Source: a virus. Taken from it: a stretch of 42,922 nt of DNA. Positions 1-42,922 of this stretch are shown one piece after another. The notes beneath the pieces are model-generated. The model was not told the DNA's origin. It searched no databases and was given only the letters and a program-made list of their open reading frames with translations. The stretch's first letter is position 1, and each line of letters opens with the position of its first letter. Made by a program: the position numbers and the translations under genes. Location: positions 1 through 42,922 of IMG/VR virus record IMGVR_UViG_3300029910_000049; one strand, written 5' to 3'.

Positions 1-127
1 GTTATCGAACTAGACCATGTGCGCGGTAGGCGTAATGTTGAAACAAAAGCTAACGGTGTAATCCATAGTGACAAGCCGCCGGGCCGCATTTCAGCCAGTG
101 CCGCCTACAGTGATTGCCTGTACTGCT
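1..127. repeat. Terminal direct repeat, copy 1 (identical to 42796..42922)
   Basis: Positions 1-127 (gttatcgaactagaccatgtgcgcgg...gattgcctgtactgct) recur letter for letter as the last 127 nt of the window. This is the signature of an assembler overlap on a circular or circularly permuted genome. Confidence 0.9.
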
Positions 128-297
128 CCATGTCCGGCATATGCCACAAAGGCGAGCCGATAGACAAGAATTGCCGCTCATGTCGCAACGCTAAGCCTGT
201 GGAAAATGGCGAATGGTTTTGCAGTCATCACGCGGCGATAATACCAAAAGACTACATCGCAAATGGGTGCGATGTATGGAACGGTTTAGAACAATAG
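1..297 (+). CDS. Cas4-like PD-(D/E)XK exonuclease, C-terminal part (continues from 42223..42922 across the circular junction)
   Basis: Frame 1 is open from nt 1 and is in phase with the ORF that runs off the 3' end. CLYCSMSGIC is the C-x2-C-x5-C Fe-S motif of Cas4/AddB-type nucleases. An extra CRSC...CSHH cluster follows. Stop at 295-297. Confidence 0.7.
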   Translation, partial: VIELDHVRGRRNVETKANGVIHSDKPPGRISASAAYSDCLYCSMSGICHKGEPIDKNCRSCRNAKPVENGEWFCSHHAAIIPKDYIANGCDVWNGLEQ

Positions 298-308
298 GAG
301 ACTGAAAA

Positions 309-635
309 ATGGGCACGAAAGAACATCCAAATCATAATGACTGCTATAACAAGGCGCTCCCAAGTGAGCCAATGTTTACGCTGCTTGCGCGCGATAGCTC
401 CGCTCCCGGCATCGTGCGTGCATGGGCAACGCTTCGAATGGATGAAATCGGAGAACATGCGCGCCCCATGAGCGATATGGCTGTTGTTACCGAGGCAATG
501 CAGCTCGCGGATGATATGGAAGCATGGCGCCGGAATAATAATGGCGCGTGGCGCTCAACACCGCTTGCCATCGCAGCGGCGTGTTGCCCGGTCAACCGTG
601 ATGCGTTTGCCGATAGTGAAACAGGGGAGGGTTAG
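309..635 (+). CDS. hypothetical protein (108 aa)
   Basis: ATG preceded by GGAGACTGAAAA. Contains the segment EPMFTLLARDSSAPGIVRAWA. No function recognised. Confidence 0.7.
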   Translation: MGTKEHPNHNDCYNKALPSEPMFTLLARDSSAPGIVRAWATLRMDEIGEHARPMSDMAVVTEAMQLADDMEAWRRNNNGAWRSTPLAIAAACCPVNRDAFADSETGEG

Positions 636-638
636 GCC

Positions 639-902
639 ATGCGTATCAACGTATATAGTCAAGAACTAACATCGGAAGTTGGCGTTGTTGAAAAACTGTC
701 CAACACCGGACTAACCTACAGTGCTGTGCAACTCATGTTGCACAGCTCCCTTATGCTCCATCATCCTCCGGCCGATGATGACCGTAGCGCTGTTACGTTT
801 TGGCTTCCAAAGTCGCAAGAGCGGCGCGAGGAACTTGCTAAAGCGTTCGAAGAAATGGCGGCCAAGGTGCGTGAAGCCAAGCCGGAAACAGGATTAGATT
901 AA
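639..902 (+). CDS. hypothetical protein (87 aa)
   Basis: GAGG Shine-Dalgarno upstream of the ATG. Starts 4 nt after the previous stop. Confidence 0.65.
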   Translation: MRINVYSQELTSEVGVVEKLSNTGLTYSAVQLMLHSSLMLHHPPADDDRSAVTFWLPKSQERREELAKAFEEMAAKVREAKPETGLD

Positions 903-913
903 GGAAAACATAC

Positions 914-1105
914 ATGCAAGACGGAACTTCTAAAATTGCTTTGGCTTTAGCAACGCAATTTGCCGCCAACGCCGCACAATTTCAAGCGTTGAATTTGCAG
1001 AATGAAAAGCCTAACGAAACACAAATCGTTAGCCTTATGCTGGGAGTATTGGATACCACCTACAAGCTTATTCGTTTCCTAAAGGCGAGTTGGCAGGAAG
1101 AGTAA
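914..1105 (+). CDS. hypothetical protein (63 aa)
   Basis: AAGGA upstream of the ATG. The stop TAA abuts the next ATG (taaATG). Confidence 0.6.
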   Translation: MQDGTSKIALALATQFAANAAQFQALNLQNEKPNETQIVSLMLGVLDTTYKLIRFLKASWQEE

Positions 1106-2737
1106 ATGCACGCTGTCAACGCTCAAACGCGCTGGTATCAAACAGAGGCTATCAATGCGCTTTACAACTACTTTTTTGTTCAGGGCAAGACTGGTCATCC
1201 TCTTATCTGCTTGCCAACTGGCAGCGGCAAGGGATTTGTGATCGCGCTGTTTCTGCAATGGATTTACACGCATTGGCCTAACCAGCGGGTAATTGTGGGC
1301 ACACACGTTAAAGAGCTGATCAAGCAGAATTACGATAAGCTTTTATCCGTATGGCCTAATGCGCCCGCTGGCATTTGCAGCGCGGGGCTGCGGCGTAAAG
1401 AGCTGAACTGGCCTATTACGTTTGCGGGCCGCGACACACTGGTTAATCTGGTGGCCCTGTTTGGCCACATAGATTTGTTTATTATCGATGAGGCACATTT
1501 GCTCGGGCCGGACGATGAGGGCAACTATATGAAAATTGTTATTGCCCTCATGCTGATAAATCCGCGCATGAAAATTATTGGTTTTACTGCCACGTGCTGG
1601 CGCACCGGCATGGGTTCACTTACGAATGGTCAAATCTTCACAGATATAATATATGACATTTGCAACATTCCAGGCTTCGCCCGCCTGTTTGCTGACTATC
1701 ACCTTGTTCCGCCTATCCCTAAAAAGATGACAAATATCATTGATACGGCCGGGGTGCGGATCATCAACGGCGATTTTTCGCAAGCGGAACTTGCCAACAA
1801 AGCGGACGAAAAAATTACATGGGCGGCATTGAACGAGGCCTTGCACGCCGGACAAGATCGCATGTGCCGTTTCGTTCCATGCGCCGGAGTTGAGCGCGCG
1901 ATAATGACTAACGAGATGATCAAAGCTTTTGGTCTACGCACGGCTGTTGTTCATTCTAAAATGAAAGGCAGCCAAGAGCGTGACGATATTATGTCCGCGT
2001 ATTATAGCGGCGAGCTTGACACATTGGTAACAAACGGCATTGGCCTAACCGGCCTAGACGTGCAACGAATAGATCACATTATCGACTTGAAGCCTACACT
2101 ATCGGCCGGGCAGTACGTGCAAACAATGGGCCGTGGTATGCGGCCGTTCGAAGTCAACGGATGGCGCAAGCAATATTGCTTAGTCTCTGGCCACGCTGGC
2201 AACACGCGCCGCCTTGGTCCTATAGATGATCCTTTCATTCCGGAAATGAAAGGGCCGGGCCGTGGTGACGCTCCCGTAAGGCTCTGCCCGGCGTGCAACA
2301 CTTACAACCATGCCAGTGCGCGCATTTGCACCTTTTGCGGTGAAGCGTTCGAATTTGAATTTAAAGTGGCTAAGGTAGCTTTTGAAGACGTAATGATTTC
2401 CGGACAGCTGCCAAAATACGAATGGTTTGATGTGACAGGCGGCGTGTATTATACGCAGCATACAAAGCGCCACGCCACGCCAACGGATAGGCCAACGATT
2501 AAGGCTGTGTATAGCTGCCACACAAAACGCTTCACCGAATATGTAGGCATCGAAAGCCCCAAGCCTATGGTTCGCAAAAAGGCCAGAGAGTGGTGGCGCC
2601 AACGCTTTCCGGTTGACGCTTTCGTGCCCGAGACCGTTGCCGATGCTATGCGCTATATAGATATGCTGGTGGCTCCTAAGCGCATCTTGGTCCACACAAA
2701 TCGCGAGTATCCGGAAGTAACAGGGTACGAATATTAG
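1106..2737 (+). CDS. SF2 DEAD/DEAH-box DNA helicase with C-terminal zinc ribbon
   Basis: Walker A LPTGSGKG, DEAH box FIIDEAHLL, helicase-C motifs (TNGIGLTGLD, QTMGRGMR), and CPAC...CTFCG. Confidence 0.85.
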   Translation: MHAVNAQTRWYQTEAINALYNYFFVQGKTGHPLICLPTGSGKGFVIALFLQWIYTHWPNQRVIVGTHVKELIKQNYDKLLSVWPNAPAGICSAGLRRKELNWPITFAGRDTLVNLVALFGHIDLFIIDEAHLLGPDDEGNYMKIVIALMLINPRMKIIGFTATCWRTGMGSLTNGQIFTDIIYDICNIPGFARLFADYHLVPPIPKKMTNIIDTAGVRIINGDFSQAELANKADEKITWAALNEALHAGQDRMCRFVPCAGVERAIMTNEMIKAFGLRTAVVHSKMKGSQERDDIMSAYYSGELDTLVTNGIGLTGLDVQRIDHIIDLKPTLSAGQYVQTMGRGMRPFEVNGWRKQYCLVSGHAGNTRRLGPIDDPFIPEMKGPGRGDAPVRLCPACNTYNHASARICTFCGEAFEFEFKVAKVAFEDVMISGQLPKYEWFDVTGGVYYTQHTKRHATPTDRPTIKAVYSCHTKRFTEYVGIESPKPMVRKKAREWWRQRFPVDAFVPETVADAMRYIDMLVAPKRILVHTNREYPEVTGYEY

Positions 2738-2738
2738 G

Positions 2739-3413
2739 ATGCCTGTTGAGATGATAGACCCCGAAATTGCCGATAAGGTACGCGCATCAATATCAGTTGG
2801 CGATGATGTAGAGTTCCTAACCGGACCGGAAAAATGGCTCGCTTGCTTTAATATACTTGAAATTAAATCCTACAGCTTTATAGTTGGCTTAACGCTGCCG
2901 AACGGTGCCGTTCAAAAACTAGAATTGTCCATATCGAAAACCTTAGAGTACATAACGGAGACTGAAAAAATGCGTATCAAAATGCCCCCTATTGTTGCTA
3001 CCGAGACTGTCACGCCAGCACCGCCAGTGCCTCCGACGCAATCCGCCGTCCCGGCGTTTCCGCCGTTTCCTGGTGCTCAAACACCAGCGCCTGTTCCGTC
3101 CGCTCTCAATAACCCTGAGTGGGTACGCACAGAGCTGGATAATGCGCTGTCTCAATTCGGCAAGAATATAAAATTGATAATGGAGGGCATTGTTGCGGCG
3201 GCAGAATTTGCCATTGACGCAGGCGATGCACAAACACCGGAAGTCCATACACCGGACCCGCTCACATGTTTTGATTGCCTTTTCTTGAATGTGGCCGGAA
3301 ATCGCTGCGATAAGCAGAACGCTACGCCGCCGCTTGCTGTGATTGTCAGTCCGCAAAACAATCCGGTGTTCAACTGCCCGGATTTTGTAACGGATGACGA
3401 AATACCATATTAA
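2739..3413 (+). CDS. hypothetical replication-module protein (224 aa) with Pro-rich linker and acidic-aromatic C-terminus
   Basis: Linker PAPPVPPTQSAVPAFPPFPGAQTPAPVP. Cys-containing C-domain (CFDC...C...C). Ends TDDEIPY. An in-frame internal GGAGACTGAAAAAATG lies at 2957-2973. Confidence 0.7.
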   Translation: MPVEMIDPEIADKVRASISVGDDVEFLTGPEKWLACFNILEIKSYSFIVGLTLPNGAVQKLELSISKTLEYITETEKMRIKMPPIVATETVTPAPPVPPTQSAVPAFPPFPGAQTPAPVPSALNNPEWVRTELDNALSQFGKNIKLIMEGIVAAAEFAIDAGDAQTPEVHTPDPLTCFDCLFLNVAGNRCDKQNATPPLAVIVSPQNNPVFNCPDFVTDDEIPY

Positions 3414-3431
3414 CGAAAAGAGCCTAATGAA

Positions 3432-4451
3432 ATGGCCGCGCGTAAACCAAAAGCTGACACCAATATTGATAACAAATCAAAACTAATTGAAGCTTTAAGG
3501 TTTGTCGCGTTTATCTCATCCTGTGCGGACACGGAAGAGTTTGCGTACGTACGGCTTAAAGATCGCCTGCTTGTCGCGGCCGATAATGTAATATGCATGG
3601 GCTCCCCTATACAAGAAGAGCTTGAAGTGTGCCTACACGGTGGCAAGTTTAAAGCTGCTTTGGAACAGTGCGGGCCAAATTTTAAATTAACTGAGGTTGA
3701 CCGCTCAGGTATTTCGATACGATCCGATAAGTTCCGCGCTGTCATTCCGGCAATGGATATCGGCTTAATGTCGCCATATGTGCCGGACCCTGTTTCGTGC
3801 GTAATAGATGACCGCATAAAGACAGGGTTTGAGCTGTGCAACGTGATCGTGTCAGGCAAAGGCGAGCGGCCGTATAGCAATAGCGCTTGTCTAAGCTCCG
3901 GTGTTGTTATCTCAACCAACGGGCAAATGGCGCTAGAATATTATCACGGAATACATTTGCCAGATGGACTGAACATTCCTAAGCGCGCGCTCACAGCCAT
4001 CATTAAAATTAAGAAGCCGCTTGCCGCTTTTGGCTTTTCTGAATACAGCGCAACCTTTTATTTTGATGATGGCAGTTTTGTTAAGACGCGACTTGAAGAT
4101 GTAGATTATCCGAAGACTGCCCGGCTATACGATGGCTTCAACGGAGCGCCGTTCTCTATATTGCCAGTAGAGTTTTTTAAAGGCGTGTCCGCAGTAGAAG
4201 CGTTTATGGTTGACGATGTTATTTATGTGCATGACGGTTACGTGGCAACGCACAATAGCCTAGAAATAGGTGCATGTTATCGCGTTGACGGGTTGCACGG
4301 TACGCACTGCTATTCTGCAAAGTATTGGAACATAGTTCGCGACTTTGTAAAATCAGTATGCTTTTCTAACGGTAAAATAGGGCACGCTCCTAACGCGGCC
4401 ATGTTTTACGGGGATAATTTGCGCGGCATCATTGCTGGACGTAACCTTTGA
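3432..4451 (+). CDS. DNA polymerase sliding clamp, bacterial beta (DnaN)-like
   Basis: 339 aa. DVDYPKTARLY resembles the DnaN F-P-D-Y-x-x-V motif. The N-terminal pattern (LRFV...VRL..RLLVAADN) and the C-terminal GIIAGRNL tail are clamp-like. The stop overlaps the polymerase start. Confidence 0.55.
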   Translation: MAARKPKADTNIDNKSKLIEALRFVAFISSCADTEEFAYVRLKDRLLVAADNVICMGSPIQEELEVCLHGGKFKAALEQCGPNFKLTEVDRSGISIRSDKFRAVIPAMDIGLMSPYVPDPVSCVIDDRIKTGFELCNVIVSGKGERPYSNSACLSSGVVISTNGQMALEYYHGIHLPDGLNIPKRALTAIIKIKKPLAAFGFSEYSATFYFDDGSFVKTRLEDVDYPKTARLYDGFNGAPFSILPVEFFKGVSAVEAFMVDDVIYVHDGYVATHNSLEIGACYRVDGLHGTHCYSAKYWNIVRDFVKSVCFSNGKIGHAPNAAMFYGDNLRGIIAGRNL

Positions 4452-6328
4452 TTGATCCTGATTTATTCATGACGGAGGCCGAATTGCTCAGTGCAACCGG
4501 CCCGTTTATGATGGATGTTGAATGCTATCCTAATTATTTCGAAGTCGGCTTTATGGATTTTCACACCGGCAAATGGTGCTTTTTTGAACGTCACGATAAC
4601 AGCGAGCTACAAATTGACTGGATAAAATGGATACTTGATAGCTTTTGCGTAGTAGGTTTCAATATACACGATTACGATATTATCGTATTATCTTATGCGC
4701 TTTCGCACCACAGCATAACATGCGCTCAAATAAAGCACATTAGTAACGAAATTATAACAAGCGGTGTTCGCAAAAACGAATTGCAAATGCAATATATGTT
4801 TGGAATGCATCCCGCCAATACGGTTGATTTAATCGAAGTCGCTCCGCTTAAAGGCAGTCTGAAAACTTATGCGGCTAGGTTGCACTGCCAGCACCTAGAA
4901 GATTTACCGTACCACCACGAAACGGTATTGACTAGGGAAGAGAAAAACCGCGTCCGAAATTACAACTACCACGATTTGAGCAACACGCGCTTGCTATGTA
5001 ATGAGCTATCGCCGCACCTTGAATTGCGCGCCAAATTTGGTGTCAGATACGGCAAGGATTTTAGATCGCTTTCGGATGCGCAAATGGCAGAAGAGATTAT
5101 TGCCAGTGAAATTCAAAAACTCACAGGAAAGCGACCAAAGAAAGCAGATTTTAAAAAGCGCATAGGGGAGCAATTCACCTTTGATGCTCCGGCATACATC
5201 AGCTTTCAAACTCCGCAGTTGCAAGAGCTGCTTACTGAAATACAAAAGGCCGTGTTTATCATTGGTGAAACCGGGCATGTAATACGCCCAAAAGAGATTG
5301 AAAACCGCCGCGTTATGCTAGGAGATAATGCCTACACTGTAGGTATGGGCGGGTTACATAGTGTCGAAAAGACTATGGCTATTATTTCAAACAGTTTAGA
5401 AGCAATATTAGACCGCGACGTTACCGGCTATTATCCTAATATGATGCTTAAAAACAAATTCTTTCCAAAACATCTAGGCGTGGTGTTCTTGGAGGCACTA
5501 CAAGGTATTGTTTCGGAAAGAACGGAGGCTAAGCGCTTAGGAGATGACACTACTAGAGATGGCTTAAAGATTGGTTGTAACGGTATATTTGGAAAAACAA
5601 GTGATCCATATAGTGTTGTATATGATCCTAAAATGATGGTTCAAACCACATTGACAGGACAGCTTAGCGTTTTAATGCTAATCGAACGTTTAACGTTGTC
5701 CTGCTTTAGTGTTGTTTCTGGCAATACAGATGGCATAGTCACGCTTGTTGAGCGTAATCGTATATACGAATTTGAAAGTATAATACAACGTTGGGAGCAA
5801 GAAAGCAGTCTTGAAACAGAGGAAACCGAATATCAAGCTCTTTATTCCCGTGACGTGAACAACTACATAGCGGTTAAGATGGACGGCAAAGTAAAGCAAA
5901 AAGGCGTCTATAGCTATACCGGAAGCGCGCTTAATTCTGAATTATCGAAAAACCCTGTGGAGCTGATATGTATTGACGCCGTATGCGCGCTTATTCAAAA
6001 GGGCATTCCGATTGACCAAACCGTAAGGGCGTGTGAAAAGATAGAGCGGTTTACATCTGCCCGGCTTGTGGCCGGAGGCGCTGTAAAAGATGGCCGCTAT
6101 CTTGGGCGCACAGTCAGATGGTATTATGCGGCCGGTGTAAAAGGATGCATCACCTATGCCACAAACGGTCACAAAGTCGGCCGAACAGATGGCGCTAAAC
6201 CGTGCATGATCCTTCCTGCCGCGCTACCGGCCGATATTGATTATGACAAATACATAGAGCTAAGTATCCAGATATTAGAAAAAATCGGCTATATTCCGGC
6301 ACGCAATATGCAATATTCACTTCTTTAA
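4448..6328 (+). CDS. Family B DNA polymerase with 3'-5' exonuclease domain
   Basis: ExoI MMDVECYPNYF, ExoII GFNIHDYDIIVL, motif A LDRDVTGYYPNMM, motif B KIGCNGIFGK, motif C SGNTDGI. The TTG start overlaps the clamp stop. An alternative ATG lies at 4469. Confidence 0.8.
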   Translation: MIDPDLFMTEAELLSATGPFMMDVECYPNYFEVGFMDFHTGKWCFFERHDNSELQIDWIKWILDSFCVVGFNIHDYDIIVLSYALSHHSITCAQIKHISNEIITSGVRKNELQMQYMFGMHPANTVDLIEVAPLKGSLKTYAARLHCQHLEDLPYHHETVLTREEKNRVRNYNYHDLSNTRLLCNELSPHLELRAKFGVRYGKDFRSLSDAQMAEEIIASEIQKLTGKRPKKADFKKRIGEQFTFDAPAYISFQTPQLQELLTEIQKAVFIIGETGHVIRPKEIENRRVMLGDNAYTVGMGGLHSVEKTMAIISNSLEAILDRDVTGYYPNMMLKNKFFPKHLGVVFLEALQGIVSERTEAKRLGDDTTRDGLKIGCNGIFGKTSDPYSVVYDPKMMVQTTLTGQLSVLMLIERLTLSCFSVVSGNTDGIVTLVERNRIYEFESIIQRWEQESSLETEETEYQALYSRDVNNYIAVKMDGKVKQKGVYSYTGSALNSELSKNPVELICIDAVCALIQKGIPIDQTVRACEKIERFTSARLVAGGAVKDGRYLGRTVRWYYAAGVKGCITYATNGHKVGRTDGAKPCMILPAALPADIDYDKYIELSIQILEKIGYIPARNMQYSLL

Positions 6329-6337
6329 TATTCACGC

Positions 6338-6366
6338 TTGACAGCCGAAATTGCCGAACATATAAC
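6338..6366 (+). promoter_or_regulatory. sigma70-type promoter (TTGACA-17 nt-TATAAC)
   Basis: TTGACA at 6338-6343, a 17-nt spacer, TATAAC at 6361-6366. Lies about 40 nt upstream of the 6405 ATG in the polB-6405 gap. Confidence 0.5.
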
Positions 6367-6404
6367 TTCAAGGCTCACACGTTCAACCTTAAACGGAGAC
6401 TGAT

Positions 6405-7094
6405 ATGACGATTAACCCAAATATGAAGGAACAGTTGCTCAAAATCAGCAACGGCCCGAAGTTCATCAATCCCGCCAGCCCTGTGGCCAAATATCTGGCC
6501 GAAAACAAATTCATCGCCATTGACCAGAACACCCGCGACCCGGCCAACCCGGCCAAATTCGCGTTTGAAATCACCGCTACCGGTGCGGCCGAGCTTCCGG
6601 CAGTCGCCGCCCCCGCGCCGCTTTCCGCACCGGCTGGCGTGTCCGCTGGCGGGGTAGCCATCCATGACGCATTCAATGACGCCACCGCCACCGCTGCCAC
6701 CACGGCCCCGGCTCCGGCATCACGCGTTGCTCCTGTCATTTTGACCACTGGCGGCCGGATCAAGATGCCCGCAATCGAGCGCAAGGGCCGGAAGGCTGGC
6801 ACGGTGCGGCCGGAAACCTACCCGTTCAGCACGCTGGAAGCTCCCGTTTGGGATGATGCGGCGGAAGAATATGATTACGATAGCTTCTTTGTTGCCAGCA
6901 CAGAGAGCAACCCTAATCCGACAAAGACGCTGGCCGGTACCATCTCCGGCGCCAATAAGCGCTGGAAAGAGGAAGGCCGCAAGTTCTCGGCTGTGCATGT
7001 GTCGGTTGACGTTAAGCACGGCGTTGACGGTGCCCGTGTGCTTCGCGTTGACGATACCCTGAGCGCGGCGAAGACGCCCGCTACCGTCGCCTAG
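6405..7094 (+). CDS. hypothetical protein (229 aa): small N-terminal domain, Ala/Pro-rich linker, C-terminal domain
   Basis: ATG preceded by GGAGACTGAT. Has its own promoter upstream and a terminator downstream. Confidence 0.7.
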   Translation: MTINPNMKEQLLKISNGPKFINPASPVAKYLAENKFIAIDQNTRDPANPAKFAFEITATGAAELPAVAAPAPLSAPAGVSAGGVAIHDAFNDATATAATTAPAPASRVAPVILTTGGRIKMPAIERKGRKAGTVRPETYPFSTLEAPVWDDAAEEYDYDSFFVASTESNPNPTKTLAGTISGANKRWKEEGRKFSAVHVSVDVKHGVDGARVLRVDDTLSAAKTPATVA

Positions 7095-7137
7095 TTATCG
7101 GGTACAGTTGGCCGCCGCCAGCATGACCCGATAATGG

Positions 7138-7178
7138 CCCCCGGCGCCGCCTTGCAACAGCGCCGGGGGTTTTATTTT
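7138..7178 (+). terminator. rho-independent terminator ending the plus-strand early operon
   Basis: 10-bp GC stem, cccccggcgc (7138-7147) with gcgccggggg (7160-7169). 12-nt loop, then ttttatttt. Sits at the convergence with the last minus-strand gene. Confidence 0.75.
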
Positions 7179-8211
7179 AAGTGTATGCCTCGATAATTAG
7201 GCAACCGGGATTACCAGGGTTGCCAGCTTGTCCGGCCGATGAGGCACCAGCATAAACGCCGTCCCCGCCGTTGCCAGACAGACCCGCACCTAATTGACAA
7301 GTGCCGCCTGCACCGCCTTCCCCTTGGGCATCTGCCATGGCGAAGCCGCTAGTGCCGCGTATTTCCGTCCCGTTTAAAATTGATGCTCCGGCAGCCACAG
7401 CGCTAATATTATGGGGCGCGATAATAAACGGCGGTGCAAAACCGCTGTTGCCACTGCTCCCGTGCCCTCCTGGCGCGGTGTAGACTGTTCCGGCGACAGT
7501 GAGGGTGGAAGAGCCGCCTTGTGCGCCATTGCTGCCTGTGGCATCACCTGCCGCCCCGGCCGCGCCAATAACAACAGCAAGCACCTGCCCGGGCGTAACT
7601 GATACCGTGCCTTCCATGGTGGCGCCCGCATTTCCACCGGCAGTCACGGCCGCCATGCCGCTTGCAACTGGCGCCGTGCCGCCAGAACCGCCACCAGCTC
7701 CCGCGCCGCGATAGCGCACGGTATAGCATCCTGCCGGGACAGTGTAGGTATAACTGCCCGGTGCAGTCCATTCCGCATTACCTGATGGTGTCAAGCGTCC
7801 CGAGGCATATGCTGCCAACGAAACAGCCCAATAACCAGCCGTGCCGGGCACCGTAGTGTTGCCCGAAACCAATGAAACATAATTGGTAAACGGCCCGGAT
7901 GACCCGCTGCGATAACGCACGTTGGCCCCGATATCATACGGAAACGGCGCGCCTTGATTATCGCTACTGTCAATCCACTCCGGAGAGCCGTATTGTTGAT
8001 AATTTTGAAGATTGAGAGTGACATCATTAAAAAACGAGTTCATCTTAGCGCGCTCAATCGCTATCGCGCTAGGATCAGTTGCAAGATTAAGCTGGTAATC
8101 AGCACCATATCCAGCCTGATAGCTTACAGAGCCATCGCCTTGTGTGGGCAACGGGATAGGCGTTGTGTCACCAGCAACGGCCCACGCATAATAAAAATAT
8201 TTTTGTTGCAT
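7177..8211 (-). CDS. tail fibre protein with C-terminal glycine-rich domain
   Basis: N-terminal ...IPLPTQGDGSVSYQAGYGADY fibre-like motif. The C-terminal half has YTVPAGCYTVRYRGAGAGGGSGG followed by Gly/Ala-rich beta-type repeats. Last gene of the tail module. Confidence 0.65.
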   Translation of the reverse strand: MQQKYFYYAWAVAGDTTPIPLPTQGDGSVSYQAGYGADYQLNLATDPSAIAIERAKMNSFFNDVTLNLQNYQQYGSPEWIDSSDNQGAPFPYDIGANVRYRSGSSGPFTNYVSLVSGNTTVPGTAGYWAVSLAAYASGRLTPSGNAEWTAPGSYTYTVPAGCYTVRYRGAGAGGGSGGTAPVASGMAAVTAGGNAGATMEGTVSVTPGQVLAVVIGAAGAAGDATGSNGAQGGSSTLTVAGTVYTAPGGHGSSGNSGFAPPFIIAPHNISAVAAGASILNGTEIRGTSGFAMADAQGEGGAGGTCQLGAGLSGNGGDGVYAGASSAGQAGNPGNPGCLIIEAYT

Positions 8212-8215
8212 GACT

Positions 8216-9925
8216 TTACCTATACCAAGTTGAACCGTTTATTATAAAGCTTTCGTCTTGCGGACCGCTCACAACTTGGCCGCTTATATTGCCGCCAGTC
8301 AAAGACTGCCCGCTATTGGCCTGGATATTCAAAGACGTAATAGCCTGTTGAAACCGTATAGTTTCGAGTAGATTTGAAACGTTTGGCGAAGCGTTAGCAG
8401 GAAGTATAATCGTCAACGCGGCTAAAGAGCCGGACGGATTGACAACATAGGTTGAAACGCCGTCCGGTATCGTTATTGTGTCGCCGCTACTTGGCGCTAC
8501 TACATCAACAGAAGCATCAGATATAGGAGCCGAATTTATAACAGCCGAAATTGAAGCTGGATTTGGATTTACAATAAATTGACTGTAACCTAAAGAACTA
8601 GTCGCTAACGAACTATTATCTAGCGTCATTACTAAAGAACCGTTTGCGTTAGGCGCAATATATGTCGTTCTAGCAATAAACGTATCGAATGACGCGGTTG
8701 TTTGATCTTGTGATGTTAAAACCGCCCCGCTTGGTTGAGGATTTGAATATACCGCACCGCTGTTGCTTTGACTATTGAACATACTCAAAACCAATGTGCC
8801 TTTTTGCACATTAACCGATGGCGTTATAGCCGTTGAACCGCTACTGCTAGCTGTACCTTGAGACGCGGCGTATGTTCCGTAATTGCTTACCTCGTACATG
8901 TAAACGCCCGCTGCGCCTATGCTAGCAATCGAATATGTTCCGGCCGTAGTTGCAACTTGGGTATATGTCGAAACGCCACCCTGAAAAGCAACCACAGATG
9001 TTTGGTATGTCCATCCAGCCGCCGCCACAGGCGCTGTTCCACCAGCCGGGCCAACACCCACGGCAAGCAAAAGATCACCAGGAATAACGTTTATCGGAAA
9101 CTGCGTGCAAAAGCAGCTTTGCACAATTGTAGGAGCTGTTACGTCTTCAATGAGATTTAAATTTTTTGCATTCAAAGAGGAAACGTTGGAAATATTTAAC
9201 GTTCCGTTTGTGACAGAAAGCGAAGGCGGCGTAATTGGTTGCGCCCACGTTCCATCGCCACGCCAAAAAGTCGAACCGTTTGCACCGCTACCGCTATTTA
9301 AATTGGCCACGGGCAAATTTGATGACGCAGAAAACGGCGTAAAACCTAAAGCGGTTGTAACGTCACCGGAAGATAACGTAACAGCACCATTGCGAGTGTT
9401 GAAAGACGTTACGCCACCAGCTATAGAACCGCATTGTATTCCACTGCCGGTTGTCCATTGCAAAGCGTTATTTGAACCGCTGCAAGATGGTACAGCCATA
9501 GCAGCGGGAGTTGATCCGCTGCTTGTCGCAAAAATGCTATTGGTGGCAAATGAGCTTATCCCTGTTCCGCCTTGAGAAAAAGAAAGAGGCGTGGTCAATC
9601 CAGACAAAGAAGTTATATCGCTGTTTGCACCGCTAGCCGCTGCGCCTAACGTCACACGGCTACCGCCTTGAGTAGTTGACCCTGTTCCGCCCTGTGCCAA
9701 CGCTAGCGGAATAGTCAATCCAGACAAAGAAGTTATGTCAGAATTTGCACCGCTCGCTGCCGCGCCAAGATTTGTTCGCGCGCCACCGGCCGTGGTAGCG
9801 CCAACGCCCCCGGACGTAAGCGCAAGCGGCGTTGTCAATGTCAAACTTTGGAACGTTGGCGTTTGAGCCAAGGCATTTTGCGCAAAACAAACAAGCAGCG
9901 CACCAAGTAAAAGAAGCTTTTTCAT
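8216..9925 (-). CDS. tail fibre protein with N-terminal signal-peptide-like segment and 40-aa tandem repeats
   Basis: MKKLLLLGALLVCFAQNALA-QT. Repeats carry GG(V/T)G.TT.GG.R..LGAAASGANSDITSLSGLT. The ORF is open to 9952 (MYRLNGNNS), but ATG 9925 lies downstream of the DUF2612 stop. Confidence 0.7.
   Translation of the reverse strand: MKKLLLLGALLVCFAQNALAQTPTFQSLTLTTPLALTSGGVGATTAGGARTNLGAAASGANSDITSLSGLTIPLALAQGGTGSTTQGGSRVTLGAAASGANSDITSLSGLTTPLSFSQGGTGISSFATNSIFATSSGSTPAAMAVPSCSGSNNALQWTTGSGIQCGSIAGGVTSFNTRNGAVTLSSGDVTTALGFTPFSASSNLPVANLNSGSGANGSTFWRGDGTWAQPITPPSLSVTNGTLNISNVSSLNAKNLNLIEDVTAPTIVQSCFCTQFPINVIPGDLLLAVGVGPAGGTAPVAAAGWTYQTSVVAFQGGVSTYTQVATTAGTYSIASIGAAGVYMYEVSNYGTYAASQGTASSSGSTAITPSVNVQKGTLVLSMFNSQSNSGAVYSNPQPSGAVLTSQDQTTASFDTFIARTTYIAPNANGSLVMTLDNSSLATSSLGYSQFIVNPNPASISAVINSAPISDASVDVVAPSSGDTITIPDGVSTYVVNPSGSLAALTIILPANASPNVSNLLETIRFQQAITSLNIQANSGQSLTGGNISGQVVSGPQDESFIINGSTWYR
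9561..9800. repeat. 2 x 120-bp tandem repeat inside the fibre gene (a third, degenerate copy follows)
   Basis: Units 9561-9680 and 9681-9800 both start cctgttccgcc. They share an identical 23-mer, gtcaatccagacaaagaagttat, at 9593 and 9713. Confidence 0.85.
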
Positions 9926-9939
9926 GCTGTTATTTCCGT

Positions 9940-10860
9940 TCAAACGATACATATTACGCCGCCATTATTCCACAGACTACCGGCCAATCCGGCGTTGGTC
10001 AAAGGTAAGTTTGCGCCGCCAGCCGAGACCAGCTCAGCTACGGTCAACCCTACAAAATAGATCAGCGGCGCGGCCGGATTAGGTGTTGTCGTTCCGAACA
10101 CCGTCATAACTTCCCCGTTGTTCCATATATCGCCATTGCTTAAACCAGCATCAGACGTTGGAAATAACGGGGAGGGAACAGTCATTAGTAGCACGCCGCC
10201 ACTATCGCCAAACGTAGGAATGGTGACTGTTAGCAACACGCCTGCCGGACGCGGCAATAAATCGTACTCCTGAATAATGGTAGCTAGATTATCAGATATA
10301 GGATAGTTAAGCGTTATGCTGGCAGTCATATCCAAGTTGTCTACTATGTACGGAAACGTTTTGAACGGCATTCCCGGCCATACCTGTGTAGGCACGCCGT
10401 CTTGTATAATCGTAATGGGATTAGCAAAGAGCCGATAAAGAAAGCCGTTGTCTTCAACAAAGCGACCCTTAGAAACAATCTGCCAATAACGCAGCAACAA
10501 CACAAAGCGTTTTTCAATTGTCGTTAAAAACGCAGGATTGCGCGCCGTTGGATTAAAATTAGCATTGAAAAAGTTTTGATTGAATATGCCAAAGCCCCAA
10601 GGTACCGGACCCGGCGCAGGAGGATTAAGATTTACAGGCGAGTTCAAAATTATTGCCCACACTGCGCATCCGAAGTCATCAGCAGATGTCAACGAAAAAA
10701 CGTTGTTAAACCAGTCAATCCAAAATTGTTCATGGTTGGCCGCATACCAAGCTTGCTTAGCAGACATCAACGCGGTTAGGTTTGGCGCATCGTTATGGCG
10801 CCAAATTATAGCGCTTTTAACATCAGTAGCAAAATCAAATTGCTGATATTGTTCTGTCAT
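9940..10860 (-). CDS. baseplate wedge / fibre-attachment protein, DUF2612-like
   Basis: N-terminal WIDWFNNVFSLTSADDFGCAVWAIILN pattern. Positioned between baseplate J and the fibres. The C-terminus carries two WNNG(G/E)V motifs. Confidence 0.65.
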   Translation of the reverse strand: MTEQYQQFDFATDVKSAIIWRHNDAPNLTALMSAKQAWYAANHEQFWIDWFNNVFSLTSADDFGCAVWAIILNSPVNLNPPAPGPVPWGFGIFNQNFFNANFNPTARNPAFLTTIEKRFVLLLRYWQIVSKGRFVEDNGFLYRLFANPITIIQDGVPTQVWPGMPFKTFPYIVDNLDMTASITLNYPISDNLATIIQEYDLLPRPAGVLLTVTIPTFGDSGGVLLMTVPSPLFPTSDAGLSNGDIWNNGEVMTVFGTTTPNPAAPLIYFVGLTVAELVSAGGANLPLTNAGLAGSLWNNGGVICIV

Positions 10861-12080
10861 TACACAATCACAATATCAATGTTGCCGCTGGTCAACGTGC
10901 CTATTTCGTTTAGAGCTATTGCAATTTCAGCATTAGAATACGTACCGCCCGAGACAGTGCCAATTTCCAAGTTTTTGACATACACGCCGGGCATTGATTG
11001 CGTTACAGCTCCGGCTATTTCAAAAGACGAAACGTTCTGCCCCGTGGCCAAGCCTTCAATACCATTAAGCGTATTGCTCGCATAAGCCAATATAGCGTTT
11101 GTTGCATTATCTGTAAGTGTGCCTGTATATTGCCCTTGCGATATGGTTGCGCGCACTATCAAAGGAACGCCAGCCGGTACGTCCCATTGCGGCGTAAATG
11201 CTTGTCCAGTAACAGGATCACTGGCAGGTGCGTCTTGCGCTCCGTTCCAATTGGAGCCCGTACCTTTATATTGAAGTATTACGGCAGCCAATGCGGCAGC
11301 ATTGGCTGCGCCAGTTGTTATAAGTGCTCCGTTAATACACATCCAAAATGAATGTGCAACCAATGTAATTACATCAAGCGTAACCGTTGCCGCCGTGTTG
11401 TTTTCCAAAAACTGCAAGTCTGTTACGAAAGGCAAATTCTTAACAGCCGAGTATAAAGCACCGTTTACAGAACGGCCTTGAAGCGAAAGGGTTTGGCGGC
11501 GAAAGCTGCGAAACGCTACGTCACTCATTGAAGTATTGCCAACAATACCACCAGTGCCAGCCGTCAAGCTGGTTAAACCCAACACGTCGCTAACAATGTT
11601 CAATGGTCCAGATGGCACGGCGATGGCACCGTAATTTACCGCCTGCATTACAACGCTACCGTTGCCGGTATTGTCCAACTCAATCGCCGCCGTGGTTGCA
11701 AAAATATCCCCATTTGTTGTCTTGCCTTGCGTACCGGCCGGGACGGGCAAGTCAGGCGAACCTACAAGCGCAACGCTTGGATAATAAGATTGCGCTTGAG
11801 CCGTGCGCTCACACTGCGTCAAGCCGCCGATAGCATCCAAAAATTGCCCGGCTGATTGATTAGGGTTAATCTGGTTTGCCAATGCTGCGTTATTGTTTAC
11901 CACCGCAGAACGCGCTTGAACTTCACCAGCAATCAACACTCCTGCCGGGGCGCTATCGTCAATATCCAAATTCTGCCCTAGAGCTGACAAAAACTCTTGC
12001 TGCACCGTAGCTTTTATTGTCGTGGTATCGGCAACAATAACGCCTGTAGAATTGACATATGTATATATGCTACTGCTCAT
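10860..12080 (-). CDS. baseplate J-like protein
   Basis: About 406 aa, positioned after the gp25/W-like gene. ATG 12080 (MSSSIY) follows AGGGAA and the upstream stop. An alternative ATG lies at 12101. Confidence 0.65.
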   Translation of the reverse strand: MSSSIYTYVNSTGVIVADTTTIKATVQQEFLSALGQNLDIDDSAPAGVLIAGEVQARSAVVNNNAALANQINPNQSAGQFLDAIGGLTQCERTAQAQSYYPSVALVGSPDLPVPAGTQGKTTNGDIFATTAAIELDNTGNGSVVMQAVNYGAIAVPSGPLNIVSDVLGLTSLTAGTGGIVGNTSMSDVAFRSFRRQTLSLQGRSVNGALYSAVKNLPFVTDLQFLENNTAATVTLDVITLVAHSFWMCINGALITTGAANAAALAAVILQYKGTGSNWNGAQDAPASDPVTGQAFTPQWDVPAGVPLIVRATISQGQYTGTLTDNATNAILAYASNTLNGIEGLATGQNVSSFEIAGAVTQSMPGVYVKNLEIGTVSGGTYSNAEIAIALNEIGTLTSGNIDIVIV

Positions 12081-12081
12081 A

Positions 12082-12456
12082 TCAAATTCCCTGGCTTGCA
12101 ACGTCTATCGTTGACGGACTGTATTGCGTCAAAATCGAAGCCGTATAAGTCAACACACCATTTTGTATCGTCACAACAAAAGACTTAACTTGTATAACGC
12201 CAGAAACGGTCAATATGCGAGCGCGCCCGGCCGCGACAAACTGCGCCAAGCGCTGTTGACGAAATACCGTATCGAGCATGGGCATACCCTGATTGTAAGC
12301 ATAAAGCATTTCCCTTAACTGTGCTTCAACCCTGGCTTGACAGCTTTGGGCCAACGCATCAACACCAGTAAGAATTGCGAGATTACCAGAGCCGTCAATA
12401 TACAAATCGCGGTTTGCATTTAGACCTATCGTTAGGTTTGAGATTGTTACGCTCAT
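12082..12456 (-). CDS. baseplate wedge protein, gp25/W-like
   Basis: 124 aa, between the V-like spike gene and baseplate J. 4-nt overlap with the upstream gene. Confidence 0.5.
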   Translation of the reverse strand: MSVTISNLTIGLNANRDLYIDGSGNLAILTGVDALAQSCQARVEAQLREMLYAYNQGMPMLDTVFRQQRLAQFVAAGRARILTVSGVIQVKSFVVTIQNGVLTYTASILTQYSPSTIDVASQGI

Positions 12457-13079
12457 ACTGGTGGCCCCGATATTCCGCCGCCGTTTTGCACGTCGCCATG
12501 CTCATGCGTAGCGCCTACATTTACACCGTTGTGAGTTAGCGTAGTGCTAACCATTTCAATATTTGTTGCTGTAAACTTTAAGACGGCGGGTGACATTGAA
12601 ATGGCAACAGCTCCGTTTGTTGATCCTATAACCAAATTATTTTCATCGCCGCCAGCAATCGTTATCGCGTCCATTACATCAGGAAAAAACAAACCGTCTT
12701 CGAAAGAATGAAGCCTATTCGTATTAGGTGCAGTCTCTTTTCCACCTTGTAGATACAGTGATATATCACGATCGCTCGCCTTTATCCAGCCTGTATTACC
12801 GGCAACTAAAGGAAAACTAACAAAGAAGCCGCCGCCGCCCATGGTGTAAACCGGAATGCTAGCGTAATCAGCGCGGCTTACAAGCTTTTGATCAGTTGTC
12901 ACCATCATGATTTGCGGCTGAACAACAGCGGTGTTTGTGGAGCGGTCAAAGCTAATAACCTTGGCCGGTAGCATATCGTCAGTATTCATAAGCATTTTGC
13001 GATAGGAATGCAAAAGCGCTCCAAGCAACGTGCCCTTGTTTGCGAAGTCATATAGCGGCGGTGAGTTTGTGCTACTCAT
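12453..13079 (-). CDS. baseplate central spike / assembly protein V-like
   Basis: HSFEDGLFFP and C-terminal HEHGDVQNGGGISGPPV resemble Mu gp45/P2 gpV-type spikes. Confidence 0.6.
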   Translation of the reverse strand: MSSTNSPPLYDFANKGTLLGALLHSYRKMLMNTDDMLPAKVISFDRSTNTAVVQPQIMMVTTDQKLVSRADYASIPVYTMGGGGFFVSFPLVAGNTGWIKASDRDISLYLQGGKETAPNTNRLHSFEDGLFFPDVMDAITIAGGDENNLVIGSTNGAVAISMSPAVLKFTATNIEMVSTTLTHNGVNVGATHEHGDVQNGGGISGPPV

Positions 13080-14002
13080 AAAGGATTACCACCTGTTCCG
13101 GTTTGCGGCGTACCTTGAAACGTATCTATCCAAGCGGCTATGGCGTTATTCAAGCACACTGCAGTATAATAAAAAAACGTGTCGCGATTTGTTAAATCGA
13201 ACGAAAGCTTTACGATAGTGTAATTACCGTTCAAGGAAGGGTTGCTGGTTGACATTAACTCCAACTCGCCGCCAAGCTGTGCAATATTGTTAAACAAAAA
13301 GGTAACTTGTACGCCTTCCTCTGTAAGCTCAGGCACGCCTATCATGCCATCATATTCACTCACAAGTACTGCGGTGTTTGAAAGCGGAGAGTTCCAATTT
13401 TTAACGACAAGCTGCCCGTCATCAACATATGCGTTTACATTACCCATTGCGCCTAGCTTATCGACTTCCCTTAGTTGTGATCCCGAAAACGCATAATTGC
13501 CGATGGTTTTATCGGCAGCCTGGAAGTTTAATTGCAAACCTAGATCATCAGCAACAGCTTTACTGATTTCAGACATTTTACTTTTTATTGATCCTGTGCG
13601 CCCCTTCACAATTTTCTTTTGTGCGTTTCCGGTCAAGCTCTTTAGCGACAACGTAACATCAGGAACTTGTGACGATTTGCCGATGACGATATCACCAGAA
13701 TAAACCAAAGCGTATCCAGTTGAAACGCGACCGGCGTACACGCTAAAACTTTTGTTTTCTGCGTTTTGATTAAACGGCGACGTTTCTGTTAATATAAAGT
13801 TCTTGTCGTTAGTTGCCAGATTTGAAATTTCGATAGTGCATTCGTTCTGTATCTGGTTAGCGTACTTGCTACCTTTGGCTGACATCCAAAGTCCAGGCGT
13901 TGCGATATCACCCTTATCTTCAAAAGTGTATTGAATAGTGCCCACACTAACCACAAGCTTTAATATGCGCGGGTCAATTTGGGTTGTTTGCGCTCCACTC
14001 AT
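13076..14002 (-). CDS. baseplate hub-like protein (308 aa)
   Basis: Called on size and position, between the tape-measure-proximal genes and the spike. Coupled by 4-nt overlaps. Confidence 0.45.
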   Translation of the reverse strand: MSGAQTTQIDPRILKLVVSVGTIQYTFEDKGDIATPGLWMSAKGSKYANQIQNECTIEISNLATNDKNFILTETSPFNQNAENKSFSVYAGRVSTGYALVYSGDIVIGKSSQVPDVTLSLKSLTGNAQKKIVKGRTGSIKSKMSEISKAVADDLGLQLNFQAADKTIGNYAFSGSQLREVDKLGAMGNVNAYVDDGQLVVKNWNSPLSNTAVLVSEYDGMIGVPELTEEGVQVTFLFNNIAQLGGELELMSTSNPSLNGNYTIVKLSFDLTNRDTFFYYTAVCLNNAIAAWIDTFQGTPQTGTGGNPL

Positions 14003-14418
14003 GCCGATACAGCCGGAAGCGGCAAATAGCCGGTAGGTATTATTTGTTGCGCGGTATTTAACGCGGCTTGCTGCGCCAGCGTTAGCGTGATAGTGTTTGG
14101 CGGTGCGGACGCTATCCCTTGCATTTCAGCCTGAGTTAGAAAATATAAAAACTGTGTCACGCCAAACAGAGAATAGTCAATGCAGTTTTCATCAAGACAT
14201 GCAAATATGAAGTTGCCATTTCCGGCCGTCATCCAGGCAAAAGGAAAAAGCGGCGTGCCTGCAACAATGCGAGTGCCGGAAAGAATAGTCACACCGTTCA
14301 TAGTTATATCTGCGCACATGTCCCCGTTGCATTGTTTAATGCGTATCTGGTAGCGGTTGCCGTTTTGTGTGGTAACAAATGACTGGTTAGGCTCAGTCAA
14401 GAGCGTTAATAGCTGCAT
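13999..14418 (-). CDS. tail/baseplate-associated hypothetical protein (139 aa)
   Basis: Translationally coupled within the tail module. Confidence 0.5.
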   Translation of the reverse strand: MQLLTLLTEPNQSFVTTQNGNRYQIRIKQCNGDMCADITMNGVTILSGTRIVAGTPLFPFAWMTAGNGNFIFACLDENCIDYSLFGVTQFLYFLTQAEMQGIASAPPNTITLTLAQQAALNTAQQIIPTGYLPLPAVSA

Positions 14419-15023
14419 TAGTTTTTGCTCCCATAAAACCAGTCATACGCCGCGCTTCCGGTGTTGCCGCTATTGCCGGTGCCAGTTGGAGCCGTTTGCG
14501 TTGTGCCGTTTTGCGCGCCGGTTGTGACTGTGGCCGCATCAGCAGCGCTCTTAGGTATTGCAACAGTTGTGGCCGCACTGGCTATCTGCGCTTCTTTAAG
14601 CTTTATTATCATCGTTATTGTATCTATAGCTTCAGGCGTATGCTGATACGGCATAGCCATAATATACATATTAGGATATACATCAACTATGGTTTGCACG
14701 GTAACGCTGCTTTTGCCCAGAAACGTGGCTTTGACAGCATTGTACGCATCCAGATAATCGGAAGGCGCAAGGATGACGCTAAGCTCTATCTCAGTTTGAT
14801 TTATAATGCGATGGTCAACAATGGTTGCGCCGCTCTCCAACGGATGTTCCATCAGTTTAGATGACGGGGTTACTCTGGCAGTTATCGGACGTGCGTTAGG
14901 AAACAACTGATTAAAGTTGACATCATAAACACCGGTAACATCCTGATTGTATCCAGCAAAAGCGGCATTAAACTCGCTTGACGCTTGCAAGTCTTGATTG
15001 ATATTAGCAAAAGCTTGGCTCAT
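14418..15023 (-). CDS. tail/baseplate-associated hypothetical protein (201 aa)
   Basis: Immediately downstream of the tape measure gene. Start and stop are coupled. Confidence 0.5.
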   Translation of the reverse strand: MSQAFANINQDLQASSEFNAAFAGYNQDVTGVYDVNFNQLFPNARPITARVTPSSKLMEHPLESGATIVDHRIINQTEIELSVILAPSDYLDAYNAVKATFLGKSSVTVQTIVDVYPNMYIMAMPYQHTPEAIDTITMIIKLKEAQIASAATTVAIPKSAADAATVTTGAQNGTTQTAPTGTGNSGNTGSAAYDWFYGSKN

Positions 15024-16768
15024 TAGCTTTGCACCCCATCAGCGAAGTGGCCGATAGTGTGGGCAATATGATCGCTTAGCGTATCGTTAACAACACCGGC
15101 CACGCCTTTTGCATCGGTTGCTTGCGTATTTACCGTAGCCGTTGCCGTTATGCTGTTATTGTTTGTAATGGTATTGCCCTGGTGCGCTGTAAGAACGCCC
15201 GGCCCGATTGAAGCCAGAGGGGTATCGGCTGCAGCAAGGTGCTGCTGTCCTGCCGCCACGGCTGCCTGCAATTGCTGCTTAGGGGTAGGGGCAAGCGGCG
15301 GGAGCGCCTGTGCGCGCGCATCCGCTACATCGCCATAGGGCACCCCCGGAAACCTGTCTGCCCATGCTCTGTGCGAGAGCAAAGGGGCAACCTGTGTTAT
15401 GCCCGCGCGGCCGTCCGGCTCCGTTGGCAAAACCGGCGCGGCAGGTCCTGGCGGTGGCGCGGGTTCACTGCCTAGCCCCAGCTTCTTAAGCAAATTGCTA
15501 GGCAACTTTTCAACGTCTTGTAGTGCGCTAATAAACTTATCCCATTGTGTAATCATGTAGTCTATTTCGGCGCCAATAATTTTGCCTAAATCAACAAAAT
15601 CTTGGCCTAAGTGTTTTAAAATTTCGCGTACCGCTGCCGGACCATTTGGCCCTAACCACTTTGTCAACCATACACCAAGCAGAGAATTGTTACCTTCAAT
15701 AAAATTGGCAATATCGTCATACGCGAGCGCGAATGCTGCAATGAGTAATCCTAGTGCAGCAATAATCAACAAAATCGGCCACGTTGCGGCGATGGTGGCA
15801 ATCGCTGCACTGGCCATCGCTGGCCCGTACACCGTCAAGATGACGGCGGAAAGACCAATAAAGAAACCTTCAACAAGCGTTTTGTGTTCCTCTAAAAACT
15901 CAATAGTTCTAGTCAACGCACCAGCAACAGCCGTGAGCGCTGGTAATATGTCATCCAAAGCCGACAAACCGCCGCCGCGCATAACGTCCTTAAAATCGGC
16001 CCATTGCTCATTCCACGCCTGCGCCGCTTCAACATTCTGTTGCGTGACAACGCCCAATTCCTTTTCGTGCGCAATCATATCGTCAACAGCTTGCCGCCCC
16101 TCATGCAGCAATAAAATGGTATGCTCATCGAGCCCTAGCTTCATACCTACACCAGTGGCAGCGTTGCTTGACATTTTCGAAAGCCTGTCTGCTAGTTCAG
16201 GCAATAAATCAAACACTGGCCTTATTTTGCCGTTTGCGTCCGTGGCAGATATACCTAGATCAGCAAACACTTTTTTAGCGCCTTGCGTTCCGCTACCTAT
16301 GGCGACACCAGCTAGACCGCGATTTAGTTTTGTTACGCTTTCCTGAAAGTCTTGCGCTGTTCCACCAGTCTTAATTACCGCTTGGTCCCATGCATCCAAA
16401 TCGCTCACGTTTACGCCAAGAGCCTTAGACATATCGCCTAACGCAGAAACCATTTCCGCATTTTCGAAGAAGCCGTCAACAAGCTTTTCGACTGCAAGAA
16501 ACCCGGCTAAGCCGGTTGCCATTTCCGCTGTTTGTCTGATAAAGTCATAAGCGAAACGCTTTGCAAACTTATCGAGTTCGCTAATCTCAAACTTGCCAAG
16601 TTTGCTGCTTTCAGCAATCTTTTGGCCCATAGTCTCGCCCGCATCACCAGCCTTGACCAATGATGCGGCGGTATGTTCGCCCGCTGCTGTAACTTTCGCT
16701 TGTCCGGCCGCAACCTCTTCTGAGTTTGTTGTGAAAAGAATAGCAAAGGTTTCAAGAATACTCGACAT
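15023..16768 (-). CDS. tail tape measure protein
   Basis: 581 aa, Ala/Gly-rich and helical. Central hydrophobic stretch (GLSAVILTVYGPAMASAAIATIAATWPILLIIAALGLLIAAFALAY). Located after the chaperone. Confidence 0.8.
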   Translation of the reverse strand: MSSILETFAILFTTNSEEVAAGQAKVTAAGEHTAASLVKAGDAGETMGQKIAESSKLGKFEISELDKFAKRFAYDFIRQTAEMATGLAGFLAVEKLVDGFFENAEMVSALGDMSKALGVNVSDLDAWDQAVIKTGGTAQDFQESVTKLNRGLAGVAIGSGTQGAKKVFADLGISATDANGKIRPVFDLLPELADRLSKMSSNAATGVGMKLGLDEHTILLLHEGRQAVDDMIAHEKELGVVTQQNVEAAQAWNEQWADFKDVMRGGGLSALDDILPALTAVAGALTRTIEFLEEHKTLVEGFFIGLSAVILTVYGPAMASAAIATIAATWPILLIIAALGLLIAAFALAYDDIANFIEGNNSLLGVWLTKWLGPNGPAAVREILKHLGQDFVDLGKIIGAEIDYMITQWDKFISALQDVEKLPSNLLKKLGLGSEPAPPPGPAAPVLPTEPDGRAGITQVAPLLSHRAWADRFPGVPYGDVADARAQALPPLAPTPKQQLQAAVAAGQQHLAAADTPLASIGPGVLTAHQGNTITNNNSITATATVNTQATDAKGVAGVVNDTLSDHIAHTIGHFADGVQS

Positions 16769-16773
16769 ACAAT

Positions 16774-17330
16774 CTACTTCCCTGATTTACGCTTTGCATT
16801 CTCTACGGCCAAATGCTCATTAAAGCGTTCAACCATTATAACTTCGAAAATATCCAACGCCTCTTCTAGCGTTATTTCGGATTTGAGTTCTCCATATTTT
16901 GCTTTGCCGCTCGCAATAATGGCCCCAATGAACGGGTCAACGTTGGCAAAGCTGACGCTAGGTACGGTTGAACTGTATCCTTGAAGAAAGCGAAGACTTT
17001 GCCTTTGTCGAAAAAACTTGTGTTATACCGCATCATCTCAAACTCAATCTTTGCCAGCGTTTCCCAATCGGGCACATGGTTGTTGATAAGCTCCGGCGTT
17101 TTCAACAACAACATGGAGCCGGATGCAGGAGTGACGCCAACAAAAGCCATAAGCTTAAACATTGTCGTTTCGTTCGCCGCATAATCGCCAACTTTAGGCA
17201 AAGACGAAAACGAATAATTTGCAACAATGAAGCGGCCGGTAATGGCCGGAAATTTGGAAATGGTATACGTCTTTTCCGCTCCGGCCATTGTGGTGACGGT
17301 TATCTCTTTCGGCTCAAGCAAATCAGCCAT
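16774..17330 (-). CDS. tail assembly chaperone, -1 frameshift product (GT-like, about 185 aa)
   Basis: Slippery heptamer T TTT TTC in phase at 17016-17010. I translated the -1 frame by hand: it is open for 78 codons to a TAG at 16776-16774, filling the otherwise non-coding gap before the tape measure ATG. Confidence 0.5.
16872..17330 (-). CDS. tail assembly chaperone (G-like)
   Basis: 152 aa, between the tube and tape measure genes. Contains a slippery T_TTT_TTC heptamer. Confidence 0.65.
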   Translation of the reverse strand: MADLLEPKEITVTTMAGAEKTYTISKFPAITGRFIVANYSFSSLPKVGDYAANETTMFKLMAFVGVTPASGSMLLLKTPELINNHVPDWETLAKIEFEMMRYNTSFFDKGKVFAFFKDTVQPYLASALPTLTRSLGPLLRAAKQNMENSNPK

Positions 17331-17331
17331 A

Positions 17332-17790
17332 TTATGCTACCGCCGCCGATGTCTTAATGATGTTCTGGAAAACGAATTTATACGTTTTCGTCTTCTGACG
17401 CCCACTGGACGAAATGGAACTGCCGGGCATACCGTCAGTCATCTTGCCAGCCGTAACGGTAATGGTTGAGCCGTTCGGATATTCTGCTGTGATGGTGATG
17501 ACATCTTGCGCGCTGGCTTTGCCGCGTCCGACGCGGTTAGCCTCATGAACGATACCTAGATTTACATCCTCCGGCGAGCCGTTAATGACAGCGATATTGA
17601 GCGGAATGGGCATGGCTTTGGACCATGTAATAAGATCGCCGTTAAGCCCCATTGCCGCTTCCGCAATTTTAATCTCCGGCAAATCGAAAGGATCGGCATC
17701 ATCAGCAAACGCGCTCACAATAAAGCCGGTGGGGAACGTGCTTGACGCCAACACCACAGCCTGAAAGCCAAAACCAGAAACATCCGTCAT
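17332..17790 (-). CDS. tail tube protein (DUF3277-like)
   Basis: 152 aa, directly downstream of the sheath gene. GGAG lies 9 nt before the ATG. Confidence 0.7.
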   Translation of the reverse strand: MTDVSGFGFQAVVLASSTFPTGFIVSAFADDADPFDLPEIKIAEAAMGLNGDLITWSKAMPIPLNIAVINGSPEDVNLGIVHEANRVGRGKASAQDVITITAEYPNGSTITVTAGKMTDGMPGSSISSSGRQKTKTYKFVFQNIIKTSAAVA

Positions 17791-17807
17791 ATGTTAAACT
17801 CCCGCGC

Positions 17808-17829
17808 AAAAATGTAGGCACTGCCTACA
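17808..17829 (-). terminator. intrinsic terminator/attenuator hairpin after the sheath gene
   Basis: On the minus strand: TGTAGGCA-G-TGCCTACA followed directly by TTTTT. Effective stem 6-7 bp. Confidence 0.5.
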
Positions 17830-17835
17830 CATAGG

Positions 17836-19350
17836 TTAAATCAGGTTGTGAACGCCATTGATCTTGTTTACGGCGTTGCTCTTGGCATAGATGATCTGGT
17901 AATTAGCCTGCCATTCCGTCGCGCCGCTTCCGTCAACATAAGACGTAAACGTAAGGTTTACCCAATATCCAATGGTTTGCACTTGCGCGGCAACAGTGCT
18001 ATCGCCCGTGATGCTTTGAATATATTGCTTTTGCGTAATCGAAAGCACGTTGCCAACTGAGATAACGCCGTTGTTCAAAGCCGCGTCAATGCTGGCTTGC
18101 AGATTGCCCAGCAACAGAATGCGCCCGGCCGTATTGGCCGGAACTTCCGGCACTGTCAGCTCAAGATTAAACAGATTGCCTTCAACGTCGCCCTTAAACC
18201 ACACCTCATTGAAAAAGGCGGTCATGGATGTTGGCGACGTGCTTCCCCCCATCAGTAGGCCGCGTTGATACACGTTTATAAATTGCCCGTTCACTTGCGT
18301 TTGCGCGTAATAATTTATGCGTAAATTATCGTAAGTTGTTGCATCCGCCAAATCAAAAACAGTTGGGGAAAGTGACGGGTCTTGCTGAAGCATATAGTTT
18401 TGCGAGGCGTTCGGCCCGTCATAGTTGGTTGCTGCCAACACCTTGCCGGGCAGCATCTCCGCATAATCGGTTGCGGTTGCCGTAAGCGTAAGGGCCGTAC
18501 CGGCAAAACCGATAAGCGCAGCCGACCAAGTGGCAGCATTGGCGGCGCTCACAGGCACAAGCAGTCCATAAGCGTTGTTTTGGCCAACGTTCCATTGAGC
18601 GGCTTCTTCATACTGTGCAATATTGAGCGGGTTTGTGCCGGTAAGAAAAAGGAACGTCGCGAAGTTGGTTGAAGCGTTGGTTGAGTTGTTGAGCGTTTGC
18701 GTGATGGTTTCAACATCACTGCCAGCAGCAAGCACGGTGTTTGCGGACAACATACCAAGGGCCAGCCCGATGGTGTTGCTAACATTATTTGTAAAGCTGA
18801 TTGCCCCGGCAGCGGTGCCAGTTGTGCCGCCAGTGATTATAAAATTATCAAACGTTGAGTTATAAACAACCGTTACGGTGCTGAAACCTGCTTCGGCCTG
18901 TAATGCGGTTTGCAGCGTAGCGGCAACGGCGGCAAGGGAACCGTCCGCCGCAAAGCTAACCCCTGTAAGCGCGGCCGATGCCGCACCTATTGTAATTTCC
19001 AGCTCTCCGGCAACAATAGCGTTTAGCGCCGTAAGCGAAGCGGTAGCGGCTGGATCACCATATGCTTGTGGCGCGCTGGCAGCTTCAACCCAACGTGCAA
19101 AGCTGATAAGTTGCGGCGAAGTTCCCTGCTTGCTTATCCAAGGCAAATAAGGCGCGGCGCGCAAATATTCTTCGCTTGCGGTGCCGAAATAATCACCGAT
19201 GACTTCGATGTTGCTTTCCTGCAAAAACGATTTGGGCGGCAGCTTTGGATTTGTGGTGAAGATGCGCGTAACAAGAGCGCGTTCCGGTACTTCGCCCGTG
19301 CCGCCTTCGCTTGAGGTAACGTCAATGTAATAGGTAAACGGTACGGCCAT
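17836..19350 (-). CDS. contractile tail sheath protein (DUF3383-like)
   Basis: 504 aa, N-terminus MAVPFTYYIDVTS. Sits upstream of the tube gene. Confidence 0.8.
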   Translation of the reverse strand: MAVPFTYYIDVTSSEGGTGEVPERALVTRIFTTNPKLPPKSFLQESNIEVIGDYFGTASEEYLRAAPYLPWISKQGTSPQLISFARWVEAASAPQAYGDPAATASLTALNAIVAGELEITIGAASAALTGVSFAADGSLAAVAATLQTALQAEAGFSTVTVVYNSTFDNFIITGGTTGTAAGAISFTNNVSNTIGLALGMLSANTVLAAGSDVETITQTLNNSTNASTNFATFLFLTGTNPLNIAQYEEAAQWNVGQNNAYGLLVPVSAANAATWSAALIGFAGTALTLTATATDYAEMLPGKVLAATNYDGPNASQNYMLQQDPSLSPTVFDLADATTYDNLRINYYAQTQVNGQFINVYQRGLLMGGSTSPTSMTAFFNEVWFKGDVEGNLFNLELTVPEVPANTAGRILLLGNLQASIDAALNNGVISVGNVLSITQKQYIQSITGDSTVAAQVQTIGYWVNLTFTSYVDGSGATEWQANYQIIYAKSNAVNKINGVHNLI

Positions 19351-19361
19351 GGCGCGGGCTC

Positions 19362-19922
19362 CTAGTTGAGTGGGTACAGGGTGACAGTCACCTTGTCGAT
19401 AGATGGATTTAGACTTGTATTTACTTCACAATAAACGAAAGAGCAATCAAAAGTGGGGGCTTCTTCAAAGCGGTTTTTGTCATCTTTGAAATGGGTTTTA
19501 CGAATTTGCTTGATCCGTTCAACAGCCAAGCCGTTACTGCGCAACCATAAGCGCGTTGCGTCACTATTCAAGATGAACGCCGCGTATTTAACCAAATCGC
19601 CAACGGCCAAAGCATCAGGGTCTATTGTATCCGCAATAGATGTTGCCGATACTTGACACATGGGAATATATAGTTGGCTCTCGCTATGCAGCATTGATCC
19701 TGCAACGCTAGTCGCTATATCGCTACGTCCTGGATAGCCGTATCGCTGTTGATCGTCAAAATGCACATAAATTGTTGGATTGCTAGGCGTGCCTTGTGTC
19801 AACGGTTGATAACGCTGTTTAACGGAAACGCCGCCAGCAACAGGAGCAAGGGCAATTCCCATAGCGGTTAGCCCTGTTTGCAAAGCCTGAATAACCAACG
19901 TGTATAATTGCGCTTCCGTCAT
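19362..19922 (-). CDS. tail completion / terminator-like protein (186 aa)
   Basis: Lies between the neck genes and the sheath. Called from position only. Confidence 0.45.
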   Translation of the reverse strand: MTEAQLYTLVIQALQTGLTAMGIALAPVAGGVSVKQRYQPLTQGTPSNPTIYVHFDDQQRYGYPGRSDIATSVAGSMLHSESQLYIPMCQVSATSIADTIDPDALAVGDLVKYAAFILNSDATRLWLRSNGLAVERIKQIRKTHFKDDKNRFEEAPTFDCSFVYCEVNTSLNPSIDKVTVTLYPLN

Positions 19923-20284
19923 TTTATCTTGACTGCCAAGGTATCAAGAAAGCCTTGCGGGCGTTTCCAGTCATCGTTAGATACCAACTCATATAGCGTT
20001 CCCGCATATATAAATCTGTCAGCTTCCTTATCGCGCTGCAAATCGCCCATGAAACAAGAGGCATAAACTCGAACATAATCCTTTTGAAAATCCAAGCCTA
20101 GATAAACAAATTGCGCGTGCGGAACGGGCTGAACTTGGGCAGGAAACTTAACTGGCGCAGCATATACCGGCACGTCAATACCGGCCGCGTTTTGCGCACG
20201 GCTGACAAAGCGCAATAAGGTAATCTCCTGACTGCCTACAACTGCCATCGCGCGCTTTAAAATGCCGCCCCCTAAGATTGCCAT
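19919..20284 (-). CDS. head-tail joining (neck) protein (121 aa)
   Basis: 4-nt coupled with its neighbours in the connector module. Confidence 0.45.
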   Translation of the reverse strand: MAILGGGILKRAMAVVGSQEITLLRFVSRAQNAAGIDVPVYAAPVKFPAQVQPVPHAQFVYLGLDFQKDYVRVYASCFMGDLQRDKEADRFIYAGTLYELVSNDDWKRPQGFLDTLAVKIK

Positions 20285-20799
20285 TATTCTAGCTCTCCTA
20301 ACGTCTCGTTTGTGCCGGTTTGATGCGTTACATTGGCTTGCATGTTGCCGCTGTCAACAAGCGGCTTTGCCAAACTATCGGTTATTTGCACACCATATCC
20401 GCCAGCCCGGCGCCAACGCGCAAGAATAGTAGCAGGAGCAAGCATAGGCTCTTTGACGCTGGCAATTTGCGCGCGCACGTCACCGGCAACTTTGCCGCCC
20501 AAACGCTCCAAAGCCGCGTACATAGTGCTGCCTTTAAGCACGGTTTTTGCCAGACTTCCGGCAAGTGTTCTGTACTCGCCTGTTTTGGCGCGCAGCATGG
20601 TCCGCAAGCCCATGCGCGGCGGAATGTTCTTTGGCGCATACCCAAACTCATGTATAGCCGCAACGTAAGCGGATGGCACGCCATCAGGCTCATGCGCCGT
20701 CTTAAACCAGCCGACACGCGATTGCATCCCGTTCGCCTCGCCGAGCGCCTTGAGCACCTGTGTGCCCGGCCCAACGGTGCGTGTAACCCGTGTGGGCAT
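20284..20799 (-). CDS. HK97 gp10-like head-tail connector protein
   Basis: AAIHEFGYAPKNIPPRMGLR contains the HEFG motif typical of the gp10 family. Confidence 0.6.
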   Translation of the reverse strand: MPTRVTRTVGPGTQVLKALGEANGMQSRVGWFKTAHEPDGVPSAYVAAIHEFGYAPKNIPPRMGLRTMLRAKTGEYRTLAGSLAKTVLKGSTMYAALERLGGKVAGDVRAQIASVKEPMLAPATILARWRRAGGYGVQITDSLAKPLVDSGNMQANVTHQTGTNETLGELE

Positions 20800-21272
20800 C
20801 AGCCGCCCGGCCAGAAGCCGCCCCCTGCACGCCGGAACCCGCCTAGCGGCCCTTCACCCCCGCCGCCTATGAAGAAGCCGCCAACGGCCTTGCGCTTGAG
20901 CAGAGCAAGCAGAGCGGCGCCATAGGGCGTTTGGTTAAGCCACCATTGAAATTGATTTTTGGCAGGCGGCGGCAAAAGCGTGACGCTCACGCTGCCGACA
21001 CGCGCCGCCGTGGTGATGCCGGGTACGCTTCCGTCATTCTCCGCAACCAATACGTTTAGCGCAATTAAATGCGCCGTCATTTGATATAGCGCTGTTAACC
21101 TAGCAGTACCGTTAAGAACGCCGCAATTGCTGTCACTAATATAAATTGTGGCCGTTGCATATTGCATATTAATCACTGCATCGGGAAACGCAACCGGGTT
21201 TGCAAACACCGGGAACATGGCACGAAAATCTGCTATCGTAAGCGTAAGAATTGCAGGCAAATTTTCGGCCAT
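20799..21272 (-). CDS. head-tail adaptor, DUF4054-like
   Basis: ATG 21272 (MAENLP...) follows TAAGGGAG. FRAMFPVF...AHLIAL pattern with a Gly-rich tail. The longer ORF to 21320 overlaps the upstream gene. Confidence 0.5.
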   Translation of the reverse strand: MAENLPAILTLTIADFRAMFPVFANPVAFPDAVINMQYATATIYISDSNCGVLNGTARLTALYQMTAHLIALNVLVAENDGSVPGITTAARVGSVSVTLLPPPAKNQFQWWLNQTPYGAALLALLKRKAVGGFFIGGGGEGPLGGFRRAGGGFWPGG

Positions 21273-21285
21273 GAAGAATGCTCCC

Positions 21286-21648
21286 TTACGCGATAGCGCC
21301 AGTCTTCGGCGCCGTCTCAAAATCGGCTGGTGTTTTCGGTGCGCTTCCGTCTTTCGCTTTCATGCCAGCCGCCACTTTGGCCGGAGCTGTTTTGGCTTTG
21401 GACAAGATCATAAACCCGGCCTTAACGTGACGCTCGAAAGCCTCATGCTGCGATAGCCAGTCAGCATCTTCCTGGCTTATTTCGGTGCCTACACTTGAAG
21501 GCGTGTATAGCGTCTTGGCGCTATCAGGCACGTTGGCGCGGCCATTGACTGTCACGCGGCGAATAACAGGGGGGCGGCCCCCAGGAGGCGATGCTCCATA
21601 CTCAACATAATCTGTGTTGTTTGTCGAAGTCGAATAAACGAAAGGCAT
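21286..21648 (-). CDS. hypothetical head-associated protein (120 aa)
   Basis: ATG preceded by GGAGACTGAA. First gene after the capsid-gene terminator. Confidence 0.6.
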   Translation of the reverse strand: MPFVYSTSTNNTDYVEYGASPPGGRPPVIRRVTVNGRANVPDSAKTLYTPSSVGTEISQEDADWLSQHEAFERHVKAGFMILSKAKTAPAKVAAGMKAKDGSAPKTPADFETAPKTGAIA

Positions 21649-21660
21649 TTCAGTCTCCTA

Positions 21661-21691
21661 GAAAAATGGCCGGGCTTTTATACCCGGCCAT
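21661..21691 (-). terminator. rho-independent terminator/attenuator after the major capsid gene
   Basis: On the minus strand: ATGGCCGGG-tataaaag-CCCGGCCAT followed by TTTTC. 9-bp stem. Confidence 0.7.
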
Positions 21692-21717
21692 CGTTTAACG
21701 CAACGTCGCGGCCGGTA

Positions 21718-22836
21718 TCAGATACCGAAGTAACGCAGCACGGCGTAAGGGCGCTTAAGCATCGCGCCAGCGGTGGCATTGCTGAAATCTTCAACAAAGC
21801 CTTTCGCCCGTTGCTCAATACCCAAAACCATAAACTTGGATGGCACAACCTGCACCCAAGTCTTTTTGTCATCCGTGCCGCCGTCTTCAACGCTTTCCGC
21901 AAACAGGTAGAAAACGTTATCGCTGCTGTGCGCGTTGTTAAGCTCAGGCGCATCGACAACCCGGCAATTCGGATAGGTTTCGCTCAACCACTTTTGCACG
22001 GAATAGCCGAACTCCGTTGACGTGTTGAGATAATCCACAGCATCGGACGCAATCGCCAAAGTGGTGGGCGTCTTCTTCGGATCAATGTTCGCGCCGGACG
22101 CGGCGCGAAGCGCGGCGAAGGCCGTGAGCAAATCCTGCTGAATTGCCAGATACGCCTTACTCGCCCATGTGGTTAAACCACCGGTGCCCGTCGCTGCCAC
22201 TTCCACATAATTGGATAGGTTTGGATCATTCAGGAAGCCAAACGTATAGTTGAGCCCGCTGTTATATCCGAAGAAGCCAACGGAATTGCGCTGGATTTCC
22301 AGCCCAACGGTTGCAGCCTGCCGCTTCTGGTCAGCCGAGCTGACTTTGATGCGCGCCGCGCGGCTTTCTTCAAGCAGCGCAACGCTCATGCCCTGTTCAA
22401 AACGCACAACCGTGCGCGTGTTGAAATTGACGTTCCAAGACGAAAGCGGCACGTTCGTGTAATCGCCATACGGAACGGCGCCGGTCATCGGCTCCATAAC
22501 ACCTTGGACAATCTCTTCGTCTTCCCATTGGCCCGCCGTGGTGATGCCGATAATCTCATCAATCTTGCGAACATTGGTGATAATCTCGACAAAACCGGGA
22601 AGCCAGTTTTGCAAGAACTGCACCGGATTTGTGATGGACGGCGTGGTGATCGGCCCTTGCAGTGCATCCATGCCGGTTTCGGCGGAAGCATATGCGGCCA
22701 TCATGTCGCGCACGTCGCGCGGCGTAATATGCACACCGATTTTTGCGAGGGATGCATATTCGCTGGCATCGAAACCGACAAGCGGGCGGACGTTTCGCGC
22801 GCTAATATGGCTATGTAGTTCTGAAACGTGAGGCAT
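21718..22836 (-). CDS. major capsid protein (DUF2184-like, HK97-fold lineage)
   Basis: 372 aa, downstream of the scaffold and decoration genes and followed by a strong hairpin. Family call is from memory of the N-terminal and central sequence pattern. Confidence 0.75.
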   Translation of the reverse strand: MPHVSELHSHISARNVRPLVGFDASEYASLAKIGVHITPRDVRDMMAAYASAETGMDALQGPITTPSITNPVQFLQNWLPGFVEIITNVRKIDEIIGITTAGQWEDEEIVQGVMEPMTGAVPYGDYTNVPLSSWNVNFNTRTVVRFEQGMSVALLEESRAARIKVSSADQKRQAATVGLEIQRNSVGFFGYNSGLNYTFGFLNDPNLSNYVEVAATGTGGLTTWASKAYLAIQQDLLTAFAALRAASGANIDPKKTPTTLAIASDAVDYLNTSTEFGYSVQKWLSETYPNCRVVDAPELNNAHSSDNVFYLFAESVEDGGTDDKKTWVQVVPSKFMVLGIEQRAKGFVEDFSNATAGAMLKRPYAVLRYFGI

Positions 22837-22860
22837 AAACTTAACCTTTCTATTAGAGCG

Positions 22861-22901
22861 CGAAACGAAAACCGATGCAGACAGCCGTTAGGTTGTCTGC
22901 A
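22861..22901 (-). terminator. hairpin plus U-rich tract spanning the stop of the decoration gene
   Basis: On the minus strand: TGCAGACA-acctaacggc-TGTCTGCA, then tcggttttcgtttcg. Confidence 0.4.
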
Positions 22902-23406
22902 CAATCTGGCCGGTGAGGCGAATGACACCAATGCCTGCACCCGCTACCGTGAACAGGTCAACGATGGCACCGGGAATGAGCGCGCTCCCGCCAGGAACGG
23001 CGCTACCAGATGCGACCGTGGCAAGCGCTCCCGTTGTGGTGTTATAGATCACGTTATCGCCAATGGCGGCGGCTGCCGGGAGCGTCACAACCAAGCCGCC
23101 TGGGCATGTGGTGCAAAGCTCGCCCTGTGTGCCATCGGGCAGCGTGAGCGTGGGGGAGAGCGCGCCGGAATTGCCGCCAGCCGTGGCGTAGCTCTTCGGA
23201 TTGACCAGAATGCCAGCGAAGAGGCCGGACCCGCCAGCGGACGCCGTGCCTTGACCTGTGACGGTGTAGGCAGTCGCGCCAACAATGTTCGGCTCCCCGC
23301 TGCTTTCCAGCACAAACGAGGTTGCTACCATCGGGCCGTCGCGGTACGGCTCGCCGGGCACACCCAGCGAAAAACCGGCGTTAACTGAACTTTGAAAACC
23401 GGGCAT
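22888..23406 (-). CDS. head decoration / cement-like protein (172 aa)
   Basis: Gly/Ala/Thr-rich, beta-type sequence, between the scaffold and capsid genes. Confidence 0.5.
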   Translation of the reverse strand: MPGFQSSVNAGFSLGVPGEPYRDGPMVATSFVLESSGEPNIVGATAYTVTGQGTASAGGSGLFAGILVNPKSYATAGGNSGALSPTLTLPDGTQGELCTTCPGGLVVTLPAAAAIGDNVIYNTTTGALATVASGSAVPGGSALIPGAIVDLFTVAGAGIGVIRLTGQIVQTT

Positions 23407-23451
23407 TGCACAAATCCTTATATCAAAACGGCGTTACGGAAATGGCGCTGC

Positions 23452-24813
23452 CTATTTGGCTTTGCCGGACACATAAGCATCAACGCTACCGGACTTACCG
23501 GCCGCTGCGTCCATGCCCGAAACAGTAGCGTGCGCTGGCGTGCGGCCGTGGAGCCACGCCGTTACGGAAGCATGTTCCTGGCCCGCTATGGTGGGGATTT
23601 TCAGCTTTTCAACACCGTATTTCGCCACTTCCGCAAGCGTCATGTCGCGGGCATCAAAATTGCCCACAAACCCGGAAAGCTGCTTGGCCAAATCGTCACG
23701 CTGTCCAAGTTCGGCCAACATGGCTTTGGGCGTAACCAGTCCGGCCGTAGCGGCGGCGATACCTTCCGCAACCAGCCGCTTGACTTCCGCCGCGTCCATA
23801 CCGCCAGCGGGCGGCGGCACGGCGCCAGCGTCAACGGCCGCAACCGGAACGCCTTTCTTTTTCATCATCGGCTTGCCATCTGCGCCCATCATCGGCTTGC
23901 CTTGGGCGTCCATGGCCGGTTCCATGTCATCAGACATCGGATCAGCATTGCCCGCGCCCATGCTCTGGATTGCGGCCATCAGCTCAGAAACCTGCGGCCC
24001 GATTGCTTTGATCGCTGCCACGCAATCAGCAATTGTCGGCTCCGCTGCGTCCGGCTCTTTATCGGCTTCCGCTTCCGCCGCGTCCATACCAGCCAACACG
24101 GTAGCGGACGGCAGAACGATCTTGCCTTTCACAACGGTGGGGAGACCGGACAGCCAAGCTTTCACGCGCTTGTCGTTAACTTTGGTTTTCATAAGTACAA
24201 AATCCTTTCCATCAAAACTAACTACATCCACGCAATCAACGCTATCCATAACCGCAATGTCCGGACCGCTTCTACCGTCCGGCACGCTTTGGTCATTCAT
24301 CCGGCCTTCCGGCACGCTGGCGCCGTGATTGAACCTTATATTACGCTGTACGCAATCGTAAGGCTGCCCGTTGAATACGCCCGGCGTCCAATCGTATTTG
24401 CAACGGTAGCCAAGTGACAGGTCCATTAGACCCTTATCGACATCTTGCGCAAGCGAATTAGAAAAACATTTAATATTGCTAAACAGCGTGGCCAAGTCAC
24501 TGTCAAAAACAACATTCTCCCCGATAACACCATGCACACCTTTAATCTCTGGCGGTGTGTATCCGGTAATCGCGGTTGACGTTTCCGGCGTATTGCCCGC
24601 CAACATCGTATGAGCTTTGATCCAAGGCAAAAGCCGCAAAGACGCCATTGTTTCCGGCGAGGCAAGTTCTGCCGCTGGCCGGTAAACCATATACATCTTG
24701 TCAGGATCAGGTGCGCGGATGCTAGAGCCACGGAACGGAAACACGCCAGCCTTTGACAGCGGATTGCGCGGTATTTCGTACCAGCCGTTAGCGTCAAATT
24801 TCCGTGCGCTCAA
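23452..24813 (-). CDS. prohead scaffold/protease-like protein (DUF2213-like)
   Basis: N-terminal ...GWYEIPRNPLSKAGVFPFRG...VYRPAAEL...LPWIKAHT pattern. Acidic, Ala/Met-rich helical C-terminal half. Confidence 0.6.
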   Translation of the reverse strand: MSARKFDANGWYEIPRNPLSKAGVFPFRGSSIRAPDPDKMYMVYRPAAELASPETMASLRLLPWIKAHTMLAGNTPETSTAITGYTPPEIKGVHGVIGENVVFDSDLATLFSNIKCFSNSLAQDVDKGLMDLSLGYRCKYDWTPGVFNGQPYDCVQRNIRFNHGASVPEGRMNDQSVPDGRSGPDIAVMDSVDCVDVVSFDGKDFVLMKTKVNDKRVKAWLSGLPTVVKGKIVLPSATVLAGMDAAEAEADKEPDAAEPTIADCVAAIKAIGPQVSELMAAIQSMGAGNADPMSDDMEPAMDAQGKPMMGADGKPMMKKKGVPVAAVDAGAVPPPAGGMDAAEVKRLVAEGIAAATAGLVTPKAMLAELGQRDDLAKQLSGFVGNFDARDMTLAEVAKYGVEKLKIPTIAGQEHASVTAWLHGRTPAHATVSGMDAAAGKSGSVDAYVSGKAK

Positions 24814-24870
24814 TTTTCAAACCTCTTGCTATTTCGTCATATAGCAGTCTTGCCGAGCCGTGAAAAGGAA

Positions 24871-25821
24871 TTATTGCCCGTCGCTGTCAGCAGATTTAAA
24901 CAAATCATCCAGTATTGGCGTAAATGTGCAACGGCAATTTGGCTCTTCGCCTGTTTGCACGTAATTGCCGCCGTCATCGCCAACGGGCGCCCCATCAGCT
25001 AACAAAAACGATTTGCCGTCATAACCTTCATGCAGCGGTCTAGGATGCAGCGAACCGCCGCTGTGTACCCATGTACCGCGCGTAACGCCAACGGCAGACA
25101 TGCGGCCATAGTTTAAACCATTAAACGTCTTGCGCGTTTGATCGAGCGCGGTATTGTATGCCCAATTTTTCGTTTGATTTCCGAACTTATATAAAAACGG
25201 CTGCAAATCAGCTATACCTTTGCCGGACATAATTGACTTCATAACAGCGTCATTTACGGTGTTTATATATCGTTCAGGTATAGACTGGATAAAATCTGCC
25301 GCGCGCTTAACGGAAGCTTTTAAAATTTCAATATTAGCAGCGCCAAGCTTAGATGGATCAAGCGCAAGGGTTTGACCTATATCTAATAAGCTGGCTTCAG
25401 TTTGCTGCTTACTGTTAGCGTTAGCGTCCGCGACCATGCTAGCAGCTAACGAAACTGACAGCGCGCCGAACAATTTATCAAATTGCCTTTTAAACAGATT
25501 TGTTAGTATGCGCGCTTGACTGCCTACACTGGCGTCTTCCCCCGTCTCGCTATGCAAACTTGATATATGGCCGCGCATGTCTTCTGTGCGAAACAGTGCA
25601 GCTAGTTTGGTGTTTACCTCTTGTATCATCTGATCAACATGACGTTCTATAACGGAGGTAAAGCGGTCTTCCATACCAGCACTAATACGCAGCGGCTTAC
25701 CTTTAGCGAAACCTTTAGCGTCAACACCATGTGCGGCAAATAACTTATCAAAATCAACCGGCTTGCCGCTTATCATAAGCGTCTTAAGCGGATCATACTT
25801 AAGCGGAAAGCGCTTACTCAT
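24871..25821 (-). CDS. head morphogenesis protein, MuF/SPP1 gp7-like
   Basis: C-terminal HPRPLHEGYDGKSF ... EEPNCRCTFTPI motif. Follows the portal gene. Confidence 0.75.
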   Translation of the reverse strand: MSKRFPLKYDPLKTLMISGKPVDFDKLFAAHGVDAKGFAKGKPLRISAGMEDRFTSVIERHVDQMIQEVNTKLAALFRTEDMRGHISSLHSETGEDASVGSQARILTNLFKRQFDKLFGALSVSLAASMVADANANSKQQTEASLLDIGQTLALDPSKLGAANIEILKASVKRAADFIQSIPERYINTVNDAVMKSIMSGKGIADLQPFLYKFGNQTKNWAYNTALDQTRKTFNGLNYGRMSAVGVTRGTWVHSGGSLHPRPLHEGYDGKSFLLADGAPVGDDGGNYVQTGEEPNCRCTFTPILDDLFKSADSDGQ

Positions 25822-25843
25822 GCGGCCTAAACCTTCTAGTTAA

Positions 25844-26029
25844 TTATAAAATTTCATCCGCCAGCGTCATTGCATCTTCTATTGGCATCTCATGGCGAAC
25901 ATGCATCAACGTCGCATAGCCGTTTGGTGCAGCAGTCGCGAGACCTATCAAAATTATCGTTTCCGCGCCAGCTTCGCTTGCCTTAAATAGAGCGGCCATT
26001 ATCGGTCCGGTTTCCATCCCCACGCCCAT
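25844..26029 (-). CDS. small hypothetical protein (61 aa)
   Basis: ATG 26029 lies 1 nt after the portal stop (TAGAATG). The longer 132-aa form would overlap the portal gene by about 210 nt. Confidence 0.4.
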   Translation of the reverse strand: MGVGMETGPIMAALFKASEAGAETIILIGLATAAPNGYATLMHVRHEMPIEDAMTLADEIL

Positions 26030-26030
26030 T

Positions 26031-27653
26031 CTAGGCGCCCGGCGTTGGCGCAACGTGTGGAACTTGCGGCCGTGGCGGCTTAGGTAGAGCGGCGGCAACG
26101 CTGCCCGGTGCGGCCTCCGGGTCCGCCGGATCACCGTTGCCCGCTGCGCCACCATGCGAGGCCAGAGACGGCGCCAGAGCGCCGGGCGGCAACGCAGGCG
26201 GATTTTCTGGCAGCCCGTTGAAGCCGCTGTCAGGGTCCGCAATTACACGCTTGCGCACGTCCTGGCCGTCAATTGCACCTGTGGCAACCAATGCTGTGTC
26301 ACGCTGCGCCAGCAACAATTGCAATTGCGCCTTTTCGAGCGCGGTCATTGCATCCAGCGGCTTCCAAACAGCCGTTACCGTAAATGGTGCAACATCTGGA
26401 AAACGATGCAGTACGTCGCTTTTTATAACCAACTGGTGATGACGCTCAACCATTGGCGTCAAATCGTTTTCCTGTAAGCTTTCCAAGCTTTCATGGTAGC
26501 TCGCTTCTTCATACTCCCCCGTGGAGTTGAAACCCTTTGGCTGCGTTCCCAGTAGTTTTGTACCAGGAACTTCCGCAATCGCAGCGGCAAGCTGATACTG
26601 CGTCATTATCAAATTATCCATATCATTAAGCGACGTTTCAAATTGCTTAATCTCTTCGTCTTCACCCGAAACTTTAATGCCGTAGTTGTCGCGATAACCG
26701 GCCCATATTTCCATTTTCTTCGCAAACTCGGCCGGATTAGCAACCGCTTCCGCAACATCTGTGGTGATAGTTGTTAGACGCTTGGTCATCGCCAACATTG
26801 GCGCCTCATTTGCTGTGCGCTCCGCTGCATAAACGCGCTCATAAATGCGTTGCGGTATGCTCACGCCGCCATAGTAATAGGCGGGCTTCAGCACGTCCGC
26901 TACCACGCCGGTTGTAAAAATGCACAAATGCGTGTGGTGATACGTCTTAGACCCTATCTGCCAGAAAGTGGGTTGATAAAAGCGCGGGTCCGAAGGGTCC
27001 ATAGTATTATTGTTGGTTAGAAGCGGAACCATCCAATAAGGATCAACTTGCGATATTCCCTTATAGCTACCTGGCGCTATACCATCAATATTGAACGGCT
27101 TCTTGTAATAATCAGGGTCATCAGACTGCACCACAAATATTGCCACACGAATGCCGAAACCGCGCCCGAAACGCACAAATTCCTTAAGGTGCTTTTTGAT
27201 CTTATAGTCTTTATCTTTCTGCCGCATATAATCCAATACAGGCGCGTGCAGCTTAACAGCATCGTTTACGGTTATCTCATAACCGTTTCGCACAGCATCG
27301 CGGCCCGGCATTGAACAGGCTTTGTCAATCAACCAGTTTTGCATAAGAATTGCTGATAACTGATAACCGATAAAGTTCTGATTTAAAAACCATCCTGCCG
27401 TTGTATTGCCTATAGCGCCAACTGGATTTAGGCCACCTTTAACGCTAGGCGTTCCATCGCTGCCGTCAAAGCCAATATCTTCATTTGTTAAACCGTTCTC
27501 CCATCCTAGGGTGGCAACAGGCAACTTTATAAGCGGCAGCTCAAACAACGGCTTTCCCTCATCGCGCCGGTTGAATATGCTAAGCGGGGAGCTGAAAAAG
27601 CCAGCCGCCCGTTTGATAGGCGCCGCCGCTCTGCTAAACAACTTTTCAAACAT
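26031..27653 (-). CDS. portal protein (DUF1073-like)
   Basis: 540 aa, directly downstream of the large terminase. Pro/Ala-rich C-terminal tail. Confidence 0.8.
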   Translation of the reverse strand: MFEKLFSRAAAPIKRAAGFFSSPLSIFNRRDEGKPLFELPLIKLPVATLGWENGLTNEDIGFDGSDGTPSVKGGLNPVGAIGNTTAGWFLNQNFIGYQLSAILMQNWLIDKACSMPGRDAVRNGYEITVNDAVKLHAPVLDYMRQKDKDYKIKKHLKEFVRFGRGFGIRVAIFVVQSDDPDYYKKPFNIDGIAPGSYKGISQVDPYWMVPLLTNNNTMDPSDPRFYQPTFWQIGSKTYHHTHLCIFTTGVVADVLKPAYYYGGVSIPQRIYERVYAAERTANEAPMLAMTKRLTTITTDVAEAVANPAEFAKKMEIWAGYRDNYGIKVSGEDEEIKQFETSLNDMDNLIMTQYQLAAAIAEVPGTKLLGTQPKGFNSTGEYEEASYHESLESLQENDLTPMVERHHQLVIKSDVLHRFPDVAPFTVTAVWKPLDAMTALEKAQLQLLLAQRDTALVATGAIDGQDVRKRVIADPDSGFNGLPENPPALPPGALAPSLASHGGAAGNGDPADPEAAPGSVAAALPKPPRPQVPHVAPTPGA

Positions 27654-27665
27654 GATGCGTGTTCC

Positions 27666-29300
27666 TTAGAAGAAGGCGCTGCGGCGCTTAATGGGTGCAA
27701 ACAAGATCATAATACAATCGGCAAGATTAGGCGAGCGTGTGCCGTCCGGCGCCTTATCTACCACAATTTTTCCCATGATTGTAAGGGAATATGTCGGCTG
27801 CGAAAGTTCGATCAGCAGCTTGTCAAGCTCGGGCAAATCCTTGGGCAGCGATATGATGTCATCTGGATCAAATTTGTATTCTTCAACGGAAGGGTCTTCT
27901 GCTCGCTTAGCGACGTTTTCAACAGCGCGGAAAGTCTCTTGAAACCTATGCCGCAATGACCACCACGCTTGTGCCTTGCGATTTGAAAAATAGTCTTTAT
28001 TCTTGCGTCCTGCTTTATCTTTCTTGATGCCTTTATTTATATCATCTTCCGGGTAAATCACCTCACCGCTGCCGCGAAACGGTATAATTGATAATTCCTT
28101 TTCGCCTTGCACTTTGCGCCTATCGTTTACCATTCGAGCGTCACCGCGCACACCGGCGCCTAGGCCGTCTGCGTCATAGCGCCACTCGTTACATTTGTTT
28201 TCATCTGCTAAAATAAATGTACGCTCAACTGTGTAAAGTATATCGCTACCTTTGCCGCTCCAAGATTTAAGCGAAGTCAATTCGATACCACACCTAGTTG
28301 CAAAAGCGTTCAAATCCCTACCCTCATCTGCAACGTCCAAAGCACCCTCGTTATTACCGCTAGGGGTAATTCCAAGTGTTTTAGCAGCATCAACAGAAGC
28401 GCGCACCCAAGCACTAGGAATAACCACGCCGTCAACGCTAGCGCTATAATTAATATCAACTTCCTGAGCGAGTGTGATCGCATCTAAGTCGTTCTCCATT
28501 TTCTTATACCAAGCGTCATCCTTGCGCGGGTCTTGACGCCAGCCAAAGGTAAACACTTCAACCTTTCCGCTATGACGCTTTTGCGCAAACACATTGGCCA
28601 TGCCGTTGACGGATGACATATCGTGTATGCAATTTGTTGTGTTTGATAGGGAAGCCTCAATTAACTGAGCGCGCGGTATATGCGCCTTTTCGTCAACAAA
28701 GTGAATTGACGTTCTATCGCCACGACCAATATTGTCACCGGCTTCGCCGGTCATATAGCTGCCGGTATCTGGAAAAATTATGCGCATATGCGGAGAGTGT
28801 TTAGACGCAACATAACCGCCTCTAAACTCAACTGGCAAGTTTTCAATGAAAAAGCGCGCTTTCCAAAATAACGATTTTGGATCATCAATCTTATCAACGT
28901 AATCCTCTTTACGTGATCCAAAACCAATAACTAAACCTTCATTATGTAAGCATAACGTATCGGCTGTGCTTACAGCTAACCAGCTAACGCCCATGTCGCG
29001 AGATTTTTCAGTTAGAGCGCGCTCCCGTGCCTTCCATTTGCGTATGGCATAATCTATCCATTCCTCTTGACGCTCAAACAGCACAAAGGGAATGCGTGTA
29101 GGCAATCCTATATCAGCGTTGCGAGGATCAAACGTCATGCCCCAATCAGTTATGAACTGCGCCGGGTGATCGCGATAATATGCTTTCATTATGCCCACAC
29201 TATCGGGCGTGTCACGGATGCGCTGCAAACGCTCCATGCGCCATTCTAGCACCTCGACATAATCAGGGTTTTTAAAATCGAATGGAAAAGGTAAAGGCAT
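27666..29300 (-). CDS. terL: terminase large subunit
   Basis: Walker-A-like EKSRDMGVS, Walker B IHFVDE, nuclease-domain acidic motif ALDVADEGRD. 544 aa. Confidence 0.85.
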   Translation of the reverse strand: MPLPFPFDFKNPDYVEVLEWRMERLQRIRDTPDSVGIMKAYYRDHPAQFITDWGMTFDPRNADIGLPTRIPFVLFERQEEWIDYAIRKWKARERALTEKSRDMGVSWLAVSTADTLCLHNEGLVIGFGSRKEDYVDKIDDPKSLFWKARFFIENLPVEFRGGYVASKHSPHMRIIFPDTGSYMTGEAGDNIGRGDRTSIHFVDEKAHIPRAQLIEASLSNTTNCIHDMSSVNGMANVFAQKRHSGKVEVFTFGWRQDPRKDDAWYKKMENDLDAITLAQEVDINYSASVDGVVIPSAWVRASVDAAKTLGITPSGNNEGALDVADEGRDLNAFATRCGIELTSLKSWSGKGSDILYTVERTFILADENKCNEWRYDADGLGAGVRGDARMVNDRRKVQGEKELSIIPFRGSGEVIYPEDDINKGIKKDKAGRKNKDYFSNRKAQAWWSLRHRFQETFRAVENVAKRAEDPSVEEYKFDPDDIISLPKDLPELDKLLIELSQPTYSLTIMGKIVVDKAPDGTRSPNLADCIMILFAPIKRRSAFF

Positions 29301-29803
29301 TAGCCCATTAGGCTTTGATAAAAGCGTTCAACTTCGCGCGGATTATGCTTATCAAGTACCGCTGCCGGTTGAGAACCGCCATACACGTTTACTGTTGTGC
29401 TTGGAGCAACAGGGTCACGCGGTTTCTCTTCCCATCCGCGCAAGCCGCGAAGCTGTTTCAAGAGTTCAGCATACTCTTTCATCTTACCTGTAGATGCCGC
29501 TTGTTCCATCAGCTCTTCAATGTCGCGGATATGTTCAAGGCGCGGCTTGGAGCGCATGAAATGATCAATGCCGTATTCCGCAAGCAATTCGTCCATCAGC
29601 TCAATAAACTGAGGGTTTGTGTCGTTTAGAAAAGAGCGCAATATTTCGAATCGTTCGAAGTTGTGGCCGCAAATTATAATGCCTTCGCGCTCGCTTTGAC
29701 GTTTGCCGCGTAAGCAGGCTCCGGCGTATTGCTCAACAATGGCTTGGGTTATCCATGCCACGTCACGCCCAAATGGGCAGATTATGTCAACTGCGGTACG
29801 CAT
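29300..29803 (-). CDS. putative terminase small subunit (167 aa)
   Basis: Immediately upstream of terL with a 1-nt overlap. C-terminal LLKQLRGLRGWEEKP pattern is common in small terminases. Confidence 0.45.
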   Translation of the reverse strand: MRTAVDIICPFGRDVAWITQAIVEQYAGACLRGKRQSEREGIIICGHNFERFEILRSFLNDTNPQFIELMDELLAEYGIDHFMRSKPRLEHIRDIEELMEQAASTGKMKEYAELLKQLRGLRGWEEKPRDPVAPSTTVNVYGGSQPAAVLDKHNPREVERFYQSLMG

Positions 29804-29836
29804 AGCACTACATATAGCGCACAGCCCCGTGAGGCT

Positions 29837-30376
29837 TCAAGCTTCAATCGCTGTTTGTGCCAAAATGCCGCCGTTGTTCCAATATTGCCCTGGGCCCTCC
29901 GGCATAGTATTGGGCAACGTGATAAACCATGCATTATATTCCGCGCCAAATTGCGTTGGCGGCCCTGGCGGCAACGGCGGTATATATGCTGGCTCTCCGG
30001 TGATCGGCAACGCAACATCCCATGTCAACACCTGCGTATCGCTCAAATCTGCCGTAATCCGCATGGCATAATAGATGTTAGGCGTGCCGCCAGATGCCAG
30101 GAAACCATACGCGCTCCCTAGCGTTGTTGCATCGGTGACGGTCAATGCATCATCGCCGTAAATAATCTCATTGGAGAAGGCTGTGATACTCACAGCAACC
30201 GTGCCGGGCGGTTGCACCGCTGCCAGCTCTAGCGAGGCGTCCAGCCATAGCGAGCGGGTTGCTGTGGCTGGTATCGCGGGCCATTCCAGTGACGTGCCGC
30301 TGCAATCGACTGTCTGCCCTGGGACCGGCGTGACGGTGTAAGGCGGGGAAGGGCTTATAGTCATCGCTGCACCCAT
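29837..30376 (-). CDS. hypothetical protein (179 aa) with C-terminal YWNNGGIL motif
   Basis: First ORF after the 30.4-kb hairpin. Shares the WNNGG motif with the DUF2612-like baseplate protein. Confidence 0.6.
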   Translation of the reverse strand: MGAAMTISPSPPYTVTPVPGQTVDCSGTSLEWPAIPATATRSLWLDASLELAAVQPPGTVAVSITAFSNEIIYGDDALTVTDATTLGSAYGFLASGGTPNIYYAMRITADLSDTQVLTWDVALPITGEPAYIPPLPPGPPTQFGAEYNAWFITLPNTMPEGPGQYWNNGGILAQTAIEA

Positions 30377-30408
30377 GATAAAAGGCGTGAAGGTTTCCCC
30401 TCACGCCT
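30377..30408 (-). terminator. candidate intrinsic terminator between the lysis-proximal genes and the packaging/structural genes
   Basis: On the minus strand: AGGCGTGA-ggggaaacct-TCACGCCT, then TTTAT running into the next ATG. Confidence 0.4.
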
Positions 30409-30434
30409 AGTATTATTTGGCCGGATTGAAAAGC

Positions 30435-30857
30435 TTAAATCGCGGCCTCAATCTTCGCCAGCTCTGCATTCCACCAGCTCAGGAAGGAATTTGCCGCCTG
30501 CAAGCCGGACGTGGCTTTCGCCGCGACATCGGCGGGCAGGGTGGCGATGACGGCCGGAGCCGTCGCAATCGCCTTGGTTGACACGTCCAGGGCCGTGACA
30601 ACTGCGCTCTTGTGCGCGGCCACGTCATCGGCCGCCGTGGTGGCCAGGGTACCAGCCACAGCCAGCCCGGCGCCGATTTCCGGCTGCCCGAGGGCGTCAG
30701 CAACGGTGGAACCGAGTTCCTCAGCGATGGTAATATCCTTATCGATTGGGGACGGCGCCGAGGTTGCGCCGGGGGAGGAAACGCCGCCCGTATCGGACGG
30801 CGCGAAAGCGATGCGGGAAAGCGCGGAATAACCGGCCAAAATCAAAACAGTACTCAT
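30435..30857 (-). CDS. hypothetical exported/anchored Ala-rich protein (140 aa)
   Basis: ATG 30857 (MSTVLILAGYSALSRIAFA...) is preceded by GGAGACTGAAAAT. Hydrophobic N-terminus, then an Ala-rich helical region. Confidence 0.55.
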   Translation of the reverse strand: MSTVLILAGYSALSRIAFAPSDTGGVSSPGATSAPSPIDKDITIAEELGSTVADALGQPEIGAGLAVAGTLATTAADDVAAHKSAVVTALDVSTKAIATAPAVIATLPADVAAKATSGLQAANSFLSWWNAELAKIEAAI

Positions 30858-30899
30858 ATTTTCAGTCTCCATTTATTACCGGATACCGTCCGGCGCGGA

Positions 30900-31112
30900 T
30901 CAGAAGCCGCCATAGTTGGCGATAGTGCGGCCTTTATCGTTCATGACGAAAATCAAACAGTCTTTCGAGCAAATGCAGAGCTGCCCTCCAACATTCAGTC
31001 GGTTCATCATCAGATTGACATGCGGTCCGCCATCAATCGGAATGCTTGCGGTACTCTCGACTTCGAAAATTTCTTCATGACCGGGCGCGTAAATAGCCTT
31101 AACCGTTAACAT
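30900..31112 (-). CDS. hypothetical protein (70 aa)
   Basis: ORF on the operon strand. No motif recognised. Confidence 0.5.
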   Translation of the reverse strand: MLTVKAIYAPGHEEIFEVESTASIPIDGGPHVNLMMNRLNVGGQLCICSKDCLIFVMNDKGRTIANYGGF

Positions 31113-31156
31113 ATAATTCTGCTACTTCTTCTAAGCTGGATGCCGTCCAGCACGGA

Positions 31157-31357
31157 TTACTTCTTAACGGTCAAATTGTATAACGTGACTAGCGGCACTT
31201 CGCAAGCCATAAAAGCCACGCCGTCAAAATGATGATCAATTATAGCATTGTAACCGAAACCAAGAAACACAAACGCTTGCACAGTTAGATAAGACAAAGC
31301 GGCCTCATCAATTTGGCCGCTTTTATCAGTCACCAGGGCAAGCAAAAACGCTTTCAA
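31157..31357 (-). CDS. small membrane protein, lysis-cassette member (66 aa)
   Basis: The TTG start overlaps the endolysin stop (TTGA). Hydrophobic segments LTVQAFVFLGFGY and VAFMACEVPLV. Confidence 0.45.
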   Translation of the reverse strand: MKAFLLALVTDKSGQIDEAALSYLTVQAFVFLGFGYNAIIDHHFDGVAFMACEVPLVTLYNLTVKK

Positions 31358-31851
31358 GACGGCGCTTGCACAGCATCAATAGCTTGCTGAAATAGCAACA
31401 CGCTCTGGTCAATGTTGGTTGCACCACCAGCAGTATTGTAATACTGCTTATGATATGCAGACAAAGCAGCGGCGTCATTATCATCAGGCAACGCCGCCTC
31501 AACGCGAAAATATTTAATACGTGCCATAATGAAAGCGTAATACAGATTACCGGCCATGGCGCCTACACCAGCAAACGGACCAACGCCAAGCGTTGATTTA
31601 ACAACGCTCATAAGATCAGCATTGTTCGTATAGCGCAGGAAATTAAAGTAGCAATCGTTATGCGTTGCAGGCTCCATTTCCATCAGGCCGATTGCAGGGC
31701 CGCCGCCTAGCTGCTTGATATAAATGCCGCCGCTTTCAACCAGCATTGTACCAAGTAGCAAATTTGGGCACGGCTTAACGCGCGAGGGCAACGCGGCTTC
31801 AACCGGATCAATGACGAATTGACGCACTTGCAAAAGCGAAAGGCCACTCAT
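31354..31851 (-). CDS. endolysin, lytic transglycosylase (SLT/GH23-like)
   Basis: LVESGG...GGGPAIGLMEMEPATHND matches the E-S catalytic and GLMQ-type SLT motifs. ATG 31851 overlaps the upstream stop (ATGA) and follows GGAGATTGTAAA. Confidence 0.7.
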   Translation of the reverse strand: MSGLSLLQVRQFVIDPVEAALPSRVKPCPNLLLGTMLVESGGIYIKQLGGGPAIGLMEMEPATHNDCYFNFLRYTNNADLMSVVKSTLGVGPFAGVGAMAGNLYYAFIMARIKYFRVEAALPDDNDAAALSAYHKQYYNTAGGATNIDQSVLLFQQAIDAVQAPS

Positions 31852-32021
31852 TTTACAATCTCCGTATGTGGACATGCTGGCTGATAATGCTTGTCATACA
31901 GGTTAGAAGTGGCAATACCTATAGTCAAACCTGCCAACGTCAATATCAGCAAATTATACCAGCGACAACCATGGCGCGGTTTAAGCAATCGGTTGGCTTC
32001 AGATATCGTAACCGGCTTCAT
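31848..32021 (-). CDS. holin-like single-TM protein (57 aa)
   Basis: ATG 32021 overlaps the upstream stop (ATGA). TM segment WYNLLILTLAGLTIGIATSNLY. Confidence 0.45.
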   Translation of the reverse strand: MKPVTISEANRLLKPRHGCRWYNLLILTLAGLTIGIATSNLYDKHYQPACPHTEIVK

Positions 32022-32290
32022 TTCCATAATGTGTGCGTTGCCCACACACACGCTGCCGCTATTATAACCCATAAAGCTTGTCCCCCGGCGTTGCTAAGCA
32101 CGTCATTAAGCACACGCCGGAAAGCCCCCTGGCTCTCTTCGCGCGCTTGACGTGCGGCATTAAGAAAAACGAAATTGGCCCGTGTAATCTCAAGGTGTTC
32201 CGGCTCATTGTCATAGATACCTATGTTGTTGAAGCGGCGCGAGATAACATCGTTTACGATCTTGTCCAGCTCTTCCCGGCTTATATCCAT
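32018..32290 (-). CDS. lysis-cassette protein with C-terminal TM segment (90 aa)
   Basis: ALWVIIAAACVWATHTLW at the C-terminus. First gene after the 32.3-kb terminator. Confidence 0.5.
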   Translation of the reverse strand: MDISREELDKIVNDVISRRFNNIGIYDNEPEHLEITRANFVFLNAARQAREESQGAFRRVLNDVLSNAGGQALWVIIAAACVWATHTLWK

Positions 32291-32310
32291 TAAGCTAGCC
32301 TATCAAGAGT

Positions 32311-32347
32311 AAAAAGCCCCGGAGCTGGTGATGGCCAACGCCGGGGC
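32311..32347 (-). terminator. rho-independent terminator closing the minus-strand early region
   Basis: On the minus strand: GCCCCGG-18 nt-CCGGGGC followed directly by TTTTT. Lies 20 nt upstream of the first late ATG. Confidence 0.6.
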
Positions 32348-32436
32348 AAGTTTAGGGAGGCGTCCAAGAAACAGGCGAGACTGAAATCATGCCTAAGGCG
32401 TTGCTCGCACAAGATGCGGCGCCGGGTCAAGCAATT

Positions 32437-32688
32437 TTATCTATCTATAGTGCCGCCGAACTGAAATTTGGCATAGTATATGCCGCGCTGCGACATTCTG
32501 TAGCGTATTCCTCCGGCCGCTTCGACAAAACCGCGATGCTCCAAGGCGTGCATTGTAGCTTCTGTGGCTAAGCATTGCGAAGCGTTAAGCGGCACGTCCG
32601 CGTCACCGCCAGCATGTCGCTGCCACATGATCCGCAACGCATCGCGCATAGGTACGCTCAAGTCATTTTTGATCCTGAAAACGGCCAT
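32437..32688 (-). CDS. hypothetical protein, possible winged-helix (83 aa)
   Basis: ATMHALEHRGFVEAAGGIRYRMSQRG resembles a wHTH recognition helix plus wing. Confidence 0.5.
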   Translation of the reverse strand: MAVFRIKNDLSVPMRDALRIMWQRHAGGDADVPLNASQCLATEATMHALEHRGFVEAAGGIRYRMSQRGIYYAKFQFGGTIDR

Positions 32689-32692
32689 ATCG

Positions 32693-32881
32693 CTATATCC
32701 GCTTCAAGCCGATTTGTTCAGCAAGAGTACGCGGCGCGGCCAGCTTAACACAAGCCGCTCCTGGCAACTTGTTGATTACAAGTTGCCCGGCCGCTTGGAA
32801 GAAACGGGCAGCATCGCGCGGTTTATTTTCACGCCACGCTTGCCATTTAATGCGCGCTATCTGTCCATCAATGCTCATCAC
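32693..32881 (-). CDS. hypothetical protein (62 aa)
   Basis: AGGTGGTG Shine-Dalgarno directly upstream of GTG-ATG. Confidence 0.5.
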   Translation of the reverse strand: MMSIDGQIARIKWQAWRENKPRDAARFFQAAGQLVINKLPGAACVKLAAPRTLAEQIGLKRI

Positions 32882-33001
32882 ACCACCTAATTACAACTGA
32901 TTGAAACGTCGCACGGCGAAACATAATTATCAAGATATTTCGCACTTGTGCCCCATGCTAGCAACGCTGCGCCCGTTATGATTGTCAAGACCAAAACCAC
33001 C

Positions 33002-33490
33002 TTAAACATTGTCATCAACCGGCTTTATGATAGGCGTACCGTTGTGGCCGATGAATGCAAGGCAGTTTTCTTCCGCCTTCAACATCTCCATGAGCCCAAG
33101 CAAGCCCGCCCTGGCATCAGCCGAGTTGCGCGTTGGCGATACGCGGCATTCATACATCGCTGCAATAATACCGTTGTAGAAGCGCAGCACTTCGATGTCA
33201 GACATCTTGACGCCAATTGCCACGCCGCTTTGAAAGTCTGGTGTGAACAGGATGCGAGGCGCTGGCATTTTAGGAATGCCTGAAAAGTCTTGCGCCATTT
33301 TTAACTCCCGTTTGATTGTAACACACGTGGGCTCGACATAGAGGACAACATTGGGCGGAAAACGCAAAGACAAGTTTTCCTGCGCCCATTTCATAGCATC
33401 CGCGCTGCTATCAAAACCCGCTGTGTGAAGCTTACCATCAATGAGAATGGCATATAAAACGCGGCACTCTGGCATAAAATTTTCAGTCAT
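33002..33490 (-). CDS. hypothetical protein (162 aa)
   Basis: GGAGACTAAGGG precedes the ATG. Confidence 0.65.
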   Translation of the reverse strand: MTENFMPECRVLYAILIDGKLHTAGFDSSADAMKWAQENLSLRFPPNVVLYVEPTCVTIKRELKMAQDFSGIPKMPAPRILFTPDFQSGVAIGVKMSDIEVLRFYNGIIAAMYECRVSPTRNSADARAGLLGLMEMLKAEENCLAFIGHNGTPIIKPVDDNV

Positions 33491-33564
33491 CCCTTAGTCT
33501 CCATCAAAACCGTTGCGAAGCCCGGCCACTCGGGCCGGGTAACGTAGCGATTAAGCGCCACCAT
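33487..33564 (-). CDS. candidate micro-ORF (25 aa, MVALNRYVTRPEWPGFATVLMETKG)
   Basis: Preceded by ACTGGAAACTGAGA, the same box that precedes the 33786 ATG. Its stop overlaps the next ATG (ATGA). Confidence 0.25.
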   Translation of the reverse strand: MVALNRYVTRPEWPGFATVLMETKG

Positions 33565-33594
33565 TGTCTCAGTTTCCAGTTACAGTTTAATATT

Positions 33595-33786
33595 TCAGTT
33601 CCAGTTGGTGAGTGGCGCGGCCTTGATGGCCTCGATTTCAACCTTGCAATTAGCTACGGTTTTATGGTGCCAAGCATAGTATTGTGGGCTTTCGCCGGCA
33701 ACCGCCAAAAGGTCCTTGGCGCGGGCAATCGCAGCCATAAGCTGGTTAATCGCGAAGGTCTTATTTACAGCTACATTCTTAAACAT
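33595..33786 (-). CDS. hypothetical protein (63 aa)
   Basis: First ORF downstream of the TTGACA-18-TATAAG promoter. GGAAACTGAGAT precedes the ATG. Confidence 0.55.
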   Translation of the reverse strand: MFKNVAVNKTFAINQLMAAIARAKDLLAVAGESPQYYAWHHKTVANCKVEIEAIKAAPLTNWN

Positions 33787-33832
33787 ATCTCAGTTTCCAG
33801 TCACGCCAAGAGCAGGATTGCTCATAACTAAG

Positions 33833-33862
33833 CTTATACGCTTCTACGCATATCGCTGTCAA
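33833..33862 (-). promoter_or_regulatory. sigma70-type promoter (TTGACA-18 nt-TATAAG)
   Basis: On the minus strand, TTGACA at 33862-33857 and TATAAG at 33838-33833, in a 189-bp intergenic gap. Confidence 0.5.
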
Positions 33863-33975
33863 CAACAATCGACACAATAAAACGTCGTGATCAAATTAAA
33901 TCGGCAACGCTTGATCCGTTAAGCAACGTATCTTCTGGATAGAGTTGCGCGGCGCTAGGCGTGTAACATCGCTCA

Positions 33976-34464
33976 TTATCTCAGAAACCAATGCGATTGA
34001 ATGCGCCATGCGGCAGGCTCCCAATTATCACAATAAACGTGAGCATAACCCATTTCATCCAAAAACGTCCCGAACGCTTTCTGTTCCGGCGTGCGAGAAT
34101 CACGCTTAGCTGTGATCGTTCCGGGCTTTTTCATTTCAATATAAAGCCCGGCAAACATTTTGCACGTTACCGGCCAGAATATATCATAGACGCCTTTCTT
34201 GACGCCTTCCGCCACAAGGTTGCTTGCCGTTGCCTTAGACCGCATACCGCCATTCGGAATAGCGTGAAGCCAATGAAGTGCTGGGACAGGCTTACGATCA
34301 GAAAGCATGTCCAAACCGGATTTATTAAATTGCCAATAATTAAGGTCATTGGCAATATCAAACCCGTAATGCTCAGCCCGAGCTGCCCACATAAACAACG
34401 CCACTTGTTGCGAATGCTCAGAAGTACCGGCGCCATAGTCCCATGGTGTTTTAATCGCGCTCAT
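33976..34464 (-). CDS. VRR-NUC domain nuclease (PD-(D/E)XK)
   Basis: HAIPNGGMRSKATASNLVAEGVKKGVYDIFWP...GLYIEMKKPG...EQKAF...GY..VYC matches the VRR-NUC pattern. GGAGG SD. Confidence 0.8.
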   Translation of the reverse strand: MSAIKTPWDYGAGTSEHSQQVALFMWAARAEHYGFDIANDLNYWQFNKSGLDMLSDRKPVPALHWLHAIPNGGMRSKATASNLVAEGVKKGVYDIFWPVTCKMFAGLYIEMKKPGTITAKRDSRTPEQKAFGTFLDEMGYAHVYCDNWEPAAWRIQSHWFLR

Positions 34465-34736
34465 TTAAGCCTCCATGACGCGCGCTCCAAGCCGCGACGG
34501 CTTGCAATACCTATATGCTGAAACATCACCGGGTTTATTACCGCAAATGCCAACACAGGGCCGCCAGGGGGACGCGATGGCCTACAACACGCCTGCGTTT
34601 TCCACTTGCTCATACAGATCAGCAACGCAACGTGCGCCGTTTCCGCAAGCAGCTCGCGCTTGAACGGCCCTATGATCACCTTAGCCGCGAGCTTCTTTGC
34701 GCGCGATTTGCGCGGCTTCTTAGCTGTTTCATTCAT
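34461..34736 (-). CDS. hypothetical basic protein (91 aa)
   Basis: ATGA overlaps at both ends. Lys/Arg-rich N-terminus. Confidence 0.4.
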   Translation of the reverse strand: MNETAKKPRKSRAKKLAAKVIIGPFKRELLAETAHVALLICMSKWKTQACCRPSRPPGGPVLAFAVINPVMFQHIGIASRRGLERASWRLK

Positions 34737-34921
34737 CTTCTCATATTCCAATCTGTTGCCGCCATATCTTCGGCGCTAGGCTCATAAGATGTAAACTTTG
34801 CGCCGCAATGATAGCACGGTTTGTTGTCACTATCAACGCTTAAACGCTGCGTCATACTCCATGCGTGACGATATATAAACCATCCGCGTCGCAAAGCTTC
34901 CATAGCTCGGTTATAAGTCAT
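34733..34921 (-). CDS. DUF2829-like small protein (Tad2-like, candidate Thoeris anti-defence sponge)
   Basis: MTYNRAMEALRRGWFIYRHAW... and C-terminal YEPSAEDMAATDW match my recollection of the DUF2829 pattern (F..A..AlK.G..v.R..W ... W.PS..D.lA.DW). Confidence 0.5.
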   Translation of the reverse strand: MTYNRAMEALRRGWFIYRHAWSMTQRLSVDSDNKPCYHCGAKFTSYEPSAEDMAATDWNMRR

Positions 34922-35109
34922 TTGCGTACGCCCTTACGTTTGATCAAAAATTCAAGCTCATCTCCGGCCAAGCGCAGCGCACACAGCCAGTCACCACGCT
35001 TAACAAGCTTGCCGTCAACATAAAAGTATTTACGAAAGCGCTTGCCATCCCAGCGCTTAATCCGCGCATAGGTGCGATTAAATACCACGGTTTCGTAAAT
35101 AAAGCGCAT
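34918..35109 (-). CDS. hypothetical basic protein (63 aa)
   Basis: ATG 35109 follows the stop of the 51-aa membrane ORF. The alternative GTG 35187 lacks an SD. Confidence 0.45.
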   Translation of the reverse strand: MRFIYETVVFNRTYARIKRWDGKRFRKYFYVDGKLVKRGDWLCALRLAGDELEFLIKRKGVRK

Positions 35110-35110
35110 A

Positions 35111-35266
35111 TCAAAAGCCTTTGCGGCGGATGCTACGCTCAACAGGCTTTTGATGCCTGGACGCTTCGCGGTCAAAGCTTTCAACACGCAGCGTGTAAAG
35201 CAAAATGAGCCTCACAGCAATGCCGCCAACTACGCCAATAAGGGCGGCGTATTCGATCAAACCCAT
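35111..35266 (-). CDS. candidate 51-aa membrane protein (MGLIEYAALIGVVGGIAVRLILLY...)
   Basis: Below the ORF-track size cutoff. GGGAG lies 6 nt upstream of the ATG. One clear TM helix. Confidence 0.4.
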   Translation of the reverse strand: MGLIEYAALIGVVGGIAVRLILLYTLRVESFDREASRHQKPVERSIRRKGF

Positions 35267-35604
35267 GTCACACTCCCATCAAAGTGAATTGTCAGATTAT
35301 CAATCAATAGCTCATTCACTATATGATAGTCAACAACTTCCGCTAAGAACAACATGCAATCGTGCGAACTTTGGATATTGGCTTTGCGTTCCGGTTGAAC
35401 CATAAACCACGTCACCCATCCGAATAGATCGCGTACGCCTTCCTCTATATCAAAGCCTGTGACATAGTGATCAGTCAGTTTAACAAGCTTTCTAAACACA
35501 AACGTATCAAGCGAAGCTATAACAACAAAGCGTTTTTTGTTCGTGTCATTCAATGACCATCCGCGCCGCGTCATGCCTTGACGCCATAGATTGCTAGCGC
35601 TCAT
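35257..35604 (-). CDS. hypothetical protein (115 aa)
   Basis: ATGA overlap with the upstream gene. Confidence 0.6.
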   Translation of the reverse strand: MSASNLWRQGMTRRGWSLNDTNKKRFVVIASLDTFVFRKLVKLTDHYVTGFDIEEGVRDLFGWVTWFMVQPERKANIQSSHDCMLFLAEVVDYHIVNELLIDNLTIHFDGSVTWV

Positions 35605-36014
35605 AGTGTTTGTTTAACCTCGCCACAACGTTCACACATATAGACTACAGTACCGTCTGTTCCTTCTAACTTACGATGTCTATGCCCGTATTCTTTACAG
35701 TGCTGCACCATCGCCACGTTAACCGCTTGCCCTGGTGTGCCTACCGTTATCGGCCCATCGCCAAATATGCGGCGTATTTGCTTGTTCACGTATCGAGGGT
35801 TGGTCACGACCCAAACTCCCATTTTTTTGGACGTGTTATTGAGTGACAACACGCCGTTAGGTACGTTGTATCGCTCCGGTATCATGTTGCGTGCTGAGCA
35901 TACGCCAACAATGCTAAACACTTCTTTATGTATGAAGCTACCAAAGGCATACCGCAAACCGGCAAACGCGGCAGCCATTAACAACTTATTATCATCAGGT
36001 GAAACTTTTACCAT
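35601..36014 (-). CDS. hypothetical protein with C-terminal Cys/His cluster (137 aa)
   Basis: GGAG 9 nt upstream of the ATG. HCKEYGHRH...CERCG at the C-terminus. Confidence 0.6.
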   Translation of the reverse strand: MVKVSPDDNKLLMAAAFAGLRYAFGSFIHKEVFSIVGVCSARNMIPERYNVPNGVLSLNNTSKKMGVWVVTNPRYVNKQIRRIFGDGPITVGTPGQAVNVAMVQHCKEYGHRHRKLEGTDGTVVYMCERCGEVKQTL

Positions 36015-36072
36015 CGTCCAAACTCCAATTGTTTAGACCTAATGCCCACACGTGAGCATTAAGTCAAAGCAA

Positions 36073-36273
36073 TTAAGCGTGTTTGTTAAGTTGACGCTCC
36101 AAAGCGCTACCTGTTGCGTGCTTGTCCACCCCTTTCGCTTCGCGGTCAATAATAGCGGCTTCAATCTTAGAACGCTCCTCCTTAGTTTTGGCGCGCAGCA
36201 AAAGGTAAGACTTCAATTCGCACAACGACAAAGTAACAAACGCAACCTTTGATGTTTCAGGCACAGCATCCAT
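36073..36273 (-). CDS. hypothetical protein (66 aa)
   Basis: ATG 36273 (MDAVPE...) is preceded by aaacGGAG plus 9 nt. The longer form to 36321 would start inside the promoter -10. Confidence 0.5.
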   Translation of the reverse strand: MDAVPETSKVAFVTLSLCELKSYLLLRAKTKEERSKIEAAIIDREAKGVDKHATGSALERQLNKHA

Positions 36274-36320
36274 AAGCCCAACTCCGTTTAAGGAAAGCAC
36301 GCGGCCTCCACTTATAATCA

Positions 36321-36349
36321 CTTATAACGCTGTCTAAAAGCAAAGTCAA
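36321..36349 (-). promoter_or_regulatory. sigma70-type promoter (TTGACT-17 nt-TATAAG)
   Basis: On the minus strand, TTGACT at 36349-36344 and TATAAG at 36326-36321. A second TATAAG lies 10 bp downstream. Confidence 0.55.
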
Positions 36350-36401
36350 CACAATACATACACTATAAATCGTCAATCAATCCTATTATTGCAATCTTGT
36401 T

Positions 36402-36489
36402 AATAAGTAAAATAAGTAAAAAATAAGTAGATGATTATATAAGAGAAAGTGGCGGATATCAGCCAATAAGTAAAATAAGTAAGTAAGTA
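36402..36489. repeat. iteron cluster, forward orientation (AATAAGTA x5 plus two AAGTA half copies)
   Basis: Octamer starts at 36402, 36411, 36422, 36465 and 36474. Half copies at 36481 and 36485. Confidence 0.85.
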
Positions 36490-36550
36490 GCGACGATTTA
36501 ATGAATGTGGTATATTACAGGAAATTAATGGTAGGGGTAGGGCAAAATCT

Positions 36551-36648
36551 CCTTATTTACTTATTTTCAAAAATCGGCTGAGTTCTGCGGTTTTTCAGCC
36601 CTAATCCTCTCCTTATTCCTTACTTATTTTCTACTTATTTTACTTATA
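36551..36648. repeat. iteron cluster, inverted orientation (TACTTATT/TACTTATA x4 plus CTTATT partials)
   Basis: Starts at 36558, 36621, 36632 and 36641, with partials at 36552 and 36612. 36621-36647 is the inverted repeat of 36403-36429 (26 of 27 nt). Confidence 0.85.
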
Positions 36649-36711
36649 GAACCGGACCCGGACCTTTTATTAAATAAACTGCCTGTATGATCGCTCACAA
36701 CAAGCAGCGTC

Positions 36712-36912
36712 TTAACCAAAAAATCTTGACTTAGGCTTGCGTTTAAAACGTGACGATAGGCTGACAAACGCCTTATAGCAGCGCTCTAGTAAAACACGCC
36801 TCCGTTTAATTTTAGGCTGTTTGGCAAGCTCAACTTTCTTTCGCTCAGCCAAACGGCACAACATGGCATCGTCACACCTGCACTTAGGCCAATGGCAAAA
36901 CGGATCATTCAT
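36712..36912 (-). CDS. small basic protein with N-terminal Cys cluster (66 aa)
   Basis: CHWPKCRCDDAMLC, then a Lys/Arg-rich tail. Last gene of the replication operon. Confidence 0.5.
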   Translation of the reverse strand: MNDPFCHWPKCRCDDAMLCRLAERKKVELAKQPKIKRRRVLLERCYKAFVSLSSRFKRKPKSRFFG

Positions 36913-37160
36913 AGTAGCAGACTTTTAGCGATAACACTGTTGTATTCCTCCAATGCGATAATACCCAGATCGGTAATGTAGACGCGCTGATATTTGGCAG
37001 CGTGATAATGTGCCGGATAGATTAGCTTGCGGCGTTCCAAGGCAATGCCTGTGCGGTCTGTTATGCTAATACTTGTGCCAACACTACTGTGCGCCCGGCG
37101 CAGCATGATGGCTTGCGCTCTGGTTATTGTATAATCAACGGTTACTATCAGCTTGACCAT
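36909..37160 (-). CDS. hypothetical protein, possible winged-helix (83 aa)
   Basis: ATG 37160 overlaps the helicase stop (TAATG). ITRAQAIMLRRA...ALERRKLI...YITDLGIIALEE pattern. Confidence 0.5.
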   Translation of the reverse strand: MVKLIVTVDYTITRAQAIMLRRAHSSVGTSISITDRTGIALERRKLIYPAHYHAAKYQRVYITDLGIIALEEYNSVIAKSLLL

Positions 37161-38863
37161 TATAAGCCGCGATGTTCGCGCATAAGCGGCGCAAAAATAT
37201 CCATGTTCAGGGTGACGCAAGCGTCAACAGACCCGTTGTATTCTTTGCGGATCAACTCGCCGTATTTAATCATATCGGCCCATGCATCATTGAATGCTCT
37301 GGCGGCGCCTAACGGATGACCCTTGAACGGAAGCAACGCGCGGCAGTAGTTGCGCACCACGTATGCTTGGATAACACCGTTATCTAGCAGCTCAGGCTTT
37401 ACCCCAGGGAGCTTTCCAAACTTGCGTGAACCATGAATATAAAGCTTGACGATAAACTTGCGTATCTCAGCTTGCCTGCGGTCATCGGTGACGCCAATCT
37501 CTCCCGATGAAAACTTTTTGCAAATCTTCTGAACGCAAGGCATGACAATCTTGATTGCTATATCAACGTGTGATGCTTCAATGCGAGGGTTATACGGATT
37601 AACGCCAATGGCTATAAGGCTAGCAATTTGCTTTACGTGTTCTTTGGCCCGGCTCCACATACCAGATGTAGGCAACTCTCTTTCATTATCTTCAACGGTT
37701 GATCGTATACAAACATTTTCAAACCATTTAAGCCTCCCTATCGCTAGGTCATCAATAGGCTTAACGTCTATAACCTGTTCAACATCGCCGGTTAATTGTT
37801 GGCCACGCGAATAGCTTTGATTATATAGCGTTTTGATTTGCTCAAACATCTTAGGATTTAGCGTTGAGACGGGGTTAGGGTTAGGAGCTGTAAGGTTGCC
37901 TTCATACTCCAATACCGTAAAGCGCGGTAAAAATCCGGTGGTTAGAAGATCACCGGATATGTCGTTATAGAACGCTTCCGGTGTGCCGGTTGCGAGGATT
38001 GATAGCGACGCCATGAGCACGTCAATCTCTTCTGGCAGGTTGCTACGCTTTGAATACTTGCGGCCGCGATAGACGCGGCCGGGGCCAGACATCTCCATTA
38101 GGCGTAATAATTCAGAGCGCTCTTGTAGTTTATTGGCAGGGCAGTTTTGCTGTGACATCAGCTTAATGTCTGCGACATATTCATCAGCGTGATAAAGAGT
38201 TGCTGGGCACTCGGCTATATGCTGCGCCAAGCCTTGTGCGCTTCCGATTTGCCCTATGATCATCTTTTTAGCTTGCGCTAGACGCTTCTTCGCTTCTTCA
38301 TAGTGCGGCGGTTTTATGCCTTCGAAAAATTTATGCAGCTCATTAAACCATCTATCGTTTGCGGTATAGGCAAACGATTTGCCGGTTGACGTTTGAGCCA
38401 ACACTAAAAGATAAAGCGATAAGCCTAATGTGCCATGGCGATAAGTGCGTGAACACAGCAGCGACATGGTGGAAAGGGCTGACGCTATGGCCACTTCCGC
38501 AATCTGCCAGGGCGCTCCGTTCCAACACGCCTCTGCCAGCTCGCCCACAAGGCCGGGAATGGCCATAGGTGGCACGGCGGGCGGTAGGTCCAATGTGCGG
38601 CCCTTGTCCTGGCCGTCCGCATCCGTGAAGCCTGCAAACCCGGTCATGGGCGCTATCGCAGGCTGGGGTTGATAGACGGGTATTTCATATTGCGGAATTA
38701 TGGGCGCGGGCGGCGCAGCTTCCCACGGAGCCGGTACCGGCGTGGTGCCTACACTATCGCCAACGGCGAAAGGGTTGTCACTGCTAGGCGGCGAAACGTA
38801 AACGCCGCGCTGCTTGTATAATGTTGGGTGCCACGCCGTAGGATTAAACCAGCCTGTAGTCAA
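37160..38863 (-). CDS. DUF3987-type P-loop NTPase (putative replicative helicase partnered with the primase-polymerase)
   Basis: Walker A LAQTSTGKS and Walker B TLYHADEY. 4-nt overlap with the prim-pol gene. Confidence 0.65.
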   Translation of the reverse strand: MTTGWFNPTAWHPTLYKQRGVYVSPPSSDNPFAVGDSVGTTPVPAPWEAAPPAPIIPQYEIPVYQPQPAIAPMTGFAGFTDADGQDKGRTLDLPPAVPPMAIPGLVGELAEACWNGAPWQIAEVAIASALSTMSLLCSRTYRHGTLGLSLYLLVLAQTSTGKSFAYTANDRWFNELHKFFEGIKPPHYEEAKKRLAQAKKMIIGQIGSAQGLAQHIAECPATLYHADEYVADIKLMSQQNCPANKLQERSELLRLMEMSGPGRVYRGRKYSKRSNLPEEIDVLMASLSILATGTPEAFYNDISGDLLTTGFLPRFTVLEYEGNLTAPNPNPVSTLNPKMFEQIKTLYNQSYSRGQQLTGDVEQVIDVKPIDDLAIGRLKWFENVCIRSTVEDNERELPTSGMWSRAKEHVKQIASLIAIGVNPYNPRIEASHVDIAIKIVMPCVQKICKKFSSGEIGVTDDRRQAEIRKFIVKLYIHGSRKFGKLPGVKPELLDNGVIQAYVVRNYCRALLPFKGHPLGAARAFNDAWADMIKYGELIRKEYNGSVDACVTLNMDIFAPLMREHRGL

Positions 38864-39810
38864 GCGCTTAGTCCTAGCTCTGCCAGTATAGCAATCCGTT
38901 GATTGTGCAGTGCATCAACATCAGCTTTTGATGGCATACGATCAAAAGCGCGCGCTATCATATCGCTTACATACTTGTCATCTGCGCCGCGCGGTATTTG
39001 CGATTTGGGCCGCTGCGCAATTCCGCTCATGCGAAAAATGCGCGCGATTTGCTCCCTATTGTGCGAATAGAAAGCAAGAATATTTATAAGAGCGAAGTCG
39101 GCTTGATTGCAGCTTATGCCATCTGAACTTGTACACAGCCCGTAGTCAGTACGCCAGTCACCATTATACAGGCGCAGGAACTTGTCGCCGTTGGTTGCTC
39201 TGGATGCCGCTTCCCAAACCTGCAAATCTGTTCGCATCGCAGGTTGATCAACATACGTTGTAGCGGCAATTTTCTTGTCCGGTCCAAGTGCCTCATACAG
39301 ATAATCAATCGCACTCTGCCTATGCTCACAATTCCAGGCGTTCATACGATGGCCCGTGAAGGTGAAAAAGCGTAGATTGTCATACATCTCTACGCTGCCT
39401 CGCCGCTTGCCAGCACCGGACAACGTGCCTTTGCAAATGATATGCACTCCGGTGCCGCTTGGGCTCCATTCACTATAGCTCGCAAAACCGGCATAAATCT
39501 GTTCCTGCCAAGCTCTATCGTCTGGCGTAATCGGCGTTCCATTTGTTACATGACTGTCAAGATCAATGCCCGTAAATGGGTCCGCTTTCGTAAACACAAA
39601 CCCCATGCCGTGGCACATTTCGCGCTGCACTTTGTCCGCCGCTGCCTCAAAGCTGCCAAAATCAAGCGGATCATTTACGGCGGCTTTATATAAATCGTGT
39701 GAGCGTAGGGGGATTTTAGTTGGCTTTCTATCGGCCGCTATGGCTTCATAGCGCCAGTTAATCCACTGCCGGTGCTGGCGCAATTCCTCCGGTATATTTT
39801 CAAAATTCAT
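38860..39810 (-). CDS. primase-polymerase (archaeo-eukaryotic primase superfamily)
   Basis: N-terminal RQWINWRYE...KPTKIPL, catalytic GIDLD, SGTGVHII. PriCT-like CNQADFALINILAFYSHNREQIARIFRMSGI. Confidence 0.75.
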   Translation of the reverse strand: MNFENIPEELRQHRQWINWRYEAIAADRKPTKIPLRSHDLYKAAVNDPLDFGSFEAAADKVQREMCHGMGFVFTKADPFTGIDLDSHVTNGTPITPDDRAWQEQIYAGFASYSEWSPSGTGVHIICKGTLSGAGKRRGSVEMYDNLRFFTFTGHRMNAWNCEHRQSAIDYLYEALGPDKKIAATTYVDQPAMRTDLQVWEAASRATNGDKFLRLYNGDWRTDYGLCTSSDGISCNQADFALINILAFYSHNREQIARIFRMSGIAQRPKSQIPRGADDKYVSDMIARAFDRMPSKADVDALHNQRIAILAELGLSA

Positions 39811-39820
39811 TGGTTTAGCC

Positions 39821-40030
39821 TTAAGCTAACGGCAGCGGCTTACGTGCAAGATACTCATATAAACATTGAATTTTGTTCACGCCAGGGTCTTTTATCTGCC
39901 CATTTGCAAGGCATGACAACCAACGGAGATTTAAGCTTGGACACTCTGCAACTATCTGCTCATAGGTTAAGGAGCGCGGCCGGGCCAATAGCAGATTTTG
40001 TGTTGCTTCTAGTAATGAGCCACAACCCAT
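39821..40030 (-). CDS. small HTH DNA-binding protein (69 aa)
   Basis: LTYEQIVAECPSLNLRWLSCLANGQIKDPGVNKIQCLYEYL resembles an XRE/Cro-type HTH. First gene of the leftward operon. Confidence 0.5.
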   Translation of the reverse strand: MGCGSLLEATQNLLLARPRSLTYEQIVAECPSLNLRWLSCLANGQIKDPGVNKIQCLYEYLARKPLPLA

Positions 40031-40033
40031 AGC

Positions 40034-40171
40034 GGTTAACCTTTATATACAGAAATCTTCCGGTAACATGTCTAATAGTGCGTCCCGTATGCAGTCAATA
40101 GGTAAAAACATGATTGACAGCTCATTATTTGAGCCCTACACAAGGCGAGAGACTGAAATCAAGGGTTAACC
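40034..40171. promoter_or_regulatory. divergent early promoter/operator region
   Basis: Back-to-back -35 boxes: TTGACT on the minus strand (40098-40093) and TTGACA on the plus strand (40114-40119), the latter with TACACA 17 nt downstream. GGTTAACC palindromes at 40034-40041 and 40164-40171 abut both start codons. Confidence 0.4.
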
Positions 40172-40173
40172 TA

Positions 40174-40593
40174 ATGTCATTTGTTTCGGCCCGTGCTTTG
40201 GCATGTTTTTGGATGGCGGCTAAAAACCGTCTTGACGCTGCGAAGAAAGAGGAAAAGCGTTGGCGTGATCTGATAGAGGCGGAACTGTTTGGTGCGGCGG
40301 ACTTGGGCATAAACCGTTGTTCTATAGATGCTGCGCAAGACTTCAAATTTACGCGCAAGCAATCAATCGGTTTCAAATATGACGCTGCAAAAATGACACA
40401 GCTATATAAAGACGTAACACCGGATCAAGCAGAGCTGCTGTCTAAAGTTTTTGTTTGGGAAATGGACATGAAAAACGCCGCCTACACTGCGCTGCCTGAT
40501 GCGTTGCGTGCTATTGTTGATAATACCGGCATGGTGGAAATCAAAGATGCTGCGCCAACGCTTGAAATCGGCAGTGCGAAGGCTGAAGAATAA
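40174..40593 (+). CDS. hypothetical protein (139 aa), first gene of the recombination operon
   Basis: ATG 40174 is preceded by AAGGG. The upstream TTG 40114 given by the ORF track coincides with the -35 box. Confidence 0.55.
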   Translation: MSFVSARALACFWMAAKNRLDAAKKEEKRWRDLIEAELFGAADLGINRCSIDAAQDFKFTRKQSIGFKYDAAKMTQLYKDVTPDQAELLSKVFVWEMDMKNAAYTALPDALRAIVDNTGMVEIKDAAPTLEIGSAKAEE

Positions 40594-41297
40594 TGCAAAC
40601 CTATTATACAAACGATGCGCGCAATCTGTTTCAAAAAGGTTTAATATGCGGTCTCGGCGGCAGCGGTAAAACACCGCTTGCTTTAACCGCTCCCGCGCCA
40701 TTCCTGTTTGTGAGTGAACCCGGTCTAACGTCACTGTCTCAACATCGCGTACCATATGCCGATGCCAGCACATACGAAAAGGCGAAAGACTGTCTAAAAT
40801 GGGCCGCGTCATCAGCCGAGGCGCGCAATGTAGGTACAATATATTTTGACAGCATCAGCGCGCTATCTGAAAATATTTTAGGCGCGCTCCGCAAAAAGCA
40901 CAACAATGATGCGCGAAAGTATTCCCCGGAAACAACAGCGCAAGTTATGGAAATTGTGCTAGAGGCGTTAGGCTTACCGGGCAAGCATGTAATGATGACA
41001 TCAAAAGCCGTAGAGGTTAAAAACGATATTAGCGTTATCGGCGGCGGGACAAGCACCATAACAACAGTAGAATGTTTTACGGCAGTACCAAAGCTTGGCC
41101 CGGCTCTGCCATATCATTTTGACAACGTATTATATTTAAGCCGCCATGTTGATCCAGTGACTGGACAAGAACATGGCTGGCTTAGATGTCGCATGAACGA
41201 TTACGCACCCATGTGCCGTAATCGCAGCGGCAAGCTGGACGTGTGGGAGCCAGCGGACATCAACCACATTATTAACAAATCAAACGGAGTTATTTGA
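40593..41297 (+). CDS. Sak4-like RecA-fold ATPase (AAA_24 type)
   Basis: Walker A GLGGSGKT and Walker B IYFDSIS. 234 aa. Typical neighbour of DUF669 SSB-like genes. Confidence 0.7.
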   Translation: MQTYYTNDARNLFQKGLICGLGGSGKTPLALTAPAPFLFVSEPGLTSLSQHRVPYADASTYEKAKDCLKWAASSAEARNVGTIYFDSISALSENILGALRKKHNNDARKYSPETTAQVMEIVLEALGLPGKHVMMTSKAVEVKNDISVIGGGTSTITTVECFTAVPKLGPALPYHFDNVLYLSRHVDPVTGQEHGWLRCRMNDYAPMCRNRSGKLDVWEPADINHIINKSNGVI

Positions 41298-41298
41298 A

Positions 41299-41454
41299 AT
41301 GAGTTTGCATCCTATGCTAAATCGCCGCTGCCTTGTTAGAACATATTCGGCGGGCGTTCATATCGGCAATATTTCGTATATTGACGGCATGGAAATGAAG
41401 CTTGATAACGCGCTGCGCCTTTGGCAATGGCGATGGCTCTGGCCATGGCTATAG
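41299..41454 (+). CDS. small hypothetical protein (51 aa)
   Basis: GGAG 9 nt upstream of the ATG. LVRTYSAGVHIGN...KLDNALRLWQW pattern. Below the ORF-track cutoff. Confidence 0.45.
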   Translation: MSLHPMLNRRCLVRTYSAGVHIGNISYIDGMEMKLDNALRLWQWRWLWPWL

Positions 41455-41496
41455 CGATGGCTCTGGCTTTTGACTAACAACGAAAGGTAATTTAAC

Positions 41497-42219
41497 ATGG
41501 CGTGGTTTAATCCAACTGAACACAATCCTATTTCGGGCCCCTCACAGCTTCCCGCTGGTAAGTATCGCGTTCGCGTGCTTAAAACCGGGAGGCGTGCCAA
41601 CAAAGACAACAACGCTTCAATGTTGGCGATTGATTGCGGCATCTTGGATGGTCCGAATGCTGGTCAAACGGGCACATTCAACCTCAACATTTGGAATAGC
41701 AACGAAGTCGCGTCACGTATCGCTGCCGGTCATCTAGCCGCCATCACTCAGGTGACAGGCACATGGCAGGCAGGGCTTAGCGCAATGCCCGAAGGTGTTG
41801 AGCTTTGGGGCAAAGATTTCATGGTTGAGATGGTGCCCCAGACGGACAGCAAATATACGCAAATCGGCAACATCTTCGATGTTCAGGGCAAGCCGCCTGT
41901 TGAATGGGCCAAGCTTGGCGCGGCTGCACCGAATGCGGGAGCGCCGCCTCAGCAAGCCGGACAGCCCCCAGCGCCCGCGTATGCGCCTCCGGCTCAAGGC
42001 GGTTTTCCTGCACCACAAGGCTGGGGAGGTTTTCCGGATCCTGGCGCTGGTCCTGCGTTCGGACAACCGCCGCAGGGTGCCCCAGCCTTCGGCCAGCCGC
42101 AACAGCAGCCCGGTTTTCCTGGTCAGCCTGGTGCGCCTCCGGCCTTTGGTCAAGCCGCCCCGGCCGCACCGTTCCAACAAGGCGCGATGCCTCCGCAACC
42201 CGGCTGGGCACAGCGTTAA
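41497..42219 (+). CDS. DUF669-like ssDNA-binding protein candidate with long Pro/Gln/Gly-rich tail
   Basis: N-terminal LPAGKYRVRVLK...ASMLAIDCGILDGPNAGQ pattern. The C-terminal ~110 aa is low-complexity P/Q/G/A. Adjacent to the Sak4-like gene. Confidence 0.55.
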   Translation: MAWFNPTEHNPISGPSQLPAGKYRVRVLKTGRRANKDNNASMLAIDCGILDGPNAGQTGTFNLNIWNSNEVASRIAAGHLAAITQVTGTWQAGLSAMPEGVELWGKDFMVEMVPQTDSKYTQIGNIFDVQGKPPVEWAKLGAAAPNAGAPPQQAGQPPAPAYAPPAQGGFPAPQGWGGFPDPGAGPAFGQPPQGAPAFGQPQQQPGFPGQPGAPPAFGQAAPAAPFQQGAMPPQPGWAQR

Positions 42220-42222
42220 CTC

Positions 42223-42922
42223 ATGTCGAATATCCGCCTTTCAGGACAGCAACGAATTGCCATAGCTCAATCCTTGAAGGCGGATATGGACGCCCATTGC
42301 GCACAACATTACGATGATGGCCATAGAGCCCATCTTGGTGGCAGCGTCATCGGCGAGCGGTGTTTGCGCAAGCTTTGGTATGCCTTCCGCTGGATGCACC
42401 GGGAGCAATTTGATGGCCGTATGCAGCGCCTATTTAATCGCGGGCATTTGGAAGAGTTGCGCATTATTGAATGGTTACGCGGCATCGGTTCAGTTGTTTA
42501 TGATGTTGACGCCAAAGGAAAACAGTTTCGCATAATAGGATGCGACAACCACTTTGGCGGCGCACTAGACGGCGCCATCATGCTGCCGGTGCGTTATAAT
42601 TTGCCTTTTATATTTTTAACTGAGTTCAAAACGCATAACGACAAGTCATTTAAAAAGCTTGCTAAAGTCGGCTTGATAGAAGCAAAGCCGATGCATTATG
42701 ACCAAATGTGCACGTATGGGTCCGAGCCAATATACAACCTAGATTACGGCATATACTTTGCGATGAATAAAAATGATGACGATATTTACATAGAGGTTAT
42801 CGAACTAGACCATGTGCGCGGTAGGCGTAATGTTGAAACAAAAGCTAACGGTGTAATCCATAGTGACAAGCCGCCGGGCCGCATTTCAGCCAGTGCCGCC
42901 TACAGTGATTGCCTGTACTGCT
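42223..42922 (+). CDS. Cas4-like PD-(D/E)XK exonuclease, N-terminal part (runs off the window end and continues at 128..297 of the circle)
   Basis: ATG 42223, with no stop before the window end. N-terminal Cys (GERCLRKLWY), D...LTEFK (D/ExK) and QMCTY (QxxxY) motifs. Confidence 0.75.
   Translation, partial: MSNIRLSGQQRIAIAQSLKADMDAHCAQHYDDGHRAHLGGSVIGERCLRKLWYAFRWMHREQFDGRMQRLFNRGHLEELRIIEWLRGIGSVVYDVDAKGKQFRIIGCDNHFGGALDGAIMLPVRYNLPFIFLTEFKTHNDKSFKKLAKVGLIEAKPMHYDQMCTYGSEPIYNLDYGIYFAMNKNDDDIYIEVIELDHVRGRRNVETKANGVIHSDKPPGRISASAAYSDCLYC
42796..42922. repeat. Terminal direct repeat, copy 2 (identical to 1..127)
   Basis: See copy 1. Confidence 0.9.

Follow-up and report, generated by a model that had tools for sequence, protein, structure and literature searches.

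In SaPI, PICI and SCCmec elements, the replication origin lies directly 3' of the rep gene and comprises 6-12 iterons disposed around an AT-rich centre, with at least two oppositely oriented iterons on either side, and the reader is a self-loading Rep, which acts through its C-terminal winged-helix domain (PMC9371898, PMC7581432, PMC6092414). In SCCmec, the helicase C-terminal domain of Cch2 binds three direct repeats (PMC7581432), and for orf904 of the archaeal plasmid pRN1 the essential downstream region is a 166-bp segment (PMC4234260). The origin design discussed below is already known, and a similar origin has earlier been inferred in a lytic Enterococcus phage, Abitsa (Efquatrovirus), where a SaPI5-like origin was deduced from sequence only (PMC13517437).

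Here, we analyzed an array of octamer repeats in an environmental phage genome. The window, i.e., the whole stretch of DNA analyzed (42,922 nucleotides), is a complete circular 42.8-kb phage genome with an end overlap of 127 nt. It encodes a major head protein and tail fibre proteins, together with its own DNA polymerase, a clamp-like processivity factor, an SSB-like protein and Sak4, and no integrase or recombinase was found among the mid-size or large ORFs scanned; it looks like the genome of a virulent phage with its own replisome, and the host of that phage is probably an alphaproteobacterium. An earlier note on this DNA had taken P4 as the model for the array. In P4, the alpha primase-helicase joins a DnaG-like primase domain, an SF3 helicase and a C-terminal DNA-binding domain in one chain, the last of which reads octamer iterons, and replication needs a separate ori and crr, about 4.5 kb apart, with crr immediately downstream of alpha. 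In a lambda-type ori, the iterons lie inside the initiator gene, are bound by the O protein, and have an AT-rich region on one side. The closest analogue of the array described here is not P4, however, but the SaPI/PICI pri-rep-ori module, known from Staphylococcus aureus pathogenicity islands (SaPIs) and Gram-negative PICIs.

An octamer array confined to one intergenic region

The exact octamer AATAAGTA occurs eight times in the circular 42.8-kb genome, both strands considered, and the genome-wide count, which the earlier note had proposed as a check, placed every exact copy within 238 bp (36402-36639): on the plus strand they start at 36402, 36411, 36422, 36465 and 36474, and on the minus strand at 36558, 36621 and 36632. 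In dinucleotide shuffles (n = 100), the genome-wide expectation was 1.26 ± 0.91 copies with a maximum of 3, and none of the 100 shuffles reached 8. Allowing one mismatch adds five sites inside the array (36478, 36482, 36550, 36610 and 36641), while the one-mismatch count over the whole genome, 32 against 33.7 expected, is at chance level; it is therefore only the clustering of AATAAGTA that is special. Non-overlapping sites, again with one mismatch allowed, number six per strand and form two converging sets:

36402 to 36489, plus strand: helicase-distal iteron arm, with six non-overlapping AATAAGTA-type sites facing the centre, the outer ones at 36402, 36411 and 36422 and the inner ones at 36465, 36474 and 36482 (36478 overlaps)
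36490 to 36549, no strand: site-free centre and proposed melting zone, with an AT-rich stretch at 36496-36530 and a GGTAGGGGTAGGG run at 36531-36543
36550 to 36648, minus strand: helicase-proximal iteron arm, with six AATAAGTA-type sites facing the centre, the outer ones at 36641, 36632, 36621 and 36610 and the inner ones at 36558 and 36550

The sites are phased at 9-11 bp, and the mirrored spacings of 9/11 and 11/9 that had been noted before are correct. The 27-nt inverted repeat reported alongside them was recovered as well (36403-36429 and 36621-36647, 96% complementary, with 191 nt separating the arms), and the previous figure of about 14 octamers is fair once two ACTTATA half sites at 36310 and 36320, which form the direct repeat CACTTATAA, are included. 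In the proximal arm, outer and inner sites are parted by a GC-richer spacer, inside which a weak hairpin (36577-36601) is found.

The array also stands out in composition, being the top k-mer cluster of the genome (hexamer count 11, versus 6 for the runner-up) and its least stable duplex region at scales of 40, 60, 100 and 200 nt, with the two least stable 100-nt windows genome-wide at 36465-36564 and 36348-36447. The AT content of the centre itself is not above that of the arms. Cumulative GC skew, another check named in the earlier note, gave no readable replication signal: its minimum near 37-40 kb tracks the switch of transcription direction, and the third-codon-position skews in four gene blocks (+0.002, +0.083, -0.002 and -0.064) carry no replication signal, so that GC skew is uninformative on the origin here.

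The array is bordered by transcription signals, with a strong terminator-like hairpin that closes the primase-helicase operon to one side and the next operon's promoter to the other:

36310 to 36349, minus strand: promoter of the next leftward operon, TTGACT (36349-36344)-17-TATAAG (36326-36321), as read in the sequence
36434 to 36462, minus strand: promoter-like CTGATA-17-TATAAT of uncertain function, in the gap that parts outer from inner sites in the distal arm, matching 10 of 12 consensus positions
36668 to 36708, minus strand: probable intrinsic terminator of the primase-helicase operon, a hairpin (36678-36708) followed by UUUAUUUAAU

The TTGACT-17-TATAAG promoter is present as previously described (36349-36321); two iteron-like CACTTATAA half sites (36309-36317 and 36319-36327) overlap its -10 region, and the gene that follows starts at ATG 36273 with GGAG ahead of the start. 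The minus-strand CTGATA-17-TATAAT, likewise pointed out before, does exist at 36462-36434, but carries no statistical weight, because one site of this type was found in 1 kb against a shuffle mean of 2.2. A plus-strand TGgTATATT is present too, although it had been placed one base off and actually occupies 36508-36516. The hairpin at 36678-36708 folds at -15.9 kcal/mol (z -3.4), and 0 of 200 shuffles fold equally well; a consensus terminator scan listed no terminator, this hairpin included. The GGCTGA/TCAGCC hairpin inside the proximal arm (36577-36601), also noted earlier, is there but weak (-8.6 kcal/mol, z -1.2, 13-nt loop); as a terminator it was rejected as too weak, the hairpin at 36678-36708 being the stronger candidate.

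Prim-pol, helicase and small proteins beside the array

Three genes read toward the array are central to its interpretation:

37160 to 38863, minus strand: AAA+ replicative/initiator helicase (DUF3987), 567 aa (Pfam DUF3987, E 1.6e-7)
38860 to 39810, minus strand: prim-pol, an AEP primase-polymerase with an NrS-1-type helix-bundle domain, 316 aa (Pfam PF22763, E 8e-9)
39821 to 40030, minus strand: 69-aa helix-turn-helix (HTH) protein, first gene of the primase-helicase operon (BLASTP, 33-58% identity, 9 relatives)

The prim-pol matches PHROG DNA primase families (E 1e-55 to 1e-60), and its family profile matches both the prim-pol part of SaPI5 PriRep5 (7OLA, E 1e-43) and the NrS-1 primase (6K9A, E 5e-40). 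Here the prim-pol has a gene of its own, whose end shares 4 nt with the start of the helicase gene; about half of the relatives encode the two as a fusion. For the helicase, the helicase-only sequence found no sequence match in the PDB, and the helicase part none among the SaPI Reps. Its AlphaFold2 model (pLDDT 80.7; N-terminal ~90 aa disordered) retrieved, in Foldseek searches, MCM2-7 subunits (E 3e-6 and up), ORC/Cdc6 and SaPI PriRep1 with dsDNA (7PDS, E 1.8e-3), so that on the model the AAA+ fold appears to be of the replication-initiator type, structurally nearest to MCM. A model of its C-terminal domain (~455-567; pLDDT 87.3) has a helix-helix-helix-beta-hairpin topology, and the best Foldseek matches of this domain, weak as they are (E 0.017-0.3), are nearly all winged-helix DNA-binding domains. 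As modelled, residues ~455-567 thus look like a winged-helix domain, which we propose as the putative reader of the iterons.

The 69-aa HTH protein is a second, less likely candidate for binding the iterons. Its gene is kept upstream of the prim-pol in nine relative loci (BLASTP and alignment), and a few members of its family give weak HTH_31/HTH_19 matches. The 103/83-aa and 66-aa ORFs between helicase and array, both of which had been suggested as binders, have no match in Pfam, PHROG, NCBIfam or the PDB, which leaves the former label of the 83-aa ORF as wHTH-like without backing, and no homologue in any array-carrying relative. As conserved partners of the array, they were rejected on the lack of counterparts in the relatives.

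Relatives keep the layout and change the repeat

Relatives were found by profile search; a single-protein locus search of viral contigs gave nothing, nor did a near-identity DNA search with positions 35500-38900 against GenBank phages return a match. Eleven diverged relatives, with helicases 37-59% identical, share the convergent layout downstream of the helicase gene. Their arrays (n = 11) hold 7-15 sites over 176-341 nt, and in 10 of the 11 the forward copies precede the reverse ones, the exception (L006) having mixed, palindromic sites. The array centres are site-free, 48-234 nt long, with an AT fraction of 0.56-0.81, and no further motif common to them rises robustly above the AT-rich background. 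The repeat itself, by contrast, is lineage-specific: ATAAGTA, TTAGTATG, ATAGTA, TATGTA, AATAATATG, GGTAAT, CCGGTATA and CTACCAG all occur. Of the conservation of motif and spacing across syntenic gaps about which the earlier note had asked, it is therefore the layout that was found in all 11 relatives, while the repeat sequence differs between lineages.

In six relatives (L023, L008, L001, L021, L006 and L019), the array begins 9-86 nt past the helicase stop, with no ORFs like the 83/103-aa and 66-aa ones in between. In the window, 513 nt part the stop from the array, and this interval holds the terminator and two small ORFs specific to the lineage. An array directly after the helicase is missing in the related L009/L018/L024 lineage and in L017, and two distant annotated relatives, phage 73 and RcTitan (25-28% identity), share the gene order but show no comparable array past the primase, which limits the array to the closer clade. 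The contigs of L002 and L010 end in or near their arrays; the causes are ordinary, breakage in low-complexity repeats and a gene with Gly-rich repeats. We also compared motifs with proteins across helicase segments 1-100, 101-270, 271-450 and 451-567 and the 69-aa HTH protein; the window and L022, which both use ATAAGTA, are no more alike than other pairs in either, in a test with one informative pair and little power.

A candidate replication origin and its alternatives

The leading idea of the earlier note, an iteron origin served by the adjacent primase-helicase, is supported circumstantially by a motif unique to the locus, a layout present in 11 relatives, a modelled initiator-type AAA+ fold, a helicase C-terminal domain resembling a winged helix and a prim-pol homologous to SaPI5 PriRep5. 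By analogy with the known elements, we consider it probable that the array is a SaPI/PICI-type iteron origin bound by a self-loading helicase. Counting against this reading are the missing PDB match of the helicase-only sequence, the weak Foldseek values of the C-terminal domain, the lack of visible co-variation between protein segments and motif, a centre in the window no richer in AT than its arms, the related loci and phages with no array at this place, and a third-position skew silent on replication. The array would then be an origin of bidirectional (theta) replication, built on the pri-rep-ori plan of SaPIs and other phage-inducible chromosomal islands. A leftward early operon, closed by a terminator, would supply the HTH protein, the AEP prim-pol and the AAA+ helicase, and directly downstream of it two sets of about six 8-bp AATAAGTA iterons, 9-11 bp apart, would converge across ~60 nt of easily melted DNA. 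We infer that the C-terminal domain of the helicase reads the iterons and that one hexamer is assembled on each arm; six sites per arm would fit one site per helicase subunit. The helicase would melt the centre and then load itself, replication would start at the array with priming by the prim-pol, and the polymerase of the phage, with its clamp-like processivity factor, would take over. A stronger version is speculative and doubtful as it stands: this uncultivated clade would use a two-tier 6+6 iteron origin in which each arm templates one MCM-like self-loading helicase hexamer, and the shared GTA-containing core might also be a start site for the NrS-1-type prim-pol.

The array might instead be a transcription-control region, with operator or activator sites that switch between the primase-helicase operon and the downstream small-gene operon, bound by the 69-aa HTH protein or a lineage-specific small protein. 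Its position between a terminator and the next promoter agrees with such a role, as do the two half sites over the -10 of TTGACT-17-TATAAG, the outer reverse repeats of L022 only ~55 nt upstream of the next start codon, the conserved HTH protein that heads the operon in relatives, and the small opposite-strand ORFs between helicase and array in L003 and L005. However, 12 sites over 250 bp around a site-free AT-rich centre are unusual for operators, and in L023 and L008 the promoter-like match, read by eye, lies ~80-180 nt beyond the array. Moreover, small ORFs close to the arrays either show no relationship from one lineage to another or are missing, and the constant neighbour is the helicase gene, with no regulator adjoining the array. 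We therefore regard transcription control as an unlikely sole explanation; since iteron origins often regulate adjacent promoters too, the array may have a dual role as both origin and control region.

Phased repeat arrays are also known in parC, parS and pac regions, which brings up a centromere-like partition site, or a site for packaging or another structural protein. Indeed, parC of plasmid R1 has phased repeats in two blocks, much like the 9-11 bp repeats here, and one array-carrying locus (L006) comes from a MAG, so that at least one relative lies in a bacterial chromosome assembly. Yet no ParA/ParM-type ATPase or ParB/ParR-like gene was seen among the neighbouring ORFs scanned, and the terminase genes are apparently ~7 kb away, at ~27.7-29.8 kb, an assignment made from ORF order, position and size only (the two presumed terminase ORFs have no PHROG or Pfam match). 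With the conserved linkage being to the helicase gene, partition or packaging appears very improbable.

An attP-like recombination site, with arm-type integrase sites flanking a core, is suggested by lambda attP, which has two arms of inverted short repeats and a size comparable to the ~250 bp here, but is scarcely credible in a virulent-looking genome that has its own replisome and no integrase or recombinase among the mid-size and large ORFs scanned. Equally remote is a small RNA encoded in the gap, with the repeats incidental or part of its promoter or terminator: the promoter-like hexamers of the centre would suit it, as would the hairpin with its trailing T run, but the whole window has no Rfam family, the 181-nt minus-strand fold is no better than shuffles (z -1.2), the hairpin is weak, and the central sequence is not conserved among relatives while the repeat layout is.

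If the iteron-origin reading is right, it provides a concrete origin candidate for an environmental phage clade in which nearly all early genes are unannotated, and nominates the DUF3987 helicase as its initiator. It would extend the pathogenicity-island pri-rep-ori design to full-size phages with their own polymerase, which bears on the ancestry of satellite replicons. The eleven lineage-specific iteron/helicase pairs would form a natural series on how DNA specificity changes in a winged-helix initiator, and the short array fragment could perhaps find use in an origin-based decoy against such phages or supply the cis element for a phage-derived vector.

Comparison with known systems

Like a lambda ori, the array places phased iterons beside an AT-rich region, here a putative unwinding zone, but it is intergenic and dyad-symmetric, and the phage brings its own helicase. 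With P4, it shares octamer iterons, here proposed to be read by the helicase's C-terminal domain, and a place downstream of the primase and helicase genes, as at crr. P4 nevertheless fails as the model, since there is one array only (a single cluster at 36.4-36.65 kb, to which all 8 exact octamers and the sole high k-mer peak belong) and the primase, a polypeptide of its own, is of the AEP prim-pol rather than the DnaG-like type; the motif sequence is unrelated too. SCCmec Cch2 and pRN1 likewise have their origin or initiator-binding repeats directly downstream of a primase/helicase gene, but SCCmec has only three direct repeats, and the pRN1 segment is not a symmetric iteron array.

Abitsa is comparable in that its origin, like ours, was deduced from sequence alone. 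It belongs to a phage of a different host phylum, however, and has seven 10-bp repeats where the window has about twelve 8-bp sites; moreover, its helicase is reported to be homologous to the PriRep5 helicase region (PMC13517437), whereas the helicase here is not detectably so.

The SaPI/PICI module is the closest analogue, with several differences. Rather than an integrated satellite, the window is a full phage genome of 42.8 kb that carries structural genes and a DNA polymerase of its own, and it departs from the features that define a PICI element (an integrase, the lack of a full virion gene set, dependence on a helper phage). In other words, the candidate origin is PICI-like but the element is not a PICI, because the genome is a complete circular phage genome in which no integrase was found among the ORFs scanned. 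Its helicase has no sequence match to the SaPI Reps and is structurally nearest to MCM, its iterons measure 8 bp where those of SaPI/PICI origins have 5-6 bp, a GC-richer spacer divides either arm into outer and inner sites, and helicase and array are kept apart in this genome by a terminator and two unrelated small ORFs. The SaPI/PICI initiator is an AAA+ hexameric helicase (SF3 or SF6/MCM-like) with a C-terminal winged helix; for this winged helix, the counterpart here is a weak structural match. In such a replicon, Rep binds its cognate iterons specifically and the pri-rep-ori segment drives autonomous replication. Against this, the order is the same, with an AEP primase (as in SaPIbov1 and SaPI5) followed by an initiator helicase, split or fused, and then by the origin, here a candidate one, on the 3' side, in six relatives directly 3' of the helicase gene (9-86 nt). 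The prim-pol is homologous in sequence to that of SaPI5 PriRep5 (E 1e-43), and in both systems two opposed sets of iterons, 6-12 sites in all in SaPI/PICI and 6 + 6 in the window, flank an AT-rich stretch.

Genome context and flanking elements

Positions 1-127 of the window recur exactly at 42796-42922, from which we take the record to be the complete genome of a phage, 42,795 bp long and assembled as a circle, with its cut point in the rightward operon region. Minus-strand genes extend from 40030 down to 7177, and the replication locus is organized, from right to left, as follows:

40114 onwards, plus strand: operon of DUF7173, Sak4, an SSB-like protein, a DEAD-box helicase, a clamp-like processivity factor and DNA polymerase
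39821-40030, minus strand: 69-aa HTH protein
38860-39810, minus strand: prim-pol (316 aa; PF22763, NrS-1-type helix-bundle domain)
37160-38863, minus strand: DUF3987 helicase (AAA+, 567 aa)
36909-37160 and 36712-36912, minus strand: two small ORFs (83/103 aa and 66 aa)
36678-36708, minus strand: terminator-like hairpin
within the non-coding gap 36274-36711: two-armed repeat array
further leftward: promoter TTGACT-17-TATAAG, a long run of small ORFs, virion genes

No integrase was detected among the window ORFs scanned, and from this and the replication gene set the phage looks like a virulent one with its own replisome. The hairpin at 36678-36708, absent from the earlier note and not reported by a simple terminator scan, lies directly after the 66-aa ORF and is followed by UUUAUUUAAU (tail 36668-36677, minus strand). 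With -15.9 kcal/mol (z -3.4), it is likely the terminator of the primase-helicase operon, and a much better candidate than the GGCTGA/TCAGCC hairpin noticed earlier, which is present but weak (-8.6 kcal/mol, z -1.2).

In the window (40060-40100) and in every relative (loci L001, L003, L005, L008, L011, L021, L022 and L023), TGTCAA ... TTGAC boxes stand back to back between the HTH and DUF7173 genes; early promoters that diverge from here probably use them as -35 elements. Two copies of an 8-bp palindrome, GGTTAACC, flank this promoter region at a distance of 130 bp from each other and could be operators: one (40034-40041) shortly precedes the HTH gene, and the other (40164-40171) falls inside the 5' end of the first ORF read rightward. 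Over the whole genome, the heptamer GGTTAAC was not enriched.

The repeat array is unique in the genome

A search of the whole window on both strands confirmed the octamer array that had been noticed by reading the sequence. Exact AATAAGTA occurs five times on the plus strand (36402, 36411, 36422, 36465 and 36474) and three times on the minus strand (36558, 36621 and 36632), against 1.26 ± 0.91 copies expected from 100 dinucleotide-preserving shuffles, none of which reached eight. All exact copies are confined to 36402-36639, or 0.55% of the genome, with none elsewhere in the window; allowing one mismatch adds five sites within the array and yields chance-level counts over the remaining genome. 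Counted without overlap, there are six sites on each strand. The 27-nt inverted repeat (36403-36429 and 36621-36647, 96% complementary, 191 nt between) and the mirrored spacings of 9/11 and 11/9 are as first described, and the extended -10 element TGgTATATT is present, starting at 36508, one base later than had been given. No other k-mer cluster in the genome is as strong: the hexamer count reaches 11 here and 6 in the runner-up. Duplex stability is also lowest at the array, on scales of 40, 60, 100 and 200 nt; the stacking energy of 36334-36533 is -229.8 kcal/mol, whereas the genome averages -286.3 (sd 15.5).

Layout, not sequence, is kept among relatives

No close DNA relative was found among deposited phages, and annotated relatives of the helicase all share less than 30% identity. 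A protein search returned 36 relatives with 39-59% identity and two with 25%, many of them from contigs near 45 kb in length. Their loci were retrieved, and a dense two-armed array downstream of the helicase gene was found in 11 distinct lineages, each with 7-15 sites spanning 176-341 nt. The centre, which is free of sites, measures 48-234 nt and has an AT fraction of 0.56-0.81. Read along the helicase-sense strand, ten of the 11 arrays open with forward copies and close with reverse ones; in the exception, L006, the sites are mixed and palindromic.

Array motifs by locus
Window, L022: ATAAGTA
L003, L005: TTAGTATG
L023: ATAGTA
L008: AAGTATG / TAGTAG
L001: TATGTA
L021 (array located by eye): AATAATATG
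L011: GGTAAT
L006: CCGGTATA
L019: CTACCAG plus GGTATAT

Most loci have few or no copies of their motif outside the array; for the looser patterns (L008, window), matches elsewhere in the much longer locus are about as many as in the array. The best hexamer count within any 300 nt was 7-11 in ten array loci and 5 in L019, compared with 4 in loci where the scan saw no array. The array starts 9-86 nt after the helicase stop codon in six lineages; in L003, L005, L022 and the window, the two are separated by unrelated small ORFs, which we read as inserted. Eight arrays aligned with MAFFT are collinear in their parts: from either end inwards, outer repeats, a spacer and inner repeats lead to the centre. 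Their sequence identity is low. The layout is kept at the same position and the repeat sequence varies by lineage. Constant layout, changing repeat sequence and linkage to one gene are what a cis site with a cognate binding protein would show.

Phage 73 and RcTitan, both distant annotated relatives, are without an array, and in L017 and the L009/L018/L024 lineage a terminator and opposite-strand genes follow the helicase in its place. In L024 (7403-10326; also L009/L018), six such genes precede a 930-nt gap with GAGAC/GTCTC repeats before the next rightward operon, and it seems that another set of repeats has taken the usual place of the array, or that this place has been disrupted. In L010, a highly repetitive GCCGCTGCC-type stretch (6420-6616) adjoins the helicase and reaches the contig end; it is probably an opposite-strand gene for a Gly/Ser-rich repeat protein.

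Secondary boxes were seen within several arrays. The window (36568-36590, plus strand) and L022 (7393-7415) share a box of about 20 nt (AAAAAtCGGCtGAGTTCTGCG and AAAAA-CGGCgGAGTTCTGCG, respectively). It sits in the helicase-proximal arm of both arrays, with the outer repeats on one side and the inner ones on the other, and in opposite orientations relative to the helicase gene. GAAACCC boxes (L003 8481, L005 8600, L022 7510), which in the form GGCnGAAACCC precede the outer reverse repeats, and TGAGAC boxes near the centre (L011 8173, L019 1730, L021 6765, L024 ~10140-10165) recur at corresponding places in the arrays of subsets of relatives; they could be second-factor sites, and are not statistically robust against the AT-rich background. 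Three lineages have TTAA-N7-TAA at the centre of the array (window 36515-36528, L003 8423-8436, L023 7740-7753). It resembles a half match to the CtrA box, TTAA-N7-TTAA, and may be chance in AT-rich DNA. One relative, L006, lies inside a 2.9-Mb alphaproteobacterial MAG chromosome (OY968826.1, 145729-157246), its CCGGTATA-type array 47 nt after the helicase; this hints at host range, possibly at a prophage or episomal state, and the host of the phage clade may be alphaproteobacterial.

Candidate iteron-binding proteins

The two small ORFs, which the earlier note put forward for binding tests, were dropped as candidate binders: they have no homologues in any relative locus, and neither a family nor a solved-structure match. 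Small ORFs near other arrays are mutually unrelated or absent. The proteins next to arrays in relatives are the HTH protein (detected in nine loci), the prim-pol and the helicase.

The helicase model (pLDDT 80.7; residues 1-90 disordered) matched MCM2-7 subunits (E from 3e-6), ORC/Cdc6 and SaPI PriRep1 bound to dsDNA (7PDS, E 1.8e-3). A separate model of its last 113 residues (pLDDT 87.3) shows three helices followed by a beta hairpin, with one more helix at the end. With few exceptions, the best structural neighbours of this part are winged-helix DNA-binding domains, at weak E-values of 0.017-0.3 (SSV1 F-93, forkhead domains, the Cdt1 C-terminus, MarR-type regulators, MukE and ORC1); we assign the domain tentatively as a winged helix. 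Motif-protein co-variation was seen for no protein segment; as there is one informative pair (window and L022), this speaks neither for nor against the helicase as iteron reader.

Prim-pol and helicase are separate genes with a 4-nt overlap (38860-38863 in the window) in the window and some relatives, and are fused into one protein of about 800 aa in about half of the relatives (proteins P0009-P0033 compared), the disordered first ~90 residues of the window helicase being the counterpart of the linker. This parallels the split SaPI1 Pri/Rep and the fused SaPI5 PriRep. Through its fused members, the family profile hits two known prim-pols, those of SaPI5 PriRep5 (7OLA, E 1e-43) and NrS-1.

The array as a probable replication origin

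In SaPI, PICI and SCCmec elements, the origin lies immediately downstream of rep and has six to twelve iterons, at least two per side in opposite directions, around an AT-rich centre; the helicase, which loads itself and is proposed to place one hexamer on each side, reads the iterons with a winged-helix domain at its C-terminus (PMC9371898, PMC7581432, PMC6092414). The window locus matches these descriptions almost point for point, and because of this fit we regard the array as probably the phage's replication origin, the leading idea of the earlier note, which the linkage of repeat layout to the helicase gene across lineages also supports. Helicase C-terminal domains would take up the six sites of each arm, two hexamers would assemble facing each other, the centre (36490-36549) would melt, and the prim-pol would prime synthesis for extension by the phage polymerase.

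A region purely for transcription control is unlikely. Two iteron-like half sites do overlie the -10 of the next promoter; however, the array is large and symmetric, its linkage is to the helicase gene, not to a promoter or regulator, and in L023 and L008 a promoter-like match, picked out by eye, is roughly 80-180 nt away on the far side of the array. Given the half sites, the same iteron-binding protein may also damp the downstream operon, which would reconcile the origin with the operator alternative raised earlier. A partition, packaging or attP site would require genes that were not found among the ORFs scanned, and a small-RNA locus finds no fold support, family match or sequence conservation.

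The locus has the architecture of the SaPI/PICI pri-rep-ori module, except for the winged-helix domain, assigned tentatively; it is not a PICI, because the window is a complete phage. P4, the analogue first proposed, gave way to SaPI/PICI: P4 pairs two loci, ori and crr, and has a DnaG-type primase, and the window locus departs from it in both. It also differs from lambda-type origins, in which iterons lie inside the initiator gene. A SaPI5-like iteron origin has already been inferred in a lytic Enterococcus phage (2026 paper, PMC13517437), and the design is therefore a known one; new here is the phage clade, with a DUF3987 MCM-like helicase.
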